DNA of 64,000 nucleotides from Nostoc sp. DedSLP01. GTDB lineage: Bacteria > Cyanobacteriota > Cyanobacteriia > Cyanobacteriales > Nostocaceae. Both the position numbers and the translations under genes were made by a program. The stretch spans positions 42,328 through 106,327 of the forward strand of contig JAVRCJ020000027.1 in NCBI GenBank assembly GCA_034530875.2, written 5' to 3'. The notes below the pieces were generated by a model. The model was not told the origin of the DNA and ran no database searches. It saw nothing but the letters and a program-made list of their open reading frames with translations. Positions 1 through 64,000 of the stretch are shown here, one piece after another (within the stretch, counting starts at the first letter, position 1; every line of letters begins with the position of its first letter).

Positions 1-1245
1 ATTGTTGGCGCAGTTCAAACTAGTAAAAGAGCAGGTTTTGAGTTTGTAATTACCTTTGATATGGGAGGAACTAGTACAGATGTTGCTCATTTTAAAGGAG
101 AGTACGAACGACAATTAGAATCAGAAATTGCTGGCGCACGGATGCGAGTTCCTGTATTAGCAATTAATACAATTGCGGCTGGCGGTGGTTCAATTCTATT
201 TTTTGATGGTTCGAGTTATCGTGTCGGCCCGGAATCTGCTGGTTCAATTCCGGGGCCTGCTTGTTATCGTCGTGGCGGGCCATTAGCGGTTACTGATGCT
301 AATGTGATGTTAGGTAAAATTCACCCGCAATATTTTCCTTCAGTCTTTGGAATTGATGGGAATTTACCTTTAGATAAAGATATTGCGATCGAGAAATTTA
401 CACAATTAGCCCAAGAGATTGCAGCTGCTACAGGAAATCATTCTACACCAGAACAAGTAGCGGCTGGATTTATGGCGATCGCAGTGGAAAATATGGCAAA
501 CGCAATTAAAAAAATCAGCTTGCAACGAGGTTATGATGTCACCAAATACGTGCTGTGTTGTTTTGGCGGTGCAGGCGGGCAAGTTGCTTGTTTAATTGCT
601 GATACTTTAGGTATGAAAAAGATATTTCTTCATCCTTATGCTGGAGTTCTCTCGGCTTATGGAATGGGATTAGCTGATGTTCGGGCAATTAGAGAAGGAG
701 GAGTAGAACAACCCTTAAATCAAATATTAATTTCTCAATTACAACGCTTAATAGAATCTTTAGAAATGCAAGCTAGAAGTGAAATCAAAGAAGCAGGTAG
801 TCAAGTAGAATTAATCCGGAAAGCTAACTTAAAATATGAGGGTACTAACTCTATTTTGACAGTAAATTTGGCAGATGAAGTGGCAGCAATGCGACAAGAA
901 TTTGAAACCGAACATAAATCTCGCTATGGTTTCATTCAATTAGAGAAAACTTTAATTGTCGAATCTATTTCTGTGGAAGTAATTCAGAAGATGGATACGC
1001 CCGAAGAACCTTTAATTACTCGTACCCGTTCTATTAATGAAGCCCCCAAACCTGTTGAAACAGTCAAAATGTTTACTGTTGACAAATGGCATAATACGCC
1101 TGTTTATCGGCGCGAAGATTTACAACCAGAAGATAGAATTACTGGAACTGCAATTATTGTGGAAAAAATTAGCACGATTGTAGTTGAACCTAATTGGCAA
1201 GCAGTATTAACTGAACGCAATCATTTAATTTTATCTAGAAAGTAA
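1..1245 (+). CDS. Hydantoinase A / 5-oxoprolinase N-terminal half (5' end outside window)
   Basis: Frame open from base 1 (IVGAVQTS...ITFDMGGTSTDV); motifs DMGGTSTD, AAGGGS, GPESAG, FGGAGGQ. Confidence 0.92.
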   Translation: MVGAVQTSKRAGFEFVITFDMGGTSTDVAHFKGEYERQLESEIAGARMRVPVLAINTIAAGGGSILFFDGSSYRVGPESAGSIPGPACYRRGGPLAVTDANVMLGKIHPQYFPSVFGIDGNLPLDKDIAIEKFTQLAQEIAAATGNHSTPEQVAAGFMAIAVENMANAIKKISLQRGYDVTKYVLCCFGGAGGQVACLIADTLGMKKIFLHPYAGVLSAYGMGLADVRAIREGGVEQPLNQILISQLQRLIESLEMQARSEIKEAGSQVELIRKANLKYEGTNSILTVNLADEVAAMRQEFETEHKSRYGFIQLEKTLIVESISVEVIQKMDTPEEPLITRTRSINEAPKPVETVKMFTVDKWHNTPVYRREDLQPEDRITGTAIIVEKISTIVVEPNWQAVLTERNHLILSRK

Positions 1246-1371
1246 AGAATAAGGGCTGCAAGTCAATCTTAAATAGGAATGATGCTATACTGCGATAAAT
1301 TAGCGTTTCAAAATTTTTGTATACATCCTCATAGCAAAAGTTGGTCAAATATTGATATTTATGAGTAGTAT

Positions 1372-2199
1372 ATGAATGATAAACCGTACATTCCCATTCC
1401 TCCAGAACTAGAACCTTATCGGGACAGAATTGAAGCGACGATACGGCCTTTTATTGAAATCAGAATTGAAAATAATGACCGGGTAGATTGGTGGCAAATT
1501 AAATTTGGTGGTTTGCCTTATTTACCAAAAGGTTTTGATTATCCAAAAAGTTCCGAAGGTGAATATTTATTTTTTATTGCACAGATTAATTTTGCCGAAG
1601 TACCTCTATTGGAAGGTTTTCCAAATCAGGGTATTGTGCAGTTTTATATCAGTTATGAATTCCCGTATGGTTTGAACTATGACAATCAAACAGACCAATC
1701 TGGATTTAGAGTTTTATATTTTAAAGAACCAGACTTGAATGTAGAAAATATAATCACAAACTTTGATTTTTTGCCTAAAAGAGAAACAAATCTTATTGAT
1801 GGCTGTTGTAGTTTAAATTTTACTCAAAAATATGCACCAATAAGTGAGAGTGGGATCAATGAAATTGTTGGGGATAATTATTTTGACCTATTAAATACGA
1901 ATGAAGGAATATTGGACGAGTATATAAATCTATCATATTCTTGGCGTAGTAAGATAGGTGGTTATCCAGATTCTATTAGAACAGAATTAATTTATACTGT
2001 TCATCTGGAAGAAAAAACGACAGAATTTTTGCGAGATGCAATTGAGCAAGACCCAGAAATTCTTTTGTCTCAGATGGTTAGGGAATCTAATGATGTGTTA
2101 AGTATTAACTGGATAGCCGATGTATGTAATTTTCAAATTTTAAAACACAACCTTAGAAAATTAGACTTTAGCGATATTATCTATGACTGGGAATGTTAA
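1372..2199 (+). CDS. YwqG/DUF1963-family protein, C-terminus possibly degenerate
   Basis: KFGGLPYLP, FIAQINFAEVP, GIVQFYI, SKIGGYP, DFSDIIYDWEC. Confidence 0.75.
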   Translation: MNDKPYIPIPPELEPYRDRIEATIRPFIEIRIENNDRVDWWQIKFGGLPYLPKGFDYPKSSEGEYLFFIAQINFAEVPLLEGFPNQGIVQFYISYEFPYGLNYDNQTDQSGFRVLYFKEPDLNVENIITNFDFLPKRETNLIDGCCSLNFTQKYAPISESGINEIVGDNYFDLLNTNEGILDEYINLSYSWRSKIGGYPDSIRTELIYTVHLEEKTTEFLRDAIEQDPEILLSQMVRESNDVLSINWIADVCNFQILKHNLRKLDFSDIIYDWEC

Positions 2200-2323
2200 A
2201 AATATAAAGAATGTATGCTAATATCGATCGCAAGAAAGTTGATGTCTGCGGTAAAGTTTCCGCAATATTTCATGCTAATTCAAGTTTTGTATGTAGAGAG
2301 CCAAGTAGCTCTGCTCAAGGAGG

Positions 2324-3139
2324 ATGGCTGGTGTTAATAGTTCCAGCCAGGAACGGTTAGACGTTGAGGCTACGCTAACCGAAATTAAAAGGCTCCAATT
2401 TGACCGCGCACATCGTGACGCCTCTGGATTGTTTTACATTGAGGGTGTGCGTAACTTTGTAAAGGTAATTGACAACGGTTTTGATATTTCGGCGATCGCA
2501 TTTAGTGAGAAACTGCTAACAGCACCTCTAGCAAGGAAGTTAGTTAGGCAATCTCGGCGTTCTGGTATTCCTTGCATCAGCCTTACACCGGAACAGTTTC
2601 GGCATGTTTCTCAAAGCGAACGCGCTTCTGGAGTTGGTGCAATAGTTCGTCAGCGTTGGTTCAAGCTACGCGATATCTCGCCGCAACCTGGTTTGTGCTG
2701 GGTGGTTCTTGAAACCGTTCGTTCCCCAGGAAACCTCGGAACCTTGATTCGCACATCCGAAGCAGTTGGCGGTGCTGGGTTTATCTTCATCAAAAATAGT
2801 GTAGATCCTTTTGTTCCTGATGTTGTTCGCGCATCTATGGGTTCGCTCTTTAATCAGAAGTTTGTACGAACAAGCTACTCTGCACTCCGCCATTGGGTAC
2901 GCAACCATCGGTGTCCTGTTATTGGTGCTTCACCAGATGGGATGGCTGAATTTCATCAGTTTAATTACCCGAATTCTACTCTTCTTTTCCTGGGTGAAGA
3001 GCGCCAAGGTCTAACCCCAGAACAGCGAGACTTATGCCAGCACCTCGTTCGGATTCCGATGGTAGGTGCGGTTGACTCCCTAAATCTTGCTGTAGCAGGT
3101 AGCCTCTTAATGTATGAGGTTTATAGGTCGAGAACATGA
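2324..3139 (+). CDS. TrmH/SpoU-family RNA methyltransferase
   Basis: PGNLGTLIRT, GEERQGL, IPMVGAVDSLNLAVA SPOUT motifs; AAGGAGG upstream. Confidence 0.9.
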   Translation: MAGVNSSSQERLDVEATLTEIKRLQFDRAHRDASGLFYIEGVRNFVKVIDNGFDISAIAFSEKLLTAPLARKLVRQSRRSGIPCISLTPEQFRHVSQSERASGVGAIVRQRWFKLRDISPQPGLCWVVLETVRSPGNLGTLIRTSEAVGGAGFIFIKNSVDPFVPDVVRASMGSLFNQKFVRTSYSALRHWVRNHRCPVIGASPDGMAEFHQFNYPNSTLLFLGEERQGLTPEQRDLCQHLVRIPMVGAVDSLNLAVAGSLLMYEVYRSRT

Positions 3140-3225
3140 TATGTGGAGTGACACCCAACATTAATCAATTTTTTTTGTTGGGTTCCACTTTCTTTAACGC
3201 AACTGACATCAGCAAATGTTAAGTA

Positions 3226-3275
3226 ATTCATTGAATTTAAACAAACAGGAATCAAAAATGCACGCAATATCTCAA
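3226..3275 (+). repeat. ~50-bp direct repeat, copy 1 (pseudo-start of hydantoinase B gene)
   Basis: ATTCATTGAATTTAAACAAACAggAATCAAAAATGcACGCAAtATCTCAA nearly identical to 4308-4356; its ATG opens only MHAISQPYS*. Confidence 0.9.
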
Positions 3276-3398
3276 CCGTACTCATGAAGTGGCATTTCGA
3301 GCAATGGTATTTTTACTGGCATAATAATTTGAATAAAGAACATCTTACTTTATAATTATTAATGACAATTCACTGTAAAAAACCTAAACACAAATTAA

Positions 3399-3725
3399 AT
3401 GTCACCTTACCTTTATCCGGTCATTGAAACCAGAGAAATAGAAACTGAATTCAGAGAATTAGCGGAACAATGGCGACGTGAAACAGGAATGCTTTCTGTC
3501 ATTTCAAAAATATCAATGCATCCTGCTTATCAAAGAATAATTGGGATGGGACAACCTGTTGTTCCTTTAATTATGCGCGAACTTGAGCGCGAACCAGACC
3601 ATTGGTTTTGGGCTTTAAATGCAATTACACGAGCGAACCCTGTCAAACCCGAACAGCGTGGTAGACTTCAGCAAATGGCTCAAGCTTGGATTGAATGGGG
3701 GAAAGCAAATGGATACAGATGGTAA
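3399..3725 (+). CDS. Hypothetical helical protein (108 aa), partner of the downstream gene
   Basis: ORF with HPAYQRIIGMG and HWFWAL; 3' end overlaps the next start. Confidence 0.85.
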   Translation: MSPYLYPVIETREIETEFRELAEQWRRETGMLSVISKISMHPAYQRIIGMGQPVVPLIMRELEREPDHWFWALNAITRANPVKPEQRGRLQQMAQAWIEWGKANGYRW

Positions 3726-4179
3726 GTTAGAAATTTATAAAGAAAATAAATTTCCTAACTTATCGCGCACGGAGTATTCTGTAACCAGCAAGCAAAGTAC
3801 ATTATATAATTGTTTTGCTTGGGCTGCGGGTGAAGACAATCGCTGGTGGAGTCCAATAGACCCAGATAATACATATTACTGGGTAGAAGGTATAACACCA
3901 GAATTAACTATGTCAGCTTTTATTCAAGCATACGAAAGCTTAGGGTATGAACTTTGCAATAATTCCGATCTGGAAGCAGGTTTTGAAAAGATAGCAATTT
4001 ACGCTACTTCTGACGGCGAACCAACTCATGCCGCTAGACAATTACTTAATGGAAAATGGACAAGTAAACTTGGACGTTGGGAAGATATCGAGCATGAGCT
4101 TGAAGGTTTGATAGGTGAAATGTATGGTGATGTAAAACAAATTTTAAAACGTCCAAGTTCTGAAGTGGCTCAAAGTTAA
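3709..4179 (+). CDS. Putative papain-like Cys-His protein (DUF7689-like)
   Basis: YNCFAWA, THAAR, WTSKLG; ATG at 3709 overlaps the upstream gene by 17 nt. Confidence 0.7.
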   Translation: MDTDGKLEIYKENKFPNLSRTEYSVTSKQSTLYNCFAWAAGEDNRWWSPIDPDNTYYWVEGITPELTMSAFIQAYESLGYELCNNSDLEAGFEKIAIYATSDGEPTHAARQLLNGKWTSKLGRWEDIEHELEGLIGEMYGDVKQILKRPSSEVAQS

Positions 4180-4307
4180 TGTAAATAAAAAGATATTCAA
4201 AACCACGTTATCTATAATTAAAGACAAGATGGAGAAAACTTTCTCTTCCTTGCCTCATAATAACTATTCCATGACTACAATAAGCTTAGATATTTAGCTA
4301 TAACAAT

Positions 4308-4356
4308 ATTCATTGAATTTAAACAAACATAATCAAAAATGTACGCAACATCTCAA
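4308..4356 (+). repeat. ~50-bp direct repeat, copy 2 (true start region of hydantoinase B)
   Basis: Matches 3226-3275 and contains ATG 4339. Confidence 0.9.
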
Positions 4357-6054
4357 GCCGACCCCGTTCGTTTAGAAATCTTCAAAAACCTCTATCAATT
4401 TATTGCCGAACAAATGGGTATTGTTCTGCAAAATACAGCAACATCTGTGAATATCAAAGAAAGACTAGATTTCTCCTGCGCTATCTTTGATTCTTCTGGA
4501 TTATTAGTAGCAAATGCCCCCCACATTCCCGTACATTTAGGTTCAATGAGTGAGAGCGTTCGCAGTTTAATTAACGATAAAGGCGACATCATAAAACCAG
4601 GAAATGTCTATTTATCTAATAACCCATACAACGGCGGTACACATCTCCCCGATGTAACTGCAATTACTCCTGTATTTTTGGAAAGTCGGGAGATGGGGAG
4701 ATGGAGAGATGGAAAAGATGAGGAGATTACCAATGCCCCATCCCCAATGCCCCATGCCCAATGCCCAATTCCCATCTTTTTCGTTGCTTCTCGCGGACAC
4801 CAAGCTGATATCGGCGGAATTACTCCCGGTTCTATGCCTCCCCACAGTACTACAGTAGAAGAAGAAGGAATTCTTTTTGATAATTTTTTCTTAGTTGAAG
4901 AGAGAAATTTTCGAGAAACCGCAGTCAGAGAACACCTGGCAAATCATACTTATCCTGCTCGAAATCCTGACCAAAATCTAGCTGATTTTAAAGCTCAAAT
5001 TGCCGCTAATGAAAGGGGGCTTCAAGAACTGCGGAAAATGGTTTCGCAATACGGACTTGATACTGTGCAAGCTTATATGAAATTCGTGCAAGCTAATGCT
5101 GAGGAGGCAGTGAGAAGGGCGATCGCAGTTCTCAATGATGGTTCATTTATTTATAAAATGGACAATGGCGCACAAATTCAAGTAAAAGTTACTATACACC
5201 CAGAAAATCGCAGTGCTACTATTGATTTTACTGGAACTTCTGAGCAATTAAATAGTAATTTCAACGCTCCCAAAGCTGTAACTCAAGCAGCAGTTTTATA
5301 TGTATTCCGGACTTTAGTTGATGATAATATTCCTCTCAATGCTGGGTGTCTTAATCCTTTAGAAATTATTATTCCAGTGGGCTGTATGCTAAATCCTATT
5401 TATCCAGCAGCGGTAGTAGCAGGTAATGTAGAAACTTCTCAAACTATTGTCGATGCTTTATATGGTGCCTTGGGTGTGATGGCTGCTTCTCAAGGAACGA
5501 TGAATAATTTCACTTTTGGTAATGAAAAATATCAATATTATGAAACTATTTGTGGCGGTTCTGGAGCAGGAATTAATTTTCATGGAACTGATGCCGTTCA
5601 TTCCCACATGACTAACTCGCGGTTGACCGATCCAGAAGTTTTAGAAACGCGTTATCCTGTACTTTTAGAAAGTTTTAGTATTCGTGATGATAGTGGTGGA
5701 AAAGGTGAATATTCTGGTGGGAATGGAGTTGTTCGTCGCATCCGGTTTTTAGAACCGATGACAGCGAATATTCTGTCTGGACATCGACAGGTTCCTCCTT
5801 TTGGGTTGAATGGGGGGGAAGCGGGGAAAGTTGGACGCAATTGGATACGGCGTCAAAATGGAAGTGAAGAAAGTTTGGATAGTACTGGAACGGTGGAAAT
5901 GAATGTTGGGGATGTGTTTGTAATAGAAACTCCTGGGGGGGGTGGATTTGGTCACGCACAGACGCAGCGAAAAGTTGGAGCGCCGGAAACCGGCGATCTG
6001 AACTTTTCAAGACAGAGGCGCAGAGAGGAAGAGGAGTTAGGCGGTTGCGCTTAA
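4339..6054 (+). CDS. Hydantoinase B / 5-oxoprolinase C-terminal half
   Basis: NIKERLDFSCA, HIPVHLGSM, GGTHLPD, YYETICGG, ETPGGGG; repeat-derived internal insert and C-terminal tail. Confidence 0.95.
   Translation: MYATSQADPVRLEIFKNLYQFIAEQMGIVLQNTATSVNIKERLDFSCAIFDSSGLLVANAPHIPVHLGSMSESVRSLINDKGDIIKPGNVYLSNNPYNGGTHLPDVTAITPVFLESREMGRWRDGKDEEITNAPSPMPHAQCPIPIFFVASRGHQADIGGITPGSMPPHSTTVEEEGILFDNFFLVEERNFRETAVREHLANHTYPARNPDQNLADFKAQIAANERGLQELRKMVSQYGLDTVQAYMKFVQANAEEAVRRAIAVLNDGSFIYKMDNGAQIQVKVTIHPENRSATIDFTGTSEQLNSNFNAPKAVTQAAVLYVFRTLVDDNIPLNAGCLNPLEIIIPVGCMLNPIYPAAVVAGNVETSQTIVDALYGALGVMAASQGTMNNFTFGNEKYQYYETICGGSGAGINFHGTDAVHSHMTNSRLTDPEVLETRYPVLLESFSIRDDSGGKGEYSGGNGVVRRIRFLEPMTANILSGHRQVPPFGLNGGEAGKVGRNWIRRQNGSEESLDSTGTVEMNVGDVFVIETPGGGGFGHAQTQRKVGAPETGDLNFSRQRRREEEELGGCA
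5952..6030 (+). repeat. 79-bp hairpin-containing dispersed repeat, copy 1
   Basis: 74/79 identical to the reverse complement of 8042-8120; internal stem GAAAAGTT...AACTTTTC. Confidence 0.9.
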
Positions 6055-6741
6055 AACTGCGTTGTTGGTTAATTTGCCATCTTCCATTTTGACGATGCGA
6101 TCGGCAACATCTAGAATACGATTGTCGTGGGTGACTAGTAGAATGGTGCAGCCTTGTTCTTTGGCTAATGTCTGCATTAGAGTGACTACATCTCTACCTG
6201 ATTTACTATCTAGGGCAGCTGTTGGTTCGTCTGCTAGTACGATTTTAGGATGGTTGACTAAGGCACGAGCGATCGCAACTCTTTGCTTCTGTCCTCCAGA
6301 TAAGTCATCAGGATAATAGTTGAGGCGATTCCCTAAGCCAACGTGTTCTAACATTTGAGCAGAACGCTCTTGCATCTCTTTTAATGATAGATGGTTGTGT
6401 AGTTCTAAGCCCATTTTGACGTTTTGTAAAGCAGTTAAACTGTTATGCAAATTATGTGCTTGAAATATATAACCGTTATTTCGTCGCGCTAAGGTTAATT
6501 GTTCTGCACTCGCACCACATAGTTCTCTATCTAAGACTTTCAAGCTACCAGATTGAGCAGAACGCAATCCACCAATCAAGGTCAATAACGTCGTTTTACC
6601 AGAACCAGAAGGCCCGGTCATAATCACAATTTCACCAGAGTTTATTTCTAGGTTAATATCAAATAAAACTTGTTTCCTTAATTGCCCGTGACCAAAGTAA
6701 TGATTCAGATTATTGATAGAAATAACTGGTTTATTATTCAT
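6037..6741 (-). CDS. devA: DevA-family ABC transporter ATP-binding protein
   Basis: GPSGSGKT, LSGGQKQR, LADEPT; follows devB/devC-like genes (may be a paralogue of the heterocyst devBCA). Confidence 0.92.
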   Translation of the reverse strand: MNNKPVISINNLNHYFGHGQLRKQVLFDINLEINSGEIVIMTGPSGSGKTTLLTLIGGLRSAQSGSLKVLDRELCGASAEQLTLARRNNGYIFQAHNLHNSLTALQNVKMGLELHNHLSLKEMQERSAQMLEHVGLGNRLNYYPDDLSGGQKQRVAIARALVNHPKIVLADEPTAALDSKSGRDVVTLMQTLAKEQGCTILLVTHDNRILDVADRIVKMEDGKLTNNAVLSATA

Positions 6742-6762
6742 ACAATTCCCCTTTATCATTCG

Positions 6763-6795
6763 CTAATGACTAATGACCAATGACTAATGACTAAA
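6763..6795 (+). repeat. STRR heptamer tandem (TAATGAC)
   Basis: About 4 units; a similar tract lies at 26437-26466. Confidence 0.8.
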
Positions 6796-6796
6796 T

Positions 6797-7972
6797 TTAA
6801 AACATATCCGCAGGGTCAGCAGATTGAAGTTTGCGAGTGGCGATCGCTCCAGAAATTCCACACATAAGAATTGTTAAAACCAGAACGAGTATTGCTCGTG
6901 ATAATGTCATTAAAATAGGTAATGCAGTTGCTTTTGCTGCCAAATTATAAAGCCCAATTGGTAAAATTAAGCCAGGAATAAAGCCAACAAAAGCCAGGAT
7001 AATTGCTTCTTCAAAAACTACCGCAAGTAGGTATTGATTGCGGTATCCCATTGCTTTGAAAGTTGCATATTCTTTGAGGTGAGTATTAACATCAGTTGAA
7101 AGTACCTGATAAACAATGACAACACCCACTACAAATGCCATTGCTGTCCCTAATCCAAAAATGAACCCAATGGGGCTTTCTTTTTGCCAGTAACTCTGCT
7201 CAAATTCAATATATTCTTGTTTAGTTAGTACTCTCACATCATTGGGCAAATGTGAGTCTAATGCAGTAGCAACTTGCTTTGCATCGTAACCTGGTTGGAG
7301 TGTAATTAATCCCAGGTTGATGCTAGCAGCTTCTCGCCGAGGAAAGAAATGTAAAAAAGTTTGGTCGCTACCAATTAAAATCCCATCCGCGCCAAAAGAT
7401 GCTCCTAATGTAAATAATCCAGTGATGGTAACGGTACGGCGCTCAATTTCAGTGCTGACAATTTTGCCTTCTTCAACTTGAGCGATCGCATCTTTATAAC
7501 TTCCTCTAGAATTGCGATCGAATAACACCCGATCTGGCAACTTAATTTTGTTTAATTGCTGATTTACTTCTGGCAAATTCAAAGCTGGTTGTTCCGGTTC
7601 AAATCCAATCACTTGCATAGATGTATCTTTGCGAGTTTCTGGATGTTTCCAAGTAATAGTATTGGAATAAAAAGCCTGTGCTAATTTCACTCCCGGAATA
7701 TCCTTTGCTTGATACAAACGTCGCCGTGAGAACGTACCTAAATTCTGCGTATTCCGCGCTTGGGGACTGACTAACACAATATCTGCATTCAAAGTGCGAC
7801 TCAGCTTTGTGTTGCTATCGTACAATGCACTTTGAAACCCAAGCTGCATAAACATAAGCACATCAGCAAAAGCAATCCCTGATAATGCTACTAAAAGACG
7901 CCCTTTTTCTTTATTCAGTTGCAGCCATCCGAGTGGCGTTCGCCGTTGAATTTGTTGAATAAATGCAATCAT
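6797..7972 (-). CDS. devC: DevC-family ABC permease
   Basis: PLGWLQL, GIAFADVLMFMQLGF, EYATFKAMGY, ADPADMF. Confidence 0.93.
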   Translation of the reverse strand: MIAFIQQIQRRTPLGWLQLNKEKGRLLVALSGIAFADVLMFMQLGFQSALYDSNTKLSRTLNADIVLVSPQARNTQNLGTFSRRRLYQAKDIPGVKLAQAFYSNTITWKHPETRKDTSMQVIGFEPEQPALNLPEVNQQLNKIKLPDRVLFDRNSRGSYKDAIAQVEEGKIVSTEIERRTVTITGLFTLGASFGADGILIGSDQTFLHFFPRREAASINLGLITLQPGYDAKQVATALDSHLPNDVRVLTKQEYIEFEQSYWQKESPIGFIFGLGTAMAFVVGVVIVYQVLSTDVNTHLKEYATFKAMGYRNQYLLAVVFEEAIILAFVGFIPGLILPIGLYNLAAKATALPILMTLSRAILVLVLTILMCGISGAIATRKLQSADPADMF

Positions 7973-8041
7973 AATAATTCGTAATTCGTAATTACGGCAT
8001 TGCTGAATTTATGAACTTCAAAAATAAACTCTTCTCAACTC

Positions 8042-8120
8042 TTACTCTTTGCGCCTCTGTCTTGAAAAGTTCAGAGCGCCGGTTTCCGGCGCTCCGACTT
8101 TTCGCTGCGTCTCTGCGTGA
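8042..8120 (-). repeat. 79-bp dispersed repeat, copy 2
   Basis: Inverted copy of 5952-6030, between devB and devC. Confidence 0.9.
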
Positions 8121-8129
8121 AAAAACCTA

Positions 8130-9320
8130 TCATTTCTCAATCTCCGCCGTAATTTGCAAATTAGTAAACTTAGCAGCCTTTTTACTCGATGCTGCATCCA
8201 AAGCCACATGCACCTCAATGACTCTGGCATCAATATTAGTACTAGGGTCAGTATTAACAATAGTTTGCCGTTTCACTTGAGAACCAATACGTTCAACTTT
8301 TCCCAGCAATTCGCCAGGAATCGAATCGCTAGTAACCCGCACCTTTTGCCCAACTTTCACATCGCTGATGTCACTTTGATAAACCTCAGCAACCGCATAC
8401 ATCCGTTGAGTCTGCCCAATTTCCACAATCCCATCATTACCAACCACTTCCCCAGCACGGGTATGAATCTCTAGAATTTCACTATCAATCGGCGATCGCA
8501 CTGATGCTCGATCCAGTTCCGCTTGCGCTTGTTTCATCGCTGCAATGGCGCGATCTACTTCTACTTGGTTCTGTTTCACATCCACCGGTCGCACTTCTGC
8601 AATCCGGTCTAGATTTGCTCTAGCTTGACTAAGTTGTGCTGGACTGGTAGATTGAATCCGCTTTAACACAGCTTTTGCCTCTTGCAAACTCTTCTGGGCA
8701 GTTTCTAAAGTTAATCGCCTGCTGTCTAGATCGGCTGCGGAGATAGCACCCACTTGATACAAAGACTGATAGCGGTTGTATTGCGTCTGTGCATTTGTCA
8801 ATTCTGATGTTAACCGAGCCACCGTTGCCACTTGAGCATCAATATCTCCTTGCCTTTGTGCTTCTAAACGCTCAATTTCAGCACGTTGAGCGTTGATTTC
8901 TCCGGTTTTAGCTCCCGCTTTAGTAATTGCAAGTTTCGCTTGAGCAACTTTTACATCTTCCTGCGCTTGCTGATATGCTGCTAAAAGGCGATCGCGATTA
9001 TCTAAAATTGCAATCACTTGCCCTGCCTTGATGCGATCGCCTTCCTTAACTAACAATTTTTCGACTCGATTGCCGTTATTCGCTGTCGGAGCTGACAATT
9101 TAATCGTTTCTCCCTGAGGTTCCAATCGCCCCAGTGCTGTTACTGTAGTAATTTGCGGTGAACTAATTGCTGGGGTGGGATTTTGTACCTGTTGAGATGA
9201 TGGCGATCGCGAAAGTACATAAGCAGAACTTCCACCGACAATAATCAACGCGCTAGCAGCAATTCCAAACCATTGACGAGATTTAGCAGAGGTAGCACTA
9301 CCTGATAAGTTTTGCAGCAT
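8130..9320 (-). CDS. devB: DevB-family membrane fusion protein
   Basis: VTALGRLEP, coiled coil, AEVYQSDI, DARVIEV; ATG 9320 with AAGGAG upstream. Confidence 0.93.
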   Translation of the reverse strand: MLQNLSGSATSAKSRQWFGIAASALIIVGGSSAYVLSRSPSSQQVQNPTPAISSPQITTVTALGRLEPQGETIKLSAPTANNGNRVEKLLVKEGDRIKAGQVIAILDNRDRLLAAYQQAQEDVKVAQAKLAITKAGAKTGEINAQRAEIERLEAQRQGDIDAQVATVARLTSELTNAQTQYNRYQSLYQVGAISAADLDSRRLTLETAQKSLQEAKAVLKRIQSTSPAQLSQARANLDRIAEVRPVDVKQNQVEVDRAIAAMKQAQAELDRASVRSPIDSEILEIHTRAGEVVGNDGIVEIGQTQRMYAVAEVYQSDISDVKVGQKVRVTSDSIPGELLGKVERIGSQVKRQTIVNTDPSTNIDARVIEVHVALDAASSKKAAKFTNLQITAEIEK

Positions 9321-9351
9321 AAGCAAGCTCCTTGTTACATCTGACAGCTAG

Positions 9352-9403
9352 ACAAAACAGTTTCGTTTCGTTTGTATAATTACCGTAAACGAAACTGTTT
9401 CGT
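9352..9403. promoter_or_regulatory. Twin palindromic operators, probably for TetR
   Basis: ACGAAAC-T-GTTTCGT (9389-9403) and ACAAAAC-A-GTTTCGT (9352-9366) between divergent devB and tetR. Confidence 0.7.
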
Positions 9404-9474
9404 CTTGTCAAGTGTATGCTGGAAATAAGGTGAATCAGGTAATGAGTTCGCTAGTTTGTTTGTAAAATTGAGTC

Positions 9475-10083
9475 ATGAGCAAATCTAAGAGTGTTGAGCG
9501 CGATCTATCTCCAGAAAAAACAGAAATGATTCTGGATGGGGCAATGCAAGAGTTTCTAGAAAACGGCTATGCGGCTGCCAGAATAGATAAAATTGCGGTA
9601 GCGGCAGGTGTTTCTAAGGCAACGATATACAGGCGTTATCCCGACAAGGAAAGCTTGTTCATAGCATTGATGCAGCAATTAGCTTGCAAAAAAGAGATTT
9701 TTAATTCAGAACAACTCCAATCTGCTCAGGGCGATCCAGCTTCTTTTTTGAGATCCTTTGCAAATAAGATGTTTGACAATGTTGCAGACGATCCGCAAGC
9801 TCTGACATTCTTGAGGATTATTATTGGTGAGTCAGGAAGGTTTCCAGGATTAGCACGAGCATTTGTGAAGAACATTGAAAAACCAATGCTGGAATCTCTG
9901 ACGCAGTACCTAGCTTCTCACCCAGAACTTGAGCTTCCCGATGCGGAAGTTGCAGCGCGAGCCTTTGTTGGGACACTCGTTCATTTCGTCATCCTGCGAG
10001 ACATCATGCAAAGTGGCGATTTAGTACCGATGGAACGCGATCGCCTACTCGATAATTTAGTTAAATTAATTATTCATAAGTGA
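9475..10083 (+). CDS. TetR/AcrR-family regulator
   Basis: IAVAAGVSKATIYRRYPDKE HTH. Confidence 0.93.
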   Translation: MSKSKSVERDLSPEKTEMILDGAMQEFLENGYAAARIDKIAVAAGVSKATIYRRYPDKESLFIALMQQLACKKEIFNSEQLQSAQGDPASFLRSFANKMFDNVADDPQALTFLRIIIGESGRFPGLARAFVKNIEKPMLESLTQYLASHPELELPDAEVAARAFVGTLVHFVILRDIMQSGDLVPMERDRLLDNLVKLIIHK

Positions 10084-10096
10084 GAATTCACGCATT

Positions 10097-10206
10097 ATGT
10101 GAATTACACGCTAAAACCCTTGATTTATCGTTGTAGAGACGTTGCACCGCAACGTCTCTACAGGGCGCACAATCCTTGATATTTCGTTCATTTCGATAAT
10201 TCACAT
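10097..10206. mobile_element. MITE-like element with central GTAG hairpin
   Basis: 10-bp terminal inverted repeat ATGTGAATTA/TAATTCACAT; central 14-bp stem TGTAGAGACGTTGC-acc-GCAACGTCTCTACA (10132-10162). Confidence 0.65.
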
Positions 10207-10310
10207 CAGACGTAATTCCTCCCAGGTGCATCTAAAAGTCGGGAAACCCACCCATGCAAGTGGCTCCCCAACCTACGATTCTGTGCGCCTTCAAAGAGAG
10301 CTGGTATTAG

Positions 10311-11192
10311 CTACCCAACTATTACCTCACTGTTACTATCTACATAATCCGTACTTACAGTCACCTTCTGCCAAGCATCCAAATCCGTTTTGACCCATTC
10401 CAGTTTTTCCTGAATCAGGCTCATGGCATCGGTGCCTAATGCCAGTCGCATCGGTGGATGGGGACTTTCCACAGCTTGAATGATGGCTTGCGCCGCTTTC
10501 GCTGGATTGCCAGGTTGTTTACCATCCATCTGTTTGAACCACTGCAATGAAGCACCGCTCACGGTCGCATAGGCATCAATGGATTGTTCGGTTGTTGCTA
10601 GAGAGCGTCCGTTAAAATCTGTGCGAAATGCCCCTGGTTCAATTAAAGTGACCTTAACTCCAAAGGATTCAACCTCCTTAGCTAAGGCTTCAGATGTACC
10701 TTCCAGAGCAAATTTAGCGCCACAGTAGAGGCTGCTTCCACCAAATCCCGCTAATCCTGCTGTGGATGACATATTGACAATGTGACCGCTGCCTTGCTGA
10801 CGCATCACAGGCAAAACCGTTCGCATCAGACGGAGCGCCCCAAAGAAGTTGGTTTCAAAAAATCGGTGAATATCAACATCACTGACTTCTTCGAGTGCGG
10901 CAATGAGTCCATGTCCAGCATTGTTGACCAGCACATCAATTCGACCAAATGTAGCGTTCGCTGTATCAACTGCTGCTTGTATGTCTTGGGATGATGTTAC
11001 ATCCAAACGTACAGCCTTTGCGGTTTCTGGATAGTGTTCAATCAAAGCGCGAAGTTGCTCTGGTTGGCGAGCAGTAGCTAGCAGGAAGTCGCCCTTCTTC
11101 AACACCGCTTCTGCTAGGGCCCGTCCGAACCCTGTTGAACATCCTGTAATCAACCAAACTTTAGGAGCGACGCGATTTTTATCTGAGTTCAT
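10311..11192 (-). CDS. Short-chain dehydrogenase/reductase
   Basis: TGCSTGFG, NNAG, YCGAK; ATG 11192 with GGAG. Confidence 0.93.
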   Translation of the reverse strand: MNSDKNRVAPKVWLITGCSTGFGRALAEAVLKKGDFLLATARQPEQLRALIEHYPETAKAVRLDVTSSQDIQAAVDTANATFGRIDVLVNNAGHGLIAALEEVSDVDIHRFFETNFFGALRLMRTVLPVMRQQGSGHIVNMSSTAGLAGFGGSSLYCGAKFALEGTSEALAKEVESFGVKVTLIEPGAFRTDFNGRSLATTEQSIDAYATVSGASLQWFKQMDGKQPGNPAKAAQAIIQAVESPHPPMRLALGTDAMSLIQEKLEWVKTDLDAWQKVTVSTDYVDSNSEVIVG

Positions 11193-11336
11193 TTGTTTTC
11201 TCCAATACAAAATGATGAGATGCCAAGATCGGCGCAACTGCAATTGTGTAACTTACTTTCCACATTAAGTAGTCTGAATAAATATGTCCAATATAATTTT
11301 TGTCTTAGACTAAGACTTAAAAGATATTAATTGACA

Positions 11337-12236
11337 ATGGAACTTCGACACTTGCGTTACTTCGTGACTGTAGCTGAGGAACTTCATTTTGGTCGCGCCG
11401 CGCAACGACTACAAATCGCTCAACCGCCACTCAGTCAACAAATCCGTCAACTCGAACAAGAACTCGGTGTCGAGTTGCTGTATCGGACAAAGCGAACAGT
11501 CCGACTTACTGAAGCTGGACTTGCCTTCTTAGAGCAGGCACGACAAATTCTAGTGCAATCTGAGCAAGCGATTGAGGTAGCCCAACGCGCTTTTCGAGGT
11601 GAAGTGGGTCGTTTAGCGATTGGATTTGTTGGATCTGCCACGTATAGCTTGCTGCCTGCTGCCGTGCGCTCGTTTCGCCATCAGTTTCCTGATGTCCGTT
11701 TGATGCTGCATGAAATGACCACGACCGAGCAAATTGAAGCACTGTATGACAATCGCATTCAGCTTGGCTTTATTCGTCCGCCGATAAACGATGACGAACT
11801 CACCGTGGAAACGGTTTTAGAAGAATCGTTTGTCGCTGTATTGCCACAAGCACACCCGCTTGCGACTCAAACACAACTGTCATTAGCATCACTCGCCCAG
11901 GATTCTTTCATTTTATCTCCACGTCATCTGGGAAGCGGCTTTTACGACCAAATTATCCGTTTGTGTCAACAAGCAGGATTTATTCCCCAAGTAACTCAGG
12001 AAGCAATTCAGATGCAAACTATTGTCAGCTTAGTAGCAGCGGAATTAGGAGTTGCGCTTGTCCCAGCCTCACTCCAGAATTTGCAACGAGTAGGGGTCGT
12101 CTACAAACCACTCGAAGACCAAACGCTCTATGTCAAGTTGGCAATTGTTTGGCGAGGTGCAAACACCTCGCCCGTACTACAGCAATTTCTAGCGCGAACC
12201 AGAGCCGTTACACAATATAGTGCAGCGTTTCATTAA
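11337..12236 (+). CDS. LysR-family regulator
   Basis: MELRHLRYF...HFGRAAQRL...QPPLSQQI; divergent from the SDR gene. Confidence 0.95.
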   Translation: MELRHLRYFVTVAEELHFGRAAQRLQIAQPPLSQQIRQLEQELGVELLYRTKRTVRLTEAGLAFLEQARQILVQSEQAIEVAQRAFRGEVGRLAIGFVGSATYSLLPAAVRSFRHQFPDVRLMLHEMTTTEQIEALYDNRIQLGFIRPPINDDELTVETVLEESFVAVLPQAHPLATQTQLSLASLAQDSFILSPRHLGSGFYDQIIRLCQQAGFIPQVTQEAIQMQTIVSLVAAELGVALVPASLQNLQRVGVVYKPLEDQTLYVKLAIVWRGANTSPVLQQFLARTRAVTQYSAAFH

Positions 12237-12293
12237 GCAATGCTGTTGAGGCTTATCGAAACGCTTGTACTCCCCGAACTCATAAATGCGCCC

Positions 12294-14672
12294 CTAAGAT
12301 ACTATTCCCGAGTTCTGAATTCTTTCAACTTGCTTTGGAGCTTTTATTTCAGTAAATAACTGAATTGCTTGATGAAAATTACTTTGACTCTTATCAGATT
12401 TTGCCATTTTTTGATAAGTTAAACCAAATTGAAAATAAGCTTCAGCTAAGTCACATTTAGCACCGATTTTTTCCAAAAGTTCGATTGCCTCTGTATGATT
12501 AGCAAAAGCTAATTCAAAATTTTCTTGGTATCTATGGATTTCTGCTAAACCATTGAGTGTTTTAGCTTTAACTTGCATATAGTGGCTTTCTTCTGCAAAA
12601 GTTAAAGCTTGGCTGAACATCTGATTTGCTTTATCAAATTCTCCTAAATTGACGTAGGTTTGACCCAAAATTTGGATAAAATAAGCAAATCTACCAGTTT
12701 GTTCTATTAGTTTTGGGTTGGTAATATTTTGATAAGCTACATCTGCCAATTGATAAGAAGCATCGCGTAAACCTAAATAAGAATATACTAAAGCTAAACA
12801 CACCGAGGCTTTTTCTGCCCAACTGTGATGCTTAGTATTTTGGGCTAGGTAAATTACTTGTTGAAATAACTTTGCGGCTGCTTCTAGTTCCCACAAATCT
12901 ATTTGATAAAGACCAATACTTAATAAAGAATCTACCTCAAGCATCCTCAGATAATAAACTGTATGCTTATTTTCTGGTTGAGGTACAAGTGATTTGAGTG
13001 CTTGGGTTGCTAAATTAATAGTTTTTTCTTGACAGGCGATCGCTTGACTAATTTTACCTGTTATCCAATAGAAATCGCCCAATATATTGTAAAGTTCGCT
13101 GAGATTTTGATGATTATCCAGATTATTAACAACTCGATTAATTGCCGTAAGTATCGGTTGAATTAAACCCATCCGATACAATGTACTTCCAAGAGGTAAA
13201 AACTGCTGCCATTGATTATTTCGGCTTTTGAGAATAACTTGACCTGCTAATTCTAATTCCTGAATTTCGATATAGTGATAATATGCTTCTAAAGCTTGCA
13301 AAGCATCTTTAAAAGTTTCAATTTTTTTAACACTATCTGTCCAAAATTCAGCGGCTTTGTGGTTGGCAATTTCCCATTCCTCACTGGGTCGTAAACGAGC
13401 GATCGCTTCTGCCCGAATCACTGGATGCAGGCAATATTTACCTTGATCGCACTCTATCAAAGACCGATTTCTTAAGGAAGTAATAATTTGGCGATGTTGT
13501 TCGGATGGAACATCCCACAGCAAACAAAATAAACCTTGAGATGGGATACTTGGTATATCTTGATAGCGATAACAACCCAAACGGCAAAGCAAGCGATAGG
13601 CTTGGGGGTCGAGATTTTGTAAGCGATTAATTTGACTAACTGCTAAATTTTTTAAATCGGTTGCTGCTAGAGGATCGGCCTGATTTTCTTGCCAATAAAC
13701 AGCCATATCGCCATCAAAATCTTCTTGAATGGAACCACAGAGAATTCCCATTGCTTTAGCATTACCGTTATATGTGCGATGCATAATTTCTAAAGTTGGC
13801 GAATCTATGGCTAATCCTCGGTTGCTAAAAAACTGTTGCCATGCACTTTTATCCAAACCAGGAAGCCGATAATGATTCACATTTAGCCCAGGTTCGCAAA
13901 GGCGATCGCGGCTAGTAATTAGAGTCACAGATTGCACCCTAGCATCAGCTAAAATCCGTAATAGCTCTACATAGTTGCGGTGAGAAGCAATCAACCCACC
14001 TTTTCCATCTAATGCAGGTTCGAGATTGTCAATTAACACCCCAATGCGCCGATTGTGGAGTTGGCGCTTGAGTCGTGCCAAAGTTACCCCAAATTCTACC
14101 CCAGGTTCTTCATTAAAATCTTGTTTGAGCCATTCCTCTACAACTCGTTCGGCGGGAGTGATATTTTGCGTTTCCTTGGCCATCAGCAGTTCCAAAACCA
14201 ACTCAAAATTCTGAGTTTGGAGATATTGCTGCGCCAGAGTAGTTTTGCCCAAACCGCCTTCACCTTGGATAACAATGACTTTCGAGCCTTGATTTACCAA
14301 AGTATTCAAGTGAGCGATCGCTTCTGTTCGTCCAATAAAATTGCTATCCTCTAATTTTGGGGCGGCGTGTGGCGTTCTGGAGTAATCAATCAGACTGGAT
14401 ATCGTATTACTTTTTCTCAGAACCCGTTCCAAAGTAGCGCGACAATTACTTTTAGTAATCTTCTGGCGCAGTACCTTAGAAAGTAACTTCCACAACTGAG
14501 AACCAGCATCCTTAGCATGTCCTTCCGTACAACCGTAAGAACGAGCAATATCCAAGTATTTCCTACCCAACCAAACTTGCCCAAGAATGACTTTTTGCAA
14601 ATCGCTCAACCGTTCCCCGGTTTGAGCAGGAACTATGGTGTCTAACCATGCTAATGCTGCTTGGGCGTCCAT
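12294..14672 (-). CDS. HTH + NB-ARC (STAND) ATPase + TPR protein
   Basis: N-terminal YLDIARSY...GSQLWKLLS HTH-like region; Walker A GEGGLGKT; Walker B VLIDNLE; LITSR; C-terminal TPRs. Confidence 0.85.
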   Translation of the reverse strand: MDAQAALAWLDTIVPAQTGERLSDLQKVILGQVWLGRKYLDIARSYGCTEGHAKDAGSQLWKLLSKVLRQKITKSNCRATLERVLRKSNTISSLIDYSRTPHAAPKLEDSNFIGRTEAIAHLNTLVNQGSKVIVIQGEGGLGKTTLAQQYLQTQNFELVLELLMAKETQNITPAERVVEEWLKQDFNEEPGVEFGVTLARLKRQLHNRRIGVLIDNLEPALDGKGGLIASHRNYVELLRILADARVQSVTLITSRDRLCEPGLNVNHYRLPGLDKSAWQQFFSNRGLAIDSPTLEIMHRTYNGNAKAMGILCGSIQEDFDGDMAVYWQENQADPLAATDLKNLAVSQINRLQNLDPQAYRLLCRLGCYRYQDIPSIPSQGLFCLLWDVPSEQHRQIITSLRNRSLIECDQGKYCLHPVIRAEAIARLRPSEEWEIANHKAAEFWTDSVKKIETFKDALQALEAYYHYIEIQELELAGQVILKSRNNQWQQFLPLGSTLYRMGLIQPILTAINRVVNNLDNHQNLSELYNILGDFYWITGKISQAIACQEKTINLATQALKSLVPQPENKHTVYYLRMLEVDSLLSIGLYQIDLWELEAAAKLFQQVIYLAQNTKHHSWAEKASVCLALVYSYLGLRDASYQLADVAYQNITNPKLIEQTGRFAYFIQILGQTYVNLGEFDKANQMFSQALTFAEESHYMQVKAKTLNGLAEIHRYQENFELAFANHTEAIELLEKIGAKCDLAEAYFQFGLTYQKMAKSDKSQSNFHQAIQLFTEIKAPKQVERIQNSGIVS

Positions 14673-14763
14673 TTGTAACAACTAGGATAGTTCAGACTTT
14701 ATTGACAACTATAAATCACTCTACAGTTATGCTTGTCAAATTTTCGGATAAGATTTTGTAAAT

Positions 14764-14790
14764 CCGACTTTTTTCCCGACTTTTCCGGCC
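14764..14790. promoter_or_regulatory. CCGACT direct-repeat boxes upstream of the NB-ARC gene
   Basis: CCGACT at 14764 and 14776, matching the block at 16801-16827. Confidence 0.55.
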
Positions 14791-14871
14791 TTGGCTCAAA
14801 AACGAAACTGTAAAAGCCTTGTGTTCTAATAAAATAAGACTTATTAGGTCATTCCAGCACCATCATTACTT

Positions 14872-15555
14872 ATGGTGAAATCCGACCCCCGCCAATCTTT
14901 GCCTAGCAGTGCTGAACTTCCTTGTTCAGACGACACGCCTGTGGATAACGAAGACCAGAATTTTATTCCCAATCTACTTTTGTTCTTGCTGCAATATATT
15001 TGGGCAGACCGTAATGATTGGTTTTTTAGTGTTGATATGGGTGTTTACCATACCACAGGTGTCAGCCCACTTGTGCCAATTGTTCCAGACGGATTTTTGA
15101 GCTTGGGTGTAGAACGGCGCAAAGCAGGTAAATCGCGTAAAAGTTATGTTCTTTGGGAAGAAAACGAAATTCCACCCATTCTTGCTTTAGAAATTGTCTC
15201 CTTAACTCCGGGTGGAGAATATGACAAGAAATTAGATATTTATGCCAAATTAGGGGTACTGTACTACATTATTTATAATCCAGAGTATTGGCAAAGAGAC
15301 CGTCACCAACCTTTTGAAGTTTATCGCTTAGTAGATGGTAGCTATCAATTGCAAATTGGCGAACCTTTTTGGATGCCAGAAATTGGTTTAGGAATTGGTA
15401 GAGGGCAATACATATCTGGTAATATCCCGCGTCAGGTTTTGTATTGGTATGACCGACAAGGGAAGCGCTATCAAACTCCAGAAGAACAGTTAGAATTAGC
15501 ACAGAAACAACTTGAGCGTTATCGTCAGCAATTTGGGGATTTACCAGAAGGTTGA
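14872..15555 (+). CDS. Uma2-family putative endonuclease
   Basis: DDTPVDNEDQ, VPDGFL, LEIVS, YAKLGVLYYIIYNP. Confidence 0.9.
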   Translation: MVKSDPRQSLPSSAELPCSDDTPVDNEDQNFIPNLLLFLLQYIWADRNDWFFSVDMGVYHTTGVSPLVPIVPDGFLSLGVERRKAGKSRKSYVLWEENEIPPILALEIVSLTPGGEYDKKLDIYAKLGVLYYIIYNPEYWQRDRHQPFEVYRLVDGSYQLQIGEPFWMPEIGLGIGRGQYISGNIPRQVLYWYDRQGKRYQTPEEQLELAQKQLERYRQQFGDLPEG

Positions 15556-15561
15556 TTGAAA

Positions 15562-15846
15562 ATGCTGTACGTGGAAGAAATTTTTTGTCTGGGGAATAAA
15601 AAGTATCAAATACTCATTGGTGAGAGTGGAATTAGGTACTGGGCAAGCCTAGCCTATGAACAAATTATCACAAGAAAAAAGAAAGGCAAACCCAGGAAGT
15701 TATTAGAGTGGTCATGTATTGTAGAACTGAAGCAGGGTTCTGAGCTATTCGATACTCTTGTCCCAGATGGAGGGCTTTGGGCACCGTTGATAACCTATTT
15801 AAAAGAAATTGCTCGACAACATTCAGAAGACAATCTTCCAAGTTAA
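15562..15846 (+). CDS. Hypothetical protein
   Basis: 94-aa ORF directly after Uma2; no recognised motif. Confidence 0.5.
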   Translation: MLYVEEIFCLGNKKYQILIGESGIRYWASLAYEQIITRKKKGKPRKLLEWSCIVELKQGSELFDTLVPDGGLWAPLITYLKEIARQHSEDNLPS

Positions 15847-15886
15847 AAGAAGTAATTCATCAACTTGAATAAGATTGCTACATAGT

Positions 15887-15968
15887 ACTACTTTTTCCTT
15901 GACGCTTCCAACTCCATCACATAAAACTGCCGACTTCAGCCGACTGACAAAAGCAAGTGCGATCGCTT
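15887..15968 (+). repeat. ~80-bp duplicated promoter block, copy 1
   Basis: Ungapped match (offset 914) to 16801-16882, including TGCCGACTTCAGCCGACTGACAAAA and terminal GTGCGATCGCTT. Confidence 0.9.
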
Positions 15969-16021
15969 TGTTTTGTACGGTGTGTTATGCTGCTCTGTTA
16001 CACACCCTACCAGATTGGAAC

Positions 16022-16435
16022 TTATTCAGTTACATCACAAACTAACCTTTTAAATAAAGACAGAGAAATAATAGTTGTGTTTAACAAAGTTTGTGCTTCA
16101 TTAAAATCAGCATCACCCGTAATAAAAAAATCTGCTTCTGCTGCAATAGCACAAGCTAAAAACTTTGCATCTTTCCTATCTCTGGGAAAATCAACCTCCA
16201 CATCCACATCAATTAATGTTGTTACTGAATCAATTAAATAAATCCATCTTTCGTATTGTGCCTCAGTTAACTTTAAACGAGGGCGCTTTAAAACTTCTTT
16301 ATATTCTGCTATAATTTCAGCCGATACAATCCACTCAAAAGCAGAATTAGCAATTACAAATAAAATTACTGCCTCTGGATTTTTATCAGCTATAGCAGCA
16401 GATACTACAATATTAGTATCAATAATAACTTTCAT
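16022..16435 (-). CDS. PIN-family toxin
   Basis: MKVIIDTNIVVSA, RDRKDAKFL, ITGDADF acidic PIN residues. Confidence 0.9.
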   Translation of the reverse strand: MKVIIDTNIVVSAAIADKNPEAVILFVIANSAFEWIVSAEIIAEYKEVLKRPRLKLTEAQYERWIYLIDSVTTLIDVDVEVDFPRDRKDAKFLACAIAAEADFFITGDADFNEAQTLLNTTIISLSLFKRLVCDVTE

Positions 16436-16671
16436 TCTCCCAGCCTATAAGCTTCAATTTCTGCTGCTATTTCTTCATCAGTCAAGGGATTATCTGCGTG
16501 TATCGCTTGTATTTCTTTAAATAACTTTTTTACTTCTTCTGCTAAAGTAACCTTTTGATTATCCTCAGTTAAAATAATCACCTTAACTCTCTGTCCTGCT
16601 TCAAATGGTAAATTAGATAATACTAGCTGCTTGGGATCTGCAATAGTGATATATGTTTTATAAGAGTTCAT
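16432..16671 (-). CDS. Putative antitoxin
   Basis: 79 aa; ATGA overlap with the PIN gene; acidic LTDEEIAAEIEAYR tail. Confidence 0.8.
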   Translation of the reverse strand: MNSYKTYITIADPKQLVLSNLPFEAGQRVKVIILTEDNQKVTLAEEVKKLFKEIQAIHADNPLTDEEIAAEIEAYRLGE

Positions 16672-16800
16672 AATTTATGCTGTTACTCAAATTTTATCTA
16701 CCATTGTTCTAACAATTTCGCCACATTCTGTGCAATTCTCTCTTCTTACTTTGGAAACTCATCCTATAAGGCTAAGATTTTAAACCCAAATTTTCCATAA

Positions 16801-16882
16801 CCAACTTTTTCCCCGACTTTTCCAACTTAATTATATAAAATTGCCGACTTCAGCCGACTGACAAAACAAAGTGCGATCGCTT
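16801..16882 (+). promoter_or_regulatory. Promoter block with five CC(G/A)ACT boxes, copy 2
   Basis: Hexamers at 16801, 16813, 16822, 16844, 16854; ends at HIP1 about 40 bp before ATG 16924. Confidence 0.65.
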
Positions 16883-16923
16883 AGGCTATTGGGCAAAGAG
16901 ATAAAAAGCAAAGTATAAAAATT

Positions 16924-17862
16924 ATGCTTAACGCCCTCAGCCCAGTTGCAGAAGACTCAGCACCTCAAAGTTATCCCAGTCCTGACTATTTCCAAACACA
17001 GCAGTGCATTCGTTCTCTTGTAGACAGATATGTTGCAGCCGAAAAACTACACGAACGTTTGCAAGATTTACCGATACAGTTTCAAAATCCCCAACCGCGT
17101 CCTTGGAAACTCATCGACTGGCAAACAATAAATCGCAATCAAATTATCGGCATAGAACCAGAAGTATTCTTATCGATATTGATAGGTGCAATGGATACAG
17201 AAGCACCAATTCGCGGCTACACCCAAACCAGTCGCCAATATTTGGAAAAATTGCATCCTCAGATGGCGCGGTTTGTTGGTGGAACAGTCGGCGAAGACAA
17301 CAACCTCACAGAACTTGGTTTGTGGGAAAAAGAAGAACGCCAGCATACCCCTGCATTAATTAAGGTTTACACCCAACTAACAGGCGAGAAAATTACCGCA
17401 AAACATCGCACAGTTCGAGGCTATCTCCCCACAGATGACCCTCACGAGGATTTATATCGCCACGGCTTACACCGCATTGCTACAGAATACGGTGCAACCT
17501 GCCTTTACCTTTGGCTAATGGCTCATACCACAGGCGCACTCTACGACGTACTCGAAGAACTAGCACAAGACGAAATCAACCACATGACCAAATTCTGGGG
17601 CTTTGGAGTCTGGGCTTTTCCCGATACAGGGTTAATCAGAATTGGACGCACCCTCATAAAAACGCGGTCGCAAAACTATCAGCGCAACAACCTCATACGC
17701 ACCCTCCGCCGGATGATGGCTACCCTCAACTGGAACGCCTGGTCATTAGCCAACAAAACCACCCTCCTTTTCACCTTCACCCACACAATGCATCGCTTGT
17801 GGACTTGGAACAACACCCTCACACCAAAATACCTACAAACTTTATTTGAAACTCCTCAATAA
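16924..17862 (+). CDS. Ferritin-like di-iron carboxylate enzyme
   Basis: E...ExxH...E...ExxH pattern: DTEAP, EERQH, TEYGA, DEINH. Confidence 0.8.
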   Translation: MLNALSPVAEDSAPQSYPSPDYFQTQQCIRSLVDRYVAAEKLHERLQDLPIQFQNPQPRPWKLIDWQTINRNQIIGIEPEVFLSILIGAMDTEAPIRGYTQTSRQYLEKLHPQMARFVGGTVGEDNNLTELGLWEKEERQHTPALIKVYTQLTGEKITAKHRTVRGYLPTDDPHEDLYRHGLHRIATEYGATCLYLWLMAHTTGALYDVLEELAQDEINHMTKFWGFGVWAFPDTGLIRIGRTLIKTRSQNYQRNNLIRTLRRMMATLNWNAWSLANKTTLLFTFTHTMHRLWTWNNTLTPKYLQTLFETPQ

Positions 17863-17978
17863 ACCAATCGTTCAGACGCGATGAATCGCGTCTCTACATG
17901 AAACCACCTCTTCTTCTCTCTCTGCGTCTTTGCGTCTCTGCGTGAACTTTTTATCATTTCCCTCAACCCCAAAAACCC

Positions 17979-18725
17979 ATGACTCCATTACCCACCGACT
18001 TAAACCCCCAACACCTCCCCCACCACATCGCCGTCATCATGGATGGTAACGGCCGATGGGCAACCAAGCGAGGCTTACCCCGCATCGCCGGACATCGCCA
18101 AGGAGCAAAAACCCTCAAAGAATTATTACGTTGCTGCAAACACTGGGGAATCAGAGCATTAACAGCCTACGCCTTCTCAACAGAAAATTGGCAGCGTCCC
18201 ATTGAAGAAGTAAATTTTCTGATGCTTTTGTTTGAGCGATTGCTGCGCCGCGAGTTAGCACAGATGCATCAAGAAGGAGTGCGAATCTCATTTATTGGAG
18301 ATTTATCAATTTTACCCAAATCTCTGCAAATAGAAATGCAACGTTCAATGGCAGAGACATTAAATAATCAAGCAATACACTTTATAGTTGCAGTGAACTA
18401 CGGTAGTCGCAACGAAATTACAAGAGTCTGTCGCCAAGTAGCACAACTAGTAGAACGAGGCGAACTCAGCACCGAACAAGTGAATGAAAGCCTGATTCAA
18501 AAACACCTCTACACAGCAGATACTCCCGAACCAGATTTACTGATTCGTACTAGCGGTGAGATGCGATTGAGTAATTTTCTACTTTGGCAAATGGCGTATA
18601 CAGAAATGTACTTTACTGATATTCTTTGGCCAGATTTTGACACAGAAGCATTTCATCAGGCTTTGTTGAGTTACCAAAAACGCGATCGCCGTTTTGGTCA
18701 AGTTAAAACTTCACTCTCAGCCTAG
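17979..18725 (+). CDS. uppS: cis-prenyltransferase (UppS family, possibly a paralogue)
   Basis: [43 protein letters not shown]. Confidence 0.92.
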
Positions 18726-18750
18726 CCTACAAAAATCTTACTAAAACCTC

Positions 18751-19884
18751 TCACCTAATCGACACCAAACCCGCTTCATTTATTAATTGCTGACCTTGCT
18801 CGCTCAACATTAAGTTAGCATAAGCTACTCCGGCTTGTTCGTCCAAGGTACCGTCTCGTTTGATGACGACAAACAGCCGTCTAACTAGGGGGTAAGCGTC
18901 CTTGGCAAAACCAATTTTATTTACTTGCTTGCCTATACAAGGAGATACAAAATTTTCATTAGACTCCCTAGCAATAGCAACAGGCTGAATCGATTGGTTA
19001 CAAACTTCTGAGGCTGTAGCAAAACTAATTCCACCAGGAGTTTTGGCAACTTTTTGTATAGCAGTTGTAGTGTCTTGCACGTAAGGTTTTACAGATTCGG
19101 CAAATGATTCATTAGCCAAAACTGTTTCTTCAACGTATTCAGGAGTACCCCCACCTTCTGGGTCGCGGCTTAAAGGAGTAATTTCCAGATTGGGGCCGCC
19201 TACTTGGTTCCAATTTGTGATTTTACCAGTGTATATATCCTTAAGTTGAGACACTGTTAAACCAGGTAAAGACAAATTAGGACTCACGTAAAAAGCTATT
19301 CCGTCAATGGCAACAGGTATCTGTTCTAGTTGAAAATTCTTTGTTTTCGCCTCTTGATATTCTTCTGTTTTTACAGGTCGAGACGATTGTGAAAAACTCA
19401 ATTGACCTTCTAAAAGCATCTTGATTCCAGTACCAGAACCAGGCTTAATTAATCCGGGTGGAGTAGCATAATTTAACTCAAATCTGGGATGAGCTTGTAG
19501 AATTTCCGCTATCATTCCCGGAGATCTTAGCGGTGCAAAACTTGTAGACCCACCGTACCTAAATCTTCCCTGGGGAATATTAGGTACGTCAGCAAAGGTA
19601 CGATAAAGAGGAATGGAATTTTGAGGAGAAACTGTAGGTTTAGGAGAAACTGTAGGTTTAGGAGAAATTGTTAAGTTACTATTACTACGAGAATTAATTA
19701 GCACGCATGAATTATTCAATTTTTGTTGACCTGTTGGGCAAGTTTTAGGCCAAAGTGCCCAGATTAAATAAGCATCGCCAATGGCAGCTATAGCTATAAA
19801 AATATTTATTATAATACGCTTTAATTTTGAGGTAGGTCTACGATTATTATCGAGATTGTTACGATTCATAACCTCTCTTGGCAC
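18751..19884 (-). CDS. Membrane-anchored PstS-like substrate-binding protein
   Basis: TM helix, YGGSTS, GSGTGI, QSSRP, VAIDGI, YPLVRRLF; start uncertain. Confidence 0.8.
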   Translation of the reverse strand: MPREVMNRNNLDNNRRPTSKLKRIIINIFIAIAAIGDAYLIWALWPKTCPTGQQKLNNSCVLINSRSNSNLTISPKPTVSPKPTVSPQNSIPLYRTFADVPNIPQGRFRYGGSTSFAPLRSPGMIAEILQAHPRFELNYATPPGLIKPGSGTGIKMLLEGQLSFSQSSRPVKTEEYQEAKTKNFQLEQIPVAIDGIAFYVSPNLSLPGLTVSQLKDIYTGKITNWNQVGGPNLEITPLSRDPEGGGTPEYVEETVLANESFAESVKPYVQDTTTAIQKVAKTPGGISFATASEVCNQSIQPVAIARESNENFVSPCIGKQVNKIGFAKDAYPLVRRLFVVIKRDGTLDEQAGVAYANLMLSEQGQQLINEAGLVSIR

Positions 19885-20222
19885 ACTGCATTTACTACAA
19901 AATGACCTAAAATTTCTACAGGTAAAGCCTTTGCTTGTGTGAGAGTTAGCAGAGGATTTGCTAACCTTAGCATCCTATCACATTCGCTAGTCCTAATATT
20001 CTAACTAAATTGCTTTTCTTATATCTCTTCTTTGCAATGCAAATATTTTACTAAATATATTCAAAAAACTATGTATCAAAAATTATAATTAGCCTCCATT
20101 AAATAGTATAATTATTTATTTAAACTACCTTTAGTAATCACAACAACAAACAATATAAAAATCGTCTAATTTTAACGATGGGGATTTCTGTTTTCCCGTT
20201 TAAAATTTAACAATCTGCTTTT

Positions 20223-21332
20223 TTACTTTTGTTCGGTATCAGTATTATCAAGTACAAGGTACTTGCTATTTTCTTGCCGTAACCGAGCATCTTCATCGTT
20301 GTAAAAGAAGGACAACAGAACAAACCGCTGCCCACTGATGACAGGGGTAGCCTCATGTAGTAACGAGCAAGAAAAAATCACTGCTTCTCCAACATTTGGA
20401 GTATAAAGCTGAAGTCCATACTCTGGAAACCGCAAATCACCGCCTTTATAAGCACCCGTATTCAAATTTAATGACATAGCAAACCGTCGGTGAGCAGTGC
20501 CTTTGGTAGTATTATCGCGGTGACGATTAAAAAAGCCTTTATCGTTTGCTTCGTAACAAGATACTAGATAACGCTCAAAGCGAGTGATTGGAAATTGAAA
20601 AGCCTTCTCAATTTCTGGTTTCACTCGCCGCATAATAATATTATTTATATGCTTTAATAGTTCAGGTTCAGAAACTAAATAGTCTCGACGTTTTTTAAAT
20701 TCATAGTCATAAACTGCAACTGTTTTACCATCAATTTGTCGCATAAAACCAGAATCTTCACCGCCATCTGCTTCGTACAAATTAATTAAATGTTGGCAAA
20801 AACTTGGTTCTAGAACATTGGGTATAAATAAAACAGGTGCTTGTCTGGCTGCTGGAATATTTTCGGCGATCGGAGGTAAGTTTTGAATGAACTCAAACAC
20901 TTCCTGACAAGGATTAGTAGTAGCTGAGATTGGCAAAACTTTGATGATTCGTAAATTTTCATCCAATACAAAAATTGTTGGTCTGTATTCGAGTTCGTTA
21001 CTCCCCTGATTTTTCAGCCTACAAGTACCGTATTGAAAGCTAACTTTACGTTCAAAATCCCAAAGAAATTTAAAATAGGTTTTATTCTGTATTAACTCCG
21101 CCAAAAAACTATCATCTGTGTCTATACTCACACCAAAAAATGGTACTTGATACTCAGCCAAATCTTCTTGTCGGTTGGAGAATTCATCGATAATCTGACG
21201 AATATATGTGTTTTTTGAACTTCCGAAAAAAAACAAAATACTACGGTATCCGCCAATGGAGTTAAAGTGAAAATTGGGGTTTGAGTTTGAGGGAAGAATG
21301 AACCAGGGAATCGGATCGCCAACAGTAAGCAT
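20223..21332 (-). CDS. AhpC/TSA-like + 2OG-Fe(II) oxygenase fusion
   Basis: N-terminal GDPIPWF...GVSID...PTIFVLD; C-terminal HRD...LLHEATPV...R. Confidence 0.85.
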   Translation of the reverse strand: MLTVGDPIPWFILPSNSNPNFHFNSIGGYRSILFFFGSSKNTYIRQIIDEFSNRQEDLAEYQVPFFGVSIDTDDSFLAELIQNKTYFKFLWDFERKVSFQYGTCRLKNQGSNELEYRPTIFVLDENLRIIKVLPISATTNPCQEVFEFIQNLPPIAENIPAARQAPVLFIPNVLEPSFCQHLINLYEADGGEDSGFMRQIDGKTVAVYDYEFKKRRDYLVSEPELLKHINNIIMRRVKPEIEKAFQFPITRFERYLVSCYEANDKGFFNRHRDNTTKGTAHRRFAMSLNLNTGAYKGGDLRFPEYGLQLYTPNVGEAVIFSCSLLHEATPVISGQRFVLLSFFYNDEDARLRQENSKYLVLDNTDTEQK

Positions 21333-21445
21333 AAGATATCAATTTATATTTATATGATAATTTAGTTTGGACAGCGTACTGACCTTTTAAGGCTACAACG
21401 GTATATTAAAAATCTCCGGAAAATTCCAGCAACACATCCTTGGCT

Positions 21446-21510
21446 GAAGACGCGATGAATGGCGTCTCTACAAATGCTCTATTTGTTGCATTCTTTTTTC
21501 AAATTGGTAT
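21446..21510 (-). mobile_element. MITE half (ATACCAATT family) with GTAG hairpin
   Basis: Reverse complement nearly identical to 57022-57131 once the 45-nt insert is removed. Confidence 0.75.
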
Positions 21511-21590
21511 TATCTAGCTTATTGTCCCATACAGATTTTAGATACGCTCTTTATCTTTTACATCTTTTAAATTAGTAAATGTTCCTGAGG

Positions 21591-22595
21591 TTAATAGCTT
21601 GGTATTACTCTGCCAAAGCTACGATCGCCATTAATCTCAATTACTAAATCAACCGCTGTTACATCTTTTACTAACGGTTTGATGAATAATTCCGGGTGAA
21701 GCGATCGCCAAAAATAATTGACAAATTGCTCTATTTCTGCATTGCTCATTCCCGATTTACCCGCAGCAATCATCTGTTGTTCCGCCTGTTTTCGCCATTC
21801 CAAAGAACAGCGATAATCGCTGGGATACAACACAACTAAGTTGTCTAATCGCTCCCACAGTGGCAGATAATCCTGGAGGCGAAGATTCATATCGCGGGCA
21901 AATGCTTTATCTTCGTCTGTAATAATTGGCGGTGGTGCAGTATCAAATATATCTGGGTCGAGTGGGCGCACGCCCACAAACCAACCTTCAAATAGTACTA
22001 TATCTATATTCGTAAGGATTTCTGGATTAGTGCGATCGCCAGCGCCTTTATGTGCAGATTTATCAAACCGGGGAACTAGAACAGGGCTTTGGCAATCGCG
22101 GATTCGATCTAGGACATTTAAACCTAAGTCGATATCATGGGTTCCTGGAGGCCCGCGCCAAATCAACCGGGGATCTTGCTGTGTTAACAGTAAGCGATCG
22201 CTGTAAGTTTTATATAAGTCATCCAAAGACAAACTCACAGTCCGGTATCCCAACTGCTGGAGAATCAAGCTGAGAACTTTGCACATTGTGGTTTTTCCAG
22301 TCCCTTGTACTCCTAAAATGCCTTGAATTAAAGGGCGTCCCAACTCTTGGCGTCTCGATGCGAGTTCGATCCCCAAAGGTAACCACAAGTCCCACAAAAC
22401 TTGTAACATCTCCTTAGGTTCTTTTTGCAGAGTAGTTTGGCAGAACTCGTTAAAAGCTGGCAAAACAGATTTTAGTAAATGCGATCGCTTTTCTATCGCC
22501 TCATCGACATTTTCCGGCGTGATTCCAAAAGCCTTCGCCCTCAACCCATCTGCTAACGCCGCTTCTCTTGCTTCCCCATCTCCCGATTTCCCCAT
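21591..22595 (-). CDS. Plant/cyanobacterial-type D-glycerate 3-kinase
   Basis: GVQGTGKT, LSLDDLY, RGPPGTHD, PRFDKS, FEGWFVG; start lies in an STRR tract and is uncertain. Confidence 0.85.
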   Translation of the reverse strand: MGKSGDGEAREAALADGLRAKAFGITPENVDEAIEKRSHLLKSVLPAFNEFCQTTLQKEPKEMLQVLWDLWLPLGIELASRRQELGRPLIQGILGVQGTGKTTMCKVLSLILQQLGYRTVSLSLDDLYKTYSDRLLLTQQDPRLIWRGPPGTHDIDLGLNVLDRIRDCQSPVLVPRFDKSAHKGAGDRTNPEILTNIDIVLFEGWFVGVRPLDPDIFDTAPPPIITDEDKAFARDMNLRLQDYLPLWERLDNLVVLYPSDYRCSLEWRKQAEQQMIAAGKSGMSNAEIEQFVNYFWRSLHPELFIKPLVKDVTAVDLVIEINGDRSFGRVIPSY

Positions 22596-22619
22596 CTCCC
22601 TATCTCCCCATCTCCCATC

Positions 22620-22952
22620 CTACGATCCCAGCTTAAAGGCTTCGAGAAACAGGCTGTAGGTGAAGCCAACTTTCAGAAGATTTAATGAGTCTACCAACAG
22701 CGATCGCCTGGTGAAAAAAGGCTGGCGGTAGAATATTCTGCTAGTAATTTCTGTCAATACTACTAAAAAACCAGCTACTACAATATCTAATTCTGCCCGT
22801 TGACCGGCTGTCGTGGAAGCTGCGTTTCCCAGAAAAAAACCGAATAAAAAACTAATTATCAGCAACGATATTCGCCGCCAAGGGTTAAGAAACCATTGTG
22901 CCAACTGTCTAGCAATGGCATCGAACAAATTATTAAGACGAGTGTTTTGCAT
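22620..22952 (-). CDS. ycf20: Ycf20/DUF565 membrane protein
   Basis: MQNTRL, NPWRR, C-terminal EAFKLGS. Confidence 0.88.
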   Translation of the reverse strand: MQNTRLNNLFDAIARQLAQWFLNPWRRISLLIISFLFGFFLGNAASTTAGQRAELDIVVAGFLVVLTEITSRIFYRQPFFTRRSLLVDSLNLLKVGFTYSLFLEAFKLGS

Positions 22953-23518
22953 TAAAGGGACTTTTGGGAAAAAGTCAACATCTCTTGAAATATATCAATA
23001 TTTAAATCCAGGAAATTGGTTTTAGCATCAGCTTATTTGTTAATATTATAGATATCCACTGGGCTTCCAGTGTCTATTCAAATTTTTTGTATATTTTATC
23101 ATCTTCACGGAAGTACAGAGCCTCTTCAAAGGCTACATTTCCACATACAAGATGAAACATACCACCTAGATTTATCTCAGGTTTGGCAATTTGCGCTTTG
23201 TTAAGGCCGCCAGCGGTTTGACGAAAGCTCATTGCTTGATACAAATGTATTTCCTGATTAAGTATCTAATTTTATTTTTTTATGGAAGCTTACGGACAAA
23301 AACCAAGCAATAGGTCTCTACAACCTTTATTAGGCAAACACGAAAGGAACTGTTTCCTGCCAATGTTTGTCACTTGAAATGATATTTTTCATACATTCCT
23401 CACTATAATCTGAGGAAAATCTATATTAGGCTACTTTCGACGATCGCCCTTTTATGATATCGGGCTATTATTTGGTCAAGCCTAGACAAATATTTATTTC
23501 TAATAACTATTAATCAAT

Positions 23519-24151
23519 ATGAAAACTTCAGTGTATCGTAACCTTGGTGTTACAGCTTGTTGTTTGGGACTGCTTGTTGCTCTGGTGGGATGCTTGGGAG
23601 TGAGTGTATCGTTTGAGCCCGCAAACCCAGATACATCATCAGAACCGCTATCCAATAATTCTGAGTGGAATATAGCTTCATCCACACCGATGTCAGCTAG
23701 AAACAGTATCTCCACTAGTAACCTGTCACCTGTAGCAACGAACCAAAGCGATCGAGTAGAAAATACCAATCAAGATAAAACTTATCCTGTCTTAGCAAAT
23801 CGCGATCGCTCAACTACCAAAGTCAAAGAACAAGGAACTTTGCGGATGAGCAATCACACTAACCAACCTGTACGGTTAGCTTTACTAGCGCGATCTGTAG
23901 CAAAAGGCTCTAGTGGAAAGACTAAATACGATCTCCCAGCACATTGGGATTTTGCTCCCCAAGAAGGTAGTGAAAAGGGGCTGGTATTATCTCTACCTCA
24001 GAATAATTTGAAAATAGAGAAGGGAGATATTTTAGTTGCCTTTGCACAAGATGGTTCCCGTCGTTACTGGGGCCCTTATGTTGTTGGAGAAACTCAACAA
24101 CCTAAATGGGATCCCCAAAGCAAAGAATGGCAATTAATAGTGACACCATAG
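23519..24151 (+). CDS. Hypothetical exported protein
   Basis: Hydrophobic N-terminus; HWDFAP and RRYWGPYVVG domain. Confidence 0.8.
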   Translation: MKTSVYRNLGVTACCLGLLVALVGCLGVSVSFEPANPDTSSEPLSNNSEWNIASSTPMSARNSISTSNLSPVATNQSDRVENTNQDKTYPVLANRDRSTTKVKEQGTLRMSNHTNQPVRLALLARSVAKGSSGKTKYDLPAHWDFAPQEGSEKGLVLSLPQNNLKIEKGDILVAFAQDGSRRYWGPYVVGETQQPKWDPQSKEWQLIVTP

Positions 24152-24298
24152 GTATGGGGCATCGGGCAAGCAGGGAGTGTGGGAGGTGTGGGAGGAGGGA
24201 GAAGCATAAATTCTCATTCCCCCCACACTCCCCCATCCTTCATTCCCCCCTCTCTCCCCACACTCCCCACACTTCTCCATCTCCTCATCTCCTCCAAC
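24152..24298. repeat. STRR-derived G-rich/C-rich inverted tract
   Basis: GTGTGGGAG units followed by CCCCACACT units. Confidence 0.75.
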
Positions 24299-24418
24299 TT
24301 GACCTTAAACACTTATAATTAAGTTTGCTCAATCACTTATTCAGCAGTTGGTTTTTTGAATAAGAACAAAACATAGACAAGCAACGACTATTCACTAGTA
24401 ATTGTTGACTATTGACTA

Positions 24419-26395
24419 ATGAGAATGAAATTGAGTGTTAAAGGCACTGTCGATCGCTGGTTCAACAAAATAGGGAAGAATCCAACCTTGAGTTTAACGC
24501 TGTCGATTATTGGGTTGATAGCGATCGGCTGGATAGCTTTTGGGTGGAATTTAGGCAACATTGGTTTGATTGATGAAACAGAACCGCTGTTTGCAGAAGC
24601 TTCCCGCCAGATGTTTATTACAGGTGATTGGATCACCCCATTTTTTAATGGTGACACTCGTTTCGATAAACCTGCTTTGATTTACTGGTGTCAGGCGATC
24701 GCTTATGCAATTATTGGAGTCAATGAGTGGGCTGTACGCCTTCCTTCTGCGATCGCTGCATTCGGCTTAATTTGTTTAGCTTTTTATACTGTGTATTGGT
24801 ATTTAACTAAACAAGACGAATTAGAGCAAGTTTCACGTCCTACTCGCCGCTACTTAATATCTTTTTTGACAGCGGCACTCATGGCACTCAATGGCGAAAC
24901 AATTATTTGGGCAAGAACTGGTGTCTCTGACATGTTGCTTACCGGTTGCATAGCCTCAGCTTTGTTGTGTTTCTTTCTGGGGTATGCAAAGGAAGGGACT
25001 GGGGACTGGGGACTGGGGAGATGGGGAGATGGGGAAGTGTGGGGAGAGAGGAGGGAAAGATTTCTTCCCACACCTCCCACACCTCCCACGCCTCCTGCTT
25101 CCCCAATGCCCAATAACTGGTACTTAGCTTTTTATGTGCTAATTGCAGGTGGTATTTTAACTAAAGGCCCAGTAGGAATTGTCTTGCCAGGGCTAATTGT
25201 TGTCGCCTTTTTGCTTTACGTGGGCAAGCTATGGCAGGTATTGCGGGAAATGCGCCCGCTTGTAGGCATACTGGTAATTTTTGGGTTATCAGTACCCTGG
25301 TATGCGTTAGTGATTTGGCGCAATGGCTGGAATTATATTAATGCTTTTTTTGGTTATCACAACTTAGAACGGTTTACAGAAGTAGTTAATGGTCACTCAG
25401 CACCTTGGTATTTTTACTTTGTAATAGTGTTACTGGGCTTTGCGCCATACTCAGTGTATTTACCAGTTGCAATATTTAGGCTGAAATTTTGGCAGCGATC
25501 GCGCTGGCTTTCTCAACCACGTTTTCAGCAATTGAGCTTATTTGCTTGGTTCTGGTTTGCTGGTGTCTTTGGCTTTTTTACCATTGCTGTCACCAAACTT
25601 CCCAGCTACGTATTGCCTCTCATGCCAGCCGCCGCAATCCTCGTGGCGCTTTTGTGGAGCGACCTTTTTTCAGGAACGAAGAAAGAAGACACACAGACGC
25701 CTAAACACACAGACGCGGAGAGTGATTTACCCGCGTCGCTGCGTCTCCACGTCTTCGCGTCCTCCCTATTCTGGACTGGGTGGGTGAATGTAGTATTTTT
25801 ATCAGTTCTGGCAACTGCACTTTTTAACATCACTCAAATATTAGGTAGCGATCCCGCCATCACTAACTTCCACGAACTAATTAAACAATCTGGTTTACCA
25901 GCGATCGGCGGTGCAATTTGGCTGCTTTGCGCTGTTTTGGTCGCGGGTTTAGTATTGAGTCGGCGCTGGAATTATATCATCAGTATGAATTTACTGGGAT
26001 TTGTAGCGTTTTTAATTTTTGTTCTCACCCCTGCTTCATTCTTTATCGATCGCGAACGTCAATTACCTTTAAGAGAGTTATCTGCAACTATACAGCAGGT
26101 GAGAAAACCAAATGAAGAACTGGTGATGCTCGGCTTTAAAAAGCCAAGTGTAGTATTTTATAGTCAAACTCACGTTAATTATTTCAGATTTCCCCAAGAA
26201 GCTCTAGAACATCTTCAAAACCAAACAGCAAAAGCAGTAGAACCTCCTTCATTACTGCTTTTGGCTGAGCAGAAAAAGCTTCTGCAAATGGATTTACAGC
26301 CAGATGATTACAAGAGTTTATCCACCAGAGGCGCTTATAATTTGATTCGCATTCCTTTCTTTAAAAAGAAAAAGGAAAAAATGGACATATCATAA
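24419..26395 (+). CDS. ArnT/PMT-like (GT-C) membrane glycosyltransferase
   Basis: DETEPLF, RFDKPALIYW, RLPSA, LTKGPVG, TKLPSYVLP; many TM helices. Confidence 0.9.
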   Translation: MRMKLSVKGTVDRWFNKIGKNPTLSLTLSIIGLIAIGWIAFGWNLGNIGLIDETEPLFAEASRQMFITGDWITPFFNGDTRFDKPALIYWCQAIAYAIIGVNEWAVRLPSAIAAFGLICLAFYTVYWYLTKQDELEQVSRPTRRYLISFLTAALMALNGETIIWARTGVSDMLLTGCIASALLCFFLGYAKEGTGDWGLGRWGDGEVWGERRERFLPTPPTPPTPPASPMPNNWYLAFYVLIAGGILTKGPVGIVLPGLIVVAFLLYVGKLWQVLREMRPLVGILVIFGLSVPWYALVIWRNGWNYINAFFGYHNLERFTEVVNGHSAPWYFYFVIVLLGFAPYSVYLPVAIFRLKFWQRSRWLSQPRFQQLSLFAWFWFAGVFGFFTIAVTKLPSYVLPLMPAAAILVALLWSDLFSGTKKEDTQTPKHTDAESDLPASLRLHVFASSLFWTGWVNVVFLSVLATALFNITQILGSDPAITNFHELIKQSGLPAIGGAIWLLCAVLVAGLVLSRRWNYIISMNLLGFVAFLIFVLTPASFFIDRERQLPLRELSATIQQVRKPNEELVMLGFKKPSVVFYSQTHVNYFRFPQEALEHLQNQTAKAVEPPSLLLLAEQKKLLQMDLQPDDYKSLSTRGAYNLIRIPFFKKKKEKMDIS

Positions 26396-26469
26396 AACCG
26401 TTAAATTGTTATTAGTCCTTTCTCCTTTCCTAATCACTAATGACCAATGACCAATAACTAATGACTACA

Positions 26470-29400
26470 TCAACATTTTTCATTTTGACCTTTGACAGCT
26501 AAAGCTTGATTAATTTGATTTAATAACTCTTCCATTGAAATCGATCGCGGTAATATTTGGGTAGCAAATGCACGCACAATACTTTCTATCGATTCCAAAG
26601 CATTTTTCTTTTGCTTATCGATTTCCTTGTAATTTCCCGCATTTGCAGAAATAGTTTCTGGATGATTCAATGGCTGGTTGAGTACTAAAATTGGCGGTAA
26701 TTGTAAGGGTGACTCTCCCAAAGTTTTCAATGCTTTGAGTACATCTTTATGAATAGCGAATTCCCCTAAACAAATTAGTAATAAATCAACGCTTTGGTGA
26801 CGAATTTGTTGTAAAACTTCCGCCCAACAAGGACTCATCGCTGCTTTAAAGCCTGCTGTTTGTAAGTATTGAATTAAAGCTTGGAACCATTCAGACCCTC
26901 GTTCGGAAGTTTCACTAGTGATGGAGCAATTTTTTTCTGTACGATAACCTTTAGCTTGCTTGCGCCTTGCTTGTGGTAAATCCCGCAGGGTAGCCAAATC
27001 CACTACTAAGATGTTGGGAGGGCAGCAAATACCAGAAGCAATTTGCAGTACTGATAGTAAAGCATCTGTTTTCTCGGTGGGAGTGTTGCTGTCTTTTCCA
27101 AATGGTGTTAAGTAAGGAAATACAGATAATCCCGGTATTTGTGACGCTTTTAAGGTGGTTGCGACATCGCAAGTCACCAACGGTATGGCCGCTAAACGTG
27201 GGTGTTGAATTAGTTGTTGTAAATAAGTTTGGGCGGTAGTGCCATCTACATCAAGCAAAATGACATCAAATTGCCACACCCGCGCCAAGAGTTCTGCCTG
27301 GTCTAAGTCATCAACTTCAATCACTCGATGTTCTCGCAGTGAAGAATGAGAATTGACTGGTTCCAATTCAGGATTCACCAACCTGAGAATTCGCAGTGGT
27401 GTCTTAGCTGCCAAACTCGCATTATTATCTGGACTTACCTGCAAAACTTCTTGCGGAGTACATAGTTTTTCTAACAGCGGTGTCAAGACCTGATGTTCTA
27501 CTGGCAAGCTTAAGAAACCATCGGCTCGGTTAGCAAATGCTTGCTCTTTTTCTGCTGCTGTTGCCGTGAGAATTACCGATATATGACGAGTTGCGGCGTC
27601 AGATTTCAGCAAAGTCAGCACATCCCAGCCTGAAAGCAAGGGTAGTAAGGGATTGAGAAATATCGCTATTGGTTGCAAGCGCCGAGCTTTTTCTACCGCT
27701 TCTGTCCCCGATCGCGCAATCACTACGCGATATCCTAAACTTTTGAGTTGTTCGGTCAAATCTTCAATATATCGGGCTACTGCTTCGACTACTAAGACTA
27801 ACCGCTGGGAACTCGTAGTATGATACTGCGGGGAAGCGACTTGCTGAAGACCTGCTGCGAGAATTTCTGGTGTCTGTTGCTGTAGTTTGGGGCTGTCTTC
27901 TGTGGTTTCGAGATCTGGTTCTGCAAAACCCGCTTTTGGAGGACTGGGTGGTAGTAGGAGGGTAAACTGACTGCCTTTACCTTCACGAGATAAAAAGCTG
28001 ACATCTCCTCCATGCAGACGAGCCAAGGCGCGAGTTAATACCAGCCCCAAACCCGTGCCTTCAAATTGCCGAGTCAGAGGATTTTCTAGTTGTTGAAATT
28101 TCTGAAAGATTAAATGTTGCTGGTGTTCGGGAATGCCAATTCCGGTGTCCCAGACTGTAAAAGCAACCCATCCTTCCCAACGACTCACCCGCAGTCCAAT
28201 TTCCCCTGATACTTCTGTGAATTTAAAAGCATTGGAAAGTAGATGAATCAGCATCTGCCGCAGGCGTAATTCATCAGCAACGATTTTGTCTAAACCTGGT
28301 TCAATGCAAAGGCTGAATTGGGGAGCGACTGCACGTGTATTTTGAGTTGGGGATGTAACTACTTTGCTGCTTTGAGTGTGAATGCCTTTAGCCTCAGATA
28401 AAGCGCGATCGCACACTGCCCGAATTTTGACTGGGGCGAGTGTCAGCTCCATTTGTCCCGTTTCCATCCTGGTCAAATCTAAAATGTCATTGACCACACT
28501 CATCAGATGGCGTCCGCTTTGATGAATTAGTCCGGCATAACGGGCTTGACGTTCGTTGAGTTCTCCCAACTGCTGATCTACTAACAACCGGGATAATCCT
28601 AAAACAGCAGTTAGAGGAGTTTTCAGTTCGTGGCTAATACAAGCTAAAAACTCATCTTTCAAGCGATTTAGTTGAATTAAATCGGCATTCTTGGCTGCGA
28701 GTTCTTTGCAAAGCTGTTGCTGTTCGGTGACGTCAGTCGCCAACACTAACCACAGATCGGTATTGAGTGCCATCTCTGATTCAGCACTCATAACTTTCAA
28801 CTCTGGACTATCCAAAGGAATTTTGGCAAATTGCCAAATTCGTTCTTGACCGTTTTGCACTTCGACAACGCAAGTACAAGTACCTAGTTGACTGTCCAAA
28901 AAGCAACGACTGGATGTCGTTTCTGGAGTTGTTGGTTGTTCTCTGAGGTTGTTCAAATTAGACAAGCCCGATTGAGACGTAGCTTCACCCCTAACCAATA
29001 TCCGTGGCGTTGGTTGTTCTTCCTCACCATTGGGATGAACTTTGATCCCTCGTTGCTTGATGTATTCTGGCTTCATGGCACGCACGGGGGTAAGTATTGC
29101 CTCCACCTGCTGCCTGACTCCTTCTGGGTCTTTTAAAACTCCTAATTGCTGCCACCAAGCTGGATTTTTGGCTACTACCTCGCCAGTACCGGTTTCTAAC
29201 ATCAAAGGCCAAGGCAGTGTTTCCAGCAACTTCACCAGTGGCTTCTCTAGCAATGGCTTTGGTTGATGTGGCGTCTGTGCTTGGGAGCGAGCTGGCACGG
29301 GATTATAAACATGGGGATCCTCGCTAGAAATAGCCTTTGGAGCTATTTTTTCTTTAGCCAGCGATCGCAACAAGCGTGGAGTATCTACCAGACCCAAATA

Positions 29401-29772
29401 TTTGCCGTCGGCATCAATCAACGCCCAATCCAAATTTGGCGATTTTTGGGCTTCTTGCTCCAATAAACGCCAGCTTAGTTGCTCTACGCGCTCAGAAACT
29501 GGTATTGTCTGTATTGGGTCCATGAGACCTCGACCCCAGATAGAGACTGATTGCTGTAAATTTAAACTTTTATCGTCACTATGACTTAATAATTTTTGGA
29601 TTAAACGTACAGAGGACAGCAATCCGATGGGGTATTGCTGTTGGTTCACTACTACCAAGCGATCGCACTGCTGTTTCTCAAAAATCTCCAGCACCGCCGC
29701 CAGGGTCGTTGTTTGGGGGCAGCTAGGTACGGTTGCTTGAAAGTCATAAAGCGGATAATCTAGCATTGACAT
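26470..29772 (-). CDS. Hybrid sensor histidine kinase (CBS-like N-terminus, HisKA, HATPase, degenerate receivers)
   Basis: SHELKTPL, LLSNAFKF, DTGIGI, GTGLGL; start uncertain (29772 chosen; ORF open to 29874). Confidence 0.9.
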   Translation of the reverse strand: MSMLDYPLYDFQATVPSCPQTTTLAAVLEIFEKQQCDRLVVVNQQQYPIGLLSSVRLIQKLLSHSDDKSLNLQQSVSIWGRGLMDPIQTIPVSERVEQLSWRLLEQEAQKSPNLDWALIDADGKYLGLVDTPRLLRSLAKEKIAPKAISSEDPHVYNPVPARSQAQTPHQPKPLLEKPLVKLLETLPWPLMLETGTGEVVAKNPAWWQQLGVLKDPEGVRQQVEAILTPVRAMKPEYIKQRGIKVHPNGEEEQPTPRILVRGEATSQSGLSNLNNLREQPTTPETTSSRCFLDSQLGTCTCVVEVQNGQERIWQFAKIPLDSPELKVMSAESEMALNTDLWLVLATDVTEQQQLCKELAAKNADLIQLNRLKDEFLACISHELKTPLTAVLGLSRLLVDQQLGELNERQARYAGLIHQSGRHLMSVVNDILDLTRMETGQMELTLAPVKIRAVCDRALSEAKGIHTQSSKVVTSPTQNTRAVAPQFSLCIEPGLDKIVADELRLRQMLIHLLSNAFKFTEVSGEIGLRVSRWEGWVAFTVWDTGIGIPEHQQHLIFQKFQQLENPLTRQFEGTGLGLVLTRALARLHGGDVSFLSREGKGSQFTLLLPPSPPKAGFAEPDLETTEDSPKLQQQTPEILAAGLQQVASPQYHTTSSQRLVLVVEAVARYIEDLTEQLKSLGYRVVIARSGTEAVEKARRLQPIAIFLNPLLPLLSGWDVLTLLKSDAATRHISVILTATAAEKEQAFANRADGFLSLPVEHQVLTPLLEKLCTPQEVLQVSPDNNASLAAKTPLRILRLVNPELEPVNSHSSLREHRVIEVDDLDQAELLARVWQFDVILLDVDGTTAQTYLQQLIQHPRLAAIPLVTCDVATTLKASQIPGLSVFPYLTPFGKDSNTPTEKTDALLSVLQIASGICCPPNILVVDLATLRDLPQARRKQAKGYRTEKNCSITSETSERGSEWFQALIQYLQTAGFKAAMSPCWAEVLQQIRHQSVDLLLICLGEFAIHKDVLKALKTLGESPLQLPPILVLNQPLNHPETISANAGNYKEIDKQKKNALESIESIVRAFATQILPRSISMEELLNQINQALAVKGQNEKC

Positions 29773-30429
29773 AAGGCTTTGGGGGTGATTCTTCCTGCGG
29801 AAACCTCCGGCATTCCCATCTGCCAGTTGCCGATGTTCTTTAAGCCTGAAGCCATATCCTCTCAGAAGACTCATATAAGCAATTTTTTAGTTAGGATTTC
29901 AACGCCATTCAAACAATGGGACTTGCACTCACGGACACCTGCTGGCGTCCTACCTTGAAAACACAGGCAACGTTTCTTTTTAGTGCTCCTCATTTCTAGC
30001 AAATAGCTTCACCAGCCTCTTACTGGTATTTAAACTCCTCATCGATAGCCACGGCTAAAACAATTATGGCGTCAAAGATTCGCTTTAGAACCTTGAGGAA
30101 TTATAATGATTTAGAATGCGACAATCCTTTAAGTTCGTTTAAGTATCTTATCAAGGAGCAAAATAAAAAAGTCTATCTATCTCTATACATAGATATGCAC
30201 ATACAAATAATAAATTGTCGATACATACCTCATCTCAAATTTACTAAGTTTTACCACTCGCTACACCAAGTTGTTGAGTGGCTATAACTAGCTCTTAACA
30301 CAGAATGTTCTTTTGGGGTGGAACCACAAGTTTACTGCACACCCAGTATTTATCCTAGAAGTGTTTGCCATATATAGAATCAGCCCGCGCTTCTTGGTCA
30401 AGCCGATCGCGTAGATAGATAGACAATAA

Positions 30430-31011
30430 ATGTTATTACCTATATTGATTTTGCAACGTGTTATTAACAAATATTTAAGCAATCCAGCCGATTTAGCCAA
30501 CAGAAATTGTCTATTTGCGTGGCTATTTGAGTTAATTTCCAGTATTCTTAGCCAATTTTACTATTTGCCTATTGCTGTAACTACCTCTATAACTATTAAC
30601 TCTTCCTCACATTGGTTGCAACGCCAGCCAACTCAAACAGATAATGGTAAATATTTATATATATTCGCCAGTCATTCGCAAAAAAGGCAGCAGCATTTCC
30701 AGCAAATGACTCTCGCAGAACGTCAAGAATTATTAAATCAGCTTAAATTAGATTACAGCCAAATTCTTTTGGAATACTTTACGACAGATAAAACACTTAA
30801 AGAAAAAATCGATAAATTTATCAATACTATATTTTATGCTAATATTCCTGTGCCCCAAATTATCGAAATTCACATGGAAGTAATTGATGAATTTTCCAAA
30901 CAGCTAAAATTAGAAGGAAGGAGCGATGAAGCTTTACTAGATTACCGTTTGACCTTAATAGATATTTTGGCTAACCTATGCGAAGTCTATAGATCTTCGA
31001 TTTTTAAATAA
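30430..31011 (+). CDS. kaiA: Circadian clock protein KaiA, short form
   Basis: IIEIHMEVIDEFSKQLKLEGRS, LLDYRLTLIDILANLCEVYR; start uncertain. Confidence 0.9.
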   Translation: MLLPILILQRVINKYLSNPADLANRNCLFAWLFELISSILSQFYYLPIAVTTSITINSSSHWLQRQPTQTDNGKYLYIFASHSQKRQQHFQQMTLAERQELLNQLKLDYSQILLEYFTTDKTLKEKIDKFINTIFYANIPVPQIIEIHMEVIDEFSKQLKLEGRSDEALLDYRLTLIDILANLCEVYRSSIFK

Positions 31012-31116
31012 ATTAAATCCTCGATGTTCCAATCAGCACAAACTACAGTTGTTAGTTACCTCCAATGCTCGATAGAATCTTGTATTTTTCTTGCGATCGT
31101 TAGCCTGTAACTTATT

Positions 31117-31431
31117 ATGAATAAAGCCAGAAAGACTTATGTTCTCAAGCTTTATGTAGCAGGGAACACCCCTAACTCAGTACGGGCGTTAAAAACACTC
31201 AAAAATATTTTAGAACAGGAGTTTGAAGGTGTTTATGCTTTAAAAGTGATCGATGTCCTCAAAAGCCCGCAGCTGGCCGAAGAAGATAAAATATTGGCGA
31301 CGCCAACATTATCTAAAATTTTGCCTCCTCCTGTTCGCAAAATTATCGGCGATCTTTCAGATAGAGAACGAGTATTGATTGGATTAGATTTACTGTATGA
31401 AGAACTAAGTGAAGAAGATTTTACAGAATAA
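31117..31431 (+). CDS. kaiB: Circadian clock protein KaiB
   Basis: [35 protein letters not shown]. Confidence 0.98.
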
Positions 31432-31508
31432 AAAATTTAATCATAAGAAAATTGTAGCCACAGTGTTAGTAATAAAAACAGGGTTTCATACCCATTTGCG
31501 ATCGAACA

Positions 31509-33071
31509 ATGAGTGAAAAAGAGCCAATAGAACTAAAGAAACCCCCGTTAATTGGGGGTGTAGAGAAAATTCGCACGATGATTGAGGGGTTTGATGACAT
31601 TAGTCATGGTGGATTGCCCGTTGGTAGAACTACCTTGATTAGCGGCACCTCAGGTACGGGAAAAACTTTATTATCTCTTCAGTTTCTTTATAACGGTATT
31701 ACTTACTTTGACGAACCAGGAGTATTTGTTACCTTTGAAGAATCGCCCAGTGATATTATTAAAAACGCTCATATTTTTGGCTGGAATTTGCCACGCTTAA
31801 TTGAAGAAGGCAAATTATTTATTCTCGATGCATCTCCCGATCCAGAAGGTCAAGATATCGTTGGTAACTTTGACCTTTCTGCACTCATTGAGCGCTTGCA
31901 ATATGCTATTCGTAAATATAAAGCAAAACGAGTTTCCATAGACTCAATCACAGCAGTCTTTCAGCAGTATGAAGCAATGGGAGTGGTGCGTCGCGAAATC
32001 TTTCGCCTGGTAGCACGCCTCAAACAATTGAGTGTCACCACTGTTATTACCACCGAACGCAGCGAAGAATACGGCCCTGTTGCGTCTTTTGGAGTCGAAG
32101 AATTTGTTTCCGATAATGTCGTAATTGTTCGCAATGTTTTAGAAGGAGAACGCCGCCGCCGCACAATTGAAATTCTCAAATTGCGCGGTACAACTCACAT
32201 GAAAGGCGAGTATCCTTTCACAATTACCAACGAAGGAGTCAACATCTTTCCATTGGGGGCAATGCGCTTGACTCAACGTTCTTCTAATGTCAGAGTATCC
32301 TCTGGCGTCAAAACTTTAGATCAAATGTGCGGCGGTGGTTTCTTCAAAGATTCAATCATATTAGCAACGGGAGCTACAGGTACCGGCAAAACTCTACTAG
32401 TAAGTAAATTTATTCAAGATGGTTGTCTCAATGGAGAACAAGCAATCTTATTTGCTTATGAAGAATCACGCGCCCAACTATCTCGTAACGCTTCTTCTTG
32501 GGGAATTGATTTTGAAGAATTAGAACATCAAGGTTTATTAAAAATAATTTGTACCTACCCCGAATCAACTGGCTTAGAAGACCACTTACAAATTATTAAA
32601 TCAGAAATTGCTGTTTTTAAACCAGCTCGTATCGCCATTGATTCACTTTCAGCACTAGCTAGAGGAGTAAGTAATAATGCATTTCGACAGTTTGTAATTG
32701 GTGTTACAGGTTATGCCAAACAAGAAGAAATTACGGGTTTCTTTACTAACACAACCGACCAATTTATGGGATCGCATTCAATTACAGACTCTCATATTTC
32801 CACGATTACCGATACAATTTTGATGTTACAGTACGTAGAAATTCGTGGAGAAATGTCGCGGGCAATTAACGTATTTAAAATGAGAGGGTCTTGGCACGAT
32901 AAGGGGATCCGCGAGTATAATATCACTGCCGACGGGCCAGAAATTAAAGATTCATTCCGGAATTACGAACGGATTGTTAGTGGTGCTCCTACTCGCGTTA
33001 GCATCGATGAAAAGGCGGAACTTTCTCGCATTGTTAAACGTTTTGAGGATAAACAGAGTTCCGAATCCTAG
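31509..33071 (+). CDS. kaiC: Circadian clock protein KaiC
   Basis: Two RecA-like domains (GTSGTGKT, GATGTGKT); HISTITD phosphosite region. Confidence 0.98.
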   Translation: MSEKEPIELKKPPLIGGVEKIRTMIEGFDDISHGGLPVGRTTLISGTSGTGKTLLSLQFLYNGITYFDEPGVFVTFEESPSDIIKNAHIFGWNLPRLIEEGKLFILDASPDPEGQDIVGNFDLSALIERLQYAIRKYKAKRVSIDSITAVFQQYEAMGVVRREIFRLVARLKQLSVTTVITTERSEEYGPVASFGVEEFVSDNVVIVRNVLEGERRRRTIEILKLRGTTHMKGEYPFTITNEGVNIFPLGAMRLTQRSSNVRVSSGVKTLDQMCGGGFFKDSIILATGATGTGKTLLVSKFIQDGCLNGEQAILFAYEESRAQLSRNASSWGIDFEELEHQGLLKIICTYPESTGLEDHLQIIKSEIAVFKPARIAIDSLSALARGVSNNAFRQFVIGVTGYAKQEEITGFFTNTTDQFMGSHSITDSHISTITDTILMLQYVEIRGEMSRAINVFKMRGSWHDKGIREYNITADGPEIKDSFRNYERIVSGAPTRVSIDEKAELSRIVKRFEDKQSSES

Positions 33072-33121
33072 ATTTAGTATCGTAGTATATTCATTTCTAA
33101 ATTTAGTATCGTGCTATATTC
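33068..33121 (+). repeat. 25-bp direct repeat (29-bp period) containing TATATT
   Basis: CTAgATTTAGTATCGTagTATATTC and CTAaATTTAGTATCGTgcTATATTC. Confidence 0.8.
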
Positions 33122-33175
33122 TGTGGTGAAGAAAGGTTTTCTGCCGCTAGATTGATTTTCGTGTGAGGGGACGCG

Positions 33176-35422
33176 GTGAAAGGACAGCAATTATTCCATA
33201 GCTTCTTGCCTGGTGTTACAGCAGCGGTCTTAACAACTCAGCCTGCTTGGGCTGATACTGTGAAAGTAAGTGGGGTACAGCTGGCGTCTTCTTCAAGTGC
33301 TTTGACTTCTACTTATAGTCAAACCTTAGTTGTAGACTTCATGAATACGCAATTGCCTAAAACAGCAAATGTTAGTATTCCAACCCTATTACCTGCTCCT
33401 GGTTTTACTAAGTTTAATGTAAAGCCTTTAAGTAATAACAGTATTCCAGTTTTTATGGCTGAAAATACTGATGTGCCAATAAAACAAGTAGCTCAAAAAG
33501 ATAAAGGTAGACTTTTGGGTTTAACGGCTACCTCTGGTTCTTCCCAACAGCCAGATATCAACCGTTCTCTTAAAAGCAATCAAAAACAGAGCAATTCAAG
33601 CCCTTATTGGCAAAAGTTAAAGAAGACAGTAGTTCCTGACTACACTTCCAAATCTGCTTCTGCCGAAAAAGAAATTTTGTCTGTGTCTTCACAGCAGCCA
33701 GTGGTTCAAAAGATAAATACTGTTAGTCAGTTACAGACACTTTTACAAACCTCAAGTAAAGATGTAAGAGCAGCAAAACTGTTGTCAGTCAACAACTGTC
33801 AACAGCAGGAGTTGGGAAAAAGCACAATTAATTCGTCCGCTGCTTTGCTCCTAGCCTCAAACACCTGTCTAAAACAAAATGCTCTTGACAAACGCCTAGC
33901 TCAAAGTAATACCACAGTTCCCACAGAGTCAACACCGTCTCCTAGTTTACCAGGAAGCTTAACTCCCGCACCAGGAGGTTCGGCACCAAATCCTACTGTG
34001 CCAGGAAGCCTAACTCCTGCACCAGGAAGTTCCACACCAACTCCTACGGTACCAACCAGCGTAACTCCTGTACCTTCAGGCCCGGTGCAAATTCCTGAGA
34101 ATCTGATTCCGAATGCAAATCCCCTGCAATTTCCTACCAAACCGGGGGAAGTGACATTCCAGGGAAATCAGCCGATTACTTTGGCACAAGCTTTGGAGTT
34201 AGCACGGCGTAACAATCGGGATTTACAGGTGTCGCTATTGGAGTTGGAACGCAGCCGCTATGCTTTGAGAGAGGCGGAAGCAACTTTATTGCCGACTCTG
34301 GGAGTGAATGCGGATATCACTCGCGGTCAATCTTCTAGTAGCCAGCTTGGGGCCGAACAACAGGAACGACAAACTGGCTTGCCTTCTAATGGCGATGAGG
34401 CAAGTACACGTTTTTCTGGACAAGCACAACTGTCTTATGACTTATATACCTCTGGGTTAAATAAAGCCCGGAGAAACGCTGCTAGGGAACAGGTACGGTT
34501 CAATGAGTTGGCTGTAGAAGCTCAGTCAGAAGAAATTCGTTTGAATGTGACGACTGACTACTACAATTTACAGCAAGCAGACGAACAAGTACGCATTGCT
34601 CAGTCAGCCGTACAGAATTCCGAAGCTAGTTTGCGCGATGCAGAAGCTTTAGAGCGAGCTGGGGTTGGTACGCGGTTCGACGTGCTGCGTTCTCAGGTGA
34701 ATTTAGCAAACGCCCAGCAAGATTTAACTAATGCTAGATCTCAGCAGGCAATTGCCCGTCGTCAGTTGGCAACTCGGATAAGTTTGCCCCAGGGGGTTAA
34801 TATCAGTGCCGCCGACCCCGTACAGTTAGCTGGTCTTTGGGATCTGACGTTAGAAGAAAGTATCGTGCGAGCTTTTCAAAACCGCCCGGAACTGCAACAA
34901 CAGTTGGCACAACGTAATATTAACGAGCAACAGCGTCGGCAAGCCCTTGCAGAACTCGGCCCTCAAGTTAGTTTGGTAGCCACCTACGACCTGCTAGATC
35001 AGTTTGATGATAGCGTTAGCGTTACAGATGGTTATTCATTTGGAGTTCGAGCAACCCTAAATTTATTTGATGGGGGAGCAGCAAGAGCTAGAGCAGCTCA
35101 GCAAAGAACTAATATTGCGATCGCAGAAACTCAATTTGCCCAACAGCGCGACCAAATTCGCTTTCAAGTAGAACAAGCCTTTTCTAACCAGCAATCTAAT
35201 TTGGAAAACGTGCAAACCGCTAATACAGCTTTAGAGCAAGCTAGAGAAGCTCTACGTTTAGCGCGTTTGCGATTCCAAGCTGGTGTAGGTACTCAAACTG
35301 ATGTCATTAACTCTGAAAACGATTTAACAAGAGCTGAAGGTAATCGAGTCGCAGCAATTTTGGATTACAACCGTGCTTTAGCTCAACTGCAACGGTCTGT
35401 TACCCTCAGAGGACTCCGCTAA
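33176..35422 (+). CDS. hgdD: TolC-family outer membrane efflux protein (HgdD-like)
   Basis: Two OEP repeats (GVGTRFDV, AGVGTQTDV), long Pro/Thr-rich N-region, located right after kaiC. Confidence 0.85.
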   Translation: MKGQQLFHSFLPGVTAAVLTTQPAWADTVKVSGVQLASSSSALTSTYSQTLVVDFMNTQLPKTANVSIPTLLPAPGFTKFNVKPLSNNSIPVFMAENTDVPIKQVAQKDKGRLLGLTATSGSSQQPDINRSLKSNQKQSNSSPYWQKLKKTVVPDYTSKSASAEKEILSVSSQQPVVQKINTVSQLQTLLQTSSKDVRAAKLLSVNNCQQQELGKSTINSSAALLLASNTCLKQNALDKRLAQSNTTVPTESTPSPSLPGSLTPAPGGSAPNPTVPGSLTPAPGSSTPTPTVPTSVTPVPSGPVQIPENLIPNANPLQFPTKPGEVTFQGNQPITLAQALELARRNNRDLQVSLLELERSRYALREAEATLLPTLGVNADITRGQSSSSQLGAEQQERQTGLPSNGDEASTRFSGQAQLSYDLYTSGLNKARRNAAREQVRFNELAVEAQSEEIRLNVTTDYYNLQQADEQVRIAQSAVQNSEASLRDAEALERAGVGTRFDVLRSQVNLANAQQDLTNARSQQAIARRQLATRISLPQGVNISAADPVQLAGLWDLTLEESIVRAFQNRPELQQQLAQRNINEQQRRQALAELGPQVSLVATYDLLDQFDDSVSVTDGYSFGVRATLNLFDGGAARARAAQQRTNIAIAETQFAQQRDQIRFQVEQAFSNQQSNLENVQTANTALEQAREALRLARLRFQAGVGTQTDVINSENDLTRAEGNRVAAILDYNRALAQLQRSVTLRGLR

Positions 35423-35730
35423 TTACCCCAAACTCAACCACATCAGAGAATTGAGTAGCCTTTCTCATGAAAAGCTCCCTAAAGCCTCATCTTTCAGCGA
35501 TTAAACTGGAAAATGAGGTTTTTTGTTAAATGGGCATTGGGCATTGAGGAAGCAGGAGGTGTGGGAGGACGAGGAAGAAATCTTTCCCCCCAGACTCCCC
35601 TCTTTCCCCACACTCGCCTGCCTGCCTAAACAGATAAATTTCCTTAACCCAAGCGTATTGCCCCATACCCTATGCCCAATGCGCATTTTTCATATCAAGT
35701 GGCAAAATTGAACTAACATAACTGAGTGTT

Positions 35731-35755
35731 CGTAGTTTACCGCCGTAGGCATCGC
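35731..35755 (-). mobile_element. SDR5-like 18-nt insert in a HIP1-like site
   Basis: Minus strand GCGAT-GCCTACGGCGGTAAACTA-CG(A); related to the 45406 insert. Confidence 0.65.
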
Positions 35756-35773
35756 TCGCCTCGTCAAAGATTC

Positions 35774-36151
35774 ATGACTAAAGTAACACCGAAAGAAATT
35801 GCACAGTTTCGCTCTCAATTGGCAGACGATCCCAGCGATATGGAAGCGCTGGACTTGATTGAAGACTGTGATGGAGATTTAGAGGATGCAGCCATGACGC
35901 TAGCTATCCGCGCAGGACAACAACCAGAGAGAGCAAATTCTGAATGGTTAGATGCTTTGGCTAGAAAATGGCGTGCGGTCATTTGCGAACAAGAATTCCG
36001 GGAAGATTTGCTCAATAATTCAATGGCGAAGATGCTGGAACAGCTCAAAACAACGCCAACGTTTCCCAAGATTTTGGCAACTCCGGTTTTAATTTATGTC
36101 CTCAAGCAAGGCGCGAACAATTTTTGTGAGCCACTAGATTTGTTAAAGTGA
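35774..36151 (+). CDS. Conserved-looking hypothetical protein
   Basis: 125-aa ORF with LIEDCDGDLEDAA. Confidence 0.8.
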   Translation: MTKVTPKEIAQFRSQLADDPSDMEALDLIEDCDGDLEDAAMTLAIRAGQQPERANSEWLDALARKWRAVICEQEFREDLLNNSMAKMLEQLKTTPTFPKILATPVLIYVLKQGANNFCEPLDLLK

Positions 36152-36369
36152 GGGATTGGGGACTGGGGATTGGAAAGTCAACAGTTAAACGATTTGTAAC
36201 TTAAGTTGACACCAATCAACACCTATTCCCTACCTGTGTGCGCAATTCTGACTCCTGAATTCTGACTCCTGACTCCTGAATTCTAACTTCTGACTTCTGC
36301 CTCATGCCTACAGGACTGATACGCTGTTAATTAAGGCAAAAATTTTATTAGACAAGTATTGTAGTATCA

Positions 36370-36876
36370 ATGAATTACCTTGTTGCCGTATTACCAGACC
36401 GGATTCAAGCTGAAGCTGCTTACTTAGCTTTAGAAAAAGAAGGGATAAAGAGTACTATCCTGGGGAAGGGGTATAAAAGCGCTGATGAGTTTGGCTTAAT
36501 TGACCCCAAAGACCAAGCCAAGAAGCAAGCACGGCTCATGGCAACCTGGCTGATACCATTCGGCTTTTTTGCAGGTTTCACCTTCAGCCTAATAACTGGT
36601 TTGCATACTTTTGCCTGGGCGGGTGAAGTTGGCAATCACATTATTGGTGGACTACTGGGCGCTGGTAGTGGTGCTATGGGTGGTGTGTTTGTGGGTGGCG
36701 GAGTTGGTTTACTCGTAGGTAGCGGTGATGCTTTACCCTACCGTAACCGTTTGGATGCGGGTAAATACTTAATTGCAGTTGAAGGTTCTGAAATTCTCAC
36801 TCGTCAGGCAACCAGGATATTACGGCAATTTGAACCGGAAAATATCCAGGGTTATGCAGATACGAGTAATGTGTAG
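36370..36876 (+). CDS. Hypothetical membrane protein with Gly-zipper helices
   Basis: GGLLGAGSGAMGGVFVGGGVG; YRNRLDAGKYL. Confidence 0.82.
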   Translation: MNYLVAVLPDRIQAEAAYLALEKEGIKSTILGKGYKSADEFGLIDPKDQAKKQARLMATWLIPFGFFAGFTFSLITGLHTFAWAGEVGNHIIGGLLGAGSGAMGGVFVGGGVGLLVGSGDALPYRNRLDAGKYLIAVEGSEILTRQATRILRQFEPENIQGYADTSNV

Positions 36877-36969
36877 CGAATGAATCATAATTTACACATT
36901 ACAGCACAAATGACTAATGTACAGACGCGATTAATCGCGTCTCTACTAATAATTAAGAACTAATTCAGA

Positions 36970-37749
36970 ATGTTGCCAAGAGAAGAACTTTTAAAAGGTG
37001 TTGAAAATCGAGATAGTGTAGCTCGTGTAATCGACCAAGCAGAGCAAGCTATTAAAACTTGGGAAGTAGTTGTGACGGATTTTTTATCTCCTCCAGAATT
37101 GGCGGAAATTCAACGAGTATTTAGCCGATTAACAGAGGTGCAATTAGTTGCTTGGGGTGGATATCCGCAAGCTGAACGCCAAAGAATAGCGATCGCTCGT
37201 TCGGAACTTCCCTTAGATTCATCTCAAGTCAGCCTTGTGGCGCTGGAAATTGCTGGTAATTTCTTATTTGATACGGCAACTCACCGCGACTTTTTAGGCG
37301 CAATGCTGGGGACAGGAATTGTGCGGGAAAAGACGGGAGATATTATTGTTTTGGGAGAACGAGGGGCGCAAGCGATTGTCGCACCAGAGTTGGTGGAATT
37401 TTTAGAAATGAATCTCAAACAGGTGCGATCGGTGCCTGTAAAAACTCAACGCATTGAGATTACTGAATTAAAAGTTAGAGAGCCAAAGAAAAAAGAATTA
37501 ACTACTGTGGAAGCATCTTTGCGATTAGATGCGATCGCCTCTGCTGGTTTTGGCATATCCCGCAGTAAAATGGTTGATTTAATCGACTCCGGTGATGTGC
37601 GCGTCAATTGGAAAGAAGTAACTCAAGCTAGTTCCCAAGTCAAATCCGGTGACTTAATCGCCATTCGTTCTAAAGGACGTTTGGAAGTCGGAGAAATCGC
37701 TGTGACTAAAAAAGACCGTTATCGCGTCCAACTAACTCGCTATATGTGA
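36970..37749 (+). CDS. Photosystem II S4-domain protein (YlmH/Sll1252 family)
   Basis: TDFLSPP, GGYPQAER, HRDFLGA, SLRLDAIASAGF. Confidence 0.9.
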   Translation: MLPREELLKGVENRDSVARVIDQAEQAIKTWEVVVTDFLSPPELAEIQRVFSRLTEVQLVAWGGYPQAERQRIAIARSELPLDSSQVSLVALEIAGNFLFDTATHRDFLGAMLGTGIVREKTGDIIVLGERGAQAIVAPELVEFLEMNLKQVRSVPVKTQRIEITELKVREPKKKELTTVEASLRLDAIASAGFGISRSKMVDLIDSGDVRVNWKEVTQASSQVKSGDLIAIRSKGRLEVGEIAVTKKDRYRVQLTRYM

Positions 37750-37837
37750 TTTTTGGGTTAACTAAGTATCAGCTATATCCGTGCATAGTTACCCTCGATA
37801 GCAATCTTTCTCAGAGAAAGCACGAGCAAACTCAAAC

Positions 37838-38614
37838 TTAGAATTTAAATCTTTTTGCCAACATCTTTAGCAGAATTTTTCGCGGAACTAATCGAGCTAA
37901 TATACTTCTAATTTGAGTTGGAAAATCGCCGAGAATAACAGTTGGTTGTCCTTCTTCTAAAGCTTTGAGCGATTCGCTAACTACTTCTTGACAAGAAAAA
38001 ACCTTTTCTGTACTACCTGCTAAAGCTGGAGGAAAATTAGCTTCTGTAAAAAAATTTGTTTCTATTGGCCCCGGACAAGTAACTAAAACACGGATGCCAT
38101 ATTGATAATTTTCTGCCCAGAGTGCTTCACTAAAGCTAATAATAAAAGCTTTACTAGCAGCATAAACAGAAACATAAGGTATTGGTTGAAATCCGGTAAT
38201 TGAGGATACGTTAATAATACTTCCAGAGCGACGTTGCCGCATTAATGGGAGAAACTTATGAGTTAAATCTACCAATGACAAAATATTTAGTTGTATAATT
38301 TTAACTTGTCTTTCCCCATCTGATTCGGCAAAATCGCCATAAGATCCTAAACCAGCATTGTTGATTAATAAATCAATCGTCAAGCCCTGAGTCTTTGTAA
38401 TATCAAATACAGCAGCAGCAGCGTTAGGTTCTGTAAGGTCTTTAACTATAACGTCTACTTGAATTTTATGTTTTTCTTTTAGTTCTTGAGCTAATTGGTT
38501 GAGTTTATTTTTGGAACGAGCAACGAGTACAAGATTTGTATTGCGTGCAGCTAATTCCTGGGCAAAAGCCTTACCAATACCACTAGAGGCACCAGTAATT
38601 AAAGCAGTTGACAT
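37838..38614 (-). CDS. Short-chain dehydrogenase/reductase
   Basis: TGASSGIG, NNAG, YAASK. Confidence 0.93.
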   Translation of the reverse strand: MSTALITGASSGIGKAFAQELAARNTNLVLVARSKNKLNQLAQELKEKHKIQVDVIVKDLTEPNAAAAVFDITKTQGLTIDLLINNAGLGSYGDFAESDGERQVKIIQLNILSLVDLTHKFLPLMRQRRSGSIINVSSITGFQPIPYVSVYAASKAFIISFSEALWAENYQYGIRVLVTCPGPIETNFFTEANFPPALAGSTEKVFSCQEVVSESLKALEEGQPTVILGDFPTQIRSILARLVPRKILLKMLAKRFKF

Positions 38615-38820
38615 TCTACATTTTTAGATAGTTTTTCTAGCACATTCTAAATATTAGCTATAGTGCATATAAATTTTAACTATCCAAAGTGATATACCGA
38701 AAAGGGTAAAGCTAGCACCCGCAGTGACTAAGCTGATACGCTTTTAAATTGCATAGTTCAACTCGCTAGAAAGAAGCAAGGACGCGGGGACACGGAGATG
38801 CAATTTGAATGACAATTAGC

Positions 38821-39399
38821 TTACCATTGTTCAGCCCAATAAATAATTTCTGAAGTGGAACTATTAATTGCCACACCATAGCTATCTCCATGATTCCATT
38901 TGAAGCCCGATCTACCTCTGTCGGTTGCTTTTAAGACTAGTATTTCATAACTATCGGGAAAAGTTTCCGTAGGAGAGTCGCTAGTGTAGAAAAAAGTTGT
39001 CGGCACGCCATTAGGCTGATTTATATGGTCGTTTGTGTTACCGCCTCTATATTTATGCTTTGCACGATTTCTGTATTGTGAAAGTAATTTTTCTATTTTT
39101 TCTGCTGGTTGTTTTAATCTCATTTGAAAAAAACTACCCCCTTGTAAAAATCCAGGAGAGTAAGCGATACGAACATTTTTAGCATCAGCTGGAATCTGAT
39201 TAGGAAAATGTTTTAGTTCGTCTTTACTAGACCACAATTGATTGCGAATTTCTGTATAGCGTCTTGTATCCGTTATAATTTCAGGCTCACTAGTATTGCT
39301 AAAAGCTTTTTTTAGTAAAAAGCTTCCCCCGACAATACCAAGGCTGCCAAGGGAAAATAGAACTATCATGGCAGCTTGGACAAAATGCGCTCGCTTCAT
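38821..39399 (-). CDS. Hypothetical membrane-anchored protein
   Basis: N-terminal TM; HFPNQIP, WNHG, IIYWAEQW. Confidence 0.8.
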   Translation of the reverse strand: MKRAHFVQAAMIVLFSLGSLGIVGGSFLLKKAFSNTSEPEIITDTRRYTEIRNQLWSSKDELKHFPNQIPADAKNVRIAYSPGFLQGGSFFQMRLKQPAEKIEKLLSQYRNRAKHKYRGGNTNDHINQPNGVPTTFFYTSDSPTETFPDSYEILVLKATDRGRSGFKWNHGDSYGVAINSSTSEIIYWAEQW

Positions 39400-39569
39400 C
39401 GAGTTAGACTAGCCTAATTTTTATTGTTATATATCTAACTACTAAACTAAACTCGTACTATTGCGGATACGGTAGTAGAGATATTAACGGAAACTTTGCG
39501 TATTCGGGCTAATTTTGCAGATTTTGTAAAATTTCTGTGAAGATAGTTAATATTTATCTAGTCAAATAC

Positions 39570-39661
39570 CGTAATACTAATTCAAAATTCACGCATTTAT
39601 AAAATTAGATATCACAAGGGTTTGAGCTTATGTATCAGAAGCATTTTTTTCAAATTGGTAT
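39570..39661. mobile_element. Degenerate MITE (ATACCAATT family)
   Basis: ATACTAATTC...TTTTTCAAATTGGTAT ends. Confidence 0.5.
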
Positions 39662-39827
39662 AAGTTTTCTTGTTGAGGTCATTACTAAGCGTATATAGCA
39701 ATCCTCTTTCTACGAGGAATTCTCCGAATCAAGCCGGATTCCTATAGATAACTAAATTGATTTCATAGCTATCCATTCTTTTTTCAATTCTTCCCGATCG
39801 AGCAAGAACCAAAACGGATATATAAAT

Positions 39828-39883
39828 AGTAGATGCACCTTAATTAAATCACAGCCCTCAGCTTTTAGCTGGGGGCTTTATTT
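39828..39883 (+). ncRNA. nsiR1: NsiR1-like sRNA, copy 1
   Basis: AGTAGATGCACC 5' end; terminator AGCCCTCAGC-TTTTA-GCTGGGGGCT; TCCCGA 36 nt upstream. Confidence 0.72.
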
Positions 39884-39972
39884 ATTGTCGTGATTTTTGA
39901 TTCTGTAAACAAAAATTTTTTTCTAGGTCAAATTTACCCGGATACTATAAAAACTAAAGCGGATTAATAAAT

Positions 39973-40029
39973 GGTAGATGCACCTTAATAAACTTGATAG
40001 CTCTCAGCTTTTAGCTGGGAGCTTTATTT
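39973..40029 (+). ncRNA. nsiR1: NsiR1-like sRNA, copy 2
   Basis: GGTAGATGCACC; terminator AGCTCTCAGC-TTTTA-GCTGGGAGCT; CCCGGA at 39937 (-36). Confidence 0.8.
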
Positions 40030-40209
40030 ACAGGAAATTGTCAGGCAGATAGGTACTAATTTTAAGAGCAAAACTATATACCAAGAGAGTTAAAAGCCTA
40101 TCCCTTGTTCCCTAATACATTGTTAATAGGTTTTATTCAAAAATATAAAAATTTTATTAAAAAATTGGCTTTTACCGGATAGAGTCACAAGTAAAGTGGA
40201 TTAATAAAT

Positions 40210-40270
40210 GGTAGATGCACTCTAATAAATCACAGAAATCACAGCCCTCAGCCTTTGGTCTGAGGCTTTT
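40210..40270 (+). ncRNA. nsiR1: NsiR1-like sRNA, copy 3
   Basis: GGTAGATGCACT; terminator hairpin then TTTT; ACCGGA at 40174 (-36). Confidence 0.78.
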
Positions 40271-40271
40271 A

Positions 40272-40877
40272 TTATTTAAATATAGATGGTAGCAAACTGG
40301 GAGCTAACCAGAGTGCATAACCAATAAATCCAAATAGTAAAGTAATCATACCTGTAAGAACGTAGCCGATACAAATTAATAAACCATCAAATTCGATGGT
40401 GGCAACTGTTAAAACTAAAATTCCTACAGTCGGTATGGGATTTGTAAAGGGGATTGGCGATATTAGTAATATTGTTAACCAAGAGATACAAAGTCCATTG
40501 ATTCGCCAAGTTAAATGATTATGAGCTATTTTTCCCAGCCGAGGACGGGTGATTTTCTCTAAAACTTTGGTGAGGCGACCCAAGTTTTGCAAAAGTAATT
40601 GGGCAAAAGGACGAGGGAATTTGTAGTTAGCAATTCTTTTTGGTAACCAAGGCGATCGCCTTCCTAAAAGCATTTGCACTGACAACAACAAACAAGCCCC
40701 ACCAAAAGGGCCAGTTAATCCCGGTGGCATGGGAAATAAAAATGGCAAAACTAATAACGCAATTACTAGGCTGAACCCTCGTTCTGAAGTTTCTGCCAGA
40801 ATATCACCTAGAGTCAGAGGTCGTTCGGCTAGGCGTTGTAATAAGGACTTTATATCTTGAGAAAATCTCAGATGCAT
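40272..40877 (-). CDS. exoD: ExoD-family exopolysaccharide membrane protein
   Basis: LGDIL...ERGF, PFLFPMPPG, PWLP, PIPFTNPIP, DGL; upstream ORF extension is translated repeat. Confidence 0.88.
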   Translation of the reverse strand: MHLRFSQDIKSLLQRLAERPLTLGDILAETSERGFSLVIALLVLPFLFPMPPGLTGPFGGACLLLSVQMLLGRRSPWLPKRIANYKFPRPFAQLLLQNLGRLTKVLEKITRPRLGKIAHNHLTWRINGLCISWLTILLISPIPFTNPIPTVGILVLTVATIEFDGLLICIGYVLTGMITLLFGFIGYALWLAPSLLPSIFK

Positions 40878-40897
40878 TTGACGTGATTTCGCTCGAA

Positions 40898-41072
40898 GGG
40901 AGTGGGGAGTTGGGAGTGGGGGAGATGGGGAAGTGAGGGAGGTATGGGAGGATGGGGAAAGTAGCAAGGTGTGGGAGGTGTGGGAGGATGGGGAAGAAAT
41001 CTTTCCTCCCACACTCCCCACACTCCCCCCTCTCTCCACACTCCTCACACTTCCTGCTTGCCCAATGCCCAA
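40898..41072. repeat. STRR G-rich/C-rich inverted tract
   Basis: GGGAGTG/GTGTGGGAG units then CCCCACACT units. Confidence 0.8.
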
Positions 41073-41075
41073 CTT

Positions 41076-41960
41076 TTAACTCTTGGCTTGTGCGGGTACT
41101 AAAACAGCTATAGCTTTAGGTATAACTCGGAAATGTGCAGGTGTGTAAGTAGTAATTTCACCATCTGTATTAATAGGGCGTGGTTTGCGAGTATGCAGTT
41201 GAATTTCCTGACCTTGAAGCGAGCGTACACTCTGCCAATGTATATGTCGCCCTTGTCGCATCCAGGGTAATAATAATATAATCTGCCACCAGTGTTGGAT
41301 TTCCAAACTATAAAGATCTAGTCTTTGGTCATCTATTGCTGCATCATCTGCTACTGCCATACCACCGCCGTAATAACGGCCATTACCCACAGCAATTTGC
41401 ACCGTTTTGACGCGAACTGATTCACCATTGATGAGAATCTCGGCACTAAAAGGTCTAGCTGACCAAATCACTTGCAATGCAGTAGCGGCGTAAGCAAATA
41501 CTCCCCAACGGCGTTTAACTTCTTTGGTAAGTTGTTGGGTAATTTTTACACTCAATCCCAAACTGGCAACGTTAAAAAAATGTTTGCCATTTACCCAACC
41601 CAAGTCAATGCGGTGTAAATTTTTCTCGGCAATAATATTACAAGCTTCGTTCAGGGAGTTGGGGATTCCTAAAGTTCTTGCTAAATCGTTGGCAGTTCCC
41701 AAAGGTAAGATTCCTAATGGCAACTGAGTTTCAACTAAAGCATCTACTGCGGCATTGAGAGTACCATCACCACCGCCAACTATTACTAAATCAACTTTAT
41801 CTTGGTGGCGAAGTATGACTTCATGAAGTTGTTTTGGATGTTCTGTAGACTCCTCAATTAAAATCAAGCCGAGTGTCTTTAAATAATCAATTGCTTCCGA
41901 CAAACCTTGTTGCCCTTGGCGGGCATGACGATTCACTAACAGCAGTGCGCGGGAACTCAT
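41076..41960 (-). CDS. YegS/DAGK-family lipid kinase
   Basis: GGGDGT, PLGTANDLAR, GNGRYYGGG, NTDGE. Confidence 0.93.
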   Translation of the reverse strand: MSSRALLLVNRHARQGQQGLSEAIDYLKTLGLILIEESTEHPKQLHEVILRHQDKVDLVIVGGGDGTLNAAVDALVETQLPLGILPLGTANDLARTLGIPNSLNEACNIIAEKNLHRIDLGWVNGKHFFNVASLGLSVKITQQLTKEVKRRWGVFAYAATALQVIWSARPFSAEILINGESVRVKTVQIAVGNGRYYGGGMAVADDAAIDDQRLDLYSLEIQHWWQIILLLPWMRQGRHIHWQSVRSLQGQEIQLHTRKPRPINTDGEITTYTPAHFRVIPKAIAVLVPAQAKS

Positions 41961-42409
41961 AGGTAGTACCTTTTGTAATTAATATGTGCAAGTATCCGCA
42001 TCTGTTTACTCTGCTTACATTGACTATGAGAAATTTTGAAAAATGCGATCGCAATTATCATAAATTCATTTTCACAACATTTAATTATATTGTTATATTG
42101 CTATTTTTTCAGTTCTATTTACTCTAATTTAACTCAATCACCTATTGATACTTCGCTCGTCAGTACATAGAGTGGCGATCGCAACTTCAACTACAGATTA
42201 GGAAAACGTTGCCCAAACCCTTAAATTTCAAAAACTCGTAGTTATAATTTTGTAGTATTCCAGGAACAAAGAAAGCTACATTGTATTCTATGTAACTAGT
42301 GCTTTTATATCTGCTTACCTTAGAGAAGTTGTAAAAGCATTGACATAGTGTTATGCACTAAAAGCATTTCTATTTTTTCTAATTCACTAAATTAGTTGAT
42401 ACAAAAATT

Positions 42410-43126
42410 ATGAGGTCATCAATGCATCGAATTAAATTTTGGGTACTTTTGCCATTAACTCTGATATTTGGTTGCTCAGATCAATTGTTTCAATCTATCC
42501 CGACTATAGCGAAATCTCAACCAGAAATAGTTAAACAAAATAACCCGACTTTGTTAGCAAAAGCAACTTACCTTTCACCACTGGAACAACAGGTAATTGT
42601 TGAAACAAATAAAGTCAGAACAAATCCCAAATCATATATCCCGGTTTTACAAAACTATCGCAAGCAGTTTCAAGGTAACCGAGTCAAAATTTCTCAAAAT
42701 ACTTATTTGCGAACTCAAGAAGGAGTACAAGCAGTTGATGAGGCGATCGCATTTCTGAAATCAGCACGTCCTGTCGGGGCTTTGAGTGCATCTAAAGGTA
42801 TGTCCTTAGCTGCAAAAGACCACGTTAAAGACCAAGGCCCAAAAGGTGCCACAGGTCACGATGGTAGCGATGGTAGCAACCCTTTTACTCGTATCAACCG
42901 CTATGGTAGATGGCTGACAACCGCAGGTGAAAATATTAGTTACGGGCCAAACACGGCACAAGATATCGTTATGCAATTAATTATTGATGATGGCGTCCCC
43001 GATCGCGGTCATCGAAAAAACATTTTTAACGGCGGTTTTAAAGTATCTGGTGTAGCTTATGGAACTCACAAATCATATAGAACAATTTGTGTAATTAACT
43101 ACGCTGGGGGCTATCGGGAAAAATAA
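42410..43126 (+). CDS. CAP/SCP-domain lipoprotein
   Basis: IFGC lipobox; [18 protein letters not shown]. Confidence 0.88.
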
Positions 43127-43370
43127 TGAAGGCTGGAGGCAGGGGGCAAAAGGCCGGAGGCCGTTTTTGTAATAAGGATTTATACCCGGTTCCAAAAACT
43201 TTGGACGCGATTGTTTCGATAATTTCAGCTGCTTTTTCTATTATCTCGCCTCTATCAAAAATCTATCTCTAATTCACTGCTTTTCTCCTTCAACAGTTAG
43301 AAGCAGTGAATTTTACTGCCGTGCAAAGCTATGAGAGCAAGTCTTCATTCTCTGGCAAAAGGATAAATTT

Positions 43371-44408
43371 ATGGATATTAGCAGACGAGATTTACTCAAG
43401 GTAGTTTCTGCTTCTGGTTTGGGTGCAGCCGGGGTTTTCGCTTCAGAAGGTATAGCCAAACAGGTTTTAGCCCAAAATCGGTCTACCCTATCCCAGATTA
43501 AAAAAGGCGAAATGGTCTACAGGCCACTAGGACGCACTGGAGAACAAGTATCTGTAATTGGTTTAGGCGGTCATCATATTGGTAGACCAAAAGACGAACA
43601 AGAGGGTATTCGACTAATCCGTGCTGCCCTCGATCGCGGAATTAATTTTATGGACAATAGCTGGGATTACCATAATGGAGGTAGCGAAATTCGCATGGGT
43701 AAAGCTTTGCAAGATGGCTATCGCCAAAAAGCTTTTCTCATGACTAAAATCGACGGTCGCACAAAGGCCGCTGCTGCTAAACAAATTGATGAATCTTTAA
43801 AACGTTTGCAAACAGACCGCATTGATTTGTTACAGCATCATGAAGTCATTCGTATGGAAGACCCAGACCGGATTTTTGCTCCTGGCGGTGCGATGGAAGC
43901 AGTTGTAGAAGCACAAAAAGCTGGCAAGATTCGCTACATAGGTTTTACCGGACACAAAGACCCTTTAGTACACCTGAGAATGTTGGAAGTTGCCAATCAA
44001 AATAATTTCCGTTTTGATGCGGTGCAAATGCCGTTAAATGTTATGGATGCCCATTTTCGCAGTTTTGAGAGGCAAGTTTTACCCAAACTAGTTGAAAATG
44101 GAATTGCTGTACTGGGTATGAAATCAATGGGCGACCAAAACATCCTCAAAAGCAATGTGGTAAAACCTATCGAATGTCTCCATTACGCGATGAATCTACC
44201 AACTTCAACGGTGATTACAGGCATTGAAAGTATGCCCATCCTAGACCAAGCTTTCGAGGCAGTACGTACTTTTAAACCCATGAGCCAGGAACAAGTGAAA
44301 GCGTTACTGAATCGGACTCGTCAAGCCGCTGCTAAAGGTCAGTATGAATTGTTTAAAACCAGTAACCAATTTGATAGTACAGCCAAAAATCCTGAATGGT
44401 TAGGATAA
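43371..44408 (+). CDS. Tat-signal aldo/keto reductase
   Basis: SRRDLL + VLA-Q; DNSWDY, SLKRLQTDRIDL, GKIRYIG. Confidence 0.9.
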   Translation: MDISRRDLLKVVSASGLGAAGVFASEGIAKQVLAQNRSTLSQIKKGEMVYRPLGRTGEQVSVIGLGGHHIGRPKDEQEGIRLIRAALDRGINFMDNSWDYHNGGSEIRMGKALQDGYRQKAFLMTKIDGRTKAAAAKQIDESLKRLQTDRIDLLQHHEVIRMEDPDRIFAPGGAMEAVVEAQKAGKIRYIGFTGHKDPLVHLRMLEVANQNNFRFDAVQMPLNVMDAHFRSFERQVLPKLVENGIAVLGMKSMGDQNILKSNVVKPIECLHYAMNLPTSTVITGIESMPILDQAFEAVRTFKPMSQEQVKALLNRTRQAAAKGQYELFKTSNQFDSTAKNPEWLG

Positions 44409-44427
44409 GTTTTCGCTAGGGCGTGTT

Positions 44428-45054
44428 TTAAATTTGCAGTAGTAAAAGTCCACTGGTTAAAGCTTCATCCCACAGAGGCGATTTCTGGATTTCTGGCAAA
44501 GACAGAGGTGGATTTATAGGTTGTCTAAAATTGTCGCCATCAGACAAGAAAGATTGCTCTGGTTGCAGAGATAATTGCCAATAGCCCACATCATGCCACT
44601 TACCAAATTTAAACCCAACTCGCTGAAAGACTCCCACAGGTGCAAAACCAACAGCCTCATGTGCGGCTACACTTGGTTGATTGGGTAAAGCGATCGCAGC
44701 CACCACATTATAAAATCCTTGCAGTTGCAATAATTTAAACAGCACCGTATACAAGGCTTTGGCAATTCCTTGGCGACGATGATTCTCAATGACGTACACG
44801 GAAGATTCTACAGACCATTGGTAAGCCGCACGAGTACGATAAGGACTAGCATAAGCGTAGCCTACAACCTCGCCATCAATTTCGCAAACAAGCCAAGGCA
44901 TCCGCTGTTGATAGCTTTCGATTCGCTGTTGAAACTCAATTTCGCTGGGCGGTTCTAGCTCAAAGGAAATTGTAGTTTCGCAGACAATCGGTGCATAAAT
45001 CGCCAGCATTTGTAATGCATCTTGTTTCTTGGCTAGTCTGATTGTGGCTTTCAC
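44428..45054 (-). CDS. GNAT N-acetyltransferase (phosphinothricin/ArsN1-like)
   Basis: ISFELEPP, GYAYAS, RRQGIAKALY, GFKFGKWHDV. Confidence 0.88.
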   Translation of the reverse strand: MKATIRLAKKQDALQMLAIYAPIVCETTISFELEPPSEIEFQQRIESYQQRMPWLVCEIDGEVVGYAYASPYRTRAAYQWSVESSVYVIENHRRQGIAKALYTVLFKLLQLQGFYNVVAAIALPNQPSVAAHEAVGFAPVGVFQRVGFKFGKWHDVGYWQLSLQPEQSFLSDGDNFRQPINPPLSLPEIQKSPLWDEALTSGLLLLQI

Positions 45055-45154
45055 TGCAAGTTTTTTAAAATCTATGTTTTCTTAATTTTGAATTTTGAAT
45101 TGATATAACTTGCTTCTTTAGAACAATTTGTGATAAGTTCATCTTTAGGTAAAA

Positions 45155-45180
45155 TACGGTAATTCAATCAATTTACCGTA
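45155..45180 (+). promoter_or_regulatory. 26-bp shared motif, site 1
   Basis: TACGGTAATTCAATCAATTTACCGTA (8-bp inverted repeat). Confidence 0.65.
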
Positions 45181-45291
45181 CTTTAATTCATAACTCAATC
45201 TCCAAACACACGTCGAACAATGAGTACTGGGTGCTTAGATGAAGGAAGCACATCAGTACTTATTAAACGGTATTTTGGAATCAAGCTTTCT

Positions 45292-46200
45292 ATGCAAATA
45301 CAAACTGTTGGCATTTTAAGTCCGGGCGATATGGGGCAGGCGATCGCATCTGTACTCAATCAACATGGATTAAAAACCATTGCTGCCTTGAACAACCGAA
45401 GCGATGTCTACGACGGGCTACGCCTACGCACTCGACAATTAGCCGCCGCAGCTAACGTGGTTGATGTCGGTTCTCTAAAACAACTCGTCATTGAATCCGA
45501 TGTGGTGCTGTCAGTGCTAGTTCCCGCAGCCGCAACAGAGGCAGCAGAACAAGTAGCCGAAGTAATAGCAAGCGTTGGTAAAAATATTTTATATGTTGAT
45601 GCCAATGCCATATCACCCCAAAAAGTCAAAAATATTGCCCAAATTATCGAATTAAAGGGCGGACGATTTGTCGATGCATCAATTATCGGCCCGCCTCCAC
45701 GAGTTCCCAATCGCACCCGCATCTATGCATCAGGGAAACACGCCCTTCAACTCCAACAACTGCGAGATTATGGATTAGATATAAGGGCGATCGGCGATGA
45801 AATTGGTCAAGCTTCTGGTTTAAAGATGTGTTACGCAGCTTTAACAAAAGGACTGACAGCAATCGGTACAGAATTACTAATTGCAGCCCATCGTTTAGGT
45901 TTAGATACGCAACTATGGGATGAAGTATCGAGCAGCCAACCAGAATTAGCCAAAATCCTCACCCGTTCTCTACCATCAATGACACCAAAAGCACATCGAT
46001 GGATTGGCGAAATGGAAGAAATTGCAGATACATTTGCAGCATTAGATTTGACCGATCGCATTTTTCAAGGTGCAGCTGATGTTTATCGCCTAGTGAAAGA
46101 AACCTCATTGGGTAGGGAAACACCAGAAGAAAGCAATCGCGATCGCCCACTACCAGACATAATTACTACTCTTTCCCAAGAATCTTTAAATAGTCATTAG
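45292..46200 (+). CDS. NAD(P)-dependent 6PGD/HIBADH-like oxidoreductase (DUF1932-type)
   Basis: SPGDMG, DANAISP, IIGPPP, LKMCYA, HRWIGEMEEI. Confidence 0.85.
   Translation: MQIQTVGILSPGDMGQAIASVLNQHGLKTIAALNNRSDVYDGLRLRTRQLAAAANVVDVGSLKQLVIESDVVLSVLVPAAATEAAEQVAEVIASVGKNILYVDANAISPQKVKNIAQIIELKGGRFVDASIIGPPPRVPNRTRIYASGKHALQLQQLRDYGLDIRAIGDEIGQASGLKMCYAALTKGLTAIGTELLIAAHRLGLDTQLWDEVSSSQPELAKILTRSLPSMTPKAHRWIGEMEEIADTFAALDLTDRIFQGAADVYRLVKETSLGRETPEESNRDRPLPDIITTLSQESLNSH
45401..45429 (+). mobile_element. SDR5-like 21-nt element in HIP1, in frame
   Basis: GCGAT-[GTCTACGACGGGCTACGCCTA]-CGC. Confidence 0.85.
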
Positions 46201-46213
46201 TCATTGGTCATTT

Positions 46214-46320
46214 CTCCCCCTGCCCCTCTCTCTGCCCCGTCTGCTCCCCCTGCTTCCCCTACTTCCCCTGCTCCCCCTGCTCTCTATTTCCTACTCCCCA
46301 CTCCCCACTCCCCACTCCCT
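46214..46320 (+). repeat. STRR tract (CCCCTGCT/CTCCCCA)
   Basis: Tandem C-rich 7-9-mers. Confidence 0.8.
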
Positions 46321-46327
46321 CTTCAAT

Positions 46328-47008
46328 ATGGGCAAATTCAATTTAGTAATTTTTGATTGTGATGGTGTTCTTGTAGATAGTGAGAACATCGCCAATGTTA
46401 TTTTATTGGAAATGCTCAATCAAATAGGACTATTTATAACTTTAGAAGATGTATTTAATATTTGTGGTGGTAAACCTACGGCTGTATGTCTAGAAATTGT
46501 TCAGAATATGCTTGGTCAATCTTTACCAGATAACTTTGCAGTTGAATTTGAACAACGAATGATGGAAGCTTTCATCACAGACCTGAAACCAGTGCAAGGA
46601 ATACATGAGGTTTTAAATCAGCTGAATCTTTCTTATTGTGTTGCTTCCAATAGTAGCCACAATTGGATACAGCAAGCTTTATTGAAAACAGATTTACTTG
46701 CTTACTTTTCAAGAAAAATATTCAGTGCTACAGGCACTTTACGTAGCAAACCACATCCAGATGTATTTTTATATGCAGCCGAACAGATGGGATTTTCTCC
46801 ACAAGAATGTGTAGTTATTGAAGATACACCAACAGGTGTTATGGCTGGAGTTAATGCCGGGATGACTGTATTTGGTTATACAGAATTGATAAAGCCAGAA
46901 AAACTTCGTGAAGTTGGTGCATCTGTTGTATTTAATGATATGAGATTATTACCAGAATTGCTTGAGCAGCAAAATCACGAATCTCTTAAGAGTACTATTA
47001 CAAATTAA
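46328..47008 (+). CDS. HAD-family hydrolase
   Basis: FDCDGVLVDS, ASNS, KPHPD, IEDTPTG. Confidence 0.92.
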   Translation: MGKFNLVIFDCDGVLVDSENIANVILLEMLNQIGLFITLEDVFNICGGKPTAVCLEIVQNMLGQSLPDNFAVEFEQRMMEAFITDLKPVQGIHEVLNQLNLSYCVASNSSHNWIQQALLKTDLLAYFSRKIFSATGTLRSKPHPDVFLYAAEQMGFSPQECVVIEDTPTGVMAGVNAGMTVFGYTELIKPEKLREVGASVVFNDMRLLPELLEQQNHESLKSTITN

Positions 47009-47022
47009 CCTTGGCAACTATA

Positions 47023-47394
47023 ATGGCTGATGGCAATAATTTTTGGGACAAACTAGATGAATTAGTAGCTAGTAGTACTCTCATAATTGAACGCCCAAAA
47101 GGAACGCCACATTTACGGTATCCATCTTTTATTTACCCATTCGACTATGGATATTTACAAGATACTCAAGCTGGAGATGGAGCTAATATTGATGTCTGGA
47201 TAGGAAGCTTATCTAGAAAGAATGTAACTGCTGTTATTTGTAGTATTGACTTGGCAAAGCGAGATACAGAAATCAAAATACTTTTAGGTTGTACATCTCA
47301 TGACGCTCAAGAAATATTGAACATCCACAATATAGGTTCTCAATCAGCAATACTATTGGTTCGTCCTGGGTCTATAGCTATTAGCACTCAATAA
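47023..47394 (+). CDS. Short inorganic-pyrophosphatase-like protein
   Basis: IERPKG, YPFDYGY, GDGANIDV. Confidence 0.75.
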   Translation: MADGNNFWDKLDELVASSTLIIERPKGTPHLRYPSFIYPFDYGYLQDTQAGDGANIDVWIGSLSRKNVTAVICSIDLAKRDTEIKILLGCTSHDAQEILNIHNIGSQSAILLVRPGSIAISTQ

Positions 47395-47475
47395 AATAAA
47401 TTAATTCTCTAAACATATATCTATAGAATAATTTATTTTTTACATATTCTATGATGCAAAAACAAATTTTTAAAG

Positions 47476-47501
47476 TACTATAAGTTTATCGATTTACCGT
47501 A
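47476..47501 (+). promoter_or_regulatory. 26-bp shared motif, site 2
   Basis: TACTATAAGTTTATCGATTTACCGTA directly followed by TATGAT. Confidence 0.65.
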
Positions 47502-47623
47502 TATGATTAAATATCATTAACCTAGCCACAGAAATATCGATATAGAGAAGGGCTAGGTGATCCATTGAGTGTATCTATTGCAGGCAGTAGATATCAGACT
47601 AAATACATCTAGGAATTCATCTC

Positions 47624-48424
47624 ATGAGCTTAGATTTACAACTATCGGGTAAAACGGCAATTGTCACGGGTGGTAGTGCTGGTATTGGTTTAGCGATCGC
47701 CAAATCCCTCTATAGTGAAGGTGTAAATGTAGCGATCGCAGCTCGGAATCCCGAACGGCTAGAGAATGCACTCAGCACCATCCAATCCCTACCGACGCCA
47801 GGGGCAAAAGTCATTTCTATCACTGCCGATTTAACTCAGACAGAAAGTGTCGAGCGAGTTGTTTCAACTACACTGGCACAGTTTGGCAAGATTGATATCT
47901 TGATTAACAACGCAGGTTCAGCCCGTGCAGGGTCTTTCCTGGAGTTGAGCGATGATGCTTTTTTGGATGCTTGGAACCTGAAATTACTCGGCTATATCCG
48001 TTTAGTGAGAGCCGTTGTTCCTCATCTCAAAAGTCAACGTGATGGGCGAATTGTCAATATTATCGGTGGTGCTGGACGCACGCCTCGGCCGGGGTTCCTG
48101 CCTGGTGGTACGACAAATGCTGCCCTGTTGAACTTCACACGGGGCATTTCTAAAGAATTAGCCAGAGATAACATTCGCATTAACGCCATCTCGCCGGGTC
48201 TGACAGCAACAGAACGTGCGGAAACTTTAGCACAGCAAAATGCTCAGGCTCGTGGTGTGAGTGTAGAAGAAATTAAAGCAGAATCTTTGCAAGCTATTCC
48301 TTTAGGAAAAATCGTCAAACCACAAGAAATAGCTGCACTAGCTTTATTTTTAGTATCTGACCTTGCTTCTTCGATTACAGGTGCAGAGATTTTGGTTGAT
48401 GGTGGAAATACTCCAGGTGTTTAG
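47624..48424 (+). CDS. SDR oxidoreductase with atypical active site
   Basis: TGGSAGIG, NNAG, VDGG; GTTNAAL in place of YxxxK. Confidence 0.88.
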   Translation: MSLDLQLSGKTAIVTGGSAGIGLAIAKSLYSEGVNVAIAARNPERLENALSTIQSLPTPGAKVISITADLTQTESVERVVSTTLAQFGKIDILINNAGSARAGSFLELSDDAFLDAWNLKLLGYIRLVRAVVPHLKSQRDGRIVNIIGGAGRTPRPGFLPGGTTNAALLNFTRGISKELARDNIRINAISPGLTATERAETLAQQNAQARGVSVEEIKAESLQAIPLGKIVKPQEIAALALFLVSDLASSITGAEILVDGGNTPGV

Positions 48425-48635
48425 GCATTGCTGGTTTCATGTATGAAAACGATTGTCGAAGGAGAAGTTGCAATGCAACGTCTCCACATCTGGGGAATAT
48501 TGGTGTTTAGATATTGACTAATTTCACAATGACTACGAAAACCAAACAACTAAAACTAGGCGCATTTCTACCATGTCATCATGTAGCAGCTTGGCAACAT
48601 CCCCAAGCGCAGGCAGATAGGGGGTTGAGTTTTCA

Positions 48636-48790
48636 ACCTACACCCTACACCGAATGGCACTAACAAAACGTGGAACCTCGTTTGGGCAGGGTGTAGGGTG
48701 TAGGGAAAAATCAAGAAAAGTAAATATGAGTAAAGACACAAATAAATCTCTTCCTCACTACACCCCACACCCCACACCCCACACCCACTC
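48636..48790. repeat. STRR CCCTACA/CCCCACA tracts with a nested insert
   Basis: CCTACACCCTACACC...GGGTGTAGGGTGTAGGG; CACCCCA tandem. Confidence 0.7.
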
Positions 48791-48911
48791 ATCCTTATGA
48801 ATAGTGAATTTGCCGATATCTTAGTGCCATTCCCCCCTACACCCTTCTTTTTGACGTAATCTCTTTGGCTGTGTTAAAGCACAAGAGTAGCTGCTAAGGA
48901 AACTTTTTACT

Positions 48912-49868
48912 TTGTTGGGCATCCTGATAGTTCTTCTATCTTCATTTTTTTTGTCATTCCATAACGTTACAGTCCGAGTTTTATTTTCAGAACATCTTGT
49001 ACTGAGCTTATTTTTACTCGGTGGATACGTTAAACCTGATTTGCAGAATTCTTTCTTGCTGATGTTTATGCGAATGTTGTTAGTAGTTCCATTGATGGCA
49101 TTTGTAGCATTTAAATTATATCCATCAGCACCTAAAGAATTTCTCAGCTTATTTAGACAGGAACGCCGAGACGTGACGATCCAAGCCTTTGGCTGTGGAG
49201 TACTAATGTTTATGTATGTTACGTCACTCTATATCGCCATTGGCTTGATTCCTGCGGGAATTGCGCTTACCCTCTTTTTCACCTATCCGGTGTTTACGGC
49301 GCTACTATCTTGGAAGTTTTTTGGAGATTCTCCCACACCCTTCAGTTGGTTAGTGATGGGTATTATTCTAGTGGGCGGCGTTCTCACCGTTCCTCATTCT
49401 GCTAGTCATAGCAGTAATAATATTGCGATCGGTATTTGCGCCAGCGTAATCGCTGGTATTTTTAACGCCTTCTACAACGTCCTCGCTCAAAAATGCTTGC
49501 AAAAATTCCATCCAGTTCCTTTTACCTGGATTAGTTTTGCCTCAACTCTACTGCTTTCTGGTATTGGCTTACTGTTCTTTTCACCTCCCAGTGCCCAGCT
49601 TGATTGGACGCCTATGTGGATTGGCAGCATTTTTTCTGGTCTAGTCAGTTTTATCGGACACACTCTCAACAATTTAGGCATTCGCGCGATCGGCGCAACT
49701 ACCGCCTCGATTATCGGTGCTAGCAGCCCAGCAATGACAGCCTTAGTCGCATGGGCAACAATTAGCGAAACCTTAAATCTCATTCAATGTGTAGGGATTG
49801 GTATCGTTACATTAGGCATTGCTTTGTTGAGTCGAGAAAACTTTCTGCGTCAGCGTAGTCCGTCGTAA
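48912..49868 (+). CDS. DMT/EamA transporter
   Basis: About 10 TM helices; FFTYP, PAMTAL...SETL. Confidence 0.85.
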   Translation: MLGILIVLLSSFFLSFHNVTVRVLFSEHLVLSLFLLGGYVKPDLQNSFLLMFMRMLLVVPLMAFVAFKLYPSAPKEFLSLFRQERRDVTIQAFGCGVLMFMYVTSLYIAIGLIPAGIALTLFFTYPVFTALLSWKFFGDSPTPFSWLVMGIILVGGVLTVPHSASHSSNNIAIGICASVIAGIFNAFYNVLAQKCLQKFHPVPFTWISFASTLLLSGIGLLFFSPPSAQLDWTPMWIGSIFSGLVSFIGHTLNNLGIRAIGATTASIIGASSPAMTALVAWATISETLNLIQCVGIGIVTLGIALLSRENFLRQRSPS

Positions 49869-49905
49869 TATTGTTCTCCGTTCCCTCTTAATTAGCCTGC
49901 CGAAA

Positions 49906-50685
49906 ATGATTGATATTCAACATTTAACTTCGCTCCATAGCTTACTTTTATTCGCTACCGCTTTTATTGCAGGCGGGTTAAATGCTGTAGCAGGCGGTGG
50001 GAGTTTTATTACCTTTCCGGTGCTGATTTTTACAGGTGTACCGCCGATCGCGGCTAATGCTACCAATAATACCGCCCTTTGGGTAGCTGCTCTAGCTAGT
50101 GCTGGAGCCTACCGTCAAGATTTAGGTATTAAGCGGCAAGTTTTTTTGCTGTTATGCGGCATAAGCCTACTCGGTGGAATTATTGGCTCTATAGCTTTGT
50201 TATATACATCAGCAAATGTGTTTAACAAGCTCATTCCCTATTTATTACTATTAGCAACCCTAGTATTTACCTTTGGTGATGCTTTTAGAGGATGGTTGCA
50301 ACTTCAAAACCAAAAGTCAACGCCCGATGTACCTATATTTAATTTAGCCTTAGCACAATTAGCCATCGCCATCTACGGCGGTTTTTTCGGCGCAGGTTTG
50401 GGAATTTTAATGCTGGCAACCCTATCTTTTTTAGGTATCAAAAATATTCATACAATAAATGCCTTTAAAGCATTTTTAGGAAGCTGTATTAATGGAATTG
50501 CAATTATCCCATTTATTTTTGCAGGCGTAATTCTTTGGCAACAGGCAATTTTAATGGCAGTGGGTGGTTCTTTGGGTGGATATTTAAGCGCCCATTATGC
50601 ACGTAAAGTCAAACCCCAACTAATTCGGAAATTTGTCATACTTGTTGCCTTTAGTATGACTATCTACTTTTTTATTTGCGGCTAG
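49906..50685 (+). CDS. TauE/SafE (TSUP) family transporter
   Basis: NAVAGGGS, ANATN, YGGFFGAGLG. Confidence 0.9.
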   Translation: MIDIQHLTSLHSLLLFATAFIAGGLNAVAGGGSFITFPVLIFTGVPPIAANATNNTALWVAALASAGAYRQDLGIKRQVFLLLCGISLLGGIIGSIALLYTSANVFNKLIPYLLLLATLVFTFGDAFRGWLQLQNQKSTPDVPIFNLALAQLAIAIYGGFFGAGLGILMLATLSFLGIKNIHTINAFKAFLGSCINGIAIIPFIFAGVILWQQAILMAVGGSLGGYLSAHYARKVKPQLIRKFVILVAFSMTIYFFICG

Positions 50686-50789
50686 CAGTGATGTATGGCG
50701 GCAGATACTAAACAACCAGAACTTATGTATATTAATTACAGCAATAGGATAGGGGATAGATTTTTTAATTGATAGTATCACTTATATAG

Positions 50790-50867
50790 CAATACAGTTC
50801 AGATAAGACCAAAACACTTGTAGAGACGGCGATTTATCGCGTCTCATAAACCCACTGAACCGTATTG
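50790..50867. mobile_element. MITE-like element with central GTAG hairpin
   Basis: Terminal inverted repeat CAATACAGTTCAG/CTGAACCGTATTG (12/13); central GTAGAGACGGCGATTTATCGCGTCTC. Confidence 0.65.
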
Positions 50868-50982
50868 AGTTATATTAGGACTCATATTTGATTTCGTGAA
50901 AGATACGGTAGTAGCGTGGCTGAAAAATACTGTATTTATCTCGTTAATTAGACTACATTTACACCTAATTTTAGTAACAAAA

Positions 50983-51369
50983 ATGACTACAATAAATGAC
51001 CCTGCTGTTGTTGCTGAAGTAACTGATTTATACCTGAAGTACGAAGAAGCTTTAGCTAATAACAATCTGGATGTGATGGATAGTTTATTTTGGGATGCAT
51101 CAGAAGTAGTGCGTTTTGGTATAACTGAAAACCTCTATGGTAGTGAAGAGATTCGCAATTTTCGCGCCTCTCGGCCGAACCCAAAAATTGAGCGAGAAAT
51201 TTCCAATCTCAAAGTTGTAACCTTTGGAAAAGATACAGCAACGGTGACTTTAGAATTTCGCCGCATTATCAATAATGTAGAGCGTTTTGGGAGACAAAGC
51301 CAAACTTGGTACAGATTTCCTCAAGGATGGAAGGTTGTTTCTGCTCATGTTTCTTTGTTGCCAATATGA
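50983..51369 (+). CDS. AtzH/HpxZ-like (DUF3225) NTF2-fold protein
   Basis: YEEAL, FW, ENLYG, GRQSQTW, VVSAHVS. Confidence 0.87.
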   Translation: MTTINDPAVVAEVTDLYLKYEEALANNNLDVMDSLFWDASEVVRFGITENLYGSEEIRNFRASRPNPKIEREISNLKVVTFGKDTATVTLEFRRIINNVERFGRQSQTWYRFPQGWKVVSAHVSLLPI

Positions 51370-51605
51370 ATTACACAACTAAGCTATTTCTTTAACATTC
51401 AATTTTGGCAACAGTCTCAGCTGCCGATGGCTACGATCTTACCTTTACCTGAGCTAAACTCATTAGAAATAATTACTCTAACAAATAATAAAGAAAAAGA
51501 TGTTGAAATATCGTGAATTCATTTGATTGGTTATTTATGGCTGTCTTTAATACATGAATTTTGAATTCTGAAACTATCTAGCTTGTAAAAATTTTTGAGT
51601 TTATT

Positions 51606-52340
51606 ATGACTAACATTAGTGAAATTGCTCCTGATATCTATCGCATTTCTACATACGAACCAACAATAGATTTGCAATTCATCCAGTTTTTGGTTAAGGA
51701 TGAAGAACCATTATTGTTTCATACCGGTCTCAAAAGGATGTTTCCACTGGTACGGGATGCAGTAGCAAAGATTATTGAACCCTCACAAATTCGCTGGATT
51801 AGCTTTAGTCATTTTGAAGCCGATGAATGTGGATCGCTCAATGAATGGCTGACTATTGCGCCAAATGCTCAGACAGTTTGTAGTGCGATCGCAGCTTTTG
51901 TTAGTGTAGATGATTTTGCCATCCGTCCGTCGAAAACTTTAGAACATAATCAAGTTTTAAACACTGGAAAATATAACTTTCAATTTCAACAAACACCACA
52001 AGTACCCCACGGTTGGGACGCAGGATTGTTATTTGAAACCACCCATAAGACACTACTGTGTTCGGATCTTTTTCATCAGTTTGGAGATGTAGAGCCACTA
52101 ACTGAGTCTGATGTAATTGACCGTTTTCGTAAAACTATCGTTAATTACGAAGCAAGTCCTTATTTTAATTACATACCTTATACAACACATAGCGATCGCA
52201 TTATCCAAGAATTAGCAGCACTCAAGCCACGAACCCTAGCAACAATGCACGGTTCAACCTTCGTGGGAGATGGCGAACGAGCATTGCAAGATTTAGCTGC
52301 GATGCTGCATGAAGTATTAGTATTGAACAAGAAGAAATGA
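51606..52340 (+). CDS. Metallo-beta-lactamase-fold (FprA N-domain-like) protein
   Basis: [19 protein letters not shown]. Confidence 0.85.
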
Positions 52341-52897
52341 CTATTCCACCATTAGTACAAAAAGCGCGATTGCTGGCTGCACAAATGGAGTTTACCCAAT
52401 CCTCGCTTCCAGAAGTCGGCCGTTTGTTGCACGTCCTCACCAACCACATCACACAAGGTAAAATTGGTGAAATTGGTACTGGATGCGGTGTTGGTGCGGC
52501 TTGGATTGTTAGTGCTTTACACCCAGATACTACATTTATCACGATTGAAATTGATTCTCAGCTTGCCTCACTTGTGCAACAGCTATTTCCAGACAAGTCA
52601 AATGTCAGCATACTTCAAGGAGACTGGCACGATTTACTCACCGATGCTCCTTTTGATTTGTTATTTGTCGATGGCGGAAAAGCAAAACTGGCTGAACCTC
52701 ACACATTGATAACTGCTCTCAAACTTGGAGGTTTTATAATACTAGACGATCTTACCCCTGAAGAGTACTGGCCTCCAGAATGGCAAGGAAGAACAGATCC
52801 CATCAGAGAATTTTGGTTGAAAGATCCTCGCGTTGCTGCTACTGAAATTCGTGTCACAGCCAAAAATACAGTAATTATAGCAACACGCATTCAATAG
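52337..52897 (+). CDS. Class I SAM O-methyltransferase
   Basis: EIGTGCG, FVDGG, LDD; ATGA overlap with the upstream gene. Confidence 0.87.
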
Positions 52898-52949
52898 AAT
52901 TACAAACAAAAATTACTTCCTATTAAGCGTACAAGAATTAATTCTATAT

Positions 52950-53053
52950 ATACCAATTTGAAAAAATAATGTGACAAATAAACCTCTTGTAGAGACTTGA
53001 TTTATTGCGTCTTCATCCAAAAATTATGTTGCAATGATTCTTTGAATTGGTAT
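52950..53053. mobile_element. Full-length MITE (ATACCAATT ends) with degenerate GTAG hairpin
   Basis: ATACCAATTTGAAAAAATAATGTGACA vs reverse complement ATACCAATTCAAAGAATCATTGCAACA. Confidence 0.75.
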
Positions 53054-53153
53054 TAAATACTCTGTTATAGCCGTAGTCAGATATGTTAGGACATTTTAAA
53101 AGCTTGAATGCCAGGAATTAGTAATACTTTTACCTCCTGCCTCCTGCCATATA

Positions 53154-55061
53154 TTAAGGTTTGCGAATATAGCCCCATTTCCCTCCTGTAAAATATTCTG
53201 TCACTTGTTCCCGGTCTTGTTTTACTTCTCCACCAACATTAACTAATGCCATGCCTTGAAAAAAAGGTTTAGCAAAATCGAAATCTCGTGGAATTATAAA
53301 TTCACCAAACCGATTAATATAACCCCACTTACCTCCAACTTTAACAGCAGCTAATTCTTCTGAAAAAATATCAGCCTCATAAAATTGAGGCTCTATAATA
53401 AATTCTCCAGTTTTATCAATATATCCCCATTTATTACCAAGCTTAACTAATGCAAAACCTTCAGAAAAACTAGTAACATCATCAAATTTATAATCAATTA
53501 AAATCTCACTATTTTGATTAATAAATCCCCATTTATCAGCCATTTTTACGGCAGCCCTATCTTCAGAGAATGATTTAGCATCATCAAATTGAGCAGCAAT
53601 ACCAATCGCACCTGTTTTATCGATATATCCCCACTTATCAAACATTTTTATAGCTGCCATACCTAACGAGAAAGATTTGGCATCATCAAATTGTAACTGA
53701 GTTTTTATTTTGATAGTTTTATCGATATACACATATTTATCATTAAATTTGACCAAAGCTAGTCCTTCGGAAAAAGGTGCAGCACTATTAAACTGAAGGC
53801 GGGTAACAAGTTTACCTGTTTTATCAATGTAACCGTATTTGTAACCCATCTTCACAACTGCCATATTTTCAGAAAATGGTGCAACCCAATCAAATTGAAT
53901 TTTTAGATTAACTGGCTCTGATGTATTTATATAAATATAACTACTATTGATTCGGCGATCGCTAAAACTATTCTTCTTAATTTCTTTTGTATCGAACCTT
54001 CCAGGAGATTGAGAGTAAACTTCAGATTTTAGTACCTTAGCCAAAGCATTATTATATTCTCGTAATCCTTCATAGAAAAAGAAAATTTCTCCTCGAATAC
54101 CAAGAGAACGGTTATATTTTATTGCTTTGACCAAATATTCTGGAGAAATCCGATATTCACCTTTTTTAAAAAGCAGCATACCAGGTATTAGTTGAGTCAA
54201 TTGCTGCTTGTTAAATTGTTTATTTACAATCCTATCTATCTCTTGCTTATAAAGTTCAAATTGTTGCTGATATAATTGCGGATGAATTAAATCAATTAAT
54301 CCCTGGTCAACCCAAGTTTGAGAATCTTGTAGATAGTTTTGCAGACTCCAAGGATGAGGACTCGGAGCCATTGAAATAACTAATTCAGGATTGATACTAA
54401 TAATTTCACGGTAGACGCGGGTTAAAAAATTTGAAAGAATATCAGCCCGCCACTGTAGCCATCTTCTCCATTTTTCTGGCTCATTGGCATTTTTTGGCGG
54501 TTCTTCATTATATTCTTGGCGATAGCGTTCAACAGTTTTTCCATCGTAACTACCTTCAATAGGTAAAGCAACAAAATGATCGTCTCCTTGAATTCCTGCG
54601 ACTTCATAATTTTTAACTACTTCTTGAAATAAAGTTAAGAAAAAATTTTGCACTTCGCTATCAAAAGGATTTAACCATTCAAAACCATTTTTAGTAAGTA
54701 ATTTACCAGCAGAGTCAAGGGCTTGCCAATCTGGTTTTTTGGCAATGATTGCCCCTCCATTTTGTTTATAAGAACTTATGAAGCCATATTCAAACCAAGG
54801 AATAACAGCAAGATTAACTCGCTTTGCTTCGACAATTAATTCAGCTAAAGGGTCTCTACCTTGAAATTCCTTTTTTATCTCAATACCAAAGTTTTCCCGC
54901 ATCACTCGGCTGGGATAAGTAGTAGCGCCGTTATTCCAAACAACAGGAAATATCACGTTAAATCCAGTGTCAGCGAGAAAGTCCATTGCCTCGGCAATAT
55001 TTTTTTTCGAGTTTAAAACTTGGCTACTTGTTGTAGTCAGCCAAATACCACGAATTTCCAT
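53154..55061 (-). CDS. GHL10-type glycoside hydrolase with WG repeats
   Basis: EIRGIWL, PWFEYG, GIQGDD, PQLY; repeated FSEGLA.V...KWGYID. Confidence 0.88.
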   Translation of the reverse strand: MEIRGIWLTTTSSQVLNSKKNIAEAMDFLADTGFNVIFPVVWNNGATTYPSRVMRENFGIEIKKEFQGRDPLAELIVEAKRVNLAVIPWFEYGFISSYKQNGGAIIAKKPDWQALDSAGKLLTKNGFEWLNPFDSEVQNFFLTLFQEVVKNYEVAGIQGDDHFVALPIEGSYDGKTVERYRQEYNEEPPKNANEPEKWRRWLQWRADILSNFLTRVYREIISINPELVISMAPSPHPWSLQNYLQDSQTWVDQGLIDLIHPQLYQQQFELYKQEIDRIVNKQFNKQQLTQLIPGMLLFKKGEYRISPEYLVKAIKYNRSLGIRGEIFFFYEGLREYNNALAKVLKSEVYSQSPGRFDTKEIKKNSFSDRRINSSYIYINTSEPVNLKIQFDWVAPFSENMAVVKMGYKYGYIDKTGKLVTRLQFNSAAPFSEGLALVKFNDKYVYIDKTIKIKTQLQFDDAKSFSLGMAAIKMFDKWGYIDKTGAIGIAAQFDDAKSFSEDRAAVKMADKWGFINQNSEILIDYKFDDVTSFSEGFALVKLGNKWGYIDKTGEFIIEPQFYEADIFSEELAAVKVGGKWGYINRFGEFIIPRDFDFAKPFFQGMALVNVGGEVKQDREQVTEYFTGGKWGYIRKP

Positions 55062-55064
55062 AAA

Positions 55065-55838
55065 TTAGGTTGCACTTGATTGATTTATGTTTTCTCTAAC
55101 TAATGCCAATCCTTCTGAAATAGGATGAACTTCATTAAATTGTGGAGGAATAACAAATTTTCCTGTTGTGTCGATATAACCCCATTTATTATCTTTTTGC
55201 ACTCGTGCGAATCCTTCTACAAAATCATCAGCAGCATCAAATTGTGGTGGAATCGCGAACAATTCTGTAGCAGGAATATATTTAGAAGGTACAGTAGGAA
55301 TTTCTAGAACTCGGCAAATAAAAGCTGCTATTTCCCCTCTAGTAACGTTTTGATTGGGCTGTAAGCGTTTGATGTCTGGGTAATTTACAACAATACGCTT
55401 TTCAGTAGCAGCTGCGATCGCACGCGTAGCATAACTAGGAATTTGACCGAAATCATCATAATACTTTTTCAAAGTATTTATCGGATCTCCTGTTACCCCA
55501 TAATTTAATCCCGATGCTAAAGCCGTTAAAGCTTGTACGCGCAGAATTAGTTCGTTAGGTTTGAACATCCCATTGGGATATCCGGACAGATAATTTGTCT
55601 GATATGCTTCAGCTATTGCTTTAACTGCCCAATAATTAGCTGGTACATCTACAAAGGTAACCCCAGGACGAGATGGTGGCTGCTTTGGTAAACCAACGAA
55701 AATAATCGCCGCAAATTCAGCACGATTCACAGGTGCGTTAGGGCGAAAAGTACCGTCTGGATAACCTTTTAATATATTTCGCTCCGCCGCAGCAAGAACA
55801 GATCCTTTTGCCCAATGATTTTGAATATCTGAAAACAT
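55065..55838 (-). CDS. SLH-domain protein with WG repeat
   Basis: FSDIQNHWA, GYPDGTFRPN, TRGEIAA. Confidence 0.9.
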   Translation of the reverse strand: MFSDIQNHWAKGSVLAAAERNILKGYPDGTFRPNAPVNRAEFAAIIFVGLPKQPPSRPGVTFVDVPANYWAVKAIAEAYQTNYLSGYPNGMFKPNELILRVQALTALASGLNYGVTGDPINTLKKYYDDFGQIPSYATRAIAAATEKRIVVNYPDIKRLQPNQNVTRGEIAAFICRVLEIPTVPSKYIPATELFAIPPQFDAADDFVEGFARVQKDNKWGYIDTTGKFVIPPQFNEVHPISEGLALVRENINQSSAT

Positions 55839-56173
55839 GGACTCGTTGAGCTATAAATATCTTTAACTGTCTTAATCTACATTTTAAAAATTGGCTACCT
55901 AAATTAATAATTTTTAGATAAAATATTCAAATTGATATAGACTTTAAAAATTAGTGAAAATCTAGGCAATTGATTTTGCCAGAAAATAAAAGATTTTTGC
56001 TTTTTAATTTAATACTTCCTAGTCCCGCCAATTAACCCACACCCAATAGGGCTTATTTAAAGGAGAAAGTGTAAAGGTAAAAGGATAATTTCAAACCTTT
56101 CCTCTTGCCCTTTTGTCAGCCTAAATCAAAGAATAAGAGTGCTTATCCAAACTGTAAAAACCAGGGTATCAAA

Positions 56174-56941
56174 ATGCCAGACAAATGGAATCCAGAACTA
56201 TACGAACGATTTCAAGCAGAAAGAAGTCGCCCATTTTACGACTTAGTAGATTTATTAGAGCGCGAAAATAACTTACGAGTCCTAGATTTAGGATGTGGCA
56301 CCGGCAAGTTAACCAAATATCTCCATGACACATTAGCAGCTAAGGAAACTTTAGGGATAGATGCTTCTGAAAAGATGTTACTGATAGCGCGTGAATTTGC
56401 AGGTAATGGGTTGCAATTTCAGCAAGCAAGGATTGAAGATAACCCCGGAGAAGGCAAGTTTGATATCGTATTTTCTAATGCTGCTTTACAGTGGTTAACA
56501 GGGCACGAAGCATTATTTACAAAATTACAAGACAAACTACAACCCGGCGGACAGTTAGCTATACAAATACCAGCAATGGATGATGAGCCAGTACATCAGC
56601 TAGCAGTGGAGACAGCAAAAGAATTTAGTCAAGAATTGGGCGGATATGTGCGGCGATTAGAAGTACTTTCTCCAGTAAATTATGCTAAACTGCTTTATAA
56701 ATTAGGCTTTGTCCAGCAACAAGTAAAGTTGCAAATTTATGGGCATTTGTTACCGTCACGTGAAGCGGTCGTGGAATGGTATCGCGGGACATTGCTAACA
56801 GCATATCAAACGCAATTAGACCCCCAAACTTACGAGCGATTTGTAGAACGATATCAGCAAAAATTATTCCAAGTTTTGCCCGATGAGCGTCCATTCTTTT
56901 TCCCCTACAAAAGGATTTTAATTTGGGGACGTAGTTCGTAA
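56174..56941 (+). CDS. Trans-aconitate-2-methyltransferase-like
   Basis: WNPELY...ERSRPF, DLGCGTG, SNAALQW, GTLL. Confidence 0.85.
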   Translation: MPDKWNPELYERFQAERSRPFYDLVDLLERENNLRVLDLGCGTGKLTKYLHDTLAAKETLGIDASEKMLLIAREFAGNGLQFQQARIEDNPGEGKFDIVFSNAALQWLTGHEALFTKLQDKLQPGGQLAIQIPAMDDEPVHQLAVETAKEFSQELGGYVRRLEVLSPVNYAKLLYKLGFVQQQVKLQIYGHLLPSREAVVEWYRGTLLTAYQTQLDPQTYERFVERYQQKLFQVLPDERPFFFPYKRILIWGRSS

Positions 56942-57021
56942 TTCGTAAGAAATAAATTACTATTACTGGTGGGGTGGGCGTCTCGCCCGCCCAGTTTATA
57001 TGGCACCCCACAAAAAAAGTT

Positions 57022-57131
57022 ATACCAATTTGAAAAAAGAATCCAACAAATACAGCATTTGTAGAGACGCGATTCATGAGCCAGCGCGTTGCGGGGGTTC
57101 CCCCCGTTGTAGCGACTGGCGTCGCGTCTTC
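57022..57131 (+). mobile_element. MITE half with a 45-nt hairpin insert (57078-57122)
   Basis: GTAGAGACGCGATTCAT-[45 nt]-CGCGTCTTC; empty version at 21446-21510. Confidence 0.8.
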
Positions 57132-57140
57132 TAATAGCGA

Positions 57141-58961
57141 TTAAATTGTGATTTTTGTGCCATCAAATTTGGTGAAGGTGAAACCTTCAAATTTTTCGCG
57201 GAACGTTAGCTTTTCATCTCTAAGAATCCCGATCGCGATCGCTTCACCAAGCGCCAAGGAAGCTGCTGCATCTGTGCGCCAGTGAATTCCAGCACTATCA
57301 CGACCCAAGCCAATATTTGCTGCCAGTTTATTCAATTCTCCACCTACTGTTAATGGCGGACCTTGGTAGGGAATCAACTTAGTAGGATCTTGAGGATCGG
57401 GTATTACTGGATTGGGAATTACATAATTCTCATCAAATAACGCCTTCAAAATCGTAACGCTAGCACCAGCACTCACCGAAGCACCACCTGGGTAAGAAGA
57501 ATGCAACGGTGCCCCTTCTGGAAAAGATTGCGGCAGTAAATAGGATTTGTATTTGCTATAGATGCGATCGAGGGCTTCTGACTTCAAGACTTCAGGATGA
57601 ATCGGATAGTTCGTTTTATTCACCTTGTTATTGTGAACCAAACCACCATAAGCCTCCGCCCGCAAACGACGGTGAACATAATACTTCTGCCAATAAGCTG
57701 CTCTGATTGCGTGTGGGCTAGCCCAAGAACATATAGATTGTGAGTACCCTGGCCCAAAGGTTCCCGAACCACCCGATTGAGTCTTCGATTTGTTATAAGG
57801 ATTGCTGGGATTGTAGGGTGAGCCAACACCACCATCTAGAGGATCGTCTTTAGCCGGCTTAGCAAGGAGAATTAAAGCAGCATTTGCATAGACTGGTGGT
57901 GGCGTGTGGGCGATTTCTGATTGGTCGCGTCCGTTGATAAAGTAGCGCCTAATCGAGTCAAACTTAATCGTTCTACCAGAATCGCCACCATTTTGTACTA
58001 ACAACCATTCCTCATAGGTTGTTTGGAAACTGTTTTCCGATATTGCTAAAGGAACCCGATTCAGCTGAGGATAACTATGCGTTCCCGCAGGCACAGGACG
58101 CAGCAAAAACTGAGAAACATAAGGGCCTACATCTACGCCTGGTAGGGTGTGGTAACTAGTTTTACCAGAGCCATCAACATAAATCGCAGTCCCGCGAAAC
58201 AGCAATTCTGGTGTTACCTTTCCGTTTTGTTTAGGCCCTTTAAATGCTGACAACCGATTTAGATCCTCAACAGCTGCTAAAATCACCGGGTTGGTTGTAT
58301 CATTGCGAAACTCGCTAAAGGGTATATCTTGCAAGAGTTGTTGCCAAGCAAGCTCGATAAATTCCGCCGCTTGTTCTGCACTATCGAGGGTGGGCGGTAC
58401 TGGAATCGCTAATTGAGAAGTATTCACCCCACTCAAGCTAATCGCTAATGGAGTCAGCGGTTGTACCAGCTTCCGTTTGCCACCCAAAATAATCTTTTCA
58501 TACTCGTTGGGATCGCCGGAGTTCAAAGCATTAATCAAAGATTGATATGCCTTTAAATCCACCTCACCCAGTTGGTTATGGGGCAATCCTCGTGTATCTG
58601 TAGCTATTTTGTTGGGATATTTCGCTTCATCTCCGTTAGTGGGATGGGGAGGAATGGGAATTTCGCGATTCTTCTTAGCTGCTGTTGTACGTACTTGAAA
58701 AGCTTTTTCACGTAAGTCGTTATGGTTGGATTTTCCCGCAGCTTCTTTGGCCTGGACAATACCTTCTCCCTTTTTGGAGGCCAAGGGAGAACCCAAAACC
58801 CCTGCAACTACACTAGCTGTAGTAAACAAACCAGCACGCCCTAAAAAAGAGCGTCTACTACCACCAAGTAAAAAGCGTCGGGGTCGCTTAACTTGTTTTG
58901 TTTCGCTGGGATTTAGAGGATCGGATTCAGAATTTTGATGAGAATTGGGATCTACTGACAT
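57141..58961 (-). CDS. Tat-exported vanadium-haloperoxidase-like (PAP2 superfamily) protein
   Basis: SRRSFL; QKYYVHRRLRAE, HSSYPGG, GELNKLA, GRDSAGIHWRTD, FTKFDG. Confidence 0.85.
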   Translation of the reverse strand: MSVDPNSHQNSESDPLNPSETKQVKRPRRFLLGGSRRSFLGRAGLFTTASVVAGVLGSPLASKKGEGIVQAKEAAGKSNHNDLREKAFQVRTTAAKKNREIPIPPHPTNGDEAKYPNKIATDTRGLPHNQLGEVDLKAYQSLINALNSGDPNEYEKIILGGKRKLVQPLTPLAISLSGVNTSQLAIPVPPTLDSAEQAAEFIELAWQQLLQDIPFSEFRNDTTNPVILAAVEDLNRLSAFKGPKQNGKVTPELLFRGTAIYVDGSGKTSYHTLPGVDVGPYVSQFLLRPVPAGTHSYPQLNRVPLAISENSFQTTYEEWLLVQNGGDSGRTIKFDSIRRYFINGRDQSEIAHTPPPVYANAALILLAKPAKDDPLDGGVGSPYNPSNPYNKSKTQSGGSGTFGPGYSQSICSWASPHAIRAAYWQKYYVHRRLRAEAYGGLVHNNKVNKTNYPIHPEVLKSEALDRIYSKYKSYLLPQSFPEGAPLHSSYPGGASVSAGASVTILKALFDENYVIPNPVIPDPQDPTKLIPYQGPPLTVGGELNKLAANIGLGRDSAGIHWRTDAAASLALGEAIAIGILRDEKLTFREKFEGFTFTKFDGTKITI

Positions 58962-59259
58962 GAGATGTTCTCCACTGGTAAAGAATTCAAATCGAAAAAT
59001 TTCGTACTCAGCACTTTAGTGCTTCAAAGTCTAAAATTAAAGCCTTAACTAGGTAAGTATTTCGCGCTGTTTTTCAAGCTTAAAATTCGCTCCTCTCTAA
59101 CCTCTTTAAAAATGAGGGAACTAAGCCCTACTTCGATAGGTGGGGGCATCTTCAAAGCTATAAGTAGGTAGGCATAATTAAATGTAAAATCCAAAAGAGC
59201 GAAACCTTTTAATATTAAAGGTTTTACCTCCTGCCTCCTGCCTTCTACTTTATTCCTAA

Positions 59260-60360
59260 CTAAATTTTTGGTGAAAAAGCTGCATATTGCTCTGGCGATA
59301 GCATAGCTTGCTTCACATCAATCGGTTTAGGAATCAATTTTAATTCATAGAATTTGTCAGCAACTTTCTGCTGTAAAGCAATCAAATTGCTATCAATTGG
59401 TACAACACCAAATGTTCTTCTTTGTGTCGCTTTTTTCATCGTTTCCAAATCAATACCTAATACCGGTGAAAGTGTAGCTGCTACCTCATCACGATGTTTA
59501 TCCGACCAATCTTCCAGAGCTTTAATTTCCTCTAGTATTGCTTTAATTGTGTCTGGATTATCGGTAGCAAACTTACGGCTAGCTAAATAATATCCGCCTT
59601 GTTTGTTAACTTCTCTGCCATCAATCAACACACGAGCATTGATACCTTTCTCTGCTGCGGCATAAAATGGATCCCAAATTACCCAAGCATCTAAACTACC
59701 TTTAACTAATGCAGCGCGTGCATCCGCAGGTGCTAGATAAATTGGTTTAATATCGCTGTATTGCAAGCCATATTTTTCTAAAACTTGCAATAGCATATAA
59801 TGGGCACTAGAGCCTTTTTGAAAACCAATTTTTTTGCCTTTTAAATCAGTTACGCTTTTAAGAGCAGAATCTTGAGGAACAAGAATAGCTTGACCCGCAG
59901 GACTCGGAGCAATTCCAGCAATATAAGTTAATGATGCTCCCGCAGCTTGTGCAAAAATTGGTGGTGATTCTCCAGTATGCCCAAAGTCAATACTACCGAC
60001 ATTCATTGCTTCTAAAAGCTGCGGTCCGGCTGGAAATTCTATCCACTCAACAGAAATGCCTTGAGGCTGCAAACGCTTTTCTAATACGCCTTTACTCTTG
60101 AGTAGAATTATCGATTTTTGATAGCCAAACTTGACTACTGATGCCTTAGCTTGATTGGAATTGTTAGCAGAACTAGCATTAGTATTACTGGGATTATCGG
60201 CTGTGCAAGCTGTAAATAATAAACTGAGACATAATCCAGTAATGAAAGCACCAGCAATAGGAAAAGGTATAACCGAGAAGAACTTATTTTGACGTACAAA
60301 ATGAGAAACCCGAAATTCCTTAAATACTACAAAAATTTTTTGTACAATGGAATTAATCAT
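59260..60360 (-). CDS. ssuA: Aliphatic sulfonate ABC substrate-binding lipoprotein
   Basis: FTAC lipobox; GYQK, EFPAGPQLLEA, PPIFAQAAG, KGSSAHY, WDPF; start uncertain. Confidence 0.9.
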   Translation of the reverse strand: MINSIVQKIFVVFKEFRVSHFVRQNKFFSVIPFPIAGAFITGLCLSLLFTACTADNPSNTNASSANNSNQAKASVVKFGYQKSIILLKSKGVLEKRLQPQGISVEWIEFPAGPQLLEAMNVGSIDFGHTGESPPIFAQAAGASLTYIAGIAPSPAGQAILVPQDSALKSVTDLKGKKIGFQKGSSAHYMLLQVLEKYGLQYSDIKPIYLAPADARAALVKGSLDAWVIWDPFYAAAEKGINARVLIDGREVNKQGGYYLASRKFATDNPDTIKAILEEIKALEDWSDKHRDEVAATLSPVLGIDLETMKKATQRRTFGVVPIDSNLIALQQKVADKFYELKLIPKPIDVKQAMLSPEQYAAFSPKI

Positions 60361-60640
60361 TGAATTTACGCCTCAAAATTATTCATTAACAGCAATTAAT
60401 CAATTTTTAGTAGTATCTGAATGGTTAAAAAAGCCTATAAACTAAAATTTGTGCGGATAACACTAACTAAATTGGAGTTATTCGCATTATTATATTTTGG
60501 TTTTTAATAAAGTAAAAAATCGGAGTAATGCTGATATTATTATTCACCCAGAAACCAGAGGAAGTTTTAAAATTAAAACATTTCTTCCGGCGTTCTGGTT
60601 GTTGCCCAGCTTCTACAAACTTATTGTAGGTAACTTATAC

Positions 60641-60666
60641 ACCGATAAATCGGTCGATTTTTAGTA
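60641..60666 (-). promoter_or_regulatory. 26-bp shared motif, site 3
   Basis: Minus strand TACTAAAAATCGACCGATTTATCGGT followed by GTATAAG, upstream of ssuA. Confidence 0.6.
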
Positions 60667-60810
60667 TGTTTATCTTACTAGATAGCAGTATTCCAGAAAA
60701 ACTGTAGAGAATGAGTATTTTTGGCTACATAACATATATAAGTTTAGAAATAAAAAATTAGCTTGTTTCTCTATTCAAGCTCTGATAGTATACGTATTTT
60801 AGGTATTAAC

Positions 60811-60836
60811 TACGTTAAATCGGTAAATTTTTTGTA
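60811..60836 (-). promoter_or_regulatory. 26-bp shared motif, site 4
   Basis: Minus strand TACAAAAAATTTACCGATTTAACGTA, 72 bp before ATG 60909. Confidence 0.6.
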
Positions 60837-60908
60837 TTTTATTGAGATTTGGCGTTATGTTACTTTAATATTTGCCAAAAGTTCAGTAAAAAAATTAATT
60901 CCAGAACT

Positions 60909-61949
60909 ATGAAATATAACCAACTCGGCGATAGTGACCTAAAGGTTTCGGAAATTTGTCTGGGAACCATGACTTACGGGCAACAAAATACTGTTGAACA
61001 GGCCCATCAGCAGTTAGACTATGCGATCGCTCAAGGAGTTAATTTCATCGATACTGCGGAAATGTACCCAGTACCGCCTCGCGCCGAAACCCAAGGAAAA
61101 ACAGAAGCTTACATTGGTGAATGGTTGAAAAACCAGCAGCGAGATAAGCTGATAGTTGCGACAAAAATTGCCGGGCCTGGTCGTCCAATTAATTGGTTGC
61201 GCGGAGGAAATATTAAGATTGACCGCGCTAATATTCAGCAGGCGGTAGACGATAGCCTCAAGCGATTGCAAACAGATTATATTGACTTGTACCAAATTCA
61301 CTGGCCCGATCGCTATGTTCCCATCTTTGGAGAAACAGAGTATAAACCAGAGTTGGAACGGGAAACAGTAGCGATTTCTGAACAATTAGAAGCCTTTGCA
61401 GATATCATCAAAGCTGGTAAGATTCGCTATTTGGGTTTGAGTAATGAAACTCCTTGGGGTGTGACTGAGTTTGTTCGTGTTGCTAAAAAGCTAGGATTGT
61501 CTAAAGTTGTTTCAATCCAAAATGCTTACAATTTGCTCAATCGCGTATTTGACTCAGCTTTAGCAGAAGTTTCTCGTCACACGAATGTTGGTTTGCTTGC
61601 TTATAGTCCTCTGGGATTTGGTTTCTTAAGTGGAAAGTACACAGAAGATAAAATATCAGAAAATACAAGATTGAGTTTATTTCAAAATTTTGGACAACGT
61701 TATCTCAAAGAAAATGTCAATGAAGCTGTAGCAGCTTATGTAGAAATTGCTAACAAACACAATTTGCAGCCTAGCCAATTAGCTTTGGCTTTTGTACGTA
61801 GTCGCTGGTTTGTTACTAGCACAATCATTGGTGCTACATCCTTACAACAACTACAAGAAAACATTGACAGTCTGAATGTAGTTCTTAACCCAGAAATTTT
61901 AGCAGAGCTAGATGCAATTCATAGACGTTATCCCAATCCAGCACCTTAA
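60909..61949 (+). CDS. Tas-like NADP(H) aldo/keto reductase
   Basis: LGTMTYG, DTAEMYP, YQIHWPDR, SNETPWG, IQNAYNL. Confidence 0.92.
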   Translation: MKYNQLGDSDLKVSEICLGTMTYGQQNTVEQAHQQLDYAIAQGVNFIDTAEMYPVPPRAETQGKTEAYIGEWLKNQQRDKLIVATKIAGPGRPINWLRGGNIKIDRANIQQAVDDSLKRLQTDYIDLYQIHWPDRYVPIFGETEYKPELERETVAISEQLEAFADIIKAGKIRYLGLSNETPWGVTEFVRVAKKLGLSKVVSIQNAYNLLNRVFDSALAEVSRHTNVGLLAYSPLGFGFLSGKYTEDKISENTRLSLFQNFGQRYLKENVNEAVAAYVEIANKHNLQPSQLALAFVRSRWFVTSTIIGATSLQQLQENIDSLNVVLNPEILAELDAIHRRYPNPAP

Positions 61950-62082
61950 TAGCTAAGCAAGGGAACACGAAAGAAGGATATAGGCTCAAATACAACTTTT
62001 ATAGTAAGCACTTTGGTGCTGAAAAACAGTATCTTTCAAACCACCGAAGTGCTTAACTAAGTAAGAGTGAAATAGTTTTTTC

Positions 62083-62214
62083 CTAGTGTGGTAAAACTTA
62101 CTAGAGAAGACGACTCTCTAAATTAGCCAAGTAACCCTTGGGGTCTCTGCGAAATCGATATTGTTCAATTCTAGCTTTATGGTGTTTTTGCAATTGAGAG
62201 CGTAATTCGAGCCA
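62083..62214 (-). pseudogene. Probable IS right end with transposase C-terminal fragment
   Basis: 62214-62101 encodes WLELRSQLQKHHKARIEQYRFRRDPKGYLANLESRLL*; terminus matches the element at 63414. Confidence 0.7.
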
Positions 62215-62329
62215 AAAGTGATAAATACAGGTATGCCATTTGCTCAAAACAACTTATTTTCATAGCGTTGAGGTTAGCATCAATTCCAAGCGCGTACAAA
62301 TTTCCCAAATTGGCACGCTGATGCCTATT

Positions 62330-63193
62330 TTATTGACCTGTTTGAGATGCTTTATATATTTCAACTCCTAATCGAATAGCTTCATAAACATCCTCTTTTG
62401 TTACTCTGACCTTAGGGGTGTGGTGTTGATAGATAACAATTCCACGTATCCGATCTGATATGTCTGCTGGAAATGTATCACTCCACGGATCTGTTCTATC
62501 TTTGCATCCACCAAACGGGTCTTTACCGTTAATTCCATAATGCTGTACAGGGGTGATGTGAAGAATATTAGCGTCCTGTGCGCTTTCTTTGTCTATCAAA
62601 GCAATCCAAACTCCCCCCGTAAAGCCTTGTCTCTGACAAGATTTTGTTTTGGTTACACCATCAATTCTGCCATTATTAGAAACTGTGATATTGGTTTCCA
62701 TGTACCAATGACTTCCGACGGTTTTTTGCCCTGAGTTTAGCTTTATGGGGAAGCGAACCGAAGACTCAGTGGCAGTCCATTCAGGATCTGGGTGAGGTGC
62801 TGGTATACTACTACCGCCTGTACATATTCCATCATATATTGCATTGTAATCACCCAATTTACCAGATTGAGTTCTTGGGGTAACACCACCAGTTAACCGC
62901 TGATAATCCTGAGGAGTTTGGTACCAACAATAATGTCCCTGTCCGTTAGAATAGTAGATAGGAGCTCGACCTGCAAACTTAAAGTTACCTTCTGCTAAAT
63001 AAAGCCCAGATTGAGCAAGGTTTTGAGGACTATTTTTCAGATGTAAATCAGGAGCGGGATGAGAAATAGGTTTACTTTGACTACCTATGACTGTTGCTTG
63101 AGAAATGACTGGAGAAAAAGGTACTGTAGTTGAAATAGCACTAAAAATGCTGATCGCAACACTAGAAATAAAAAAACTTCGCCATGTTTTCAT
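62330..63193 (-). CDS. Secreted hypothetical protein
   Basis: Signal-peptide-like N-terminus; Cys-paired YYSNGQGHYC...YDGIC module; beta-rich C-domain. Confidence 0.8.
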   Translation of the reverse strand: MKTWRSFFISSVAISIFSAISTTVPFSPVISQATVIGSQSKPISHPAPDLHLKNSPQNLAQSGLYLAEGNFKFAGRAPIYYSNGQGHYCWYQTPQDYQRLTGGVTPRTQSGKLGDYNAIYDGICTGGSSIPAPHPDPEWTATESSVRFPIKLNSGQKTVGSHWYMETNITVSNNGRIDGVTKTKSCQRQGFTGGVWIALIDKESAQDANILHITPVQHYGINGKDPFGGCKDRTDPWSDTFPADISDRIRGIVIYQHHTPKVRVTKEDVYEAIRLGVEIYKASQTGQ

Positions 63194-63241
63194 ATTAAAA
63201 TCTCCACGTAAATAGATTTTAATTAATAAGTTATGTCTTTA

Positions 63242-63263
63242 TGTACAAATAATTATTTGTACA
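63242..63263. promoter_or_regulatory. Perfect 22-bp palindrome
   Basis: TGTACAAATAATTATTTGTACA, 48 bp upstream of ATG 63193. Confidence 0.55.
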
Positions 63264-63413
63264 CCATGTGTATAAGATATTTTTTATTAATTAGTTTTTA
63301 TCATAATTAATTTATCTGATTTTAACCTATCTTTAGGTAGGTATAAAAATGAATTTTATTTGAGAAATATTTCAAAAATTTAATAACGAGACACTCCAAA
63401 TTCTGAGGATTTC

Positions 63414-63772
63414 CTAGTGTGGCAAAACTTACTAGAGAAGAGTCAAAATCCTGTAATCTTGACCTTGTAGCGAAATAATGGTGCAAAAACTTGGCAAGAA
63501 AAAGTCTAAAACCAGAGGCAACATCGTTTGAAGTACTCGATTGTATTCAAAAAAAATGCCCTTCGTGCGGTCAAGCAATGTGGAATGAATACAATAACCC
63601 TCGACATATAAGAACGTTAAATGGGGTAATAGAACTACAGCTAAAAATTCGGCGATGTCAAAATAAATCATGTCTGCGGTACAAAAAAGTATATCGACCA
63701 GAGCAAGAAGGGTCACTCGCTTTACCACAAAACGAATTTGGTTTGGATGTGATTGCTTATATAGGGGCTTGA
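63414..63772 (+). pseudogene. IS left end with truncated transposase N-terminus (ORF 63491-63772)
   Basis: CPSCG...RTLNG...RRCQNKSC...FGLDVIA zinc-ribbon start; terminus CTAGTGTGGCAAAACTTACTAGAGAAGA. Confidence 0.78.
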
Positions 63773-63926
63773 GTAGCAAGCGAACCGAAAACCGGGATAA
63801 GCTTGAAAGTCCTATTAGATAAGGATTCTATCCAGAACGAAGGTCATTGATACTCTGCTTATCATCGAATCACTACTCAACAAGAAAATAAGGGTTTCAG
63901 CTTCTAAATATGCTTGTCTTACTCAA
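63769..63926. mobile_element. Possible MITE truncating the transposase
   Basis: Imperfect ends TTGAGTAGCAAGC / GCTTGTCTTACTCAA; left end supplies the TGA stop. Confidence 0.45.
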
Positions 63927-64000
63927 TACCTTTGCCAATTTACGAGGTTGAGTTGATGTATTAACATCTTGTTCTCAACGGTTTGGCAAAAACAATAAGT

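Follow-up and report, generated by a model that had tools for sequence, protein, structure and literature searches.

AfsR of Streptomyces coelicolor (SARP-NOD-TPR) combines an N-terminal DNA-binding domain with a NOD module and C-terminal TPRs, and its tandem direct repeats are described as lying about one helical turn apart and overlapping the -35 element of a weak promoter (PMC10936776). MalT of E. coli and other LAL regulators possess a STAND core, a TPR-type sensor and a LuxR-type HTH, and are associated with arrays of asymmetric boxes (PMC4381067). A further N-terminal domain, PF26355 (HTH_VMAP-M9), is found in cyanobacterial proteins and was named from vWA-MoxR conflict systems; no operator for this domain was found in the open-access literature searched. 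In a 64,000-nucleotide stretch of DNA from Nostoc sp. DedSLP01 (hereafter the window), we analysed a STAND gene with a PF26355 domain that is followed across a cargo-bearing spacer by genes for a ferritin-like di-iron protein (FLP) and a second cis-prenyltransferase, uppS2 (Table 1). Architecture, synteny, conserved boxes and co-loss make it fairly probable that the three genes constitute an accessory module, in which a STAND transcription factor resembling AfsR and MalT acts on a single target operon, FLP-uppS2. The locus would thereby provide a predicted operator and target for a common cyanobacterial HTH-STAND domain known by name only from conflict systems, and would extend AfsR/MalT-type regulation to cyanobacteria.

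Table 1. Features of the STAND-FLP-uppS2 locus (positions in the window)
Feature	Position	Strand	Basis
STAND regulator, PF26355 (HTH_VMAP-M9) N-terminal HTH + NB-ARC + TPR	12294..14681	-	profiles, motifs, structure model
STAND-side box pair (two CCGACT); left copy of the 34-nt repeat	14753..14786	+	conservation
Uma2 putative restriction endonuclease	14872..15555	+	profile match
96-aa ORF, no family	15556..15846	+	Pfam/NCBIfam searches
Copy of the FLP promoter within the cargo, 79 nt, with boxes and -35 but no -10; its end is the HIP1 octamer	15890..15968	+	
PIN toxin (16022-16435) and antitoxin (16432-16671)	16022..16671	-	
FLP promoter	16790..16887	+	elements assigned by conservation
FLP, putative ferritin-like di-iron carboxylate oxidase, R2/ADO/acyl-ACP desaturase class	16924..17862	+	ligands, structure
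uppS2, intact paralogous cis-prenyltransferase	17979..18725	+	profiles, motifs

The STAND regulator and its N-terminal domain

The STAND reading frame comprises 795 aa counted from a TTG; its homologues begin at the ATG at 14672, which is the probable start. The protein matched the NB-ARC profile with 28.1 bits (cut-off 23.5) as well as TPR_12, and among 120 homologues the Walker A motif GxGGxGKT was present in 119, Walker B in all and the sensor-1 Arg in 115. Motifs, NB-ARC score and C-terminal repeats thus place it among the STAND NTPases with a TPR sensor. The NB-ARC domain begins after only about 110 residues. In the structure model of the region before it (pLDDT 88.6) the best matches were NarL, RcsB and sigma-4 domains, with Z-scores of 7.2-7.9 (NarL: Z 7.6, rmsd 2.5, 64 residues aligned) that, being below 8, lie in the range of common folds. 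Nearly all of the 50 structural matches listed were LuxR/sigma-4-type or other HTHs, Sigma70_r4 matched weakly in 9 of 32 members, and Foldseek gave no match under E 0.001 for the models of either the HTH or the FLP. The model therefore points to a DNA-binding HTH, as the preliminary description had proposed, with a LuxR/NarL/σ4-like fold, and because of this fold an AfsR/MalT-like activator appears to be the best reading of the protein.

The resemblance to either described regulator is incomplete. Unlike AfsR, the STAND protein has no Pfam match to an OmpR-type wHTH or a BTAD, the domains that define SARPs, its head being the LuxR/sigma4-like PF26355 domain, and its score against the NCBIfam AfsR model NF053617 is weak (43.6 bits, far below the cut-off of 1430); moreover, the boxes are 6 bp long, the host is a cyanobacterium and the single target is local. 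The HTH of MalT is C-terminal. The STAND protein lacks the C-terminal LuxR HTH of LAL/MalT proteins proper and instead carries an N-terminal HTH and a C-terminal TPR region, and all boxes of its locus point one way. With regard to the conflict systems from which PF26355 was named, no adjacent MoxR or vWA gene was found among the window ORFs between 9000 and 23000, and the neighbours vary between loci.

Conservation of the module and the spacer cargo

It had been proposed that removal of the cargo leaves the NB-ARC gene head-to-head with the ferritin-like enzyme gene followed by the UppS-type gene. This arrangement holds; cargo-free head-to-head alleles with spacers of 231-319 bp are known from genera other than Nostoc; none occurred among the 58 Nostoc-group loci with STAND nearby, where spacers measure 528-5082 bp. 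Conservation of the trio, which the preliminary description had put at stake in advance, was likewise found across family genomes: in one draw of 121 of these, a STAND orthologue (at least 66%) was accompanied by a clade-1 FLP (one truncated) and uppS2 in 24 of 24 cases. FLP and uppS are adjacent in 77 of 80 Nostoc-group loci and also in three other families (L113, L117, L149). STAND is not always adjacent, which speaks against the module: it stands apart in 10 of the 80 Nostoc-group loci whose flanks are complete. The same is true of N. punctiforme, which carries all three genes (ACC80850.1 for STAND, ACC80605.1 and Npun_R1952) with STAND away from FLP-uppS2. Five family genomes have lost uppS2 and STAND together, FLP and uppS2 often decay where STAND is lost, and the seven STAND-less FLPs are scattered over six places on the tree; because the genomes are related, these counts of co-occurrence and co-loss are not independent. 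The three genes, HTH-NB-ARC-TPR, FLP and a second uppS, thus form a conserved accessory module of patchy distribution, of which no description was found in the open-access literature searched. The sensor, NLR-like and headed by a DNA-binding domain, seems to activate FLP and uppS2 in many filamentous cyanobacteria.

The cargo of the window (14872-16671) is flanked by a 34-nt direct repeat, the right copy of which lies at 16790-16823 (82%). Uma2 was present in 45 of the 58 Nostoc-group spacers, and spacer cargo also included PIN and ParE toxin-antitoxin (TA) genes, AbiJ-NTD4, an OLD-like ATPase-TOPRIM, GmrSD and HNH; the spacer is a hotspot of TA and defence cargo. Together with the patchy distribution and with STAND paralogues that face small membrane proteins, these genes could suggest an inducible anti-phage or envelope-stress response, in which the NLR-like sensor would drive envelope-modifying enzymes from within a defence hotspot. 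We regard this as highly unlikely, given that PADLOC matched neither FLP nor uppS2 and hit STAND only in part, over short TPR and P-loop stretches, so that STAND is no known anti-phage STAND, that STAND proteins of the genus are 87-89% conserved, unlike fast-evolving sensors, that no FLP was found on the plasmids searched, and that the operon is induced during hormogonium development without phage.

Direct-repeat boxes in front of the FLP gene

A run of CC(G/A)ACT direct repeats had been noted in the spacer. The run itself stands, whereas the motif had to be revised to CC(G/T/A)ACT with G preferred. CCRACT occurs at 14764, 14776, 15908, 15930 and 15940 and, within the FLP promoter, at 16801, 16813, 16822, 16844 and 16854, always on the + strand; in silico deletion between the repeats yields five boxes with spacings of 12, 9, 22 and 10. 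The last box overlaps the predicted -35 (CTGACA, 16858-16863), and the predicted -10 (TAGGCT, 16882-16887) is weak. Clusters of at least three CCRACT number ten in the 8.6-Mb genome, two of them at the STAND-FLP spacer and the remaining eight mostly in simple or coding repeats. A matrix of box pair and -35, derived from other genera, scored 39.8 bits at the two spacer copies and at most 16.6 elsewhere, so that the genome has one box-type promoter; matrix and genome scans revealed no wider box regulon in it, and boxes are absent from a small membrane gene on contig C18. A generic promoter scan (8 sites, 8.4 expected) did not list the FLP promoter.

The conservation of the boxes, also put at stake beforehand, largely follows the presence of STAND. 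In the 77-nt stretch that ends at the -35, all 19 STAND-positive loci that could be anchored (2 of 21 could not) had two to four CCNACT, and five of five STAND-less loci had none or one, with no exact CCGACT. Two genomes without a STAND orthologue (G034 and G015, 99-100% complete) have every box mutated and have kept the -35, the -10 and the flanks. Conversely, four drafts with no detectable STAND orthologue (G008, G010, G014, G022; 93-99% complete) retain three or four boxes and G392 retains two, which argues against the module. Over the 80 Nostoc-group loci, box counts did not clearly differ according to whether uppS2 was intact. Similar boxes precede other genes in a paralogous STAND clade, where homologues 43-54% identical had at least two upstream boxes in nine of nine cases, plus three more (background 50 of 4130 ORFs; loci L178, L179, L181, L183 and L184, with no N-terminal match, were left out of the scoring). 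The six other HTH homologues of the genome have no boxes upstream on that strand. A homologue in G058 (55% identical, same recognition-helix motif) had no box in the window scored, which, like the HTH Z-scores, weighs against the module.

The persistence of boxes in the four STAND-less drafts and the recurrence of FLP-promoter copies inside 10 of 58 Nostoc-group spacers could alternatively mean that another factor binds them or that they are recombination repeats, STAND being only an ancestral neighbour. This appears very unlikely, as boxes track STAND paralogues to unrelated target genes and erode selectively upon STAND loss. Conservation and co-loss argue instead for a predicted direct-repeat operator of STAND that overlaps the -35 of its target. 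In the activator scheme, a signal would reach the TPR domain and open the NB-ARC switch, and the opened protein would oligomerise, its LuxR-type HTHs binding the phased CCGACT repeats. Since a box overlaps the -35, STAND could recruit RNA polymerase despite the poor -10; the STAND-side pair over its own promoter may serve autoregulation. The same overlap would suit a repressor released or depleted upon a developmental signal, whose loss would leave uppS2 constitutive, and G034 and G015 keep an intact uppS2 and core promoter, as if expression had outlived the regulator. Repression is nevertheless quite unlikely, and activation clearly the more likely mode, since the -10 is poor, FLP and uppS2 often decay after STAND loss, and characterised STAND factors of such geometry are activators.

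The two enzymes and their expression in hormogonia

FLP (312 aa; orthologue Npun_R1953) has the ligand set E93, E138xxH141, E188 and E217xxH220, invariant or nearly so among 35 homologues, on a large helical bundle in the model, in agreement with the ferritin-like E/ExxH/E/ExxH enzyme described before and with a four-helix di-iron carboxylate protein. R2lox, ADO, acyl-ACP desaturase and AurF share this ligand set and bundle. The model matched 6d9f (Z 15.0, rmsd 4.0, 235 residues aligned), R2lox (Z 14.6) and stearoyl-ACP desaturase (Z 12.4), at only 7-14% identity. ESM feature neighbours were FA_desaturase_2 (0.93) and AurF (0.91), for a protein with no Pfam match and tied structural matches. 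Unlike those enzymes, FLP had no sequence match in Pfam, NCBIfam, PADLOC, PDB or the plasmids searched. The substrate-oxidising class proposed earlier thus agrees with the model, and FLP is a putative R2/ADO/acyl-ACP-desaturase-class oxidase pointing to an uncharacterised di-iron oxidase family. A role in iron storage was rejected in view of the large R2/ADO-class matches and because, of 56 homologues scanned, 10 carry an FNR-type NAD-binding domain, in most cases together with a BFD 2Fe-2S domain.

uppS2 (248 aa; orthologue Npun_R1952) scored above cut-off for TIGR00055 and PF01255 and has all catalytic motifs of an UppS. The separate housekeeping uppS, whose presence had likewise been left open to refutation, lies elsewhere in the genome behind a cdaA-like gene; it shares the motifs and 64% identity. 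Unlike it, uppS2 is accessory, strongly inducible as judged from the N. punctiforme orthologue, and in a clade apart from the cdaA-linked copies in a quick tree that left three distant uppS2 sequences unplaced.

The earlier proposal that both enzymes make one oxidised cis-polyprenyl lipid or signal is unsupported, because each survives without the other. FLP is kept without uppS2 in seven genomes (G063, G065, G167, G095, G145, G434, G392), and uppS2 is intact beside a deleted or truncated FLP in G034, G015, G125, G126, G164, G170, G027 and RNA organism A. The RNA runs X1-X3, contigs of a relative from one study (share 0.09) that are uninformative on level, strand or co-transcription, show only a 586-bp FLP deletion beside intact uppS2. 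Prenylated substrates are known for some ferritin-like enzymes (MiaE, Coq7, AOX), and a two-step pathway, in which STAND would drive a uppS2-made chain that FLP desaturates or oxygenates to a dedicated lipid or signal, would fit the FLP-uppS adjacency, the joint loss of uppS2 and STAND, the common induction of the orthologues and a basic amphipathic stretch in FLP (residues 229-276). It seems rather unlikely in light of the separate survival of the enzymes (at least seven genomes each), an FLP sister clade wholly without uppS neighbours, the acyl-ACP or arylamine substrates of the nearest named families, and the similarity of uppS2 to the housekeeping copy and to C55 synthases (E 6e-72) rather than short-chain Z-FPPS (1e-41). 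In the activator scheme, FLP and uppS2 would be co-regulated with no shared product required: uppS2 would add to the pool of polyprenyl-phosphate carrier used in remodelling the wall and secreting polysaccharide, and FLP, as a soluble or membrane-surface desaturase or hydroxylase, would oxidise an envelope lipid or an acyl-carrier-bound chain.

In a published N. punctiforme RNA-seq study, Npun_R1953 rose from 2 to 71 (about 35-fold) and Npun_R1952 from 4 to 331 (about 80-fold) in hormogonia, the motile, plant-infecting stage of Nostoc, and reached at most 6 and 22, respectively, in the sigJ mutant (PMC6495340). There, the Npun_R1953 promoter was assigned no motif and no J-box, and the two genes differed in level and in the sigC mutant (PMC6495340), so that a second promoter may exist. 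No J-box was found in 16700-18000 or before STAND, as a direct SigJ regulon member would have. In the activator scheme, the development of hormogonia would turn the operon on, downstream of SigJ and probably by an indirect route, and STAND is a candidate intermediate regulator for such genes; against this, SigJ dependence could bypass STAND. An unlikely reading, taken as a whole, is that NLR-like one-component activators of PF26355-NB-ARC-TPR architecture form a so far unrecognised family in filamentous cyanobacteria and read CC(G/T/A)ACT boxes, and that this member senses a SigJ-dependent developmental signal and thereby induces the making of a dedicated oxidised polyprenyl lipid for hormogonium differentiation, motility or symbiotic infection. 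N. punctiforme, a tractable model with all three genes, would permit a direct test.

The preliminary description had missed the link to hormogonia and SigJ. A J-box-like string inside the FLP gene at 37 of 77 loci, absent from the window, is explained by M-G-T-L codons.

Module genes and their conservation

The three genes proposed in the preliminary description, encoding a STAND regulator, a ferritin-like di-iron protein (FLP) and the cis-prenyltransferase UppS2, were confirmed as open reading frames of the window at the same positions, and the 93-95% identity to the FLP of the closest named loci identifies the window as that of a Nostoc-group cyanobacterium. Profile searches found NB-ARC and TPR domains in STAND and no family match for FLP, which retains the ligand residues E93, E138xxH141, E188 and E217xxH220; UppS2 has a complete set of motifs. 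Among the 120 STAND homologues listed, PF26355 was found in 119, Walker A in 119, Walker B in 120 and sensor-1 in 115. The genome also carries a separate housekeeping uppS, which the preliminary description had named as a point to check. This copy is 64% identical to uppS2 and sits immediately behind a 307-aa gene that we take, from its sequence, to be cdaA; in a quick tree six cdaA-linked copies formed a single branch (98) apart from uppS2.

Features of the window and a related gene elsewhere in the genome
Feature	Position	Strand	Remark
STAND gene	12294-14681	-	
Ten CCRACT boxes	14764-16859	one strand throughout	
Cargo	about 14790-16800		Uma2, 96-aa ORF, PIN toxin-antitoxin pair; between two 34-nt repeat copies
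Proximal box pair	15929-15944 and 16843-16858	-	terminator-like hairpin
FLP gene	16924-17862	+	
uppS2	17979-18725	+	
PstS-family binding protein	18751-19884	-	N-terminal membrane anchor; convergent on uppS2
AhpC-TSA (peroxiredoxin-like)/2OG-Fe(II) oxygenase fusion	20223-21332	-	adjoins uppS2 also in loci L035 and L036
Homologue (48%) of 75-aa membrane protein	source genome (G000), contig C18, 72004-72231	-	boxes and neighbouring STAND absent

The 80 best FLP loci out of 385 come almost entirely from Nostoc; in 77 of them uppS follows FLP, and in 58 STAND lies inside the locus. STAND is absent from 10 despite full flanks, and a further 12 have short flanks. Intact copies in these 80 loci number 77 for FLP, 75 for uppS2 and 51 for STAND. 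One draw of 121 family genomes gave FLP matches in 34 (29 of clade 1, two remnants, three of the sister clade only), uppS2 in 27 and a STAND orthologue (at least 66%) in 24, with 16 candidates scored per genome and one genome 38% contaminated. All 24 STAND-positive genomes also hold a clade-1 FLP (truncated in G170) and uppS2, which bears out the proposed conservation of the trio. The five clade-1 FLP genomes without a STAND orthologue gave a best match of only 52% when every candidate was scored, and have a single uppS apiece; uppS2 occurs without the other two genes in three family genomes. Since FLP was found in only 15 of 301 genomes drawn from the phylum, the module is accessory. Of 37 genomes of the genus, six have an FLP that is broken, partial or missing, and five of these have no intact STAND orthologue; four others keep a full-length FLP without one. 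No description of the trio was found in the open-access literature searched, including the accessible part of PMC7159879.

The box array and its regulator

The operator-like array is conserved in this module and mostly tracks the regulator. After modelled removal of the cargo the boxes are spaced by 12, 9, 22 and 10. The four-box core of the spacer reconstructed in the preliminary description is present in the naturally cargo-free L141. A box/promoter matrix trained on 19 loci of other genomes scored 39.8 bits at the two window copies only (next best in this genome, 16.6). Within the 77-nt stretch that ends at CTGACA, every one of the 19 STAND-positive loci that could be anchored carries 2-4 CCNACT, and boxes are visible also in the two of the 21 that could not; the five STAND-less loci have 0-1 and none an exact CCGACT; G434 has no box and G392 two. 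In the FLP tree the seven STAND-less rows occupy six separate positions, and for four of them a STAND-positive genome is the supported sister. G034 and G015, in which STAND is absent, FLP is a remnant and uppS2 is kept at 92%, retain the -35, the -10 and the flanks of the promoter, with all boxes mutated. As counter-evidence, G008, G010, G014 and G022 retain 3-4 boxes, yet no STAND orthologue was found in them.

For distant STANDs (43-54% identity) the region 40-200 bp upstream contains two or more CC(G/A/T)ACT boxes in nine of nine scored and in three more, against a background of 50 in 4130 crude ORFs; three others, one 55% identical, have no upstream boxes, and scoring was not possible for five paralogue loci. 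Boxed paralogues mostly face two small membrane-protein genes without known family, and the boxes therefore travel with the regulator family rather than with the target. In one paralogous clade (43-49% identity; L176, L177, L182, L185-L188, L196-L198) the boxes read CCTACT/CCAACT and are often accompanied by an inverted copy; its STAND genes face genes for 86-89 aa Cys/His-rich and 75-aa two-helix membrane proteins, neither with an NCBIfam family.

The modelled STAND head (pLDDT 88.6) matched NarL, RcsB, VqmA, DosR and sigma region 4 at Z-scores that are modest by themselves (7.2-7.9); the uniformity of these matches, together with weak Sigma70_r4 matches in 9 of 32 members, supports a predicted HTH. 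AfsR, which joins a DNA-binding head to NOD and TPR, binds a pair of 11-bp repeats that overlap the -35 (PMC10936776), and inducer-driven multimerisation of MalT leads to cooperative box binding (PMC4381067). STAND would be comparable to both in its mode of working, but belongs to neither family. It probably binds the boxes, and would more plausibly act as an activator than as a repressor.

In N. punctiforme the published promoter of Npun_R1953 (FLP, ACC80605.1) matches the window FLP upstream region and start. Over hormogonium induction R1953 ran 2, 27, 46, 71, 44 (sigJ mutant 1-6) and R1952, annotated as undecaprenyl pyrophosphate synthase, 4, 177, 331, 147, 58 (sigJ mutant 2-22); the sigJ regulon as published includes both genes, and the other uppS, F5991, rose from 59 to 242 (PMC6495340). 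The accessible part of the published table assigns no J-box to R1953 (PMC6495340), and none was found in window positions 16700-18000 or upstream of STAND; sigJ dependence without a J-box leaves room for an intermediate activator, and STAND may act in hormogonium development. Its orthologue ACC80850.1 lies 245 accessions from FLP and is therefore not adjacent there. In the available part of a diel study R1952 appears only as co-expressed with nagB (10.1101/2024.09.03.611090).

Enzymes and spacer cargo

FLP is a predicted oxidase. Its model (pLDDT 86.9) falls within the large R2/R2lox/ADO/desaturase class (Z 15.0-12.4, identity 7-13%), acyl-ACP desaturases and AurF lie near it in a language-model comparison, and distant homologues carry reductase and 2Fe-2S domains as fusions; a storage role was rejected on this structural class and these fusions. 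Ten fused homologues of 810-1502 aa (P0190, P0213, P0214, P0226, P0227, P0235, P0236, P0238, P0250, P0251) carry an FNR-type NAD-binding domain, mostly also BFD 2Fe-2S, and could be self-sufficient di-iron oxidases without a named family. UppS2 looks, from its sequence, like a normal long-chain synthase. The preliminary description had both enzymes make one oxidised polyprenyl product, a speculative and unlikely proposal that was not borne out, mainly because FLP and uppS2 frequently part company, either one surviving alone, and sister-clade FLPs have no neighbouring uppS. The sister-clade genes in L114, L115, L146 and L147 lie upstream of hisA, and in the copies of L146 and L147 several iron ligands are missing. 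In the FLP-deletion loci L171-L173, L199 and L200 the last 60-100 bases of FLP or its promoter persist before an intact uppS2, and L199 has a short CRISPR-like repeat array upstream of the uppS2 promoter.

The STAND-FLP spacer measures 528-5082 bp in the 58 Nostoc-group loci with STAND; outside these, cargo-free spacers measure about 231 bp in L113 (another family), 253 in L141, 270 in L140 and 319 in L121. Across the 58 spacers, 184 ORFs were grouped into 39 clusters (some spurious); Uma2 is present in 45 of the spacers, and 24 representatives scanned also gave two PIN toxin-antitoxin pairs, SUKH, AbiJ-NTD4, PhoX fragments, HNH, ParE, OLD-like and GmrSD. This variable hotspot, with its toxin-antitoxin and defence-like genes, seems incidental to the regulatory unit, and the repeat bounding the cargo arises because each promoter retains its own box pair after insertion. 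The window cargo contains a 79-nt promoter copy, whose terminator-like hairpin lies downstream of the PIN gene. Internal copies occur in 10 of the 58 spacers (loci among L033-L112), and most end at or near the HIP1 octamer, hinting at a HIP1-linked duplication.
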